Assembly: GCF_000981785.2 (NCBI RefSeq) | Contig: NZ_CP011304.1 | Location: forward strand, 2,400,001 to 2,432,000 | Length of the DNA: 32,000 bases | Source of the DNA: Microcystis aeruginosa NIES-2549 | GTDB lineage: Bacteria > Cyanobacteriota > Cyanobacteriia > Cyanobacteriales > Microcystaceae | Direction: 5' to 3' | In this document: positions 1-32,000 of the stretch, piece after piece | Layout of the letters: each line of letters starts with the position of its first letter | Numbering within the stretch: position 1 is the stretch's first letter | The notes under the pieces: model-generated | The model's database searches: none | What the model saw: only the letters and a program-made list of their open reading frames with translations | Told to the model about the DNA's origin: nothing | Position numbers and translations under genes: made by a program

Positions 1-70
1 CTAAATTATTAATTGCCTGTTCTATCCAATCCTCAGAGGTGGCAGTGACTAATAAATTAATCTTTCCCAT
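1..70 (-). CDS. 5' end of an unidentified gene running off the left edge (MGKINLLVTATSEDWIEQAINNL...)
   Basis: An ATG at 68-70 on the minus strand opens a frame that stays open to position 1. It is too short to identify. Confidence 0.25.
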   Translation of the reverse strand, partial: MGKINLLVTATSEDWIEQAINNL

Positions 71-202
71 CGTCGCTGATTCCAATGTGCTGCATCTTTC
101 ACCCTAACCCAAAAAGTCGAACAACACCAGTCAAAAACTAAGGACACGGCTTCTGTGATAGCCTAGATGATTGGTGAAGCATAAACACGGCCAATCAATC
201 AG

Positions 203-2332
203 ATGGATTTTTTACTGGAAGTCGGTACAGAAGAACTACCCGCAGATTTTGTCGATAGCGCGATCGCACAATTGCAGGAAAGAGTTAGCAAGAGTTTAGA
301 GACGGAATCTCTGGACGCGACTGCTATTCAAGTTTACGGAACCCCGCGCCGTTTGGCCGTGTTAATCACAGGATTACCGAGGGAGCAAGAGGCTCGCAGC
401 GAGGAGATCAAAGGACCGCCAGTTAGTGCAGCCTACAAAAATGGCCAAATTACCGCCGCTGGTGAGGGTTTTGCTCGAAAACAGGGAGTTAGCACCGACG
501 CTTTCTCCATTCGTGCCACAGACAAAGGAGAATTTGTCTATATTGAAAAAACGATTCCGGGTCGTCAAACAGCCGAGATTTTAAGCGAATTAATTCCCCA
601 ATGGATTACCCGTTTGGAAGGAAGACGTTTTATGCGTTGGGGAGATGGAGATTTAAAATTTCCCCGGCCAATTCGTTGGTTATTAACTTTAGTTGATGGG
701 GAAGTTTTGCCCCTAGAATTAATTAATGGCTCTACCACTTTAACCAGCGATCGATTAACGTTTGGTCATCGCATTCTACACCCGCAATCCCTAGCTATTA
801 GTCATCCCCAGGCATATTTAACCAGTTTGCGATCGATTTTTGTGGAAGCGGATCCGCAAGTGCGTCAACAGATAATTACTGATCAGATTACCACCCTAGC
901 CAAAACACTGGAGGGAGTGGCAGAAATTCCCGCAGATTTATTGGCAGAAGTGACTAACTTAGTCGAATATCCCACGGCAATTGTTGGCAAATTTGACGAT
1001 GAATTTCTGGAATTACCCCCAGAAGTAATTATTACTGTGATGGTGACACATCAGCGTTATTTCCCGGTGAAAACTCCCCAGGGTTTGTCACCCTATTTCA
1101 TCACTATTTCCAATGGCGATCCCCAGAAATCTGAGATTATCTCCGCAGGAAATGAAAGGGTTATCCGCGCACGGTTAGCCGATGCCAGATTTTTCTATAC
1201 TGCCGATTGCGATGAACCCTTAGATAGTTTTCTTCCCCAACTGGAAAACGTCACTTTCCAAGAAGAATTGGGAACCATGCGCGATAAAGTCGATCGAATT
1301 ATGGAAATTGCTCAGATGATCGTCGAACAGTTAAATCTCGATGAACAAAGTCGCAGTGATATAGAGTCCACTGCCATGCTTTGTAAAGCGGATTTAGTTA
1401 CCCAAATGGTCTATGAATTTCCAGAATTACAGGGAGTAATGGCCGAAAAATATGCTTTAATTAGTGGTGAATCGGCTATAGTTGCCCGGGGCATTTTTGA
1501 ACATTATCTGCCTCGCAATGCCAGTGATCTACTCCCAGAAACAATAACCGGTCAAGTGGTGGGAATTGCCGACAGATTAGATACTTTAGTCGGTATTTTT
1601 GGACTGGGAATGCTGCCCACTGGTTCCTCGGATCCCTTCGCTCTCCGTCGGGCTGCCAATGCAATAATTAGTATTATCTGGTCAGCCAATTTTAATATCA
1701 ATCTTTTGGCATTAATTGAGCAAATAGCTCAGGATTTTGTCACCAGTCATCCCGATAAACCTAACCCAGCCAATCTGATTAAAGATTTCTTTTTACAACG
1801 TCTGCAAACTCTCTTAATTGATGATTTGAGGATAGATTATGATCTCGTTAATGCAGTTTTAGGGGAAAACGATCCGGAGTATAAGTCTCGCGCTTTAGAA
1901 AATTTATTAGATACCCGTGAACGCGCTCGCTTTTTATCCCAAATTCGTCAGGATGGTCAGTTAGCCAACATCTATGAAACCGTCAATCGCTCGACCCGTT
2001 TAGCACAAAAAGGAGATTTAGATACAACTACCCTAGAAGCCAAGGGAATCATCAATAAGGAGTTATTTGAACAATCCTCCGAACAAGCATTTTATGACGC
2101 TTTAATTGCCCTAATTCCCGAAACTATCAGCGCAAAAGAGCAAAGAGATTATCAGCGTCTCGTCACTGCTTTAACGGCAATTTCTCCCGTGGTGGCTGAC
2201 TTTTTTGATGGCGAAAATAGTGTGTTAGTCATGGCAGAAAAAGAATCTGTCCGTCGCAATCGTTTAAATTTGTTGGGTTTACTGCGAAATCACGCCCGAG
2301 TCCTAGCAGATTTTGGGGCAATTGTCAACTAA
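203..2332 (+). CDS. glyS: glycine--tRNA ligase beta subunit
   Basis: 709-aa ORF. The N-terminus [17 protein letters not shown] and the overall length and layout are typical of bacterial GlyS. Confidence 0.93.
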
Positions 2333-2333
2333 A

Positions 2334-2723
2334 ATGGCCGATTTTGAACTACAGCAACAAGTCCAAAGATTACATCGACTGACGGTATGGGGTCGTTGGT
2401 TGTTCGTGTTGGGTTGTTGGTTAGTGATTGGTTCGGCGAGTTTATGGGTTTTACGAGATGATATAGCCTTAATGCGGCAGTATTTTACTTGGACAGCCCT
2501 TAGATACACTTTAGCTTTCAATTACTGGCCTTCTATCGGTCTAGCCTTTTGTGTTGCCATTACAGGAGCAGTGTTAGTCTGGCAAAGTCGCAACATTATT
2601 TTAGGACTTTCCCCCAGAGAAAAACTGCGCTTAGAGCAACGGGTGCAGAAAATTCGGGACAAAGGGCCGGGTCATCCCCTCTGGCGCTGGATCTTAAAAA
2701 GCAGGAAAAAAGACTTACAATAA
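2334..2723 (+). CDS. hypothetical two-TM membrane protein
   Basis: An ATG lies 1 nt after the glyS stop; the listed ORF start at 2313 overlaps glyS. There are two hydrophobic spans (WLFVLGCWLVIGSASLWVL and IGLAFCVAITGAVLVW) and a basic C-terminal tail. Confidence 0.5.
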   Translation: MADFELQQQVQRLHRLTVWGRWLFVLGCWLVIGSASLWVLRDDIALMRQYFTWTALRYTLAFNYWPSIGLAFCVAITGAVLVWQSRNIILGLSPREKLRLEQRVQKIRDKGPGHPLWRWILKSRKKDLQ

Positions 2724-2806
2724 TAAAGCTTTGCTGAAAGCTGACGGCTAGAATCCCCACTAGATATAATTCTTTACGCAACAACTATTGACTTTTGAAT
2801 CTACTT

Positions 2807-3880
2807 ATGACCGTGACTCCCCAAGCTCCTCCGAAAACTCGCCGCGTGGTTTTTCCCTTCACCGCTATTGTCGGCCAGGAAGAAATGAAATTATCCCTAA
2901 TGCTCAACGTCATCGACCCCAAAATTGGCGGGGTGATGATTATGGGGGATCGAGGTACGGGAAAATCGACCACGATTAGGGCTTTAGCCGACCTTTTACC
3001 AGAAATTGACGTAGTTGCTAACGATCCCTTTAATTCTGACCCCAATGATCCCGATTTAATGAGCGATGAGGTGCGGCAAAAGGTGGACGAGGCCATCCCC
3101 TTGACCATTGCCAAGAAAAAAGTGACGATGGTAGATCTGCCCCTCGGTGCGACGGAGGATCGGGTCTGTGGCACGATTGACATCGAAAAGGCCCTGTCAG
3201 AAGGGGTAAAAGCTTTTGAACCAGGATTGCTGGCCAAAGCTAACCGCGGCATTCTCTATGTGGATGAAGTCAATTTACTTGACGATCACCTCGTCGATGT
3301 GCTATTGGATTCGGCCGCTAGTGGTTGGAATACGGTGGAACGGGAAGGAATTTCCATCCGTCACCCGGCCCGGTTTGTTTTGGTGGGATCGGGCAACCCA
3401 GAAGAGGGAGAATTGCGCCCACAACTGCTCGATCGCTTCGGAATGCACGCCGAGATTCACACCGTCAAAGAACCACCTCTACGGGTCAAAATCGTCGAAC
3501 AGCGTGCGGAATTTGATGGCAATCCTCTCTCGTTTTTAGAGAAATACAACTTAGAACAGGAAGAACTGCAAAGAAAGCTCGTGGAGGCCCAGAATCTTTT
3601 GCCTTCCGTGGAGCTTGATTATGATCTGCGGGTGAAAATTTCCGAGGTTTGTTCCGAGTTGGACGTGGATGGATTGCGCGGCGATATCGTTACCAATCGC
3701 GCCGCTAAAGCTCTGGCCGCTTTGGAAGGACGGACAACTGTGACGGTAGATGATATCCGTCGGGTAATTGTTCTCTGTTTACGTCACCGTTTGCGGAAAG
3801 ATCCGTTAGAATCGATCGATTCTGGTTATAAAGTCTTGAAAGCTTTTAATCGCGTCTTTGGATTAGAGGAAAATCCCTAA
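2807..3880 (+). CDS. chlI: magnesium chelatase ATPase subunit I
   Basis: [40 protein letters not shown] (AAA+ Walker A) and [16 protein letters not shown] (Walker B). The first ATG in frame is at 2807; the track start at 2795 is a TTG. Confidence 0.95.
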
Positions 3881-3890
3881 ATCTAATTCA

Positions 3891-3916
3891 CCCTCTCCCC
3901 GAAGAGAGGGTTTTTT
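3891..3916 (+). terminator. rho-independent terminator after chlI
   Basis: Stem ccctctc (3891-3897) pairs with gagaggg (3904-3910) around a 6-nt loop, followed by tttttt (3911-3916), 11 nt after the chlI stop. Confidence 0.65.
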
Positions 3917-4112
3917 AATAGTCAAAAGTGATGAAATCATTATTTTGACATCTGACTGGGAGAATTTTAATCGCTTTTTTCCTTTTTACCTTTTACTTAG
4001 ATATTACAGCGTTTATCTTAAAGATCAAGTATGATCTGACAGGGCATCGTCTCGGAGTATCCCGACTCCCCAAAAGGAAAACTTCTTATCTGACCATTAA
4101 GATAACTGCTGT

Positions 4113-5204
4113 ATGTCTCGTCCTGTTGTTTATTTTGCCGTTACTAATCATGGTTTTGGCCATGCCGTCCGCAGTGCTTCGGTAGTAGCTAATATTATTG
4201 AACTTAATCCCGAAATTTTGCCGATATTAGTCACCACGGCCCCGCGCTGGTTATTAGATTCCTATATATCTGGAGAATATATTCAAAGACATCGGGGGTT
4301 TGATGTGGGGGTAATCCAATCGGATAGTTTAACGATGGATAAATTAGCTACTAAAGAAAAACTAGAACAAATAATTGCTCAATCAAGGTCAATTATTGCC
4401 AGTGAAGTTAATTTTATTAAAACTAATCGTGTGGGTTTAGTTGTGGCCGATTTACCCCCTTTAGCGGCACTAATTGCCAAAAGTGCGGGGATTCCTTGTT
4501 GGATGATCGGTAACTTCGGCTGGGATTTTATCTATCGTGATTGGGGTGAAGAATTTGCCAGTATTAGTGATTGGATTAGTCGTTGTTATAATCAATGTGA
4601 TCGCTTATTTAAACTGCCTTTAGCAGAAGCGATGACAGCATTTCCTCACGTTACAGAAGCAAATTTAACTGGGGGGACACCCCGCTACAGTGAAGAACAA
4701 TTGCGACAGGAGTTTAAGCTAAATGCCCCTAAAGAAAAAACTATTTTATTGAGTTTTGGTGGGTTAGGATTAGAAGCAATTCCCTATAATAACCTCGCCA
4801 GTTTTCCCGATTGGCAATTTATCACTTTTGAAAAAAACGCGCCCGAATTGCCCAATTTAATCCGCCTAGAGGATAAACCAGAGCGGAGCTATCGTCCCGT
4901 GGATTTTATGCCCCTGTGCGATCGAATTATTTCCAAACCGGGATATAGTACCTTTGCCGAGGCTTTAAAATTAGAGGTGCCGATTGTTTCCCTAATGCGA
5001 GAAGGTTTCGCCGAATCAGCGATTTTATTGGCTGGAATCCAAGATTATAGTTATCATCAAATTATTAGCAGTGAAGAATTTTTTCAAGGTAATTGGGACT
5101 TTTTACGCCAAGCTCCCCAACCGCCACGATTAAAGGTTAAACTGGCTAAAGATGGTGCAGAATCGATAGCGAGAGCTATCGTAGAATACTTTGAGAGGCA
5201 ATAA
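4113..5204 (+). CDS. glycosyltransferase-like protein (GT-B/MurG-like fold, function unknown)
   Basis: 363-aa ORF. The N-terminal VYFAVTNHGFGHAVRS motif and the C-terminal SKPGYSTFAEAL resemble GT28/UDP-glycosyltransferase-type enzymes. Assigned by recollection of motifs only. Confidence 0.55.
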   Translation: MSRPVVYFAVTNHGFGHAVRSASVVANIIELNPEILPILVTTAPRWLLDSYISGEYIQRHRGFDVGVIQSDSLTMDKLATKEKLEQIIAQSRSIIASEVNFIKTNRVGLVVADLPPLAALIAKSAGIPCWMIGNFGWDFIYRDWGEEFASISDWISRCYNQCDRLFKLPLAEAMTAFPHVTEANLTGGTPRYSEEQLRQEFKLNAPKEKTILLSFGGLGLEAIPYNNLASFPDWQFITFEKNAPELPNLIRLEDKPERSYRPVDFMPLCDRIISKPGYSTFAEALKLEVPIVSLMREGFAESAILLAGIQDYSYHQIISSEEFFQGNWDFLRQAPQPPRLKVKLAKDGAESIARAIVEYFERQ

Positions 5205-5324
5205 CCATCCGGGGAAAGTTGACAGCCAACCTGAGCAGAGAACCAGGGAGACAGAAACAAGATCGGGCAGCAAGCCGATACTTGTTACAATAGTTTACAA
5301 ATCACCCTGCCCCGTCACTGAACT

Positions 5325-7316
5325 ATGTCCGAACAGATGATCTCCCCAGAGACGCAAACCCCAGAAGCGATTACTGTTGAAGTGCAGCCCGTCCATATTC
5401 CCGAAGAGCATCGGGAAGATACCGGCCCCATGGATGACAACGTAGCCGAGAGTTGGCGCTACAATCCCCAAGTTATTAACGACTATTACCGTCGGCGACC
5501 TCTAGAAGTTTTGGGGAGATTAATCGAAATTGCCCTGCCAGTTTTATCTTTTGTCATCGGTATCTGGTGGGATAAACTGCGGGGAAAATCGCCGAAAAAT
5601 GAAATTAGACGGGCCGTACAATTGCGGGAAATTTTGACCAAATTGGGACCGACCTATATTAAGATCGGTCAAGCTCTCTCTACCCGGCCTGATTTAGTAC
5701 CACCTTTATATTTAGAAGAATTAACCACTCTCCAAGATCAAATTCCCTCTTTTCCTAACGAAATTGCCTATCGTTTTATCGAAGAAGAATTAGGTTATTG
5801 TCCCGAAGAAATTTATGCAGAATTATCCCCCAATCCCATAGCGGCCGCTTCCCTAGGACAAGTTTATAAAGGTAAATTAAAAACCGGAGAGAGAGTCGCC
5901 GTTAAAGTACAGCGTCCCGATTTGATTCGCTGTATAACTTTAGATGTGTATATCATGCGTAGTTTGGCGAGTTGGGCGAAAGGTAATATTAAAAGACTTC
6001 GCTCCGATTTAGTGGCAATTACCGACGAATTAGCTGGTCGTATTTTTGAAGAAATTAATTATCTTCACGAGGGACAAAACGCCGAAAAATTCGCTCAACT
6101 TTATGGTCACATTGCCGAAATTTACATCCCCAAAATCTACTGGAAATATACCGGGCGACGGGTTTTAACCATGGAGTGGGTGGACGGCACAAAATTAACT
6201 AATATCAAAGAAATTCAGGCCCAGGGTATTGATGCCACCCACTTAGTTAATGTGGGGGTGCAGTGTTCTTTGCGTCAATTACTTGAACATGGATTTTTCC
6301 ATGCGGATCCCCATCCGGGTAATTTATTAGCGACCCCCGACGGTAAATTAGCTTATCTTGATTTCGGCATGATGAGCAATATTGAACCCTATCAACGCTA
6401 CGGTTTAATCGAAGCGGTGGTGCATTTAGTCAACCGGGATTTTGAGTCTTTGGCCAAGGATTACGTTAAGTTAGACTTCCTGTCACCAACTACCAATTTA
6501 GAGCCAATTGTTCCCGCTTTTTCGGAAGTTTTCGGTAATGCTTTGGGGGCGAGTGTGGCAGAATTAAACTTTAAAAGTATCACCGATAAAATGTCGGCGA
6601 TGATGTACGAGTTTCCCTTTCGAGTCCCTGCCTATTATGCCCTGATTATTCGCTCCATGGTGACTTTAGAGGGAATAGCGATTGGCATCGATCCTAATTT
6701 TAAGGTACTGAGTAAAGCCTATCCTTATATTGCTAAACGTCTGCTCACCGATCCTTCCACGGAGTTGCGCGATTCCCTGCGAGATTTATTGTTTAAAGAC
6801 GGTACTTTTCGCTGGAATCGTTTAGAAAATCTCCTGCGAAATGCTAAAGATTCTAATGATTTTAACTTCGAGAAAGTCACCGATCAAGCGTTAGATTTTC
6901 TCCTTTCAGACAGGGGTATATTTATCCGAGAAAAATTAGTTAATGAGTTAGTCAATGCGCTCGATAACTTCGGTCGTCGCACTTGGTTTAATCTCACGGT
7001 TAATTTCCGGGAACAGGTGGGTTTAACTGTGCAGGAAACTCCCCCAGAATTGTTAGGTGATGCTAAGAGTTTTGAGCATCTTCGCAACATCTTTACTATT
7101 TTACAAGAAACAAAAGGATTCGATGCCATGGCTATGGTGCCAGTGATGACTAAACTAATCGTTAAACCGGAAACTCAACAGATGGGACAAAAAATTGCTG
7201 AAGGTTTGCTACAAAAATCCCTAGCGCGTTTAATTCGTTACTTAGTTCTCGAATTTGATAGACCAAATCATCAGCAAAATGGAGAATTATCGAAAGCTTT
7301 ACCCGCTGCCGATTAA
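5325..7316 (+). CDS. ABC1/AarF/UbiB-family atypical kinase
   Basis: AAASLGQVYKGKL, VAVKVQRP and FFHADPHPGNL motifs; 663 aa. Confidence 0.9.
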   Translation: MSEQMISPETQTPEAITVEVQPVHIPEEHREDTGPMDDNVAESWRYNPQVINDYYRRRPLEVLGRLIEIALPVLSFVIGIWWDKLRGKSPKNEIRRAVQLREILTKLGPTYIKIGQALSTRPDLVPPLYLEELTTLQDQIPSFPNEIAYRFIEEELGYCPEEIYAELSPNPIAAASLGQVYKGKLKTGERVAVKVQRPDLIRCITLDVYIMRSLASWAKGNIKRLRSDLVAITDELAGRIFEEINYLHEGQNAEKFAQLYGHIAEIYIPKIYWKYTGRRVLTMEWVDGTKLTNIKEIQAQGIDATHLVNVGVQCSLRQLLEHGFFHADPHPGNLLATPDGKLAYLDFGMMSNIEPYQRYGLIEAVVHLVNRDFESLAKDYVKLDFLSPTTNLEPIVPAFSEVFGNALGASVAELNFKSITDKMSAMMYEFPFRVPAYYALIIRSMVTLEGIAIGIDPNFKVLSKAYPYIAKRLLTDPSTELRDSLRDLLFKDGTFRWNRLENLLRNAKDSNDFNFEKVTDQALDFLLSDRGIFIREKLVNELVNALDNFGRRTWFNLTVNFREQVGLTVQETPPELLGDAKSFEHLRNIFTILQETKGFDAMAMVPVMTKLIVKPETQQMGQKIAEGLLQKSLARLIRYLVLEFDRPNHQQNGELSKALPAAD

Positions 7317-7336
7317 CCTCTGTTCGGTCAATAAAT

Positions 7337-7358
7337 GCCGTGAAATAAATTTCACGGC
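7337..7358 (+). terminator. palindromic hairpin downstream of the ABC1 kinase gene
   Basis: gccgtgaaat aa atttcacggc is a near-perfect palindrome 21 nt after the stop. No T-tract follows, so terminator function is uncertain. Confidence 0.3.
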
Positions 7359-7400
7359 TACGAGAAGAACGCTAAACTGTTTTTAAAGTTTTGGCTCTTC

Positions 7401-7540
7401 TAGGTTCTGTGTGATAAGTTTAACTTACAATATGATCGATCAATCTTTGTGTCCTTTGTGTCTTTGTGGTTCGTTCCACTCACTCGCCAGCAGGACTGTA
7501 TCCTAGAATACATTTTACCCACCAAACCTGGGAGAGCCAA
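7401..7540 (+). repeat. dispersed ~140-bp element, copy 1 (MITE-like)
   Basis: taggttctgtgtgataagtttaacttacaatatgatcgat...ctttgtgtcctttgtgtctttgtggttc...gaatacattttacccaccaaacc aligns along its length with the reverse complement of 17084-17219. Confidence 0.8.
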
Positions 7541-7559
7541 GTTTTTTTATCCTAACTGG

Positions 7560-8864
7560 TTAACGGGGTTTAAAGGTGACTTGTAAACCGTCCCGGGGGT
7601 GGGGAGTGGGGATAGAGGTGAGGGTGAGATCTTGATTAGGGAGTAATTGCCAATCGTATTTTTCTACTAAACGGACGGCTAAAATTTTCATCTCTAAACG
7701 AGCGAATTCTTTGCCGATACATTCGCGCAATCCCGCACCAAAGGGGATATATCCGTAGGGTTTTTCCTCGGCTAAAAAGCGATCGGGATCAAAGGTTTCA
7801 GGATGGGAATAAATGTTATTATCTTTATGGGTATTGCTGATTTGATACTGAACTATCCATCCTTTCGGTAAATGATAACCGTTAAATTGACAGTCTTCTA
7901 TTACCCGACGGAATCCTCCTCCCACGGGTGGAGTAAAACGTAAAACTTCTTTTAAAACGCGATCTAAATAGGTCATCTGTTTGAGGGTATCGACGCTTAA
8001 AGGAGTGGATAGATCAAAATTAGTTATTTCCTCCAAGACAAGCTGAAAAATATCGGGATGCAGTGCCATTTGTAGGCAGAAGGTGGCGATAGCGGAGGTT
8101 AAAGTTTCATGACCAGCAAAGAGTAATAATAGCACTTGATCCTTTAATTCCACTAAGGATAAACTTTGACCGTTTTCATCTTTAGCTTGTAAAAGGATAG
8201 CCAGAGCATCCTGGCCTAAGTCATCATTTTTTTGTCTTTCTAAAATGATAGTTTCTATGGCTTCTAGTAATTCTTCTCGACAGCGTAATGCTTTGCCGAA
8301 AGCTGTCCAGGGAAGGGGAATGGGAAGGGTAAATAGTCCCGCACACCAAGTATCAAAAGCTTCTCCTAATTTGGTAGCAGAACCCTGGTCAAGACCGACA
8401 AATAATTTACAGGCGATATCGAGGGTATAGTTTCTCAATTCAGGATACCATGACAGGGTTTTTGCGGTTTGCCAACGCTCTAAATAGCGAGCGGTAATTG
8501 TTTCTACCGTAGGGATATAACTTGCTAGGGACCGGGGTTGAAAAGCTTGATAGATTAAGCGACGACGGGAAGCATGGACATCTCCCGTATGCACCGCTAA
8601 AGATGCGCTGCCGAGGAGAGTTTTGGTACTTTTGGGCCAAGTTGCCGCAAAGTATTTATTCTCATTGCTGAGGAGAAACCGGTTAGCTTCGGCACCGGAT
8701 AAAATTATCGTGGGACTGCCAAAAATATGAGTACGGAAAAGTTGACCATATTTATTATGACGTTTGTTGGCAAAATCCCCATCGGTCAAAAAAGCGATTG
8801 TTTCTCCTAATAGGGGTAATCCGAAACTGCCGGGGGGTAGGGGTAAATCTTTGCTTATAGTCAT
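7560..8864 (-). CDS. cytochrome P450 (CYP120-like)
   Basis: Heme-binding loop FGAGLRECIGKEFA (FxxGxRxCxG) and I-helix FAGHETLTS. The likely start is MTISKDLPLPPGSFGLPLLGE at 8864; the track start at 8891 adds 9 aa. Confidence 0.9.
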   Translation of the reverse strand: MTISKDLPLPPGSFGLPLLGETIAFLTDGDFANKRHNKYGQLFRTHIFGSPTIILSGAEANRFLLSNENKYFAATWPKSTKTLLGSASLAVHTGDVHASRRRLIYQAFQPRSLASYIPTVETITARYLERWQTAKTLSWYPELRNYTLDIACKLFVGLDQGSATKLGEAFDTWCAGLFTLPIPLPWTAFGKALRCREELLEAIETIILERQKNDDLGQDALAILLQAKDENGQSLSLVELKDQVLLLLFAGHETLTSAIATFCLQMALHPDIFQLVLEEITNFDLSTPLSVDTLKQMTYLDRVLKEVLRFTPPVGGGFRRVIEDCQFNGYHLPKGWIVQYQISNTHKDNNIYSHPETFDPDRFLAEEKPYGYIPFGAGLRECIGKEFARLEMKILAVRLVEKYDWQLLPNQDLTLTSIPTPHPRDGLQVTFKPR

Positions 8865-9077
8865 CGCTGCCTCTAGGGTAAAACTAATCATTTGCCGTCG
8901 ATTAACCCTGTTTATTCTAACCTAAAGCACCGGAGAATTCATCCCCTAATCTAGCCTGACAATTAGCGATCGCACTTGGCAACGGTAAGCACCTAAGCAA
9001 AGTTAATTACACATCTCACCAGTCAGTCAACAGTGATAATTGCCGCCAATTGACATTTTTTAAGATCACCGCCATAA

Positions 9078-10292
9078 TTAGCCTTTGCTAATAATAATTC
9101 GCGGCAAACGATGCTTAAACCCGCAGAGAATTTCCCAGGATATTGTACCTAAATCCCGCGCCCAATCGTCGGCGGTGATGCACTGCGGGCCATCTTTACC
9201 GATAAGGGTGACGATTTCCCCTGTTTTTACCTCTGGAATCTCGCTCACGTCAATCATTAACTGATCCATGGTTATCGCGCCGATTTGGGGTACTAAACGT
9301 CCTCTCAGGGATACTTTTAAACGATTGGAGAGATTGCGGGGAATTCCATCGGCGTAACCGATACCGACCACAGCAATACGGGTGTCTTTTGCCGCTATGT
9401 ACTGATGACCATAACTCACTCCCGAGCCGGCGGCAATGGTTTTGACTTGGGCAATGCGCGCTTTTACTTGCAGGACGGGTTGCAAAGGGACTTTATCGGT
9501 GAGATGATCGGCGGGATAAAGACCGTAGAGAGCTAATCCCACTCTAACTCGATCGTAGTGCAGAGATCGATCGCTTAGGGTAGCGGCAGAGTTGGCTAAA
9601 TGCAGACAGGGGGGATGATAACCTTTTGATCTTAACTCAGCGATCGCTTGTTGGAATCTTTGCCGTTGTAACTGCATGATCTCGGGGTTGGGATCGTCAG
9701 CCGTGGCAAAATGCGAGTATATACTGGCAATTTTCAGGTTAGGAGCCTCTAAAACCTGTTCGACGAATTTGGTGCCGTTTTGCCATTGTGTACCTAAGCG
9801 AGACATCCCCGTATCTAGTTTGATATGGACGGGCAGCCGCTGCTCTAAGCGTCTCATAACGGTGGCAAAAATTTGTACCTGTTCGATTTGCACCAGGGTG
9901 GGTTGCAATTGCCAATGGGCTAAGGCTGCCACTTCTTCCGGGGTATTGACTGCCCCTAAAATCATAATTGGGGCAACGATTCCCGCTTCGCGTAGTTCGA
10001 TACCTTCCCCGATAGTCGCGATGGCTAAAGATTGCGCCCCGGCTTCTAAAACGCTGTTAGCCACCTTAACTGCCCCGTGTCCGTAAGCATCAGCTTTAAT
10101 TACCGCCATTAATTCCGTTTTTGGGGCTAACAGGGCCTTGACTTTTCGCACGTTTTGTTGTAAGGCAGAGCGATCGATCTCTACCCAAGCACGATAGCGA
10201 ATTACTTCCGACAATTGATAATCATGACGGTTTTTGGGCGGATTGATAATTTTTGGTTCGATGCTAAACACCACTCGCTCACTCCTTTGCAC
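9078..10292 (-). CDS. alr: alanine racemase
   Basis: PLP-lysine motif AVIKADAYGHGA and a C-terminal ISWEILC...RLPR region. The start codon in the track is GTG, so the exact start is uncertain. Confidence 0.88.
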   Translation of the reverse strand: MQRSERVVFSIEPKIINPPKNRHDYQLSEVIRYRAWVEIDRSALQQNVRKVKALLAPKTELMAVIKADAYGHGAVKVANSVLEAGAQSLAIATIGEGIELREAGIVAPIMILGAVNTPEEVAALAHWQLQPTLVQIEQVQIFATVMRRLEQRLPVHIKLDTGMSRLGTQWQNGTKFVEQVLEAPNLKIASIYSHFATADDPNPEIMQLQRQRFQQAIAELRSKGYHPPCLHLANSAATLSDRSLHYDRVRVGLALYGLYPADHLTDKVPLQPVLQVKARIAQVKTIAAGSGVSYGHQYIAAKDTRIAVVGIGYADGIPRNLSNRLKVSLRGRLVPQIGAITMDQLMIDVSEIPEVKTGEIVTLIGKDGPQCITADDWARDLGTISWEILCGFKHRLPRIIISKG

Positions 10293-10618
10293 ACATAACC
10301 CAATTTATACCAAAAGAAAACCGAGAGGGCTAGGAAAGAAGCCTGAAACTCCTCTGGATTTCCTCCTTTTTCCAGGCGGAATCTAGGCTTTAAGATGAAT
10401 GGGATATTAGGAAGTTCCCGAAAAAATTGGCAGTTAGGGTTTTTTCCTAGAGAATGAACAGTAACGGGTAATCAGTGACAAGAAAGTAGGGAAATTTTCA
10501 CCTAACACTATCTCAGTGGTTGGACAGAAGTGAAGTTAACTGTGGGGTAAGGAATGCCAAAAAGCCTAGACTTAAGATAAAATCATATCCAACTGGATGT
10601 AGTATAGGAGTTTACCAA

Positions 10619-10894
10619 ATGTCTAACGAAACTGTTACTTATTCCCTAGAAGCTGTCCTCACAAGGATTGAGGGGAAGATCGATAAGATTGATGAGCGCT
10701 TGACAAAAGTAGAAATAGGAATAGCCGATCTCAAAGGAGATATTAAAGTGTTAGACGAGAAAATCGAAGGCATCGACAATCGGCTCAGATCGGTAGAGGG
10801 AACCCAAAAAAATCAGGTCTGGACATTGATTATCCTTTTGGGGAGTGCCATTATTACGGCCGCTTGGAAAGTATTTTTTTCCAGTAATATCTGA
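10619..10894 (+). CDS. small coiled-coil protein with C-terminal TM anchor, copy 1 (91 aa)
   Basis: ATG at 10619 is preceded by aggag. There are heptad-like repeats (IEGKIDKIDERLTKVEIGIADLKGDIKVLDEKIEGIDNRL), then VWTLIILLGSAIITAAWKVFF. The topology resembles XhlA/DUF1640-type proteins (inference). Confidence 0.7.
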   Translation: MSNETVTYSLEAVLTRIEGKIDKIDERLTKVEIGIADLKGDIKVLDEKIEGIDNRLRSVEGTQKNQVWTLIILLGSAIITAAWKVFFSSNI

Positions 10895-11004
10895 GTTCTC
10901 CAATCTCAACAAGACTACAGTTAACCGCTCCTGAAAGAAAATTTTCTTAAAGCTAGACTAAGATAAAATTATATCCAACCAGATGCAGTATAGGAGTTTA
11001 CCCA

Positions 11005-11313
11005 ATGTCTAACGAAACTGTTACTTATTCCCTAGAAGCTGTCCTCACAAGGATTGAGGGGAAGATTGACTCGCTTGAGAAGCGGGTTAACGAAAGATTT
11101 GACAAGGTAGAAGAGCGGTTAACCAAACTAGAAATAGGAGTAACTGATCTCAAAGGGGATATTAAAGTTTTAGACGGGAAAATCGAAGGCATCGACAATC
11201 GGCTAATATCGGTAGAGGGAACCCAAAAAAATCAGGTCTGGACATTGATTATCCTTTTGGGAAGTGCCATTATTACGGCCGCTTGGAAAGTCTTTTTTTC
11301 CAGTAATATCTGA
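11005..11313 (+). CDS. small coiled-coil protein with C-terminal TM anchor, copy 2 (102 aa)
   Basis: Paralog of 10619..10894. The first 22 aa and the last ~60 aa are near-identical, and the coiled coil carries 11 extra residues. Confidence 0.7.
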   Translation: MSNETVTYSLEAVLTRIEGKIDSLEKRVNERFDKVEERLTKLEIGVTDLKGDIKVLDGKIEGIDNRLISVEGTQKNQVWTLIILLGSAIITAAWKVFFSSNI

Positions 11314-11375
11314 GTTCTCCAATCCTCAACAAGACTACAGTTAACCCAACACAGTTGACCAGATTTCCTCATTGC

Positions 11376-12749
11376 TTATTTACCAATACAAAAACGGCTA
11401 AAAATGCGATCAAGTACCGATTCAGTCACTTCTTCGCCGGTAATTTCTCCTAAGGATTGAATGGCAGCACGCAGATCGATCGACCAAAAATCAAAAGGCA
11501 AATTTTCGTCAATTGTGTTTTTGACCTGTTGCAAAGCAATTTTCGCCCTAGTTAAAGCGGCCGCCTGTCGTTGATTAATGGCTAAATCCAAATTAGCCGC
11601 CTGTATTTCTTGATTTTGGACAGCATTAATAATAGTTTTTTCTAACTCTTCAATACCCTGATTTTGGGCGGCGGAAAGCTTGACAACTCGCTCAATTTCT
11701 GCTGGATAAATTACCGTTTCGGGATGAGCTAAATCAATTTTATTAATCACTAAAATTAATCGGCGATCGCTGACAGAGCGATAAATTTCCTCGTCTTCCT
11801 GGGTCCATCCTGACTCTGCGGAGACGGTTAAGAGAACTAAATCAGCAGACCGGGCCGTTTGGCGGGAACGTTCCACCCCAATTTGTTCGACTCGATCGCT
11901 GGCCGAGCGAATTCCTGCCGTATCGAGGACTTGTACGGGGATTCCCGCCACAACTAGCTGAGATTCGACGATATCGCGGGTGGTGCCGGGTAAATCGGTG
12001 ACAATCGCTCGATCGCTCCGACTCCAAGCATTTAACAAACTGGATTTCCCCACATTCGGCCGTCCCACGATCGCCACTTTCAGACCACTACGCAGCAATT
12101 CCCCGCGCTCGGCGGTGGCTAAAATTAAATTTACTTGACAAAAAACCTGTTCTATGCTATGGAGAACCGCCTCATGATCCAAGGGCGGTAAATCCTCTTC
12201 AAAGTCAATACGGGCCTCAATTTCAGCCAAAATATCGAGACAGGTGGCACGCAAATGGCGGATCGGTTGAGCGAGTTTCCCCTGCAACCCAGCGAGGGCA
12301 AATTGTGCCGCTTGGGGAGAACGCGCCCCAACGAGATCGACGACGCTTTCGGCTTGAGTTAGGTCAATTCTGCCGTTAAGAAAGGCACGCAGGCTAAATT
12401 CCCCCGCTTGTGCCAAACGCGCCCCATTTTCTAGACATAACTGTAACACCTGTTGTACGGGCATAATGCCGCCATGACAGTGAAATTCCACCACATCCTC
12501 GCGGGTGAAAGAGCGGGGCGCTAACATGAGCAACAGCAAAGCTTCATCGATAATTGCCTGACTTTGGGGATGTCGGATATAACCGTAGAGAAGACGATGA
12601 CTTTGCCATTTTTGACGGTTGGGGGTATGGAAAAGCCGACTAGCGATCGCCACTGCCTGACTACCGGATAAACGGACAATACCGATACTACCCTGTTCTG
12701 GAACGATCGCCGTAGCGATGGCGGCGATCGTATCCCCTGTGTTTAACAT
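11376..12749 (-). CDS. mnmE: tRNA modification GTPase MnmE/TrmE
   Basis: G1 motif [23 protein letters not shown] and the invariant C-terminal FCIGK. The likely start is [14 protein letters not shown] at 12749. Confidence 0.93.
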
Positions 12750-12802
12750 CTCTGAATCACTCCTTGCTAAAATTGAAGTCAGGATCAATTTTGTCAGCAT
12801 TT

Positions 12803-13336
12803 ATGCCCGAAAATATGCGCTCACGGTCATTAAAAGCGAAAAATAAAGGGAATAACCTAATTAATCGTCTGACGCGCTCCTGTCGCTACTGGTGGGTTCG
12901 CTTGGTGCGATTGCAGGGACATCCGATCGAAATCGCTCGCGGGTTAGCGGTGGGGGTGTTTTCTGGGGCTTTTCCTTGGATGGGATTACAGATCATTATT
13001 GCGATTTTTTTAGCTTTCTGTGTGCGGGGCAATAAAATTGCGGCAGCGGCAGCCACTTGGGTGAGTAATCCTTTTACCTATATTCCCCTGTTTTTGTTTA
13101 ATTATAAATTGGGAGAATTGTTTTTAGGTCAAGGAAATCAAGCGATCGATAGTCGTATTTTTGCCTCTAACCAAAGTTGGGCGGAAAATTGGGCAAGTTT
13201 GAGCGGTGAATTTTTATTAACGCTATTTTTTGGCAGTTTGATTACAGGTCTGTTGGCGAGCATTATCACTTATTTTGTTAGTTATCGTCTCCTCAGTCAA
13301 TGGCATCACCGGCGACAAACAAGGAGAAAACGCTGA
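12803..13336 (+). CDS. DUF2062-family membrane protein
   Basis: RGLAVGVFSGAFPWMGLQIIIAIFLAFCVRGNKIAAAAATWVSNPFTYIPLF is typical of DUF2062. The first ATG is at 12803, divergent from mnmE. Confidence 0.75.
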   Translation: MPENMRSRSLKAKNKGNNLINRLTRSCRYWWVRLVRLQGHPIEIARGLAVGVFSGAFPWMGLQIIIAIFLAFCVRGNKIAAAAATWVSNPFTYIPLFLFNYKLGELFLGQGNQAIDSRIFASNQSWAENWASLSGEFLLTLFFGSLITGLLASIITYFVSYRLLSQWHHRRQTRRKR

Positions 13337-13348
13337 TAAATTGTCACC

Positions 13349-13385
13349 GTTCGGGGGGGACGAAATCTGGTAATCTAAGAGGCAT
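13349..13385 (+). repeat. solo end-fragment of the G-run MITE seen intact at 17947-18098
   Basis: gttcgggggggacgaaatctggtaatctaaga matches gttcagggggggacaaaatctagtaatctaaaa at 17949-17981. Confidence 0.6.
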
Positions 13386-13404
13386 CGATGAGAAGCACCT
13401 ACGG

Positions 13405-14247
13405 TAATCCCATAATAAGTCTAAACTATGATTGAAATGATTGAATGAATACTATGATTGTGTTGTATTCAGCAAACCTTCATCAATGATCAATTATAGT
13501 CCATCCCATAATTCCATAATAAGTCTAAACTATGATTGAAATGATTGAATGAATACTATGATTGTGTTGTATTCAGCAAACCTTCATCAATGATCAATTA
13601 TAGTCCATCCCATAATTCCATAATAAGTCTAAACTATGATTGAAATGATTGAATGAATACTATGATTGTGTTGTATTCAGCAAACCTTCATCAATGATCA
13701 ATTATAGTCCATCCCATAATTCCATAATAAGTCTAAACTATGATTGAAATGATTGAATGAATACTATGATTGTGTTGTATTCAGCAAGTCTTCATCAATG
13801 ATCAGTTATAGTCCATCCCATAATTCCATAATAAGTCTAAACTATGATTGAAATGATTGAATGAATACTATGATTGTGTTGTATTCAGCAAACCTTCATC
13901 AATGATCAATTATAGTCCATCCCATAATTCCATAATAAGTCTAAACTATGATTGAAATGATTGAATGAATACTATGATTGTGTTGTATTCAGCAAGTCTT
14001 CATCAATGATCAATTATAGTCCATCCCATAATCCCATAATAAGTCTAAACTATGATTGAAATGATTGAATGAATACTATGATTGTGTTGTATTCAGCAAA
14101 CCTTCATCAATGATCAATTATAGTCCATCCCATAATTCCATAATAAGTCTAAACTATGATTGAAATGATTGAATGAATACTATGATTAGGTTGTATTCAG
14201 CAAGTCTTCATCAATGATCAATTATAGTCCATCCCATAATTCCATAA
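13405..14247. repeat. tandem array, 104-bp unit x ~8.1 copies
   Basis: The anchor cataataagtctaaactatg recurs at 13411, 13515, 13619, 13723, 13827, 13931, 14035 and 14139, an exact 104-bp period. No ORF of 60 aa or more exists in any frame. Confidence 0.97.
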
Positions 14248-14254
14248 ATCACAG

Positions 14255-14692
14255 TTAAGACGATGGATGTTGCTGTTGTCGCAGCGTTTGTAAGTTTTCC
14301 CGAATATTAACAGTAGTAGGATGATTCTCCCCTAAAGCTTGCTCTGCAATTGCTAAAGCTTGTAAATAGAGTGGTTCTGCTTCTTCGTATTTTCCTTGAG
14401 AATCGTATAATTTTGCTAAACCATTGAGGGAAGATGATACATCGGGATGCTTGTCACCTAATAGTTGTTTCCTCAATTCTAATGCTTGTAAAAAGAGGGT
14501 TTCTGCTTCTTCGTACCTTCCCTGAGATTGGTAGAGTTTTGCTAAATTATTAAGATTTTCAGTGATATTGGGATAGTTATCGCCTTCAAAAATTTCTGGA
14601 CAGTATTTTTTTTGATTTGCCAGAAATTCCTGTGAGGTAACTTCAGTAAAATATTGGTGGATAATATTGCGAAATTCTTTAGGATCTAGCAT
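14255..14692 (-). CDS. TPR-repeat protein (KLC-type TPR_10/12 repeats), 145 aa
   Basis: NLNNLAKLYQSQGRYEEAE and SLNGLAKLYDSQGKYEEAEPLYLQAL repeats. The C-terminus is paralogous to that of 15238..15732. Confidence 0.75.
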   Translation of the reverse strand: MLDPKEFRNIIHQYFTEVTSQEFLANQKKYCPEIFEGDNYPNITENLNNLAKLYQSQGRYEEAETLFLQALELRKQLLGDKHPDVSSSLNGLAKLYDSQGKYEEAEPLYLQALAIAEQALGENHPTTVNIRENLQTLRQQQHPSS

Positions 14693-14708
14693 GGTTAATT
14701 TTCTCCTT

Positions 14709-14966
14709 CTATTTAATTAACTCTTCATACTCATCATGAGAACCAATCCAAAACCAGTAATAATCTTCACCTTTTTTCAATGCTAAAGCTCTATAATTCT
14801 CAGTTATTCGGACTGACTAGACATTTTTCCCTACTTTCTTGAAATGTAATGATCGATGGAAAACATTACTAATCCAGAGACGATAGGCTTTTTTTGCCTG
14901 TTGCTTAATGTAGGGAGGTAAGTTGGCATAACATTGCCAAAAATCAGGAGTTGTTAAGGATTTCAT
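14709..14966 (-). pseudogene. RelE/ParE-superfamily toxin with an in-frame TAG at codon 50
   Basis: My minus-strand translation reads MKSLTTPDFWQCYANLPPYIKQQAKKAYRLWISNVFHRSLHFKKVGKNV*SVRITENYRALALKKGEDYYWFWIGSHDEYEELIK. The stop is at 14817-14819, and the start overlaps the antitoxin 3' end by 23 nt. Confidence 0.7.
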
Positions 14967-15165
14967 CTAAAGGCTTAACTTGATTGTTACTGATATCATT
15001 GTTGACTTTTTGTAATAGTCGATCGAGTTTCCCTGATTCGAGATCGTTTTTTATCTGTTTGTCCCAACTATCATCAAGATAGTCTTGTAACCAAGCTGAT
15101 AATTGATGGATTTCTTCGTCAGGCAACTGGAGAATCGCGGATTCAATATCTTTGAGTGTAGTCAT
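14944..15165 (-). CDS. putative antitoxin partner (73 aa, acidic helical protein)
   Basis: It lies immediately upstream of, and overlaps, the toxin reading frame. The size and acidic composition are typical. The family was not recognised. Confidence 0.55.
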   Translation of the reverse strand: MTTLKDIESAILQLPDEEIHQLSAWLQDYLDDSWDKQIKNDLESGKLDRLLQKVNNDISNNQVKPLDEILNNS

Positions 15166-15237
15166 GATTGTTTGGTTGATTGAAGGTGATTGTATTATTT
15201 TATATTGTTGTATTATCGGATGGGTTAATAACCCATC

Positions 15238-15732
15238 CTACGGGAGCGACTCTAAGTTTTCCCGAATCTTAACAGTATTAGGATGATTCTCCCCTAAAGC
15301 TTGCTCGGCAATTGCTAATGCTTGTAAAAAGAGGGGTTCTGCTTCTAAGTATCTTCCTTGAGAATAGTACAATAATGCTAAATTGTTGAGGGATTGTGCC
15401 ACATCGGGATGATTGTCTCCTAAGAGTCGTTTTCTCAAATCTAATGCTTCTAGATAGAGAGGTTCCGCTTCTGAGTATCTGCATTGGGAACGGTACAATG
15501 CTGCTAAATTGTTGAGGGAAAGTGCCACATAGGGATGATTGTCTCTGAAGAGTCGTTTATACAAATCTAATGCTTCTAGATAGAGAGGTTCCGCTTCTGT
15601 GTACCTGCCTTGGGAACGGTACAATGCTGCTAAATTGTTGAGGGAAGTAGCAAAATCGGGATGTTCTTCTCCTAAGCGGCGGCGAGTTACTTCTAGACAT
15701 TGCTCATACCAAGGTTCAGCTTTTTCGTACAA
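15238..15732 (-). CDS. TPR segment of a split NB-ARC/TPR STAND gene
   Basis: Four KLC-type repeats (SLNNLAALYRSQGRYTEAEPLYLEALDL...). There is no ATG: the frame opens at a TTG two codons after a TAA and overlaps the NB-ARC frame by 40 nt. Confidence 0.75.
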   Translation of the reverse strand: MYEKAEPWYEQCLEVTRRRLGEEHPDFATSLNNLAALYRSQGRYTEAEPLYLEALDLYKRLFRDNHPYVALSLNNLAALYRSQCRYSEAEPLYLEALDLRKRLLGDNHPDVAQSLNNLALLYYSQGRYLEAEPLFLQALAIAEQALGENHPNTVKIRENLESLP

Positions 15733-16616
15733 TCCTTAGCTGCCTCTACCCCTCTTTGCGCCGTCATATCTCCCGAAGGATTCTGCAATGCTGACAACTG
15801 TAAACCCTTATCTATCAACTGCTGCTGCATCGTTGCCAACGTCCAATTAGTACGCCGTTTGAGGAAACGCCCCACCAATTCCAACCCTAAAGGTAAATAC
15901 CCTAGCCACGCACATAGCCCCTTCCCTACCTCTAATTCAGCTTGCAGACGCGACGCACCAATCAGAGATTCCAGTAAAGCAAGGGCGGCTGATTCGCTTA
16001 AAACAGGTAAGCGCAACTGCTCAAACGATGCTGCCAGCCAATTTTGCCGAGTCGTAATCAATACCTTAAAGCGTTGTTCTTGGGGAGGCAAATAATCTTG
16101 GATTTCCTCATACTGATGCACATCATCTAAAATTAGCAGTACATCCCCCGGCGGTTGCCATCTCGCCCAACAATAATCCAATTGCCCCCGCAAATTCAAA
16201 TCTTCCGGGGGAAACAAACCCAACAGCGACTTAGCAAAATCTAATAGTTGTACCCCCACCGTTCCCCCTTGCACCCCTATCCAACAAATACCGCCGGGAT
16301 AAGTCGATTTTTTCTTATGATATAGCGCATACTGGAGGGCTAATTCTGTTTTACCCACTCCTACCATTCCCGTAACGACGGCGGTAATCGCAATTCTTTC
16401 TTGTTGCTGTAACTGGTGGTGCAGTTGTACCATTGCATCTTCACGCCCCACGAAATTAACGGCCCCAGTACGCGCTCGATTGAGATTATTCGGCGATTCT
16501 GCTGGTTTTTCCGCTTGGGGAGTTTGAGGAGGATTGATAATTTGGTCGCCCTGTACAACTCCAGCAACTCCATAGGCTGCGTTGAAGTTTTGCTCAATCT
16601 TGGACTCTTCTGCCAT
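15693..16616 (-). CDS. NB-ARC (AP-ATPase/STAND) P-loop NTPase segment
   Basis: Walker A GMVGVGKTELA, Walker B VLLILDDV, KVLITTR, and the GLPL-type motif GYLPLGLELVG. The preferred start is MAEESKIEQNF at 16616, with GGAG 12-15 nt upstream. The frame ends prematurely before the TPRs. Confidence 0.85.
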   Translation of the reverse strand: MAEESKIEQNFNAAYGVAGVVQGDQIINPPQTPQAEKPAESPNNLNRARTGAVNFVGREDAMVQLHHQLQQQERIAITAVVTGMVGVGKTELALQYALYHKKKSTYPGGICWIGVQGGTVGVQLLDFAKSLLGLFPPEDLNLRGQLDYCWARWQPPGDVLLILDDVHQYEEIQDYLPPQEQRFKVLITTRQNWLAASFEQLRLPVLSESAALALLESLIGASRLQAELEVGKGLCAWLGYLPLGLELVGRFLKRRTNWTLATMQQQLIDKGLQLSALQNPSGDMTAQRGVEAAKDCTKKLNLGMSNV

Positions 16617-16671
16617 TGCTCGGATATCTCCTTTGCCACATTGTAGGATGAGTTCGTAACCCATCCCAATA

Positions 16672-17016
16672 TCACTCTGCTGTTTTCCAACCTTCAATTA
16701 AAGCCATTGTTACATTGAGGTAAGGATTATCTAGAAATTCCTCAAGGGCAGCTTTTCCCCCTGATGTCACCGCGCCTAGCAATCGCTTTCTGACAGGAGT
16801 TGACACCGCCGCATTGATGTAAGCTTCCTTTTGTTTTTCCGTCGCAGTGGGATTTGTCTCTTCCAGTTGTTTGAGCAATCGCTGAATTTCTGCGGCAGCT
16901 TCGGCTAAATCTTGCTTCTGAGAAGAGGGGTAGATAATTTGGTCTCCGGCAACTTTTCCGGCTACTCCGTAAACGGCTGCATTAAAGTTCTGTTGTACTT
17001 CTGGTGAATCAGGCAT
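16672..17016 (-). CDS. small helical protein sharing its N-terminal module with the NB-ARC gene (114 aa)
   Basis: MPDSPEVQQNFNAAVYGVAGKVAGDQIIYP parallels MAEESKIEQNFNAAYGVAGVVQGDQIINPP in the next gene. The rest is predicted to be all-helical (LAEAAAEIQRLLKQLEETNP...ALIEGWKTAE). Confidence 0.65.
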   Translation of the reverse strand: MPDSPEVQQNFNAAVYGVAGKVAGDQIIYPSSQKQDLAEAAAEIQRLLKQLEETNPTATEKQKEAYINAAVSTPVRKRLLGAVTSGGKAALEEFLDNPYLNVTMALIEGWKTAE

Positions 17017-17083
17017 AGCTCATACTCTCACCGATTAAAACGAGGGACAATTCAGATTTCTGTTCAGTATATCGTAACAAAAA

Positions 17084-17219
17084 TGGCTCTCTTGGATTTG
17101 GTGGGTAAAATGTATTCTGAGATAAATTTCTCCTAGGGAGGGAGTGGAAGGAACCACAAAGACACAGAGGACACAAAGATCGACCATAATGTAAGTTAAA
17201 CTGATCACACAGAACCTAT
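17084..17219 (-). repeat. dispersed ~140-bp element, copy 2 (inverted relative to 7401-7540)
   Basis: The reverse complement aligns with 7401-7540, including ttctgtgtgat(c/a)agtttaacttaca, ctttgtgtcct(c/t)tgtgtctttgtggttc and gaatacattttacccaccaaa. Confidence 0.8.
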
Positions 17220-17242
17220 AAGATTTCGAGAAAAAGCTAAAC

Positions 17243-17824
17243 CTACCAAACCCGGGGCGTAAACTCCGCATCATTTAAAATTATTACATTTTCCCCTGAC
17301 TGCACCAACACAAACAAACCCTGACGACAACCATAACTCGCCACCTCATTGGGAACAATCATCGCTGCCACCGCTCCCAAAGCCTTTACATCTCGAAAAC
17401 GAGGCATTAACCGCTTAAACTTCGCCAAACGTTGTAAATGCTCGTCCACATCCCTTTGAGTTAACTTACTTTTGACCTCCACTAAAATGGCATCCGTATC
17501 ATTTACTACCAATAGATCAATCTCTAAACCCTCATTATCCCGTTTTACCGAAATACCGGGGTGAAACTCATGCACATCAATACCCCGCTCTTGAAAAAGA
17601 CGCACCACCGCAGGACGCACTTGCCACTCGACAAACTCTCCTAAACGATTGCCCAACTCCCCAATCTGCTTACTAACCCTGTTAATTTGCTTATCTGTTT
17701 CCTTGATTTGTTTATCCGTTTCTTTTTGAGCTTGGGATAACTCTTGTTGGGATTGGGATAACTCTTGTTGGGATTGAGCTAATTGCTTTAGTATTGCCCG
17801 AATCTCTTCAATAGTGGCTGTCAT
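17243..17824 (-). CDS. coiled-coil plus PD-(D/E)xK-like (restriction-endonuclease-fold) protein
   Basis: EIDLLVVNDTDAILVEVKSKL fits a D...(D/E)xK core. The N-terminal coiled coil has a heptad duplication, SQSQQEL x2. The likely start is MTATIEEIRAIL at 17824. Confidence 0.6.
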   Translation of the reverse strand: MTATIEEIRAILKQLAQSQQELSQSQQELSQAQKETDKQIKETDKQINRVSKQIGELGNRLGEFVEWQVRPAVVRLFQERGIDVHEFHPGISVKRDNEGLEIDLLVVNDTDAILVEVKSKLTQRDVDEHLQRLAKFKRLMPRFRDVKALGAVAAMIVPNEVASYGCRQGLFVLVQSGENVIILNDAEFTPRVW

Positions 17825-17906
17825 AATGAATTTTCTCAAGTTAAAATGAAATTTTCTCTATTATAGCCCGATCGCTTTTTCTCCCTTGAAGTAACTGTTC
17901 AGGGGG

Positions 17907-17949
17907 TAGGTTTGATTCATGAATCAACCCTACAATGAATCAACCCTAG
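17907..17949. repeat. miniature palindromic element (degenerate copy with internal partial duplication)
   Basis: taggtttgattcatgaatcaaccctacaatgaatcaaccctag is flanked by ttcaggggg at 17898-17906 and 17950-17958. Confidence 0.7.
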
Positions 17950-18098
17950 TTCAGGGGGGGACAAAATCTAGTAATCTAAAAAGACGTGGAAAAGAGCGGC
18001 TAATGTGAAAGAGTAGTATCCATCTCGGTGCTGCCCCAGGAGAGTCCTTCCACTGAGTCAATGCCACTGGCGGCTTGACATCCCCCCCCCTGAACGGT
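17947..18098. mobile_element. ~150-bp MITE-like element with G/C-run terminal inverted repeats
   Basis: Left end gttcaggggggga (17949-17961), right end tccccccccctgaac (18081-18095). It has no coding capacity. Confidence 0.55.
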
Positions 18099-18424
18099 TA
18101 CAATGAGACTATACGCCTTATGTAAGTTAAAAGCTGGAATGGTGTAAACTCGTTCGATAGATTATCTCTCTAGTCGGAGTGTTGGACTCAAACACTTGAC
18201 CCCTAATTAGGTTGTTTTAGGTCACATCAAGTGTACTACTTTATTAGGTTTCTTACAGGAAATTTTAAAGGTTTGAGCCTTCGGTAAATCTTTCGAGGTA
18301 GCCTAGTTATCATATCTCAAAAATAGCTTGAGCGATTTTTTCAGAGGATTTTCCTAATGTAAAGTAATATCCTCTGAGTGTTTATAATGTTAAAAATTAA
18401 GTGATTTTTACTCATTTCAGTACA

Positions 18425-19957
18425 ATGGCAAAAAATCAAGCCGAATCTATGTCTGATCAGAATCATCAGCAGCCAGATATGGGTGCGAAGAAAACAACGC
18501 AGGCTAGGATAGAAGGTCAGGATAATAATCAAATAAAAACAGGAATTGATCCTAAAATTGATTCGGAAAAACCGTTTAAATATTCGGAGCCAACAGGAAG
18601 ATTAGGGGAGATAATCCTGCGCTTAATGCCGGTGGGTCTTTTGCTCGGAGGACTGAGTTATTGGGCGATAGTTGGCAAGATTCCGACTCCTGTTCAAGGA
18701 CGAGCGGTCATTTTGATTCCTCGTTCTATTGTTAATATCGAACCCCGTCAAGGTGGGCGGGTGTTAACCCTCCTGATTCAACCAGGAGATTCTGTCAAAA
18801 AAGGGCAATTACTGGCAACTTTAGAGTTTCCTGAATTAGAAACAGAATTAAAGGATAAAAAGGATAGGTTAGCAGATCTCAAGCAGCAGGATAAAAGAGT
18901 GGACTCTATTGAAGTGAGTCGTCGCCAATTGAATGCAGCCTCAGTAGATCGCCAGCAAAAGGCCAATCAGCTTCAGATTAAAGCACTTCAAGTTCAATTA
19001 TCCAGTAATCAAAAACAGCGAGAAGCCTATCTCTCCCATGCTCGATACCTTAAAAATTTCCAGAACTCAACGGATGAAAGACTAGCCGCCTACGATAAAC
19101 TTATCGAAGAGGGGGCTGTCGCCAAGCTAGATTTTCCCTCCTATTTGTTTCAGTTCAATAATCTAGAGGCTTCTAATAGTATCAATCGCGTCCAAATAGA
19201 ACTCGATCGCCTGAAGGGGGTTGATGAAAGCCTGCGAGCGCAGATGAACGCATTGACGGCACAGAATAATATACTAAACACAGAAAAACGGCAAATAGAC
19301 CTGCAAGATACAGCCAGTGATATTCTTCGTTACAATGCGATCGCTGACCAGCAACGAGAGATTAATACGTTAAGAACCACTATTCAAGCCAACAAAAATG
19401 TAGTGAGTCTGTACAACGGCCAGATTTTAGACTTATCTGTTAATCCGGGGGAAGTCCTGGCTCCGGGGGGGCGCATAGGTACGTTAGAAGTCTCCAATCT
19501 AAAGGCCAAGACCAACGTGGTGGCATTGTTTAAGAGTGGTGATGCCAAACGATTAGAACCGGGCAAGGAAGTAGAAGTCGTTCCCGATCTCTATGATCGC
19601 GAACGCTATGGGGGTATCGTCGCTAAGGTCGTTTCCGTCGATCAGCAGCCGGTAACTGTGGCAGAACTAGCAAATATAGTCGGAAGTCATGAACTCGCCA
19701 GCAAGCTGTTTCTGGGTAGAGATGAAGACGATCGCGATAAGCCTATACCCGTCAATGCAAGTGTTATCAAAGCCACTTTAGCGCTGAAGGTCGATCGCAA
19801 TACACCCAGTGGTTTTTACTGGACTCAAGCCAAGGGAGCGCCCCAAAGAATTACCAACGGGACTACCGCAGATGTCCATGCTGTGGTAGAAGAGCGTTCT
19901 TTAGTGAGTTATATAACCCCTGCTTTTCGCTGGATTACAGGGGTGTACGATCGTTAA
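18425..19957 (+). CDS. HlyD-family membrane fusion / periplasmic adaptor protein
   Basis: N-terminal TM (LRLMPVGLLLGGLSYWAIV), lipoyl-like IQPGDSVKKGQLLATL, a long coiled coil, and the C-terminal hallmark TNGTTADVHAVVEERSLVSYITP. The first ATG is at 18425. Confidence 0.85.
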   Translation: MAKNQAESMSDQNHQQPDMGAKKTTQARIEGQDNNQIKTGIDPKIDSEKPFKYSEPTGRLGEIILRLMPVGLLLGGLSYWAIVGKIPTPVQGRAVILIPRSIVNIEPRQGGRVLTLLIQPGDSVKKGQLLATLEFPELETELKDKKDRLADLKQQDKRVDSIEVSRRQLNAASVDRQQKANQLQIKALQVQLSSNQKQREAYLSHARYLKNFQNSTDERLAAYDKLIEEGAVAKLDFPSYLFQFNNLEASNSINRVQIELDRLKGVDESLRAQMNALTAQNNILNTEKRQIDLQDTASDILRYNAIADQQREINTLRTTIQANKNVVSLYNGQILDLSVNPGEVLAPGGRIGTLEVSNLKAKTNVVALFKSGDAKRLEPGKEVEVVPDLYDRERYGGIVAKVVSVDQQPVTVAELANIVGSHELASKLFLGRDEDDRDKPIPVNASVIKATLALKVDRNTPSGFYWTQAKGAPQRITNGTTADVHAVVEERSLVSYITPAFRWITGVYDR

Positions 19958-20021
19958 CCACAATCTTGCGAGCGTAAGTAGCTGAAAGAAACAACGACTA
20001 GAATAAACGGTTAAACCTAAT

Positions 20022-20198
20022 ATGGAAAATCCGAAAAGACGTTCTCAATGGTGGACTTGGTGGTTTAAGTGGTGGATTATCGCCGCAGCGTTTGTCTTAG
20101 TAATCTTGATCCATAGTGAGCCTCCTCAGCTTTGGTTTTGGTTGGTGACGTTTTTGGCACTAATTTTATATGGGATTGAGCGAGCGATTAATGGGTAA
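20022..20198 (+). CDS. 58-aa Trp-rich two-TM membrane peptide (AaeX/DUF1656-like position), absent from the ORF track
   Basis: My translation reads MENPKRRSQWWTWWFKWWIIAAAFVLVILIHSEPPQLWFWLVTFLALILYGIERAING. It sits between the adaptor and pump genes. Confidence 0.5.
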   Translation: MENPKRRSQWWTWWFKWWIIAAAFVLVILIHSEPPQLWFWLVTFLALILYGIERAING

Positions 20199-20232
20199 CA
20201 ATGAGTAAGCCGAAAAAGGATATAGAGATACC

Positions 20233-22464
20233 TTGGACAGTAAAAACGGGCTAATAATCAGACAGGGATTGAAGTTTTCCCTGGGTGCTGCTCTCTTAAC
20301 GAGTTTCTTTTGGCACCGAGGAAATGTATTAGACAACTTTGTCTATCCCGTCTTTGGGTATGTCTCTGTACTGATTGAGCCATCGATGGGAGGTGCGATT
20401 GCGGCAGGTTTGGGGCGTTTGGGGGGAAGTGCTTTGGGGGGAATCATTGCCGCTATCCTGGTGAACGCCTACGGAATCCAAGGCTCAAGTTTTTTTGTCA
20501 TTCCCTCTCTCACCTACATTTTAGCCGCCCTGATCTGTGAAACTTACCGATGGCAAGCCGCTTATTCCCAAGCCACACTACTGGGCGCTTTAATTGCCAT
20601 GAGAGTGGTAGGAACATCAGCACAACAAGATATCTGGCTCTATTTGCGGTCGCGCCTGATCGATAACTGGATCGGAATCGCTGTGGGAATTGCTGTGGCC
20701 TTACTATTTTGGCCCCAGAATACTCGATCCGATCTCAACCGGAACTTGATGGGAATCCTTCAAGATATACCGCGCTTGTTCCAAAAAATCCTCGATCGCC
20801 ACTTAAAAACTGAGGTCGAGGAGCGGGATTATTCTCTTTCTATTGAGCAGAACGAGCTTAACTTACTCAATCAGATTAAAAAATCAACACAAACTAGCCT
20901 TTCAACACTCACAAAAGCAACCCATGAATTCGGTAGTGAGATATTGGTGGCAGAAAATTGGAGTGAAATCTTGGCAATTCAGAACCAATTGACTCGACAA
21001 TTAGCTGATCTGATGGCTTTTAAGGGCGAAAAGCATGAACAAAATTTAGTGGGTCAGTTCAGGGCGGAATTTTACCAATTGGCGACTCATCTTACCGACA
21101 GCTTTGATAGCTTGAGGGATCTGAGTAACGGCAAAAAAATCTTAGCTACCCCTTACCTGACAGAATTAGAAGAAGATTTAGCGAATATTGGGGGTAAACT
21201 TGATCATCTCCGAACAAGTGGAGAGATTGACCGGTATGATGTTCAAGAATCACTACAGTTTTATCAATTTATTCAACTTGTATCTCGATTTATCCAACAA
21301 TGCGAGGGATTAGGAGGCAGGATAATCGATAAAACCAAAGTAACTGCAACTTTCAGGCGAAGACACCTGATTACCTTTCCCAAATGGGCCCCTATATCCC
21401 TAAAACGCCTGAGAGAAATTGTCAGTCTTGGCCTGGTTATTGGTTTGTTACTGGCTATTATTCGTCACATCGAGTTTCCCTATCCTTCTGCTTACGAAAA
21501 AGTGGCAGATATTGTGATCATAGGTGCAGTGGTCACTGTGATTCAACCGACAAGGGGGCGAGCGATCGCGATCGGTTGGGCGGCAACTGTTTCGTTGAGT
21601 TTGACGATTCTCTGTATTTACCTGTTGGTCAAGTCCTTTGGTTATAATCCTTTTAGTAGCAGTCTGGCTTATTTTTTCGCCTACTTCAGTTGTGCTTGGC
21701 TGGGGTTTACGCCAATCGCTCGCATCGGTGCGATTGTAGCAGCCGATGCCATCGGGAAGGATATTTTTCCTTTTTTCGAGCAAGGAATTTGGTCCGCACT
21801 GATTTCAGTTCCCGTAGGTGCGTTTCTGGGGGTGTTGCTGACCACTGTATTTATGACAAAATCGGCTACAAACCAACTGGAAACAGATTTTTCTGTGACT
21901 TTTAAGAAAATGGGACAGCTATATCAAAAACTGCTGTCAGGCTATTTTCAGGATACGATACCACCGTCAGATATCGCCCAACTGAAGCAGGCCATCACAG
22001 TGGCGATCGCTCAACATCCAGCCTCGGTTAAGATTGCCAGTCTCGAACAAATTTCCACAGTTTTAGCAACCAAACACCAAAATTTTTGGAATTTCTCCAT
22101 CGGCTACGAACAAAAACTCTCGGCTCAACTGGATGCTTTACAAGATGTGCTACAGCAACCGCTTCCTGAACCGATACGACAAAAGTTTTTACCTGAATTA
22201 CAAGCGATCGCACAACAGACCGCGATCGCTTTTGATGAAATGGCTGATGCGATCGCTGCCCAGGTAATTCTCAACCCACCAAAGTTAGGATTGCTCATCG
22301 AAGAAATTGAATCTCTTGAGAAGCAATTACTGAGCTTGCGGGTTGAGAGTCGAAGTTATCCCTTAAATGAGCTAATCGCCTTTAGCTCGGCTTTTATGAC
22401 GATGAAAGCCATTGCCAGCAACTTAAATCAAATGAGTCAAGACTTACCTGCCTACACCCAATAG
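20233..22464 (+). CDS. FUSC / aromatic acid exporter (ArAE) family membrane protein
   Basis: 743 aa with two hydrophobic multi-TM blocks, each followed by a long helical cytoplasmic region, as in AaeB/FusC. The start in the track is TTG. Confidence 0.8.
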   Translation: MDSKNGLIIRQGLKFSLGAALLTSFFWHRGNVLDNFVYPVFGYVSVLIEPSMGGAIAAGLGRLGGSALGGIIAAILVNAYGIQGSSFFVIPSLTYILAALICETYRWQAAYSQATLLGALIAMRVVGTSAQQDIWLYLRSRLIDNWIGIAVGIAVALLFWPQNTRSDLNRNLMGILQDIPRLFQKILDRHLKTEVEERDYSLSIEQNELNLLNQIKKSTQTSLSTLTKATHEFGSEILVAENWSEILAIQNQLTRQLADLMAFKGEKHEQNLVGQFRAEFYQLATHLTDSFDSLRDLSNGKKILATPYLTELEEDLANIGGKLDHLRTSGEIDRYDVQESLQFYQFIQLVSRFIQQCEGLGGRIIDKTKVTATFRRRHLITFPKWAPISLKRLREIVSLGLVIGLLLAIIRHIEFPYPSAYEKVADIVIIGAVVTVIQPTRGRAIAIGWAATVSLSLTILCIYLLVKSFGYNPFSSSLAYFFAYFSCAWLGFTPIARIGAIVAADAIGKDIFPFFEQGIWSALISVPVGAFLGVLLTTVFMTKSATNQLETDFSVTFKKMGQLYQKLLSGYFQDTIPPSDIAQLKQAITVAIAQHPASVKIASLEQISTVLATKHQNFWNFSIGYEQKLSAQLDALQDVLQQPLPEPIRQKFLPELQAIAQQTAIAFDEMADAIAAQVILNPPKLGLLIEEIESLEKQLLSLRVESRSYPLNELIAFSSAFMTMKAIASNLNQMSQDLPAYTQ

Positions 22465-22465
22465 G
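22203..22465 (+). repeat. direct repeat copy 1 (native 3' end of the FUSC gene)
   Basis: Matches 25929-26164, apart from a 27-bp in-frame indel and 3 substitutions, up to 1 nt past the TAG stop. Confidence 0.95.
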
Positions 22466-22543
22466 TAATAGGCAAATATTATCAGCCTGAAGGATTTCTG
22501 CTCTCAGGGCTGTATATTCAGTAGTGGATTGTTTCAGTAGAGT

Positions 22544-22614
22544 GTAGGGTGCGTTAGGCGGCTATCAATTTAGTCAAAAAACCAAAATTAATAATTCGCC
22601 GTAACGCACCCTAC
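22544..22614. mobile_element. 71-bp inverted-repeat element (GTAGGGTGCGTTA...TAACGCACCCTAC)
   Basis: Perfect 13-bp terminal inverted repeats at 22544-22556 and 22602-22614. Confidence 0.7.
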
Positions 22615-22698
22615 AAGATCAGCGATCGCACTTCCTCTACTAACGTTAAAGGCAAGATTGAGAAACATCTCTCCCTTGCCTTACGAACTTAGATTGGG

Positions 22699-22944
22699 TT
22701 ACAAGAACCCTAGAGATTTAGCGATTGCAATGAGTGCAGCGATAGCCTGTAAGAAGGGTAAAAAACGCCTAATAACTAATCTAAATCTTCGATAATAAGA
22801 TCGAGAAGTTTTATCTAGACGCTTGATACTCACCTTTAGCCTTTGGCAAAAAGACTGAAGTGACTGGTTTGATTTGCGCTGCCCGTTGCCGTTGAGCTTA
22901 CTTCCCTTTAACACTGTCTTCCTCCGGATCGAGTGAACCGGCAT
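22699..22944 (-). CDS. hypothetical very basic 81-aa ORF with hydrophobic C-terminus (doubtful)
   Basis: Supported only by an open frame. No recognisable motif or SD was checked. Confidence 0.15.
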   Translation of the reverse strand: MPVHSIRRKTVLKGSKLNGNGQRKSNQSLQSFCQRLKVSIKRLDKTSRSYYRRFRLVIRRFLPFLQAIAALIAIAKSLGFL

Positions 22945-23139
22945 TGCTCTCCCTTTGCAGGAAAGATAACAGTGGAGATCAGGGACTAAGGATTAACCCG
23001 ATTGCCCACACAGCGGACTATCTTTCGATAGTCGTGTTAGTCTGCCGTCTTAGTCCCATCAACTCGGAAAGGTGTGGTGTACCCCTTGTAGACAAAGGAT
23101 AGTTTCTTAATTATAGCGGATCGAATCAAGCCCGCAATT

Positions 23140-23447
23140 ACAGTTTGCCAGTACCTCCGTTCCTGAATCTAACTCAATATCTCGTGTTCTTGAGCATAGC
23201 GCCAGACTACGCGATCGCTACTTTCCATCGACAATCTAACCTCTCTAAAGGTGACAAATTGGACAGACTGAAACTCAAGTTAACCGCGTTTTGCCAATAT
23301 ACCAAGAAAAATCAGCTTCAATCAATGTGCATGGTGCGTTCCCCAAAATCTATTGGTGGAACAGTAGGACTTGCATTAGGGAACGCACCCTACGGCTACA
23401 AGGGAAAGTGTAGCTTCACGGCGCAAATTCACAACTCCATGTATCAT
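23140..23447 (-). pseudogene. remnant of a retropepsin-like (clan AA) aspartic protease gene
   Basis: Its ATG overlaps the stop of 23444..23719 (ATGA). It reads MIHGVVNLRREATLSLVAVG, then is interrupted by a 59-bp inverted-repeat element. Downstream frames carry only fragments (LIEADFS.., ..CRWKVAIA*, ..IELDSGTEVLA). The family call rests on recollection of the N-terminal motif. Confidence 0.35.
23333..23391. mobile_element. 59-bp inverted-repeat element inserted in the protease remnant
   Basis: ggtgcgttccc (23333-23343) and gggaacgcacc (23381-23391) form perfect 11-bp inverted repeats. Confidence 0.6.
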
Positions 23448-23719
23448 GAATTCTTCTTTAAGCTCCGCGAACCAAAGTGATACACGGCAGGGTGTCCAAT
23501 CCGAATTCCAAAAGGCTGGGCATCAGGGTTACGCTCAAATAGCCGATTGGTTGCAGCTACGACCGTTTCATCAACCTCAAAATCTCCGGTTTCGATGTCG
23601 ATCGCGATAATTTTACCCTCATTACCCGCTTCGACTTGCTGCCGAATGCCAGACTCGTAGAGTTCTTTCCCCCGACGAGCCATCTCCTCTTTGCTGTAAC
23701 GCCTTTGCCGAACTGTCAT
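23444..23719 (-). CDS. conserved cyanobacterial small protein usually paired with the aspartic protease gene (91 aa)
   Basis: YSKEEMARRGKELYESGIRQQVEAGNEGKIIAIDIETGDFEVDE...NPDAQPFGIRIGHPAVYHFG. The pairing with a protease gene is from recollection. Confidence 0.6.
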   Translation of the reverse strand: MTVRQRRYSKEEMARRGKELYESGIRQQVEAGNEGKIIAIDIETGDFEVDETVVAATNRLFERNPDAQPFGIRIGHPAVYHFGSRSLKKNS

Positions 23720-23825
23720 AGCCTTGCCCCATTGACTGCCTTCTCCATGTTAACCTGAACGATCTCGCTCTTTTGAATTGATAGGGTGTGTTTGGCAATC
23801 ACTTAATCTTGGCGATCGATATGAT

Positions 23826-24036
23826 GTAGCCTGTGTTAGCGTTAGCGTAACCCACGGATTTTGAACATTAGACAAGGTGCGTTCACTTCATTAACACACT
23901 CTATAAGATCGGCGTGCTGCTACGCAGTGCCTTCGGCATCGCATTCTGTTATGAGTTGATTGATGTTGGGTTTCCTTGGGTCAATCCAACCTACGGGCGA
24001 GGCGATCTGCTACGCAGTGCCTTTGGCATCGTACTC
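23826..24036 (+). repeat. composite ~190-bp repeat (modules A+B), copy 1
   Basis: gtagcctgtgttagcgttagcgtaacccacggattttgaacattaga... followed by ggcgtgctgctacgcagtgccttcggcatcgc...gttgggtttccttgggtcaatccaacctacgggcgaggc. Confidence 0.85.
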
Positions 24037-24247
24037 ATAATAGTTTACGAAATTCTGCGACTGTCAAACCAGCATCTTGAACAATTCCACCCATTGTAAA
24101 TGCCTTAATTGGATTGTGCCTTGGAAGAGCAACTTGACGCACCCCATCACTCATGATGATATGTTTGCCTTGGCGAATGATCCGAAAGCCTACCTTCTCC
24201 AAGGCTCGTACTGCATCTAGGTGATTTACGCCAGGAATTCTAGGCAT
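24035..24247 (-). CDS. hicA: HicA-family toxin (mRNA interferase)
   Basis: AVRALEKVGFRIIRQGKHIIM...LPRHNPIKAFTMGGIVQDAGLTVAEFRKLL shows the HicA/YcfA pattern. Confidence 0.85.
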   Translation of the reverse strand: MPRIPGVNHLDAVRALEKVGFRIIRQGKHIIMSDGVRQVALPRHNPIKAFTMGGIVQDAGLTVAEFRKLL

Positions 24248-24249
24248 AG

Positions 24250-24450
24250 TTACACCTGCATTTCAATTTCACGAATTTCCCCATCTTGCAAGCGTTCTTC
24301 TAAGGCTGCAAGATACTCACGAATTGCATCTTGGATATTGGTTAATGCCTCTTCCTCAGTATCTCCCTCAGACCAACAACCGGGGAGCGCAGGAACGCCA
24401 ACAGTAATTCCTTCTTCAGAACGATAAAGGACAATTTTGTATTTCATCAT
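24250..24450 (-). CDS. hicB: HicB-family antitoxin (UPF0150 fold, no DNA-binding extension)
   Basis: YKIVLYRSEEGITVGVPALPGCWSEGDTEEEALTNIQDAIREYL. Its stop lies 2 nt before the hicA start. Confidence 0.8.
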   Translation of the reverse strand: MMKYKIVLYRSEEGITVGVPALPGCWSEGDTEEEALTNIQDAIREYLAALEERLQDGEIREIEMQV

Positions 24451-24640
24451 AAGTTCCTTCTAGATAGCACTCCATTTTAGCTTGATAGAATTATGGATGT
24501 GGGATCAAATTGTAGCAACAGCGGAACCTCACAGCAAACTTGATATGGTTGGGTTTCCTTGCGTCAACCGTTCGGCAAAAGCTCACGGCCGAAGTTCAAC
24601 CTACAGGCTACTCTAGGCTATTTATTCCCCTAGAAACGAA

Positions 24641-24870
24641 TCGCACCGTTACATTTCATTAACGCACCCTACAAGATCGGCGTGCTGCTACGCAGTGCCT
24701 TCGGCATCGCACTCTGTTATGAGTTGATTGATGTTGGGTTTCCTTGCGTCAACCCAACCTACGGGCGAGGCTGAAACAGTCCAGTAGGGTGTGTTAGCGT
24801 CAGCGTAACGCACGGATTTTGAACATTAGATAAGGTGCGTTACATTGCATTAACGCACCCTACAAGATCA
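24641..24870 (+). repeat. composite ~190-bp repeat, copy 2 (1.2 units: end of A, B, A)
   Basis: cattaacgcaccctacaagatc recurs at 24657 and 24848 (191-bp period). Module B at 24675-24772 is near-identical to 23907-24003. Confidence 0.85.
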
Positions 24871-24905
24871 GCGATCGCACTACAAGAGTAGCGATCGCAC
24901 TAAAA

Positions 24906-25370
24906 TTAGTAGCATGAGTCTGATCTTGCATCATATTTTAAGTTAGCTTGATTACAAACTCTTCTCCTTGCACTTCTATAGTTAGCTTCATCGCCAATTT
25001 CTCTACAGACATTCGCATATCCCGCATAGCACATTCGTTCTTTTTGTAGTCTTTCTCTTTTTGCATCATATTCTTGTTGCAATTGTTGTCTATCGCTATC
25101 ACTAACTCGTCGTGTAACTTTACACTCTGGATATTTTCTTTCAGCCTCTGCAATCGTTGATGCTAAACTATTTATCCAATTGTTATATTGAGAAAAATCA
25201 AGAGGCGAGGGTGCGTTTGCCTCAAAATATTGTGCAATTTGCCGATGGAGTTGCTCACACTGTCTTTCTGATAGCCCCTTATTTTGTGCTAAAACTTCAT
25301 TACTATAAAAACTTAAGTTCATTGCAGTTGCAACAAAAACTAAACAAGCTGTGAATTTTGACGTTTTCAT
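24906..25370 (-). CDS. secreted Cys-rich protein of unknown function (154 aa)
   Basis: Signal-peptide-like N-terminus MKTSKFTACLVFVATAMNLSFYSNEVLAQ, 6 Cys in the mature part, and visibly AT-rich coding sequence. Confidence 0.55.
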   Translation of the reverse strand: MKTSKFTACLVFVATAMNLSFYSNEVLAQNKGLSERQCEQLHRQIAQYFEANAPSPLDFSQYNNWINSLASTIAEAERKYPECKVTRRVSDSDRQQLQQEYDAKRERLQKERMCYAGYANVCREIGDEANYRSARRRVCNQANLKYDARSDSCY

Positions 25371-25425
25371 GTGATTGAATTAATTGAATTAAATTTCTTA
25401 AACTTCTTGAAGTCTAACCATATAT

Positions 25426-25526
25426 TATACGGAAATTTTCCGTATATCACGCCAAATACACATTTTTTAAAGAATCTTTCCGTATATTACGCTCAAATGG
25501 AGTGATCGCGAGAAGTTTTCCGTATA
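25426..25526. promoter_or_regulatory. three phased TTTCCGTATA sites (40-bp spacing), the first within a 21-bp palindrome
   Basis: tttccgtata occurs at 25437-25446, 25477-25486 and 25517-25526. The palindrome tatacggaaattttccgtata is at 25426-25446. All lie in the divergent intergenic region between 25370 and 25568. Confidence 0.55.
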
Positions 25527-25567
25527 ATATTACGATAAGCGTGTTATGCCGATTAGCGTACTCTTTT

Positions 25568-25925
25568 ATGAACCCTCCCCCACCCCGAAAACTCCTAGAC
25601 GTAGTGCGAGAGACGATCCGCCCTACCGCATTACTCCTACCGCACCGAACAAACATATCTGGACTGGATTAAGCGTTATCTGCTCTTCCATCAGAAAAAA
25701 CATCCCCGTGAAATGGGGGGTGAAGAAATTAGAGCCTTTTTGAGCCATCTTGCCGTTGATAAAAACGTTGCCACCGCCACCCAAAACCAAGCCCTCAACG
25801 CCATCCTTTTCCTTTATCGAGAAGTTCTGAAAATTGAACTGGAAAATATCGGTGCATATTTACGGGCAAAACGCTCCAAACGTCTGCCCACCGTCCTCAC
25901 CAAAAAAGTAAAAATGGCTGATGAT
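25568..25925 (+). pseudogene. tyrosine recombinase stub (integron-integrase/XerD-like), N-terminal SAM-like domain only; frameshifted and truncated
   Basis: [18 protein letters not shown], then a +1 frameshift in the cgccc run near 25619-25623, then (L)[68 protein letters not shown]...RLPTVLTKK. The catalytic domain is absent. Confidence 0.75.
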
Positions 25926-25928
25926 TTT

Positions 25929-26164
25929 AGCGATCGCACAACAGACTGCGATCGCTGCCCAGGTAATTCTCAACCCACCAAAGTTAGGATTGCTCATCCA
26001 AGAAATTAAATCTCTTGAGAAGCAATTACTGAGTTTGCGGGTTGAGAGTCGAAGTTATCCCTTAAATGAGCTAATCGCCTTTAGCTCGGCTTTTATGACG
26101 ATGAAAGCCATTGCCAGCAACTTAAATCAAATGAGTCAAGACTTACCTGCCTACACCCAATAGG
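25929..26164 (+). pseudogene. orphan duplicate of the FUSC gene 3' end (direct repeat copy 2)
   Basis: Encodes ...[74 protein letters not shown], matching the last ~87 aa of 20233..22464 minus 9 aa. Confidence 0.9.
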
Positions 26165-26166
26165 GG

Positions 26167-27021
26167 CTAAATCCCTTCTTTTCTGGCTAAAAGGACGGGA
26201 CAATTGACATTAACCCGCACATAATCCGAGAGGGAAGTACCGAGAAGGCGATCGAGATCTGGTAAACTCTTAGCCACGGAAGGACGGCGATCCGGCGAAC
26301 CCAACAGTAAGAGATCCACATTATAATCATCGACGAGTTTGCAGAGTTGTTCTCCCGGTTTACCCCCCGTCACCACGCAGCGATAGGGTATATTCATCCG
26401 TTTCGCTTTTGCCACTGCCGGCCCTATAATCGGGTTTTCTTCCATTTCTTTGGGGGAAGTGGGGGCAAATTCCGGTTTTAAGTCGGGGTTGACGCGGGCC
26501 AGAATTAACTCTGCTGAAGGATAATCCCGCAGGAGATAAATAGCCAGATCGAGAGCTAAATCAGCCGAACTAGACTTATCGAGAGCTACCATCACCTTTT
26601 TGATTTTTTTGACGTAAATATCGTCTTTTACCAATAACATCGGGTGATTAGTCAGTTGAAAGACGTATTGACTGACGGAATTTTCTAGAATTGCCTCCAG
26701 TCGCTTCAGTCCTCGGGAACCCATCAGGATCAAATCGGCCCCGATTTCGTCGGCAACTTGACAGACGGTATCTTTGGGATCTCCTTGCCGCAGAATCGTG
26801 GAGACTTTGCTGGGTTCAATTTTGACTTCTTGCAGGATTTTAGTCAGCATTTGGGTCCCTTCTTCCCATTTACTGGCCAGAGCTTCGGTGGTAATCTGAG
26901 GGGGAACAACCCGGAGAATGGTAATCGACGCTTTCCGGATAGCGGGGAGATCCATCAATGCTTGTAGCATTTCTTGGGTTTGACCTGTGCCGGAATCAGC
27001 GTATAGTATTTTCTCTAGCAT
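26167..27021 (-). CDS. universal stress protein, tandem UspA domains
   Basis: 284 aa with two Usp-like halves, each with G-x2-G-x9-G(S)-like motifs (LILMGSRGLKRLEAILENSVSQYV and LLLLGSPDRRPSV...LGTSLSDYV). Confidence 0.85.
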   Translation of the reverse strand: MLEKILYADSGTGQTQEMLQALMDLPAIRKASITILRVVPPQITTEALASKWEEGTQMLTKILQEVKIEPSKVSTILRQGDPKDTVCQVADEIGADLILMGSRGLKRLEAILENSVSQYVFQLTNHPMLLVKDDIYVKKIKKVMVALDKSSSADLALDLAIYLLRDYPSAELILARVNPDLKPEFAPTSPKEMEENPIIGPAVAKAKRMNIPYRCVVTGGKPGEQLCKLVDDYNVDLLLLGSPDRRPSVAKSLPDLDRLLGTSLSDYVRVNVNCPVLLARKEGI

Positions 27022-27130
27022 AAGATTAAACTCGGTCTATGATCTTAATAGTTTTCGCCAATTTTCAGCATACTGCTAATGTTGTTCCCGAAATTTAACA
27101 ACTTATTAAGCGCTTTTTCTTCGGTTAACG

Positions 27131-27160
27131 CGATGCCGAAGGCACTGCGTAGCAGCTCGC
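27131..27160 (-). repeat. isolated fragment of repeat module B
   Basis: gcgatgccgaaggcactgcgtagcagc is the reverse complement of gctgctacgcagtgccttcggcatcgc from 23915/24683. Confidence 0.75.
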
Positions 27161-27582
27161 ATTTGAGGTTGTTTTAAGTATTTATGCTTAATTGATTAGA
27201 AATACTTGGCTCAAAATCATCGGGTAAAGCGTTCATTTGTATTATATTTTGGATGCAATGCTGGCGCTCTCTTTTAATCACAGCTAAATCCGTTGAGTAT
27301 AGGCTACTTATAAGGACAGGCACTCATGCAAGAGGCAAGAGAGGGGGTATAGATAATCAGTCTTTAATAAACGGATTTAGTATCATTGCCGCTGCTCACC
27401 ATTAAATCGACCATTTCATTGATGATTAGAGTTCTTGCATAATTAATTTTTGAGAGTGCAAAAATGAGAAAAATAGACATAAAATTGCATAAAATCCCTA
27501 AATAGAGCATTTAATTGATTAATGCTCATTCTTAATTCTCCAGCAACCACAAGAATTTTTGATTTTTACAAGAGGTCTAGTT

Positions 27583-28560
27583 ATGTCTTTATCAATTCGA
27601 GTAATTCTCCTAGTAGCGACAACAGTTTATCAGACGTTATCTGTTTGGTTAGAAGAACAAAAAGCACCGCCGGGTAATTTGATTAATCTGGGTAAATATC
27701 GCCTGCATTTTTGTCTAGCAGGAGTAGCTAGTCCCACTATTATTATTGACCATAGTTTAGGAGGAATTGAGGGATATTTTTTGATAGAAGAATTGTCACA
27801 ATTAGCTAGGGTTTGTATTTATGATCGAGCGGGTTATGGTTGGAGCGATTCTAGTCCTTATCCCCGGACTAGCTACCAAATTGTTCAGGAATTAGATCAA
27901 TTACTAACCCAAGCAAAAATAGAACCGCCTTATATTTTAGTTGGTGATTCTTTTGGTAGTTATAATGTTCGACTGTATGCTCATCTGTTCCCAGAAAAAG
28001 TAGTAGGTTTGGTACTCACCGATGGTTTACACGACAAAGGAATGCTGAAAATGTCGCCAGCATTAAAGGCATTAAAATTATTTTTTATCTCCGGATTTTG
28101 GATGTCGATTATCGGCTCAATTTTAGGCATTATCCGAGTTTTGAGAGTTCTGGGAGTTTTTGAATTATTAAAACCAGAATTGCGTCGCTTTTCCCCAGAT
28201 TCTTGTCATCGAGTTAAGCGTTCTTTCTGTCGCGCTAAACACTGGATGACGATGAGTAGAGAAATGCTTAATCTCGACCAAAGCGCTCGTCAGGTGAGTG
28301 AGGCTAACAATTTCGGTAATTTACCGATAGTTAGTATTAAAGCTAATTCTTTTTTTAAACCTTCCCTTTGGACTCGGTTTATTCCCCTTAAAAGTGCCAA
28401 CCGACTCCGGGAGGAGATGCACCTGGAATTAGGCAAGTTATCCGGAGATTTTCTGCAAATACAAGCGGATAAAAGTTGCCATTTTGTCTGGATGGATCAA
28501 CCGGATGTGATCATCGATGCGGTCAGAATTGTGCTTGACAAAATTAACTCTATGTGCTAG
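27583..28560 (+). CDS. alpha/beta-fold hydrolase
   Basis: Nucleophile elbow GDSFGS (GxSxG), an HSLGG-type oxyanion region, and a late H in CHFVWMDQP. The first ATG is at 27583. Confidence 0.75.
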   Translation: MSLSIRVILLVATTVYQTLSVWLEEQKAPPGNLINLGKYRLHFCLAGVASPTIIIDHSLGGIEGYFLIEELSQLARVCIYDRAGYGWSDSSPYPRTSYQIVQELDQLLTQAKIEPPYILVGDSFGSYNVRLYAHLFPEKVVGLVLTDGLHDKGMLKMSPALKALKLFFISGFWMSIIGSILGIIRVLRVLGVFELLKPELRRFSPDSCHRVKRSFCRAKHWMTMSREMLNLDQSARQVSEANNFGNLPIVSIKANSFFKPSLWTRFIPLKSANRLREEMHLELGKLSGDFLQIQADKSCHFVWMDQPDVIIDAVRIVLDKINSMC

Positions 28561-28672
28561 GTAATAGGGTAAAATTAATTTCTTGGTTAGGATAGGCAAG
28601 AGGCAACAGGCAAGAGATAGTTAGATAAGTAGGTAGGCGTTAAAAATTATCAGACACCACCCTTATCAAGGG

Positions 28673-28698
28673 TAGGGTTGATTCATGAATCAACCCTA
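28673..28698. repeat. 26-bp perfect palindrome TAGGGTTGATTCATGAATCAACCCTA
   Basis: It is self-complementary, verified base by base, and is flanked by identical CCTTATCAAGGG at 28661-28672 and 28699-28710. Confidence 0.9.
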
Positions 28699-29105
28699 CC
28701 TTATCAAGGGGGGGCAGGGGGGATCGAACCTAAAATCCATTTTTAATTTAATTATAACCAGCTACTTATGTGTAATTAATTGTGTCTAGCTACTTAAGAA
28801 CTTGCCCTCAAAATTAATTTTTGATAATTTTAATTATAGCGTTTCCTAAGCTAGTGAGGTACACCTGTTTTTCTTCCCCTTTGCCTTTTGCCTCTTGCCT
28901 TTTGCCTAAAACCCATAACTTTTGTACCTCAGCAGACTGAAAAACGCTATAATATTGTGTCTCCCCACTCTCCTATACCTTTTAAACAGGATTTAGTATT
29001 ACAAGCGGTTTTATTAACCCGCAGCAGGGCAAGGGTTAAGGAGACTTAGGGATAATTCCCAGACCTGAACCCGGATTATTATTAATATTCTCAACCCTAA
29101 CTTTA

Positions 29106-29741
29106 CTAATTATTGAGGGTAATAATCTGGGCGCTAAAACCCTGTTTAGTTAACTCTTGTACCCGTTGTTTAGCTTGGTATTGTTGTTGAAATAACCCAA
29201 CTTGAATCACATTTTCTCCCGTACGGATAAATGCGAGGGGTTCAATTTCTTTAATTTTTGCCAACGCTTCCGCACTATTACTCCTAACTTCAACGCGAAA
29301 GAGTTGATTAGCGGCAATAACCCGCTGCTGTGGTGCGGGGGGTTTATTGGCGCGATTTTGAGGTCTGGGTGCTGGTGGATTGACAGTTTGACGATTACTA
29401 TTATTAATCACCGTAGCATCGGCAGGACGCACGGTAGCGGGAGCTTGAAAAACGTATTCTCTCAGGGGTTGATTACCAGAAACTGGGTCCGCCACCAGAG
29501 GACGAACTGAAGGAGAATTAACTGGGGGTAAATTTAAGGGTGGACATTGGGAACAATTAACAGCACTGGGACTGTCTGAACGTTTAGTTGGTTGTCTCAC
29601 CGCCGGCGGTGGAGGCAAACGACGACCGGGATAAAGATTCTGGGCAAAAGATAAGTTTGCTTTTAGCAGTAGCGTTCCTTGAGCGATTATCCCGACTTTT
29701 AACCAAAATAAAGCCGAGAAAAACAGTAGGTTTGTTCTCAT
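29106..29741 (-). CDS. exported Pro-rich protein with C-terminal SPOR-like domain
   Basis: Signal-like N-terminus, a P-rich linker, and a C-terminal ~70 aa (FRVEVRSNSAEALAKIKEIEP...VIQVGLFQQQYQAKQRVQELTKQGFSAQI) resembling SPOR peptidoglycan-binding repeats. Confidence 0.5.
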   Translation of the reverse strand: MRTNLLFFSALFWLKVGIIAQGTLLLKANLSFAQNLYPGRRLPPPPAVRQPTKRSDSPSAVNCSQCPPLNLPPVNSPSVRPLVADPVSGNQPLREYVFQAPATVRPADATVINNSNRQTVNPPAPRPQNRANKPPAPQQRVIAANQLFRVEVRSNSAEALAKIKEIEPLAFIRTGENVIQVGLFQQQYQAKQRVQELTKQGFSAQIITLNN

Positions 29742-29846
29742 TGTGCTGGTTTGTCCTCACAGGAAATTTGGGTACACCATGTCCAAATTTTAAAGGAGGA
29801 AATGCTAGTCTAGAAAGTATATTGGTTAAAAATCATTACAAGGTTT

Positions 29847-30935
29847 ATGGGAAAAGTTGTTGTCGGTCTATCGGGGGGAGTAGATAGCTCTGTCGCCGCT
29901 GCCGCCTTACACGCTCAAGGTTATGATGTTATTGGCTTGACCCTGTGGTTAATGAAGGGTAAAGGTCAATGCTGCTCCGAGGGAATGGTAGATGCGGCCT
30001 TTATTTGTGAGCAGTTGGGGGTTCCCCATCATATCGTCGATAGTCGCGAGCTTTTCCAAAAAGAAATTATTGATTATCTAGTTTCTGGTTACGAAGCGGG
30101 AATCACACCGCTGCCCTGTTCTCAGTGCAATAAAGCGGTAAAATTTAGCCCGATGCTGCATTATGCCAGGGAAACCTTGCAAACGGACACTATTGCCACT
30201 GGTCACTACGCTAGAATTCGTTTTTCTCCTGAAAATAACCGTTATCAACTGCTGCGCGCCGTCGATAAAAATAAAGATCAATCCTATTTTCTCTATGATC
30301 TAACTCAAGATGTATTGCGTCGGACTTTATTTCCCTTGGGCGAACAAACCAAGGCAGAAACCCGCAGGATTGCCCAGGAATTCGGCTTAAAAACGGCAGA
30401 TAAACCCGATAGTCAGGATTTATGCTTGATTGAAGCTCACGGAACTATGCGATCATTCTTGGATAAGTATATCGCCGTCAGTGAGGGCGATATCGTCGAT
30501 CTCGATGGCAAAGTTTTGGGTAAACATAGCGGTATCCATCATTATACGATCGGACAACGCAAAGGCATCGGCATCGCCGCCGCCGAACCCCTCTATGTGG
30601 TAAAACTCGATCCCGTCATGAATCGGGTTATCGTCGGTAATCGCGAAAGTGCCGTTAGTGCCGCTTGTCTTGTCGGACGGATGAACTGGGTTTCTATTGC
30701 TGAACCCACCACCCCTATCCGCGCTCAAGTACAGGTCCGTTATCGTTCTCCGGCCGTTCCCGTCAATGTTATTCCCCTAGAAAATGAGCAAGTGAAACTG
30801 GTTTTTGATCAACCACAATTTAGTATCACTCCGGGCCAGGCAGCCGTGATTTATGAAGGGGAAATCGTCCTCGGTGGGGGGATTATCTCAGGAGCCACCC
30901 CTAATGGAGAGCCACCAATTCACAGAATAACCTGA
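29847..30935 (+). CDS. mnmA: tRNA-specific 2-thiouridylase MnmA
   Basis: PP-loop [15 protein letters not shown]; catalytic Cys context CCSEG and DSQDLCLI; DQSYFLY. Confidence 0.93.
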
Positions 30936-30994
30936 TTATGGTTCGCGGGTCATTCTGCCAATTAGGGACTCTCCCCGGCAGGTTGAGCTAAAAA

Positions 30995-31747
30995 TTAACG
31001 ACGGGGTACAGAAGCCTCGATGTTAATATTCATAGCGGAGACTCTTGGTACAGGATTGCCTTTGGCGCTACCGAGACCCCGGGCCATAGCCAAGAAGCTG
31101 GAAGGATCGCCAGCTTTGGGTTTTTGCTCTTGGGGAACATAGCGACGGACAGCATTCTGCCAAACGATTTGGGGGAAGCCCAAAATACCACGATAGTAGC
31201 CATCGTAGCGAGGCGAGGTGATGTTGAATGGACGTTCACCGATTTCGCGGCTGGCTAGGGTGCGACGACGTTGGTAGGGAACGGTATCATAACCAAAGCT
31301 TTGCAGATACTCGTCACTGTTGAGAAGTTGATCGACAAAACCTTGAATGCCTTTGGTGGCAACGACAATCGACCAAGCAATTTTTTCTCTTTCGCTATAG
31401 ACATCGCGACCGAGAACTCTTTGTACTACCTGTTCGACAAAGCGATAGTTGCTGTTTTTCTCGTAGAAGCTGTTATAGAAGGTTTTCGATAACAGTAAAC
31501 CACGAATGAAATCCCGCACGGATAATTGTCCATTGCGTAATTGGGATTCGAGGAAGGGTTCCCGATCCCATTTGAAGGCATGGAAGAAAATCTGACGGTA
31601 AGCGGCTTCAATTAAATCGTTCAGGTCGCTAGGGGAGAGGACATTTTCCGTCGTGTAAACTCTCGGTTTTTCGTCTCCACCGACATCATAACCAGCTACC
31701 CGCACGTTTTGGGACTTGGGGGCGTAATTTAAAAGAGGAATGGCCAA
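30995..31747 (-). CDS. cpcG: phycobilisome rod-core linker polypeptide CpcG
   Basis: [21 protein letters not shown]-terminus and the PBS-linker domain [11 protein letters not shown]...[26 protein letters not shown]...[12 protein letters not shown]. Confidence 0.9.
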
Positions 31748-31915
31748 GGGTAAACCTCCGTATCCTTAGAAATGCTTAAAAAACTTTCCTCCTAATGATA
31801 AGGGAGTAGGTGCCAACTAGAAAAGAAATATTAAAAATTCTTACAATTGTTAAGAAAAGTTGCTTACCATCCGGGGAGTGGGGGAGCGCCGGAGCAGGGA
31901 GAGGGGAGAAAAAAG

Positions 31916-31955
31916 CTGATGACTGATAACTGATAACTGATAACTGATAACTGAA
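31916..31955. repeat. heptanucleotide tandem repeat (CTGATAA)n, STRR-like
   Basis: ctgatga ctgataa ctgataa ctgataa ctgataa ctgaa, with period 7. Confidence 0.9.
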
Positions 31956-32000
31956 TTTACCAGCCACTAATCGAATAGGATGATGGTTCGGGGGAATCAC

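Follow-up and report, generated by a model that had tools for sequence, protein, structure and literature searches.

A motif-sharing gene pair in Microcystis

The 32-kb window considered here, that is, the whole stretch of Microcystis aeruginosa NIES-2549 DNA that was analysed, contains two collinear genes on the minus strand whose products open with the same short module. The first (16672-17016, stop codon 16672-16674) encodes a small protein of 114 aa, in which a motif at residues 1-29 (motif type A, 16927..17016, core QQNFNAAVYGVAGKVAGDQIIY) is followed at residues 31-113 by a C-terminal four-helix domain of ~82 aa from an uncharacterised family (16675..16926), referred to below as HD. The second encodes an NB-ARC protein; its ATG at 16616 lies 55 nt past the stop of the small gene at 16672, its ORF runs to a stop at 15693, and its N terminus carries the other copy of the type A motif (16527..16616). 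Both ORFs are present as the initial annotation described them, and these are the only two copies of the motif in the window. When the two N termini, MPDSPEVQQNFNAAVYGVAGKVAGDQIIY and MAEESKIEQNFNAAYGVAGVVQGDQIIN, are compared, the motif alone yields an alignment score of 89, whereas 5000 shuffles reach no more than 48, and the full proteins yield a Smith-Waterman score of 95 against a mean of 31 and a maximum of 58 in 2000 shuffles. The identical 12-mer noted earlier, GACCAAATTATC (gataatttggtc on the plus strand), was found in both copies.

The motif is maintained between the two genes by selection at the peptide level: of 21 aligned codons, 9 are identical, 8 differ only synonymously and 4 change the amino acid, and the two copies at the corresponding locus of Microcystis sp. 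T1-4 (L001) differ by 10 synonymous and 5 replacement changes. These scores, together with synonymous divergence under a retained peptide, bear out the earlier statement that the module reflects homology and not low-complexity chance. A chance similarity, or a recent and functionless DNA duplication or gene conversion of the 5' leader, would suit a region that is repeat-rich and rearranged in Microcystis, but it is already refuted by the distance of the score from those of shuffled sequences, by the synonymous divergence, and by the recurrence of the motif pair outside this genus and beside NTPases of other classes.

The NTPase domain of the second gene (15801..16442, minus strand) corresponds to residues 60-273 of the translated ORF, matches Pfam PF00931 with an E value of 4.8e-15, and contains the Walker A sequence GMVGVGKT as well as LLILDDV and KVLITTR. 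Downstream lies the remnant of a KLC-type TPR array of about 3.5 repeats (15238..15732, minus strand; TPR_12, E value 1.4e-69) in a frame that differs from that of the NB-ARC domain; Tandem Repeats Finder (TRF) reports a repeat period of 126 in this array. Pfam matches to TPR_12 and TPR_10 in the TPR ORF, with that to NB-ARC, confirm the domains assigned by the initial annotation. By blastn and direct comparison with L001, the window lacks 460 nt at approximately 15737/15738, equivalent to positions 7328-7787 of L001, which shifts the reading frame; the TPR array is also contracted relative to the intact T1-4 allele. At the junction and in the out-of-frame tail (15693..15740, minus strand), RGVEAA runs directly into the GLYE(K/Q)AEPW repeat region, and translation ends at the stop codon 15693-15695. 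The intact allele that the initial annotation proposed to look for in related strains was found in Microcystis sp. T1-4, where it encodes an NB-ARC/TPR protein of 880 aa and, with its small partner gene, lies at L001 6001-9043; the intact receptor form is also present in LSC13-02. An NB-ARC domain followed by an in-frame repeat array, interrupted in the window by the 460-nt deletion, is seen in L001 and L003, which have an intact NB-ARC domain and 9-10 TPR_12/TPR_10 units. The receptor gene in the window is a pseudogene and, because the receptor is broken, the cassette is probably non-functional in this strain. The decay of the receptor gene also lowers the biological weight of the window itself.

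The HD family

In the AF2 model of the small protein, HD consists of helices at residues 31-54, 60-70, 73-92 and 97-113 (pLDDT 75-89), with the motif abutting the first helix; residues 1-28, the motif region, have pLDDT values below 50 and no predicted fold. HD is acidic, soluble-looking and highly conserved, and this strong conservation holds across orders. The small ORF is conserved as coding sequence and is under purifying selection (pN ~0.25-0.3 vs pS ~0.8). Searches of Pfam, NCBIfam, PADLOC, PDB sequences, Foldseek PDB and Foldseek BFVD returned no significant match to HD; the best Foldseek PDB E value was 1.1, with marginal saposin, MIT and death-domain rows at probabilities of 0.2 or lower. 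Neither enzymatic nor membrane features were detected in HD by Pfam, by Foldseek PDB or in the AF2 model.

HD defines a large, undescribed and essentially cyanobacterial family, comprising 1416 clusters at 50% identity from hundreds of cyanobacterial species, with 308 loci in species-representative genomes. A phage origin was considered and rejected, as only 1 locus was found among 2.9 million viral contigs. The domain is nearly always located at the extreme C terminus, directly behind one of at least eight interchangeable motif types, and the order motif-then-domain holds in all HD proteins. The type A motif precedes HD at L001-L008, L048, L081, L083 and L085. A padded motif-A profile run against a set of 5.8 billion proteins matched just 13 short fragments, most of them truncated alleles from Microcystis, and this search does not amount to a census of motif-A carriers. 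HD occurs on its own or fused to pentapeptide-repeat, CHAT/caspase, AbiTii, Band-7 and NACHT-like proteins. A Pfam census covering 122 of 143 representative HD proteins lists CHAT/caspase, AbiTii, Band_7, pentapeptide, GUN4, vWA and NACHT among the partner domains, a repertoire that is that of conflict systems in multicellular bacteria. The helical domain had originally been taken for a stand-alone partner, a description that fails in most genomes, where HD is the C-terminal tail of large proteins.

Motif matching between neighbouring genes

The pairing seen in the window recurs elsewhere, three times in Microcystis (L001-L003), at L085 with an NB-ARC protein (score 125) and at L081/82 with an iSTAND protein (score 96); the iSTAND protein fronted by the type A motif is one of a MoxR-type system. 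Across nine loci with four motif types, involving NB-ARC, NACHT, NACHT+NA-iREase1 and AAA_35 NTPases, the matching is block-diagonal, with cognate scores of 82-128 against cross-type scores that are mostly 20-40 and reach at most 59. Motif-bearing STAND NTPase neighbours (NB-ARC, NACHT, iSTAND and AAA_35) carry the cognate type. Within type A the cognate copy is best or tied by only 0-3 of 23 positions, a marginal preference. HD is absent from all NTPase neighbours, which carry the motif only. The same motifs are also present at the C termini of adjoining pentapeptide and DUF6232 membrane proteins, and the pairs of a DUF6232-motif protein with a motif-HD protein do not include a motif-bearing NTPase. 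The coupling by the module of a STAND NTPase that lacks an effector of its own to an adjacent small protein, as first proposed from the window, is supported by this recurrence.

The neighbourhood survey that had been suggested for the module did reveal recurrent linkage to STAND NTPases, in the three Microcystis loci, L085 and L081/82, but at 64 of the 80 HD loci no neighbour within 6 kb shares the motif. P-loop NTPases bearing the cognate motif adjoin HD at only 10 of the 80 genome loci (one of them without a Pfam check), and with these counts a universal linkage of HD to NLRs was rejected. Since most HD loci are unpaired and most HD proteins are large multidomain proteins, the role of HD may be independent of NLRs. 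The unpaired loci, and the placement of HD at the extreme C terminus of very diverse proteins, could be explained if motif and HD together formed a C-terminal sorting, localisation or degradation tag of diverse cyanobacterial proteins, with the NLR similarity due to co-targeting to the same scaffold. We consider such a tag very unlikely. The NTPases bear the motif and never HD, some carriers are cytoplasmic enzymes (CHAT and NACHT-like proteins, for example), and the motif types vary and yet match between neighbours while HD stays constant, which points to a pairing specificity that resides in the motif and argues against a common tag.

Relationship to known systems

Signalling of the amyloid type between NLRs and their effectors is an established mechanism in fungi; to our knowledge, experiments have demonstrated its bacterial counterpart for Bell-type effectors only. 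Fungal HET-S/NWD2 and the other NLR-amyloid motif pairs (HRAM, sigma, PP) resemble the Microcystis pair in that a motif at the NLR N terminus matches that of an adjacent effector, and in the proposal that an amyloid fold switches a neighbouring helical domain. They differ in that the effector (HeLo/HeLL) is N-terminal to its motif and has a membrane-inserting N-terminal helix, and they have no sequence relation to the Microcystis pair.

Closer parallels are found in the Bell/BASS-NLR pairs of multicellular bacteria (Dyrka et al. 2020, bioRxiv 10.1101/2020.01.06.895854; J Mol Biol 432:6005), which are likewise adjacent collinear genes with an NB-ARC/TPR or NACHT receptor, a ~25-aa motif at the receptor N terminus and the same motif on a small neighbour. 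BASS motifs also fall into many orthogonal families, have a cyanobacterial distribution that includes Microcystis, and share an N/Q/G-rich, K/P/L-poor composition with the motifs described here. Relative to upstream regions, the ~25-aa G/N/Q-rich motifs are enriched in N (2.29-fold), G (2.00-fold) and Q (1.84-fold) and depleted in L (0.20-fold), P (0.59-fold) and K (0.65-fold). The bias reported for BASS, most of which is reproduced here, is an increase in Q, N, G, V and I and a decrease in K, P and L; V (1.10-fold) and I (0.78-fold) are not enriched in our motifs relative to upstream regions, which differs from BASS. In a substring test for membership of BASS1-10, which drew its strings from six motif types (A-G, including motif A), YGVA, GVAG, QNFN, EGDQ, NARQQ, GGFAE, SGSRQQ, GAVGK, GNYNE and NFIQG did not occur in Table S2 of Dyrka et al.; the only matches in that table were unrelated ones, GDQII from a BASS1 of Streptomyces and AGNV from a pair of archaeal origin. 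Bell is a HeLo-like bundle of helices, the N-terminal one being hydrophobic and conserved. In the present pairs the partner domain is HD, which does not appear to be a Bell domain, a comparison made with Bell as described: HD bears no evident likeness to pore formers of the Bell/HeLo type, is acidic, has no evident hydrophobic helix, and gives no match in Pfam or in Foldseek PDB (E <1). The order of motif and domain on the partner is opposite to that in all BASS pairs described so far, in that the motif precedes HD, whereas BASS follows Bell (or TIR or CHAT) at the C terminus. A further difference is that the motifs here also front iSTAND and AAA_35 NTPases. Prion and fibril assays of BASS provide an experimental precedent for the logic of motif pairs. 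That such pairs act against phages has been proven by experiment with the abortive-infection system Bab/Agp (BASS11) of E. coli ECOR25 (Ibarlosa et al. 2024, bioRxiv 10.1101/2024.11.07.622273), also a two-gene cassette in which an N-terminal motif on the sensor templates that of the partner, as is proposed here. Bab, the effector, differs in that it is a Bell-like domain that targets membranes and has its motif at the C terminus.

The initial annotation likened the shared piece to effector-associated (EAD) or Death-like folded adaptor domains. The EAD1-11 systems (Kaur et al. 2020 eLife e52696; 2021 e70394) do place a shared element on a core NTPase and on a neighbouring gene, and their associated domains (pentapeptide, caspase/CHAT, Band7, GUN4 and iSTAND-MoxR) are also the same. 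EADs are small folded domains, whereas here a short unstructured motif is shared and the folded HD is not. The EAD/Death-like comparison was not sustained, given a shared segment of ~25 aa that is G/N/Q-rich and has a pLDDT below 50, the absence of matches to Pfam EAD families at E values up to 1, and a helical domain that is never common to the NTPase. Because the shared element is short, G/N/Q-rich and without a predicted fold, the BASS paradigm provides the better fit.

The adaptor logic of the initial annotation survives in another form, in which the motif would be a non-amyloid homotypic peptide, the EAD principle in miniature, that joins NTPase and partner stoichiometrically by beta-strand or beta-hairpin pairing without templated polymerisation. 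The EAD-like distribution, in which core NTPase and adjoining gene each carry a copy, a hint of greatest similarity between neighbouring copies, and the motif in front of an iSTAND protein of a MoxR-type system, the usual place of an EAD, would all be accommodated. We regard this form as unlikely, as the shared ~25-aa segment has no predicted fold, its composition is typical of beta-arch/amyloid motifs, Pfam detects no EAD, and EADs have all been described as small globular domains. As a whole, the interpretation of the locus as an adaptor-coupled conflict system is retained as far as a homologous module couples an NTPase to its neighbour; it falls short in that the module is not a folded EAD, HD is mostly not stand-alone, the upstream gene is not conserved and the NLR here is a pseudogene.

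A putative motif-coupled NLR cassette

On balance, the window locus is probably a degenerate two-gene, motif-coupled NLR cassette of the NLR-associated amyloid-signalling (BASS) type. The intact form would consist of an 880-aa NB-ARC/TPR receptor with the ~25-aa G/N/Q-rich motif at its extreme N terminus and, in the gene immediately upstream, the same motif followed directly by the ~82-aa HD. Ligand sensing by the TPR array would lead to oligomerisation through NB-ARC, gathering the N-terminal motifs of the receptors, and the clustered motifs may then form a templating beta (amyloid-like) assembly; a cross-beta nature is suggested by motif composition and by analogy with BASS. Such an assembly could recruit and convert the identical motif of the small protein, with the signal presumably passing from the NLR to the small protein, and, by abutting helix 1, could cluster or refold HD. 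HD would then be an output-side module and a candidate effector, and the motif would serve as an address code, with at least eight types interchangeable in front of HD and the cognate type on neighbouring NTPases. By analogy with the systems above, the cassette may act in defence or cell death.

It is rather unlikely, in our estimation, that HD proteins are instead brakes or caps, the folded acidic HD keeping the motif soluble and stand-alone motif-HD proteins capping or poisoning NLR-nucleated assemblies as a safety or antitoxin-like regulator, while the real outputs are motif-bearing membrane proteins or enzymes (DUF6232, CHAT, pentapeptide/TM). Such a role would be in keeping with the lack of enzymatic or membrane features in HD, with its strong conservation across orders, which is expected of a structural or regulatory module, with a small gene that has stayed intact and conserved beside a decayed NLR, and with the frequent clustering of several motif-bearing genes, of which some also encode HD and others do not (L015, L070, L009 and the DUF6232 pairs). 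Near the effector-less NTPases of the Microcystis, L085 and L081 cassettes, however, a motif-HD protein is the sole motif-bearing partner found, and a brake without an output makes little sense there unless the effectors are unlinked.

A wider extension of the amyloid-signalling interpretation is tentative and, in our view, doubtful. HD might be a new, cyanobacterium-specific domain that is switched by amyloid and serves in output or regulation, and the hub of a motif-addressed network, in which at least eight orthogonal ~25-aa motif types wire NB-ARC, NACHT, iSTAND-MoxR, AAA_35, pentapeptide/TM, CHAT, AbiTii and Band-7 proteins to one common C-terminal module, its motif-then-domain order being the reverse of every characterised amyloid-signalling effector. 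If the amyloid-signalling reading holds, it adds a large undescribed partner domain (~1,400 clusters at 50% identity), new motif families and a reversed architecture, extends the motif code from NB-ARC and NACHT to further STAND classes (iSTAND and AAA_35), and offers a concrete, testable way to approach defence and regulated cell death in cyanobacteria that form blooms or filaments.

Upstream gene and surroundings

The gene upstream of the pair (17243..17824, minus strand), which the initial annotation described as PD-(D/E)xK-like, is present and matches DUF3782 (33 bits) in Pfam, the PDDEXK_10 match being marginal (21.5 bits against a cut-off of 21.2). It was considered as a third component and rejected as a conserved member of the system, since it is not conserved beside the pair; it is absent from the L081, L083 and L085 neighbourhoods, and other loci have different neighbours. 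A scan for promoters and terminators gave counts at shuffle expectation, which are uninformative on operon structure. In Microcystis sp. T1-4 (L001), the upstream DUF3782 gene is present in three tandem copies. The region as a whole is repeat-rich and rearranged in Microcystis.

The shared motif and its two genes

The island lies between chromosomal housekeeping genes (MnmE, alanine racemase, P450), and the closest protein match, P0002 (97% identity), carries a Microcystis annotation. On the minus strand the gene order is a DUF3782 gene with a marginal PD-(D/E)xK match in Pfam (17243-17824), the ORF of the 114-aa small protein found by ORF scan (16672-17016), an NB-ARC ORF (ATG at 16616, stop at 15693; Pfam NB-ARC, E = 4.8e-15) beginning after a gap of 55 nt, and a KLC-type TPR ORF (15238-15732; TPR_12, E = 1.4e-69) in a different frame from the NB-ARC ORF. 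The initial annotation held that the small protein and the NB-ARC/TPR protein (NLR) open with the same module, and this was borne out: aligned to each other, their N-termini score 95, where 2000 shuffles reached at most 58 (89 against 48 for the motif alone), and both genes contain the identical 12-mer GACCAAATTATC. The 32-kb window has no third copy.

Among the 21 aligned motif codons of the window pair, nine are identical, eight differ only synonymously and four change the residue; the figures for the intact locus of Microcystis sp. T1-4 (L001) are 7, 10 and 5. These mostly synonymous differences indicate that both genes keep the motif peptide as their DNA diverges; it is not a recent duplication or conversion tract. 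The small ORF is a real gene, conserved as coding sequence with pN of ~0.25-0.34 against a saturated pS of ~0.8 relative to homologues from other genera. The NLR linker that follows the motif varies in length between alleles: the intact T1-4 NLR (L001 6401-6530) carries a (GDKVL/GDKII)x3 mini-repeat directly after the motif (…GDQIIGDKVLGDKVLGDKIIQL…), which is absent from the window allele (16527-16616; …GDQIINPPQT…).

Decay of the locus in NIES-2549

A search of syntenic loci for an intact allele yielded one in both T1-4 and LSC13-02 (L003), where a 907-codon ORF encodes an NLR of 880 aa from its ATG, comprising the motif, NB-ARC and 9-10 TPR_12/TPR_10 units and matching NCBIfam FxSxx_TPR at 372 bits. 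The window lacks 460 nt of L001 (7328-7787); at the deletion junction RGVEAA runs out of frame into the GLYE(K/Q)AEPW repeat region and meets a stop 15 codons on, and the TPR array is cut to ~3.5 repeats. The missing repeats may reflect assembly collapse, but the frameshifting junction falls in unique sequence. On this comparison the window NLR is a pseudogene, and the window copy of the cassette is decayed. Other Microcystis assemblies, too, contain truncated or rearranged alleles of the two genes, and the locus is a rearrangement hot spot. Five Microcystis-like metagenome or genome proteins (P0074, P0220, P0222, P0225 and P0221) correspond to small-gene or NLR N-terminus alleles in which a break or internal deletion directly follows the motif (…GDQII|…), with unrelated sequence thereafter.

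The C-terminal domain and its motif types

An AlphaFold2 model of the small protein, built on a 66-sequence alignment, leaves residues 1-28 unstructured (pLDDT <50) and places four helices (31-54, 60-70, 73-92 and 97-113; pLDDT 75-89) in the C-terminal domain, here HD. HD has no significant match in Pfam, NCBIfam, PADLOC or among PDB sequences, and Foldseek against PDB and BFVD returned nothing significant (all E-values >0.4). The family is large, with 1416 clusters at 50% identity at E ≤1e-3, 911 of them at ≤1e-10, and 308 loci across the GTDB species representatives, essentially all of them cyanobacterial; a single locus was found among 2.9 million viral contigs. Identity across cyanobacterial orders is 45-60%.

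The stand-alone form of 110-125 aa is a minority: in 80 fetched loci the HD-carrying ORF has a median of 286 aa and reaches 1352 aa, and among the best 150 representatives the match nearly always ends at the last residues of the protein. Pentapeptide-repeat proteins, often with TM segments, lie N-terminal to HD in 42 of 122 representatives by Pfam; other partners are AbiTii, caspase/CHAT, HEAT, GUN4, vWA, Band-7 and NACHT-like P-loop modules, and many N-terminal regions have no Pfam match. Directly before HD there is usually a segment of 25-45 aa in which N (x2.3), G (x2.0) and Q (x1.8) are over-represented and L (x0.2), R, P and K under-represented. Among these segments several types recur that bear no relation to one another: A, the motif of the window pair (QQNFNxxVYGVAGxVEGNQ), B (NNDLRGANIGNFANxVxDNARQQ), C (PKYDMRGxxFxGGFAETVxGNQ), D (KYDQRxxxxFVDTAQSGSRQQ), E (GDTYNIGQAGAVGKYARSDNN), F (SSFDGNFIQGEGNQIGDK), G (GDRxINMGSGNYNERIxGDYxQGN) and H (YNFHGSVGSVANQG...).

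Motif matching between neighbours

The 80 HD loci were surveyed for another ORF within 6 kb carrying the same motif with a score above the shuffle maximum. Such a neighbour was present at 15; L038, a candidate sixteenth, was rejected as an antisense artefact. The remaining 64 have none, which counts against a universal pairing model. In ten of the 15 cases the neighbour is a P-loop NTPase that bears the motif at its N-terminus or close to it: NB-ARC/TPR proteins at three Microcystis loci, NACHT at L009 and L011, NACHT+GUN4+FGE at L015 and L016, NACHT+NA-iREase1 at L013, AAA_35 at L070, and, at L014, a P-loop ORF truncated where the contig stops. The suspected linkage of motif and NTPase recurs, both at these 10 of 80 loci and at L081/L082 and L085, which with L083 were drawn from the closest stand-alone HD homologues. 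Across nine NTPase loci the score matrix is block-diagonal (cognate 82-128; cross-type mostly 20-40, maximum 59); within type A the cognate copy ranks first or equal first, by a margin of only 0-3 of 23 positions.

At L085 the small protein and an NB-ARC protein share FTG(S/P)VYGVAGNVEGDQII (score 125). At L081/L082 the small protein pairs with an iSTAND protein (score 96, IKTAYG in both copies) whose gene precedes a MoxR-like AAA gene; together with the AAA_35 protein of L070, this extends motif coupling to iSTAND and AAA_35 NTPases. In L081 (5071-10392) the type A small HD gene is directly upstream of the iSTAND gene with its cognate N-terminal motif, and beyond it come the MoxR-like AAA gene and an 834-aa protein. 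This cluster resembles the iSTAND ternary system of Kaur et al., the short motif sitting where an effector-associated domain (EAD) would be expected.

Pentapeptide proteins at L015 and L070 likewise have these motifs at their C-termini, and at L083 the small protein matches an internal motif of a pentapeptide/TM protein (score 86). A second kind of pair is recurrent: at L020, L040, L054, L059 and L063 a DUF6232 membrane-protein gene lies directly upstream of the small motif-HD gene, its C-terminal motif scoring 45-58, in some cases marginally, against the motif that follows. No motif-bearing NTPase was found near these five pairs.

Relationship to known signalling systems

Bacterial amyloid signalling sequences (BASS) were defined from a genomic signature, a motif on the NLR N-terminus and on the product of an adjacent gene (Dyrka et al. 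2020, bioRxiv 10.1101/2020.01.06.895854), and one such pair, Bab/Agp, has been shown experimentally to drive an abortive-infection response (Ibarlosa et al. 2024, bioRxiv 10.1101/2024.11.07.622273). The present motifs are similarly short, predicted unfolded, N/Q/G-rich and K/P/L-poor, are placed at the NLR N-terminus and on the neighbouring product, and occur as several orthogonal types with cognate matching. Given the same signature and the Bab/Agp precedent, we interpret the cassette as BASS-like. Oligomerisation of the NLR would seed a templating assembly built from the motif; this would recruit the small protein and switch the abutting HD. A plain non-amyloid adaptor peptide is a lesser rival. 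The proposal of an EAD or Death-like adaptor holds for the coupling logic and fails for the shared element, as the folded domain belongs to one protein only and what the two have in common is no folded domain.

The signalling principle is already known; the motif family is new, and HD is a new, large family of partner domains. Short strings from type A and five other types were not found in the BASS pair table of Dyrka et al., where the only matches, GDQII (Streptomyces BASS1) and AGNV (an archaeal pair), are unrelated. A 2026 review still confines bacterial BASS to two positions, C-terminal on Bell-like domains and N-terminal on NLRs, and C-terminal-motif carriers have been extended to TIR, CHAT and EAD7 (Ibarlosa et al. 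2024); the motif-then-domain order is a reversed topology with respect to these, and neither it nor HD was found described in the searchable literature.

The role of HD is the weakest step of this BASS-like reading. That HD is so well conserved favours an output or regulatory function over pathogen sensing. On general features, its acidic, non-hydrophobic character and its failure to match any fold weigh against a pore former of the Bell/HeLo type. That HD acts as a brake or cap is a serious rival; that motif plus HD serves as a localisation tag is a lesser one.

Adjoining genes and repeats

The DUF3782/PD-(D/E)xK gene is present in three tandem copies in T1-4 (L001 3558-6000) and one in the window (17097-17906), the latter with a 21-nt unit repeated 2.7 times (17721-17776) that encodes SQSQQEL repeats. 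On the opposite strand, 18401-22461 (+) adjoins the island and encodes an HlyD-type membrane-fusion protein and a FUSC/ALMT-like transporter with no evident link to the motif pair. A stand-alone 145-aa ORF (14255-14692, minus strand) has only two to three KLC-type TPRs; its DNA is 84-87% identical to the tail of the NLR gene, and it resembles a leftover or duplicated NLR 3' end. Between it and the NLR, two small overlapping minus-strand ORFs of 73 and 49 aa (14817-15165), without Pfam matches, are laid out like a toxin-antitoxin pair and are kept in L001. The non-coding, AT-rich tandem array at 13405-14247 (104-nt unit, 8.1 copies, 97% matches) has no spacers and was rejected as a CRISPR; its unit recurs at the ends of the syntenic loci L001 and L003.

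Follow-up and report, generated by a model that had tools for sequence, protein, structure and literature searches.

A probable sedentary chromosomal integron, now decayed, between duplicated FUSC gene ends in Microcystis

Why does the 3' end of an intact membrane-protein gene recur, almost unchanged, 3463 bp farther along the chromosome of Microcystis aeruginosa NIES-2549, beside the remains of an integrase gene? A sequence-only reading of the window (the whole 32,000-nt stretch analysed, NZ_CP011304.1:2400001-2432000) took the two copies for att-like repeats around a decayed integrative element. Comparison with related genomes upholds its view that accessory, integrase-associated DNA was inserted between a FUSC-like gene and usp; it points to another kind of element, in that positions 22466-25928 are very probably a sedentary chromosomal integron of Microcystis with a decayed integrase gene (intI), bracketed by an insertion duplication.

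The duplicated FUSC end and the genes around it

The FUSC/ALMT-like membrane protein gene (20233..22464, plus strand, 743 aa) was assigned by Pfam FUSC/ALMT matches, its score against the FUSC model itself lying slightly below the curated cutoff. It is preceded by an HlyD-type adaptor gene (18401-19957), with which it forms an AaeAB-like efflux pair, and the HlyD-FUSC pair is kept in Microcystis and in outgroup cyanobacteria. On the other side lies usp (26167..27021, minus strand; Pfam Usp match), which encodes tandem Usp domains and is convergent with FUSC. In nearly all Microcystis strains the integron sits between this pump gene and this stress gene; the order usp, second copy of the FUSC end, intI stub and attI is kept in all informative Microcystis loci, and the array content varies.

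Copy 1 (22203..22465, plus strand) lies inside the intact gene, and copy 2 (25929..26164, plus strand) is what survives of a longer, displaced FUSC 3' end. Aligning the two (repeat family D1) confirmed the three substitutions reported earlier, two of them non-synonymous, and a 27-nt gap. Position 22300 is G in copy 1 and C in copy 2 (E to Q), 22309 is G and A (E to K), and 22335 is C and T (synonymous); the 27-bp segment, 22221-22247, is present in copy 1 only and sits between two HIP1-containing GCGATCGCT repeats. Outgroup FUSC proteins retain these nine codons, judging from alignment lengths, and the deletion is therefore in copy 2. Both copies finish at ...cctacacccaatagg and diverge beyond it. 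That the repeats and the DNA between them reflect a collapsed or misjoined repeat in the assembly, or chance similarity, has next to no probability: a scaffold with an apparent third copy beside a run of N (L024) might suggest misassembly, but many Microcystis genomes assembled independently show the same structure, and four of these are complete chromosomes (L008, CP169647; L011, CP191408; L030, AP019314; L036, AP009552), and an identity of 98.6% over a 218-nt stretch is far beyond what chance could produce.

The three differences, first read as substitutions, turned out to be polymorphisms. Positions 22300 and 22335 vary among strains in copy 1 as well as in copy 2, and the variant at 22309 is seen in copy 2 only; there are no fixed differences between the copies, and at least five polymorphic sites are common to both, which indicates gene conversion between them. 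A longer form of the locus occurs in three strains (L005, L036, L037), where intI is followed by vapB'C' remnants, by FUSC fragments corresponding to 21516-21565 and 22020-74, and then by copy 2, which has the same 27-bp deletion. These long-form strains show that copy 2 once extended over 0.95 kb or more of the FUSC 3' region; the left edge that it has now, which differs between long and short forms, is a deletion scar.

An empty site, which the earlier reading had proposed to look for in related genomes, exists in a metagenome contig (L039), where an intact FUSC gene is followed directly by usp, across a junction (...caataGGggctaaatcc) identical to that between copy 2 and usp. Thus usp is the neighbour of FUSC where the junction is uninterrupted, in keeping with its description as the original neighbour. 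The flanking genes of this contig nest within Microcystis diversity, so the empty site may be a secondary deletion, produced by recombination between copies 1 and 2, and not ancestral. Moreover, usp was not found beside FUSC in outgroup genomes, so the change between empty and filled states may have gone in either direction.

The integrase remnant and its attI site

The stub that points into copy 2 (25568..25907, plus strand) was recognised as an intI pseudogene by tblastn with an intact Microcystis IntI (P0128) and by TIGR02249 and PF13495 matches. It keeps codons 1-18 (25568-25621) and, beyond a +1 frameshift at 25622, codons 19-113 (25623-25907), and is the 5' end of an integron integrase gene, frameshifted and cut short. 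Its full-length relatives carry the annotation integron integrase; the full-length gene at the same locus in L005 (20898-21776) scores 444.7 bits on TIGR02249, for which the cutoff is 265; and residues 1-299 of NIES-843 IntI align with VchIntIA of the Vibrio cholerae superintegron (PDB 2A3V, E = 9e-89), with which it is homologous over its full length, the IntI-specific insertion region included. The gene at this locus is intact or nearly so in L005 and L036, in agreement with the earlier suggestion that the catalytic domain was lost by deletion, and intact integrons are found also in L034 and L035. Between stub and copy 2 stand about 20 nt (aaaaatggctgatgatttt, 25908..25928, plus strand) that match the start of a vapB-like antitoxin gene: the same sequence lies upstream of the vapB'/PIN' remnants in L005 and L036, and a vapB-like gene comes after intI in long-form strains. 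The 12-mer aaatggctgatg, which occurs at 22238-22249 and 25912-25923 and had been proposed to mark a microhomology-mediated rearrangement, belongs to this remnant, and its match in copy 1, present in this strain only, is due to chance.

Among 16 loci compared, conservation upstream of intI ends exactly at ...ataatatata|GTTRRRY, and 15 different sequences or first cassettes lie beyond, which identifies the attI site; in the window its recombination core, GTTAGAC, with the crossover at G/TT, is the cassette insertion point (25411..25417, minus strand). Three direct repeats of TTTCCGTATAT, 40 bp apart (25431..25529; repeat family D10), lie between this core and the start of intI and are candidate accessory IntI-binding sites; the region is kept upstream of intact intI in L034 and L035. 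A search for a Pc promoter returned a weak sigma-70-like match at 25552-25524 (minus strand), the count of matches in the region being no higher than in shuffled sequence.

The identity of the integrase bears directly on the reading in which an island with its own tyrosine integrase entered the FUSC 3' end site-specifically, supplied a replacement end, left the repeats as attL and attR, and then decayed. Such an island would account for accessory DNA bracketed by direct repeats of the gene's 3' end, for an integrase gene adjoining one repeat, for intact integrases at the locus and for the existence of an empty site; like islands and prophages that integrate at the 3' ends of tRNA, tmRNA or protein-coding genes, it would leave the gene intact. 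We nevertheless consider it highly improbable. The integrase is a bona fide IntI, of a class that recombines attI and attC, and the attI adjoining it has demonstrably been used; its close relatives elsewhere (beside ribF in L035 and beside cobS in L038) are found without FUSC fragments; the duplicated segment was about 1 kb (at least 0.95 kb) long and not a short core; and the left repeat edge is the junction with a truncated PIN gene, reshaped by later deletions, with no conserved core. That the FUSC repeats are substrates of the adjacent integrase is strongly disfavoured on these sequence grounds, and what lies between them is a cassette array instead of a set of island genes.

The cassette array

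The degenerate array (22466..25416, minus strand) reads from attI towards FUSC, and every ORF in it is on the minus strand. The inventory given earlier was correct (hicBA, a secreted-type ORF, one member of a protease pair, palindromes and the integrase stub); its interpretation as a decayed integrative element gives way to that of cassettes, of which the one next to attI varies among strains at exactly G|TT. Indeed, in related genomes the end is likewise duplicated but encloses different content, essentially the pattern that the sequence-only reading itself had counted against an integrative element. The content adjoining attI is strain-variable, and hicBA and the p91 ORF are common to strains. 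The first cassette starts with TTAGAC, running downwards from 25416, and encodes 154 aa with a signal-peptide-like N terminus (24906..25370, minus strand). A cassette in L008 shares this 5' boundary and leader (TTAGACttcaagaag...) but has a diverged ORF; it follows a canonical attC, with G|TTAGAC at its end, at array position ~1217. The same start and the same G|TT boundary at different array positions argue that the cassettes are mobile units. The start of the hicBA toxin-antitoxin cassette (24035..24450, minus strand; hicB 24250-24450, hicA 24035-24247; Pfam HicA and HicB) lies at about G|TTGCTAC, the G being position 24519, and its left boundary, TG|TTGCTAC, is shared with L028 and L030. 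The p91 ORF (23444..23719, minus strand, 91 aa) is one half of a pair whose other half, a retropepsin-like protease gene, is degraded or missing in the window; L005 has a pair of 91 and 122 aa, and other strains have p91 with p59. Several boundaries between shared and unshared segments fall away from G|TT, so processes not catalysed by IntI also shape the arrays.

Ten attC sites of ~87 nt from related Microcystis arrays fit an R''/L''/L'/R' structure with an unpaired G, and their alignment (A2) shows compensatory changes in 12 of 20 pairs. A covariance model built on attC gave 19 distinct significant matches plus 7 in later loci (26 together), all inside arrays and in array orientation; searches of flanks and outgroup loci gave no significant match. 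In the window, the same model with filters off gave no match below E = 0.5, and the best match in the array (7.7 bits, E = 5.8) lies at 22542-22616. This is the position of palindromic element E5 (GTAGGGTGCGTTAC...CCTAACGCACCCTAC; 22542..22616, minus strand), which comes last in the array, ahead of the FUSC stop codon; other E-type hairpins lie at 23330-23393, 23783-23905, 24640-24672 and 24784-24863. Within the window the E-type motif is confined to the DNA between the FUSC copies, and across loci there are 54 E-type palindromes (GTAGGGTGCGTTA) in 117 kb of arrays versus 0 in 266 kb of flanks, always in the same orientation and with a hairpin fold z of -7.6. The window copy is a degenerate integron remnant; with no significant canonical attC and a dead intI, we claim no integron activity for it. 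In this respect it resembles a CALIN, a cassette cluster with no working integrase, a minority of which lie near intI pseudogenes (Cury et al. 2016, PMC4889954), and here too a recognisable pseudogene is adjacent. It differs from CALINs in retaining an intact attI and in having first cassettes that differ among strains; CALINs are defined by at least two attC sites (PMC4889954), and with none detectable in the window it would fall short of that number.

Origin of the duplication and relation to known integrons

We propose that the duplicated FUSC end is the scar of the integron's arrival rather than an integrase attachment site. A single event would have put the integron between FUSC and usp while leaving FUSC intact. 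DNA bearing a fragment of the FUSC 3' end would have entered either by a homologous single crossover (Campbell-type) or by illegitimate insertion helped by homology. In a working copy, IntI would recombine attI, at G|TT, with the attC of a circular cassette, folded as a hairpin, so that incoming cassettes land beside intI and push older ones towards FUSC; the pattern seen across strains agrees with entry beside intI. Later deletions would have trimmed the redundant copy beside usp to ~236 bp and would also have taken the intI catalytic domain and the vapBC pair. Gene conversion probably keeps what remains of copy 2 similar to copy 1, and recombination between the two can remove the integron precisely.

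The order of events could also have been different: the integron may first have lain between FUSC and usp with no duplication, and a tandem duplication with one end within FUSC and the other within vapC may then have arisen, after which the second array copy was deleted. The junction of vapC' with FUSC 21516 does resemble the novel joint of such a duplication, and the locus is prone to rearrangement, with inversions in L031 and L037. We regard this sequence of events as improbable, since it requires an extra deletion ending exactly 2 nt past the FUSC stop codon to bring copy 2 up against usp, the second array would have left no trace, and the copy 2/usp junction is that of the empty site, which an original adjacency of FUSC and usp explains more simply.

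For the favoured insertion route there is a laboratory counterpart. Campbell-type single-crossover insertion-duplication arises with suicide plasmids in cyanobacterial genetics, and its product has the same topology, that is, an intact gene, inserted DNA, a truncated 3' copy and the original downstream neighbour; it is likewise reversible through recombination between the repeats. The Microcystis insertion differs in being a natural event, whose mechanism we infer from the final structure; no donor arrangement for it was found.

The sedentary chromosomal integron is a kind of element already known, and the Microcystis locus is a further member of it. The superintegron of V. cholerae holds well over a hundred cassettes. 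It shares with Microcystis attC hairpins with R and L boxes and an unpaired base, and toxin-antitoxin cassettes in the array; the window array is tiny by comparison, with 3-4 cassettes, its integrase is dead, and the Microcystis attC sites belong to a different sequence family (CAGCGGAC...CCGCTG stem). The chromosomal integron of Xanthomonas, downstream of ilvD (Gillings et al. 2005, as summarised in bioRxiv 10.1101/2025.06.18.660453), is similar in that arrays differ among lineages and full-length intI is found in few of them, according to that summary. The Microcystis integron differs in its host, a cyanobacterium, in the loss of canonical attC from the window array and in its array-restricted palindromes; its platform also stands between two copies of the neighbouring gene's 3' end, a feature not noted for Xanthomonas in the parts of the bioRxiv account drawn on here.

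A broader reading is speculative and, taken as a whole, rather unlikely. The FUSC-end duplication would be the preserved footprint of a whole integron platform colonising a new site. An intI-attI-array segment together with a host gene fragment would have gone in through a single crossover guided by homology, or through illegitimate insertion. The truncated platform might still gain cassettes at attI, with IntI acting in trans from a second integron (for instance that beside cobS in strain W13-11), and the array-restricted palindromes might be attC sites of a non-canonical class, or elements with attC or attI as their target.

The duplicated FUSC end in Microcystis and its relatives

A repeat search and alignment confirmed that the end of the FUSC gene at 22203-22465 (copy 1) recurs at 25929-26164 (copy 2), as the sequence-only reading had stated. 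Copy 1 takes in the final 87 codons of a FUSC/ALMT-like gene (743 aa), the stop codon and 1 nt; it is distinguished from copy 2 by three substitutions and a 27-nt gap between two GCGATCGCT repeats, and both copies end at ...cccaatagg, beyond which they diverge. Together with the HlyD-type adaptor gene that precedes it, the FUSC/ALMT-like gene forms a pair similar to AaeAB-type efflux systems. Identity of the FUSC protein is 96-99% across 11 Microcystis loci, against 46-63% in other cyanobacteria.

All Microcystis loci that extend far enough, four complete chromosomes included, have one layout, in which FUSC is followed by a variable segment of 2-10+ kb, an integrase stub, copy 2 and a convergent usp gene; outgroup cyanobacteria have a single FUSC end, with usp not nearby. 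Given this shared layout and the single end in the outgroups, the duplication is real, old and present across the genus. The segment between the copies (22466-25928) had been taken for a decayed integrative island with att-like repeats, a view said to fail if relatives carried the duplicated end around unrelated content. Relatives' duplicated ends do enclose differing content, so the island interpretation largely fails by this standard. We read the segment instead as a chromosomal integron, with the repeats as its insertion scar. The window gave no match to Rfam or in a tRNA search, so the target was neither a tRNA nor a tmRNA.

Among 35 sequences of both copies, no difference between copy 1 and copy 2 is fixed, and polymorphisms at 22266, 22300, 22326, 22335 and 22428 segregate in both; because these polymorphisms are shared, they indicate that the two copies undergo gene conversion. 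The E-to-Q difference (22300), previously listed as a substitution separating the copies, is an ordinary polymorphism of the functional FUSC gene that segregates in both, and the E-to-K variant (22309) occurs in copy 2 only, in three strains.

On scaffold L024, positions 19241-19340 look like a third, partial copy of the FUSC 3' end, but they adjoin a run of N and were dismissed as a scaffolding artefact. In the window itself, a 404-aa minus-strand ORF (9078-10292) equals in length an IS605 OrfB/TnpB-like gene in the matching flank of L024. A 585-bp contig labelled Nocardioides allogilvus KCTC 49020 (L022) encodes a protein 97% identical to Microcystis FUSC and most likely represents cyanobacterial contamination in an actinobacterial assembly.

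Integrase, attI and cassette array

At the position of the stub, M. aeruginosa NIES-4325 (L005) has an ORF of 292 aa in which the catalytic domain is complete and which scores 444.7 bits on TIGR02249 (cutoff 265) and whose full-length relatives are annotated "integron integrase"; a Microcystis protein already bears this name in databases. The same locus in NIES-843 (L036) encodes an intact 325-aa protein, residues 1-299 of which align with VchIntIA (PDB 2A3V, E = 9e-89), the IntI-specific segment included. Homology thus assigns the window's stub to an integron integrase: this intI pseudogene consists of codons 1-18 (25568-25621) and, after a +1 frameshift, codons 19-113 (25623-25907), where it breaks off. 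A database look-up of the Picosynechococcus IntI (P0007) found no record. In NIES-843 (AP009552), a Tn5-like IS (10882-12470 of L036) sits at the extreme 3' end of the otherwise intact intI, where it takes the place of the last few codons, and more IS copies break the array.

Within 150 bp upstream of intI lie three direct repeats (TTTCCGTATAT) with 40-bp spacing, a stretch that is conserved ahead of the intact intI genes of L034, a metagenome contig, and L035, a Snowella MAG. Conservation stops at one identical base in 16 loci, ...ataatatata|GTTRRRY (in the window, the core GTTAGAC at 25417-25411, minus strand), and beyond this point the 16 loci show 15 different sequences. Because conservation has a common end point with 15 different continuations, it bears the signature of an attI crossover (G|TT) that has taken up different cassettes in different strains. 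Promoter and terminator scans of the island gave nothing above background.

The island ORFs all lie on the minus strand and, in the manner of a classical integron, point away from intI. Across strains, the cassettes next to attI vary and the distal ones are common, namely hicBA and a 91-aa ORF (p91) with or without a protease remnant. Related arrays contain a ~87-nt hairpin family, RYYTAAC-AA..-stem-G-CAGCGGAC ... CCGCTG-stem-CGTTAGRC, ten members of which align to an R''/L''/L'/R' structure; a G on the 5' arm is unpaired, and compensatory changes are seen in 12 of 20 pairs. A naive scan for RYYYAAC...GTTRRRY hairpins was dropped as non-specific (101 forward and 121 reverse matches), and the attC training set came from a stricter scan. 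A covariance model built on the ten hairpins, all its training sites being from this one genus, detected 19 distinct significant sites across Microcystis loci (non-training ones included) and 7 in further loci; every one lies within an array and has the array's orientation. Since many loci are orthologous, the numbers of attC and motif matches do not represent independent events. The model found no attC in flanking DNA or outgroup loci.

In strain BLCC-F210 (L008), an attC ending G|TTAGAC is followed by ttcaagaagtttaag..., and the window's first cassette at attI has the same 5' boundary and leader, with a diverged ORF downstream; a related cassette therefore sits at different array positions with an identical boundary. 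Several borders of shared array blocks fall outside G|TT and were left out of the cassette model. Two Microcystis loci, L004 (4955-14951) and L006 (4895-5574), diverge from all others 5 nt past the FUSC stop (TAGGTAA|GCTGCTA), reflecting either replacement of the array end or a large insertion; L004 shows neither a window-like array nor an attC match, and it lacks usp within 10 kb.

With filters off, the attC model gave no significant match in the window (best in the array, 7.7 bits, E = 5.8). Since intI is also dead, the window's integron is a degenerate remnant, with three or four cassettes left. These include hicBA, p91 and an ORF of 154 aa whose N terminus resembles a signal peptide; the remaining ~0.7 kb is without a convincing ORF.

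What had been described as IR mini-elements are indeed palindromic elements, with arms GTAGGGTGCGTTA / TAACGCACCCTAC, located between the window's cassettes (22542-22616, 23330-23393, 23783-23905, 24640-24672 and 24784-24863). Integron arrays totalling 117 kb contain their motif 54 times, and 266 kb of flanking Microcystis DNA lack it (counts that again span orthologous loci); the motif's orientation is constant throughout. We rejected these palindromes as canonical attC sites, since their GTT/AAC order is reversed and they reach only 7.7 bits on the attC model. They may be a class of non-canonical attC, derivatives of attC, or small elements with integron sites (attC/attI) as their target; a full-text search for the motif returned unrelated papers only. 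The array also has three occurrences of a separate short repeat, CTGCTACGCAGTGCCTTCGGCATCGC (23917-23942, 24007-24032 and 24685-24710, plus strand), and a fourth lies outside it, between usp and a hydrolase gene (27130-27155, minus strand). This repeat often adjoins a GGTTGGGTTGACGCAAGGAAACCCAAC hairpin and is probably a genome-wide REP-like element.

A contig of M. aeruginosa W13-11 (L038, 4500-11000) carries a second Microcystis integron at another locus, with an intact intI beside cobS, a similar attI and four canonical attC sites. Its array includes three direct copies of the attI repeat region (5748-5845, 7666-7872 and 9871-10077), one of which follows an attC ending G|TTATAC and resembles the delta-attI-type cassettes of mobile integrons. 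The palindrome motif is present here too, in one case in place of a truncated attI copy's core.

Erosion of copy 2, the empty site and a proposed entry of the platform

Three strains (L005, NIES-843 and L037) carry a long form of the locus, in which intI is followed at its 3' side by remnants of a vapB-like antitoxin gene and a truncated PIN toxin gene, next by FUSC fragments corresponding to window positions 21516-21565 and 22020-22074, and then by a copy 2 that already has the 27-bp deletion. Because FUSC fragments lie upstream of copy 2 in this form, copy 2 once held at least 0.95 kb (~1 kb) of the FUSC 3' end, and deletions have since eroded it. The short form, seen in the window, has two more deletions, in which the catalytic domain of intI, the FUSC fragments upstream and most of vapB'C' were lost. 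What separates the stub from copy 2 (25908-25928, ~20 nt, aaaaatggctgatgatttt) is the beginning of the vapB-like remnant. A 12-mer in this stretch, previously proposed as rearrangement microhomology, belongs to that remnant; its match in copy 1 is due to chance, because the exact 12-mer occurs in copy 1 of this strain only, the other 19 copy 1 sequences reading GAAATGGCTGAGG, GAAATTGCTGAGG and similar. Some strains have a rearranged locus: in Microcystis sp. 0824 (L037, 1-16000) an inversion between FUSC and usp comprises the entire integron, its intI intact, and is accompanied by three FUSC 3' pieces and both short-form and long-form junctions, and in L031 (10800-18000) the HlyD-FUSC pair is inverted relative to usp.

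The search for an empty site that the sequence-only reading had suggested, carried out in a metagenome collection for a FUSC end with the 27-bp segment retained and the usp flank joined to it, yielded one contig, L039. Here an intact HlyD-FUSC pair is followed directly by usp and the downstream genes, and the junction, ...caataGGggctaaatcc, is identical to that between copy 2 and usp. In trees, its flanking genes fall inside Microcystis diversity, not outside it, and its usp is 1.6% from that of NIES-843. The empty site may be ancestral, or it may reflect precise secondary loss through recombination between copies 1 and 2; since L039 is nested in Microcystis, we do not claim ancestral status for it. 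In either case, FUSC-usp is the uninterrupted arrangement. None of 11 non-Microcystis cyanobacterial loci has usp within 10 kb of FUSC, so outgroup synteny gives no ancestral state.

The locus is thus an integron platform with a repeatedly used attI, flanked by a duplication once ~1 kb long; the redundant FUSC copy decays and is gene-converted, and intI has been destroyed by deletion in most strains. The platform probably entered by one recombination event via FUSC homology, either as a single crossover of a circular molecule or as a homology-anchored illegitimate insertion, for which the PIN'/FUSC-21516 junction would be the non-homologous joint. Such an event would be expected to leave the gene intact, followed by the insert and by a 3' copy displaced to a place beside the original neighbour; it is reconstructed here from its product alone. 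There are 15 different first cassettes, although nearly all strains have one common intI truncation, which suggests that cassettes were added with IntI acting in trans or that the truncated allele spread by homologous recombination.

Comparison with other integrons

Integrons in Cyanobacteria are already on record, and our literature search found no paper on the Microcystis FUSC/usp integron locus. To our knowledge, the arrival of sedentary chromosomal integrons at their loci is poorly documented. The closest analogue is the Xanthomonas chromosomal integron, which, in the part of the preprint drawn on here, lies downstream of ilvD genus-wide, has an intI often inactivated via frameshifts or large deletions, and carries lineage-specific arrays (bioRxiv 10.1101/2025.06.18.660453). 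The Microcystis locus differs in its flanking gene-end duplication, as that part of the preprint describes none for Xanthomonas. The insertion scar is unusual and informative: one genus displays the ~1 kb duplication of a neighbour gene, long and short stages of decay, and an empty site. The locus also offers a natural test of whether an attI beside a dead intI still gains cassettes, and it cautions that an integrase stub together with a duplicated gene end is insufficient for calling an integrative island. Microcystis is a bloom-forming cyanobacterium with a very plastic genome, for which this locus identifies one fixed hotspot of strain-specific genes.
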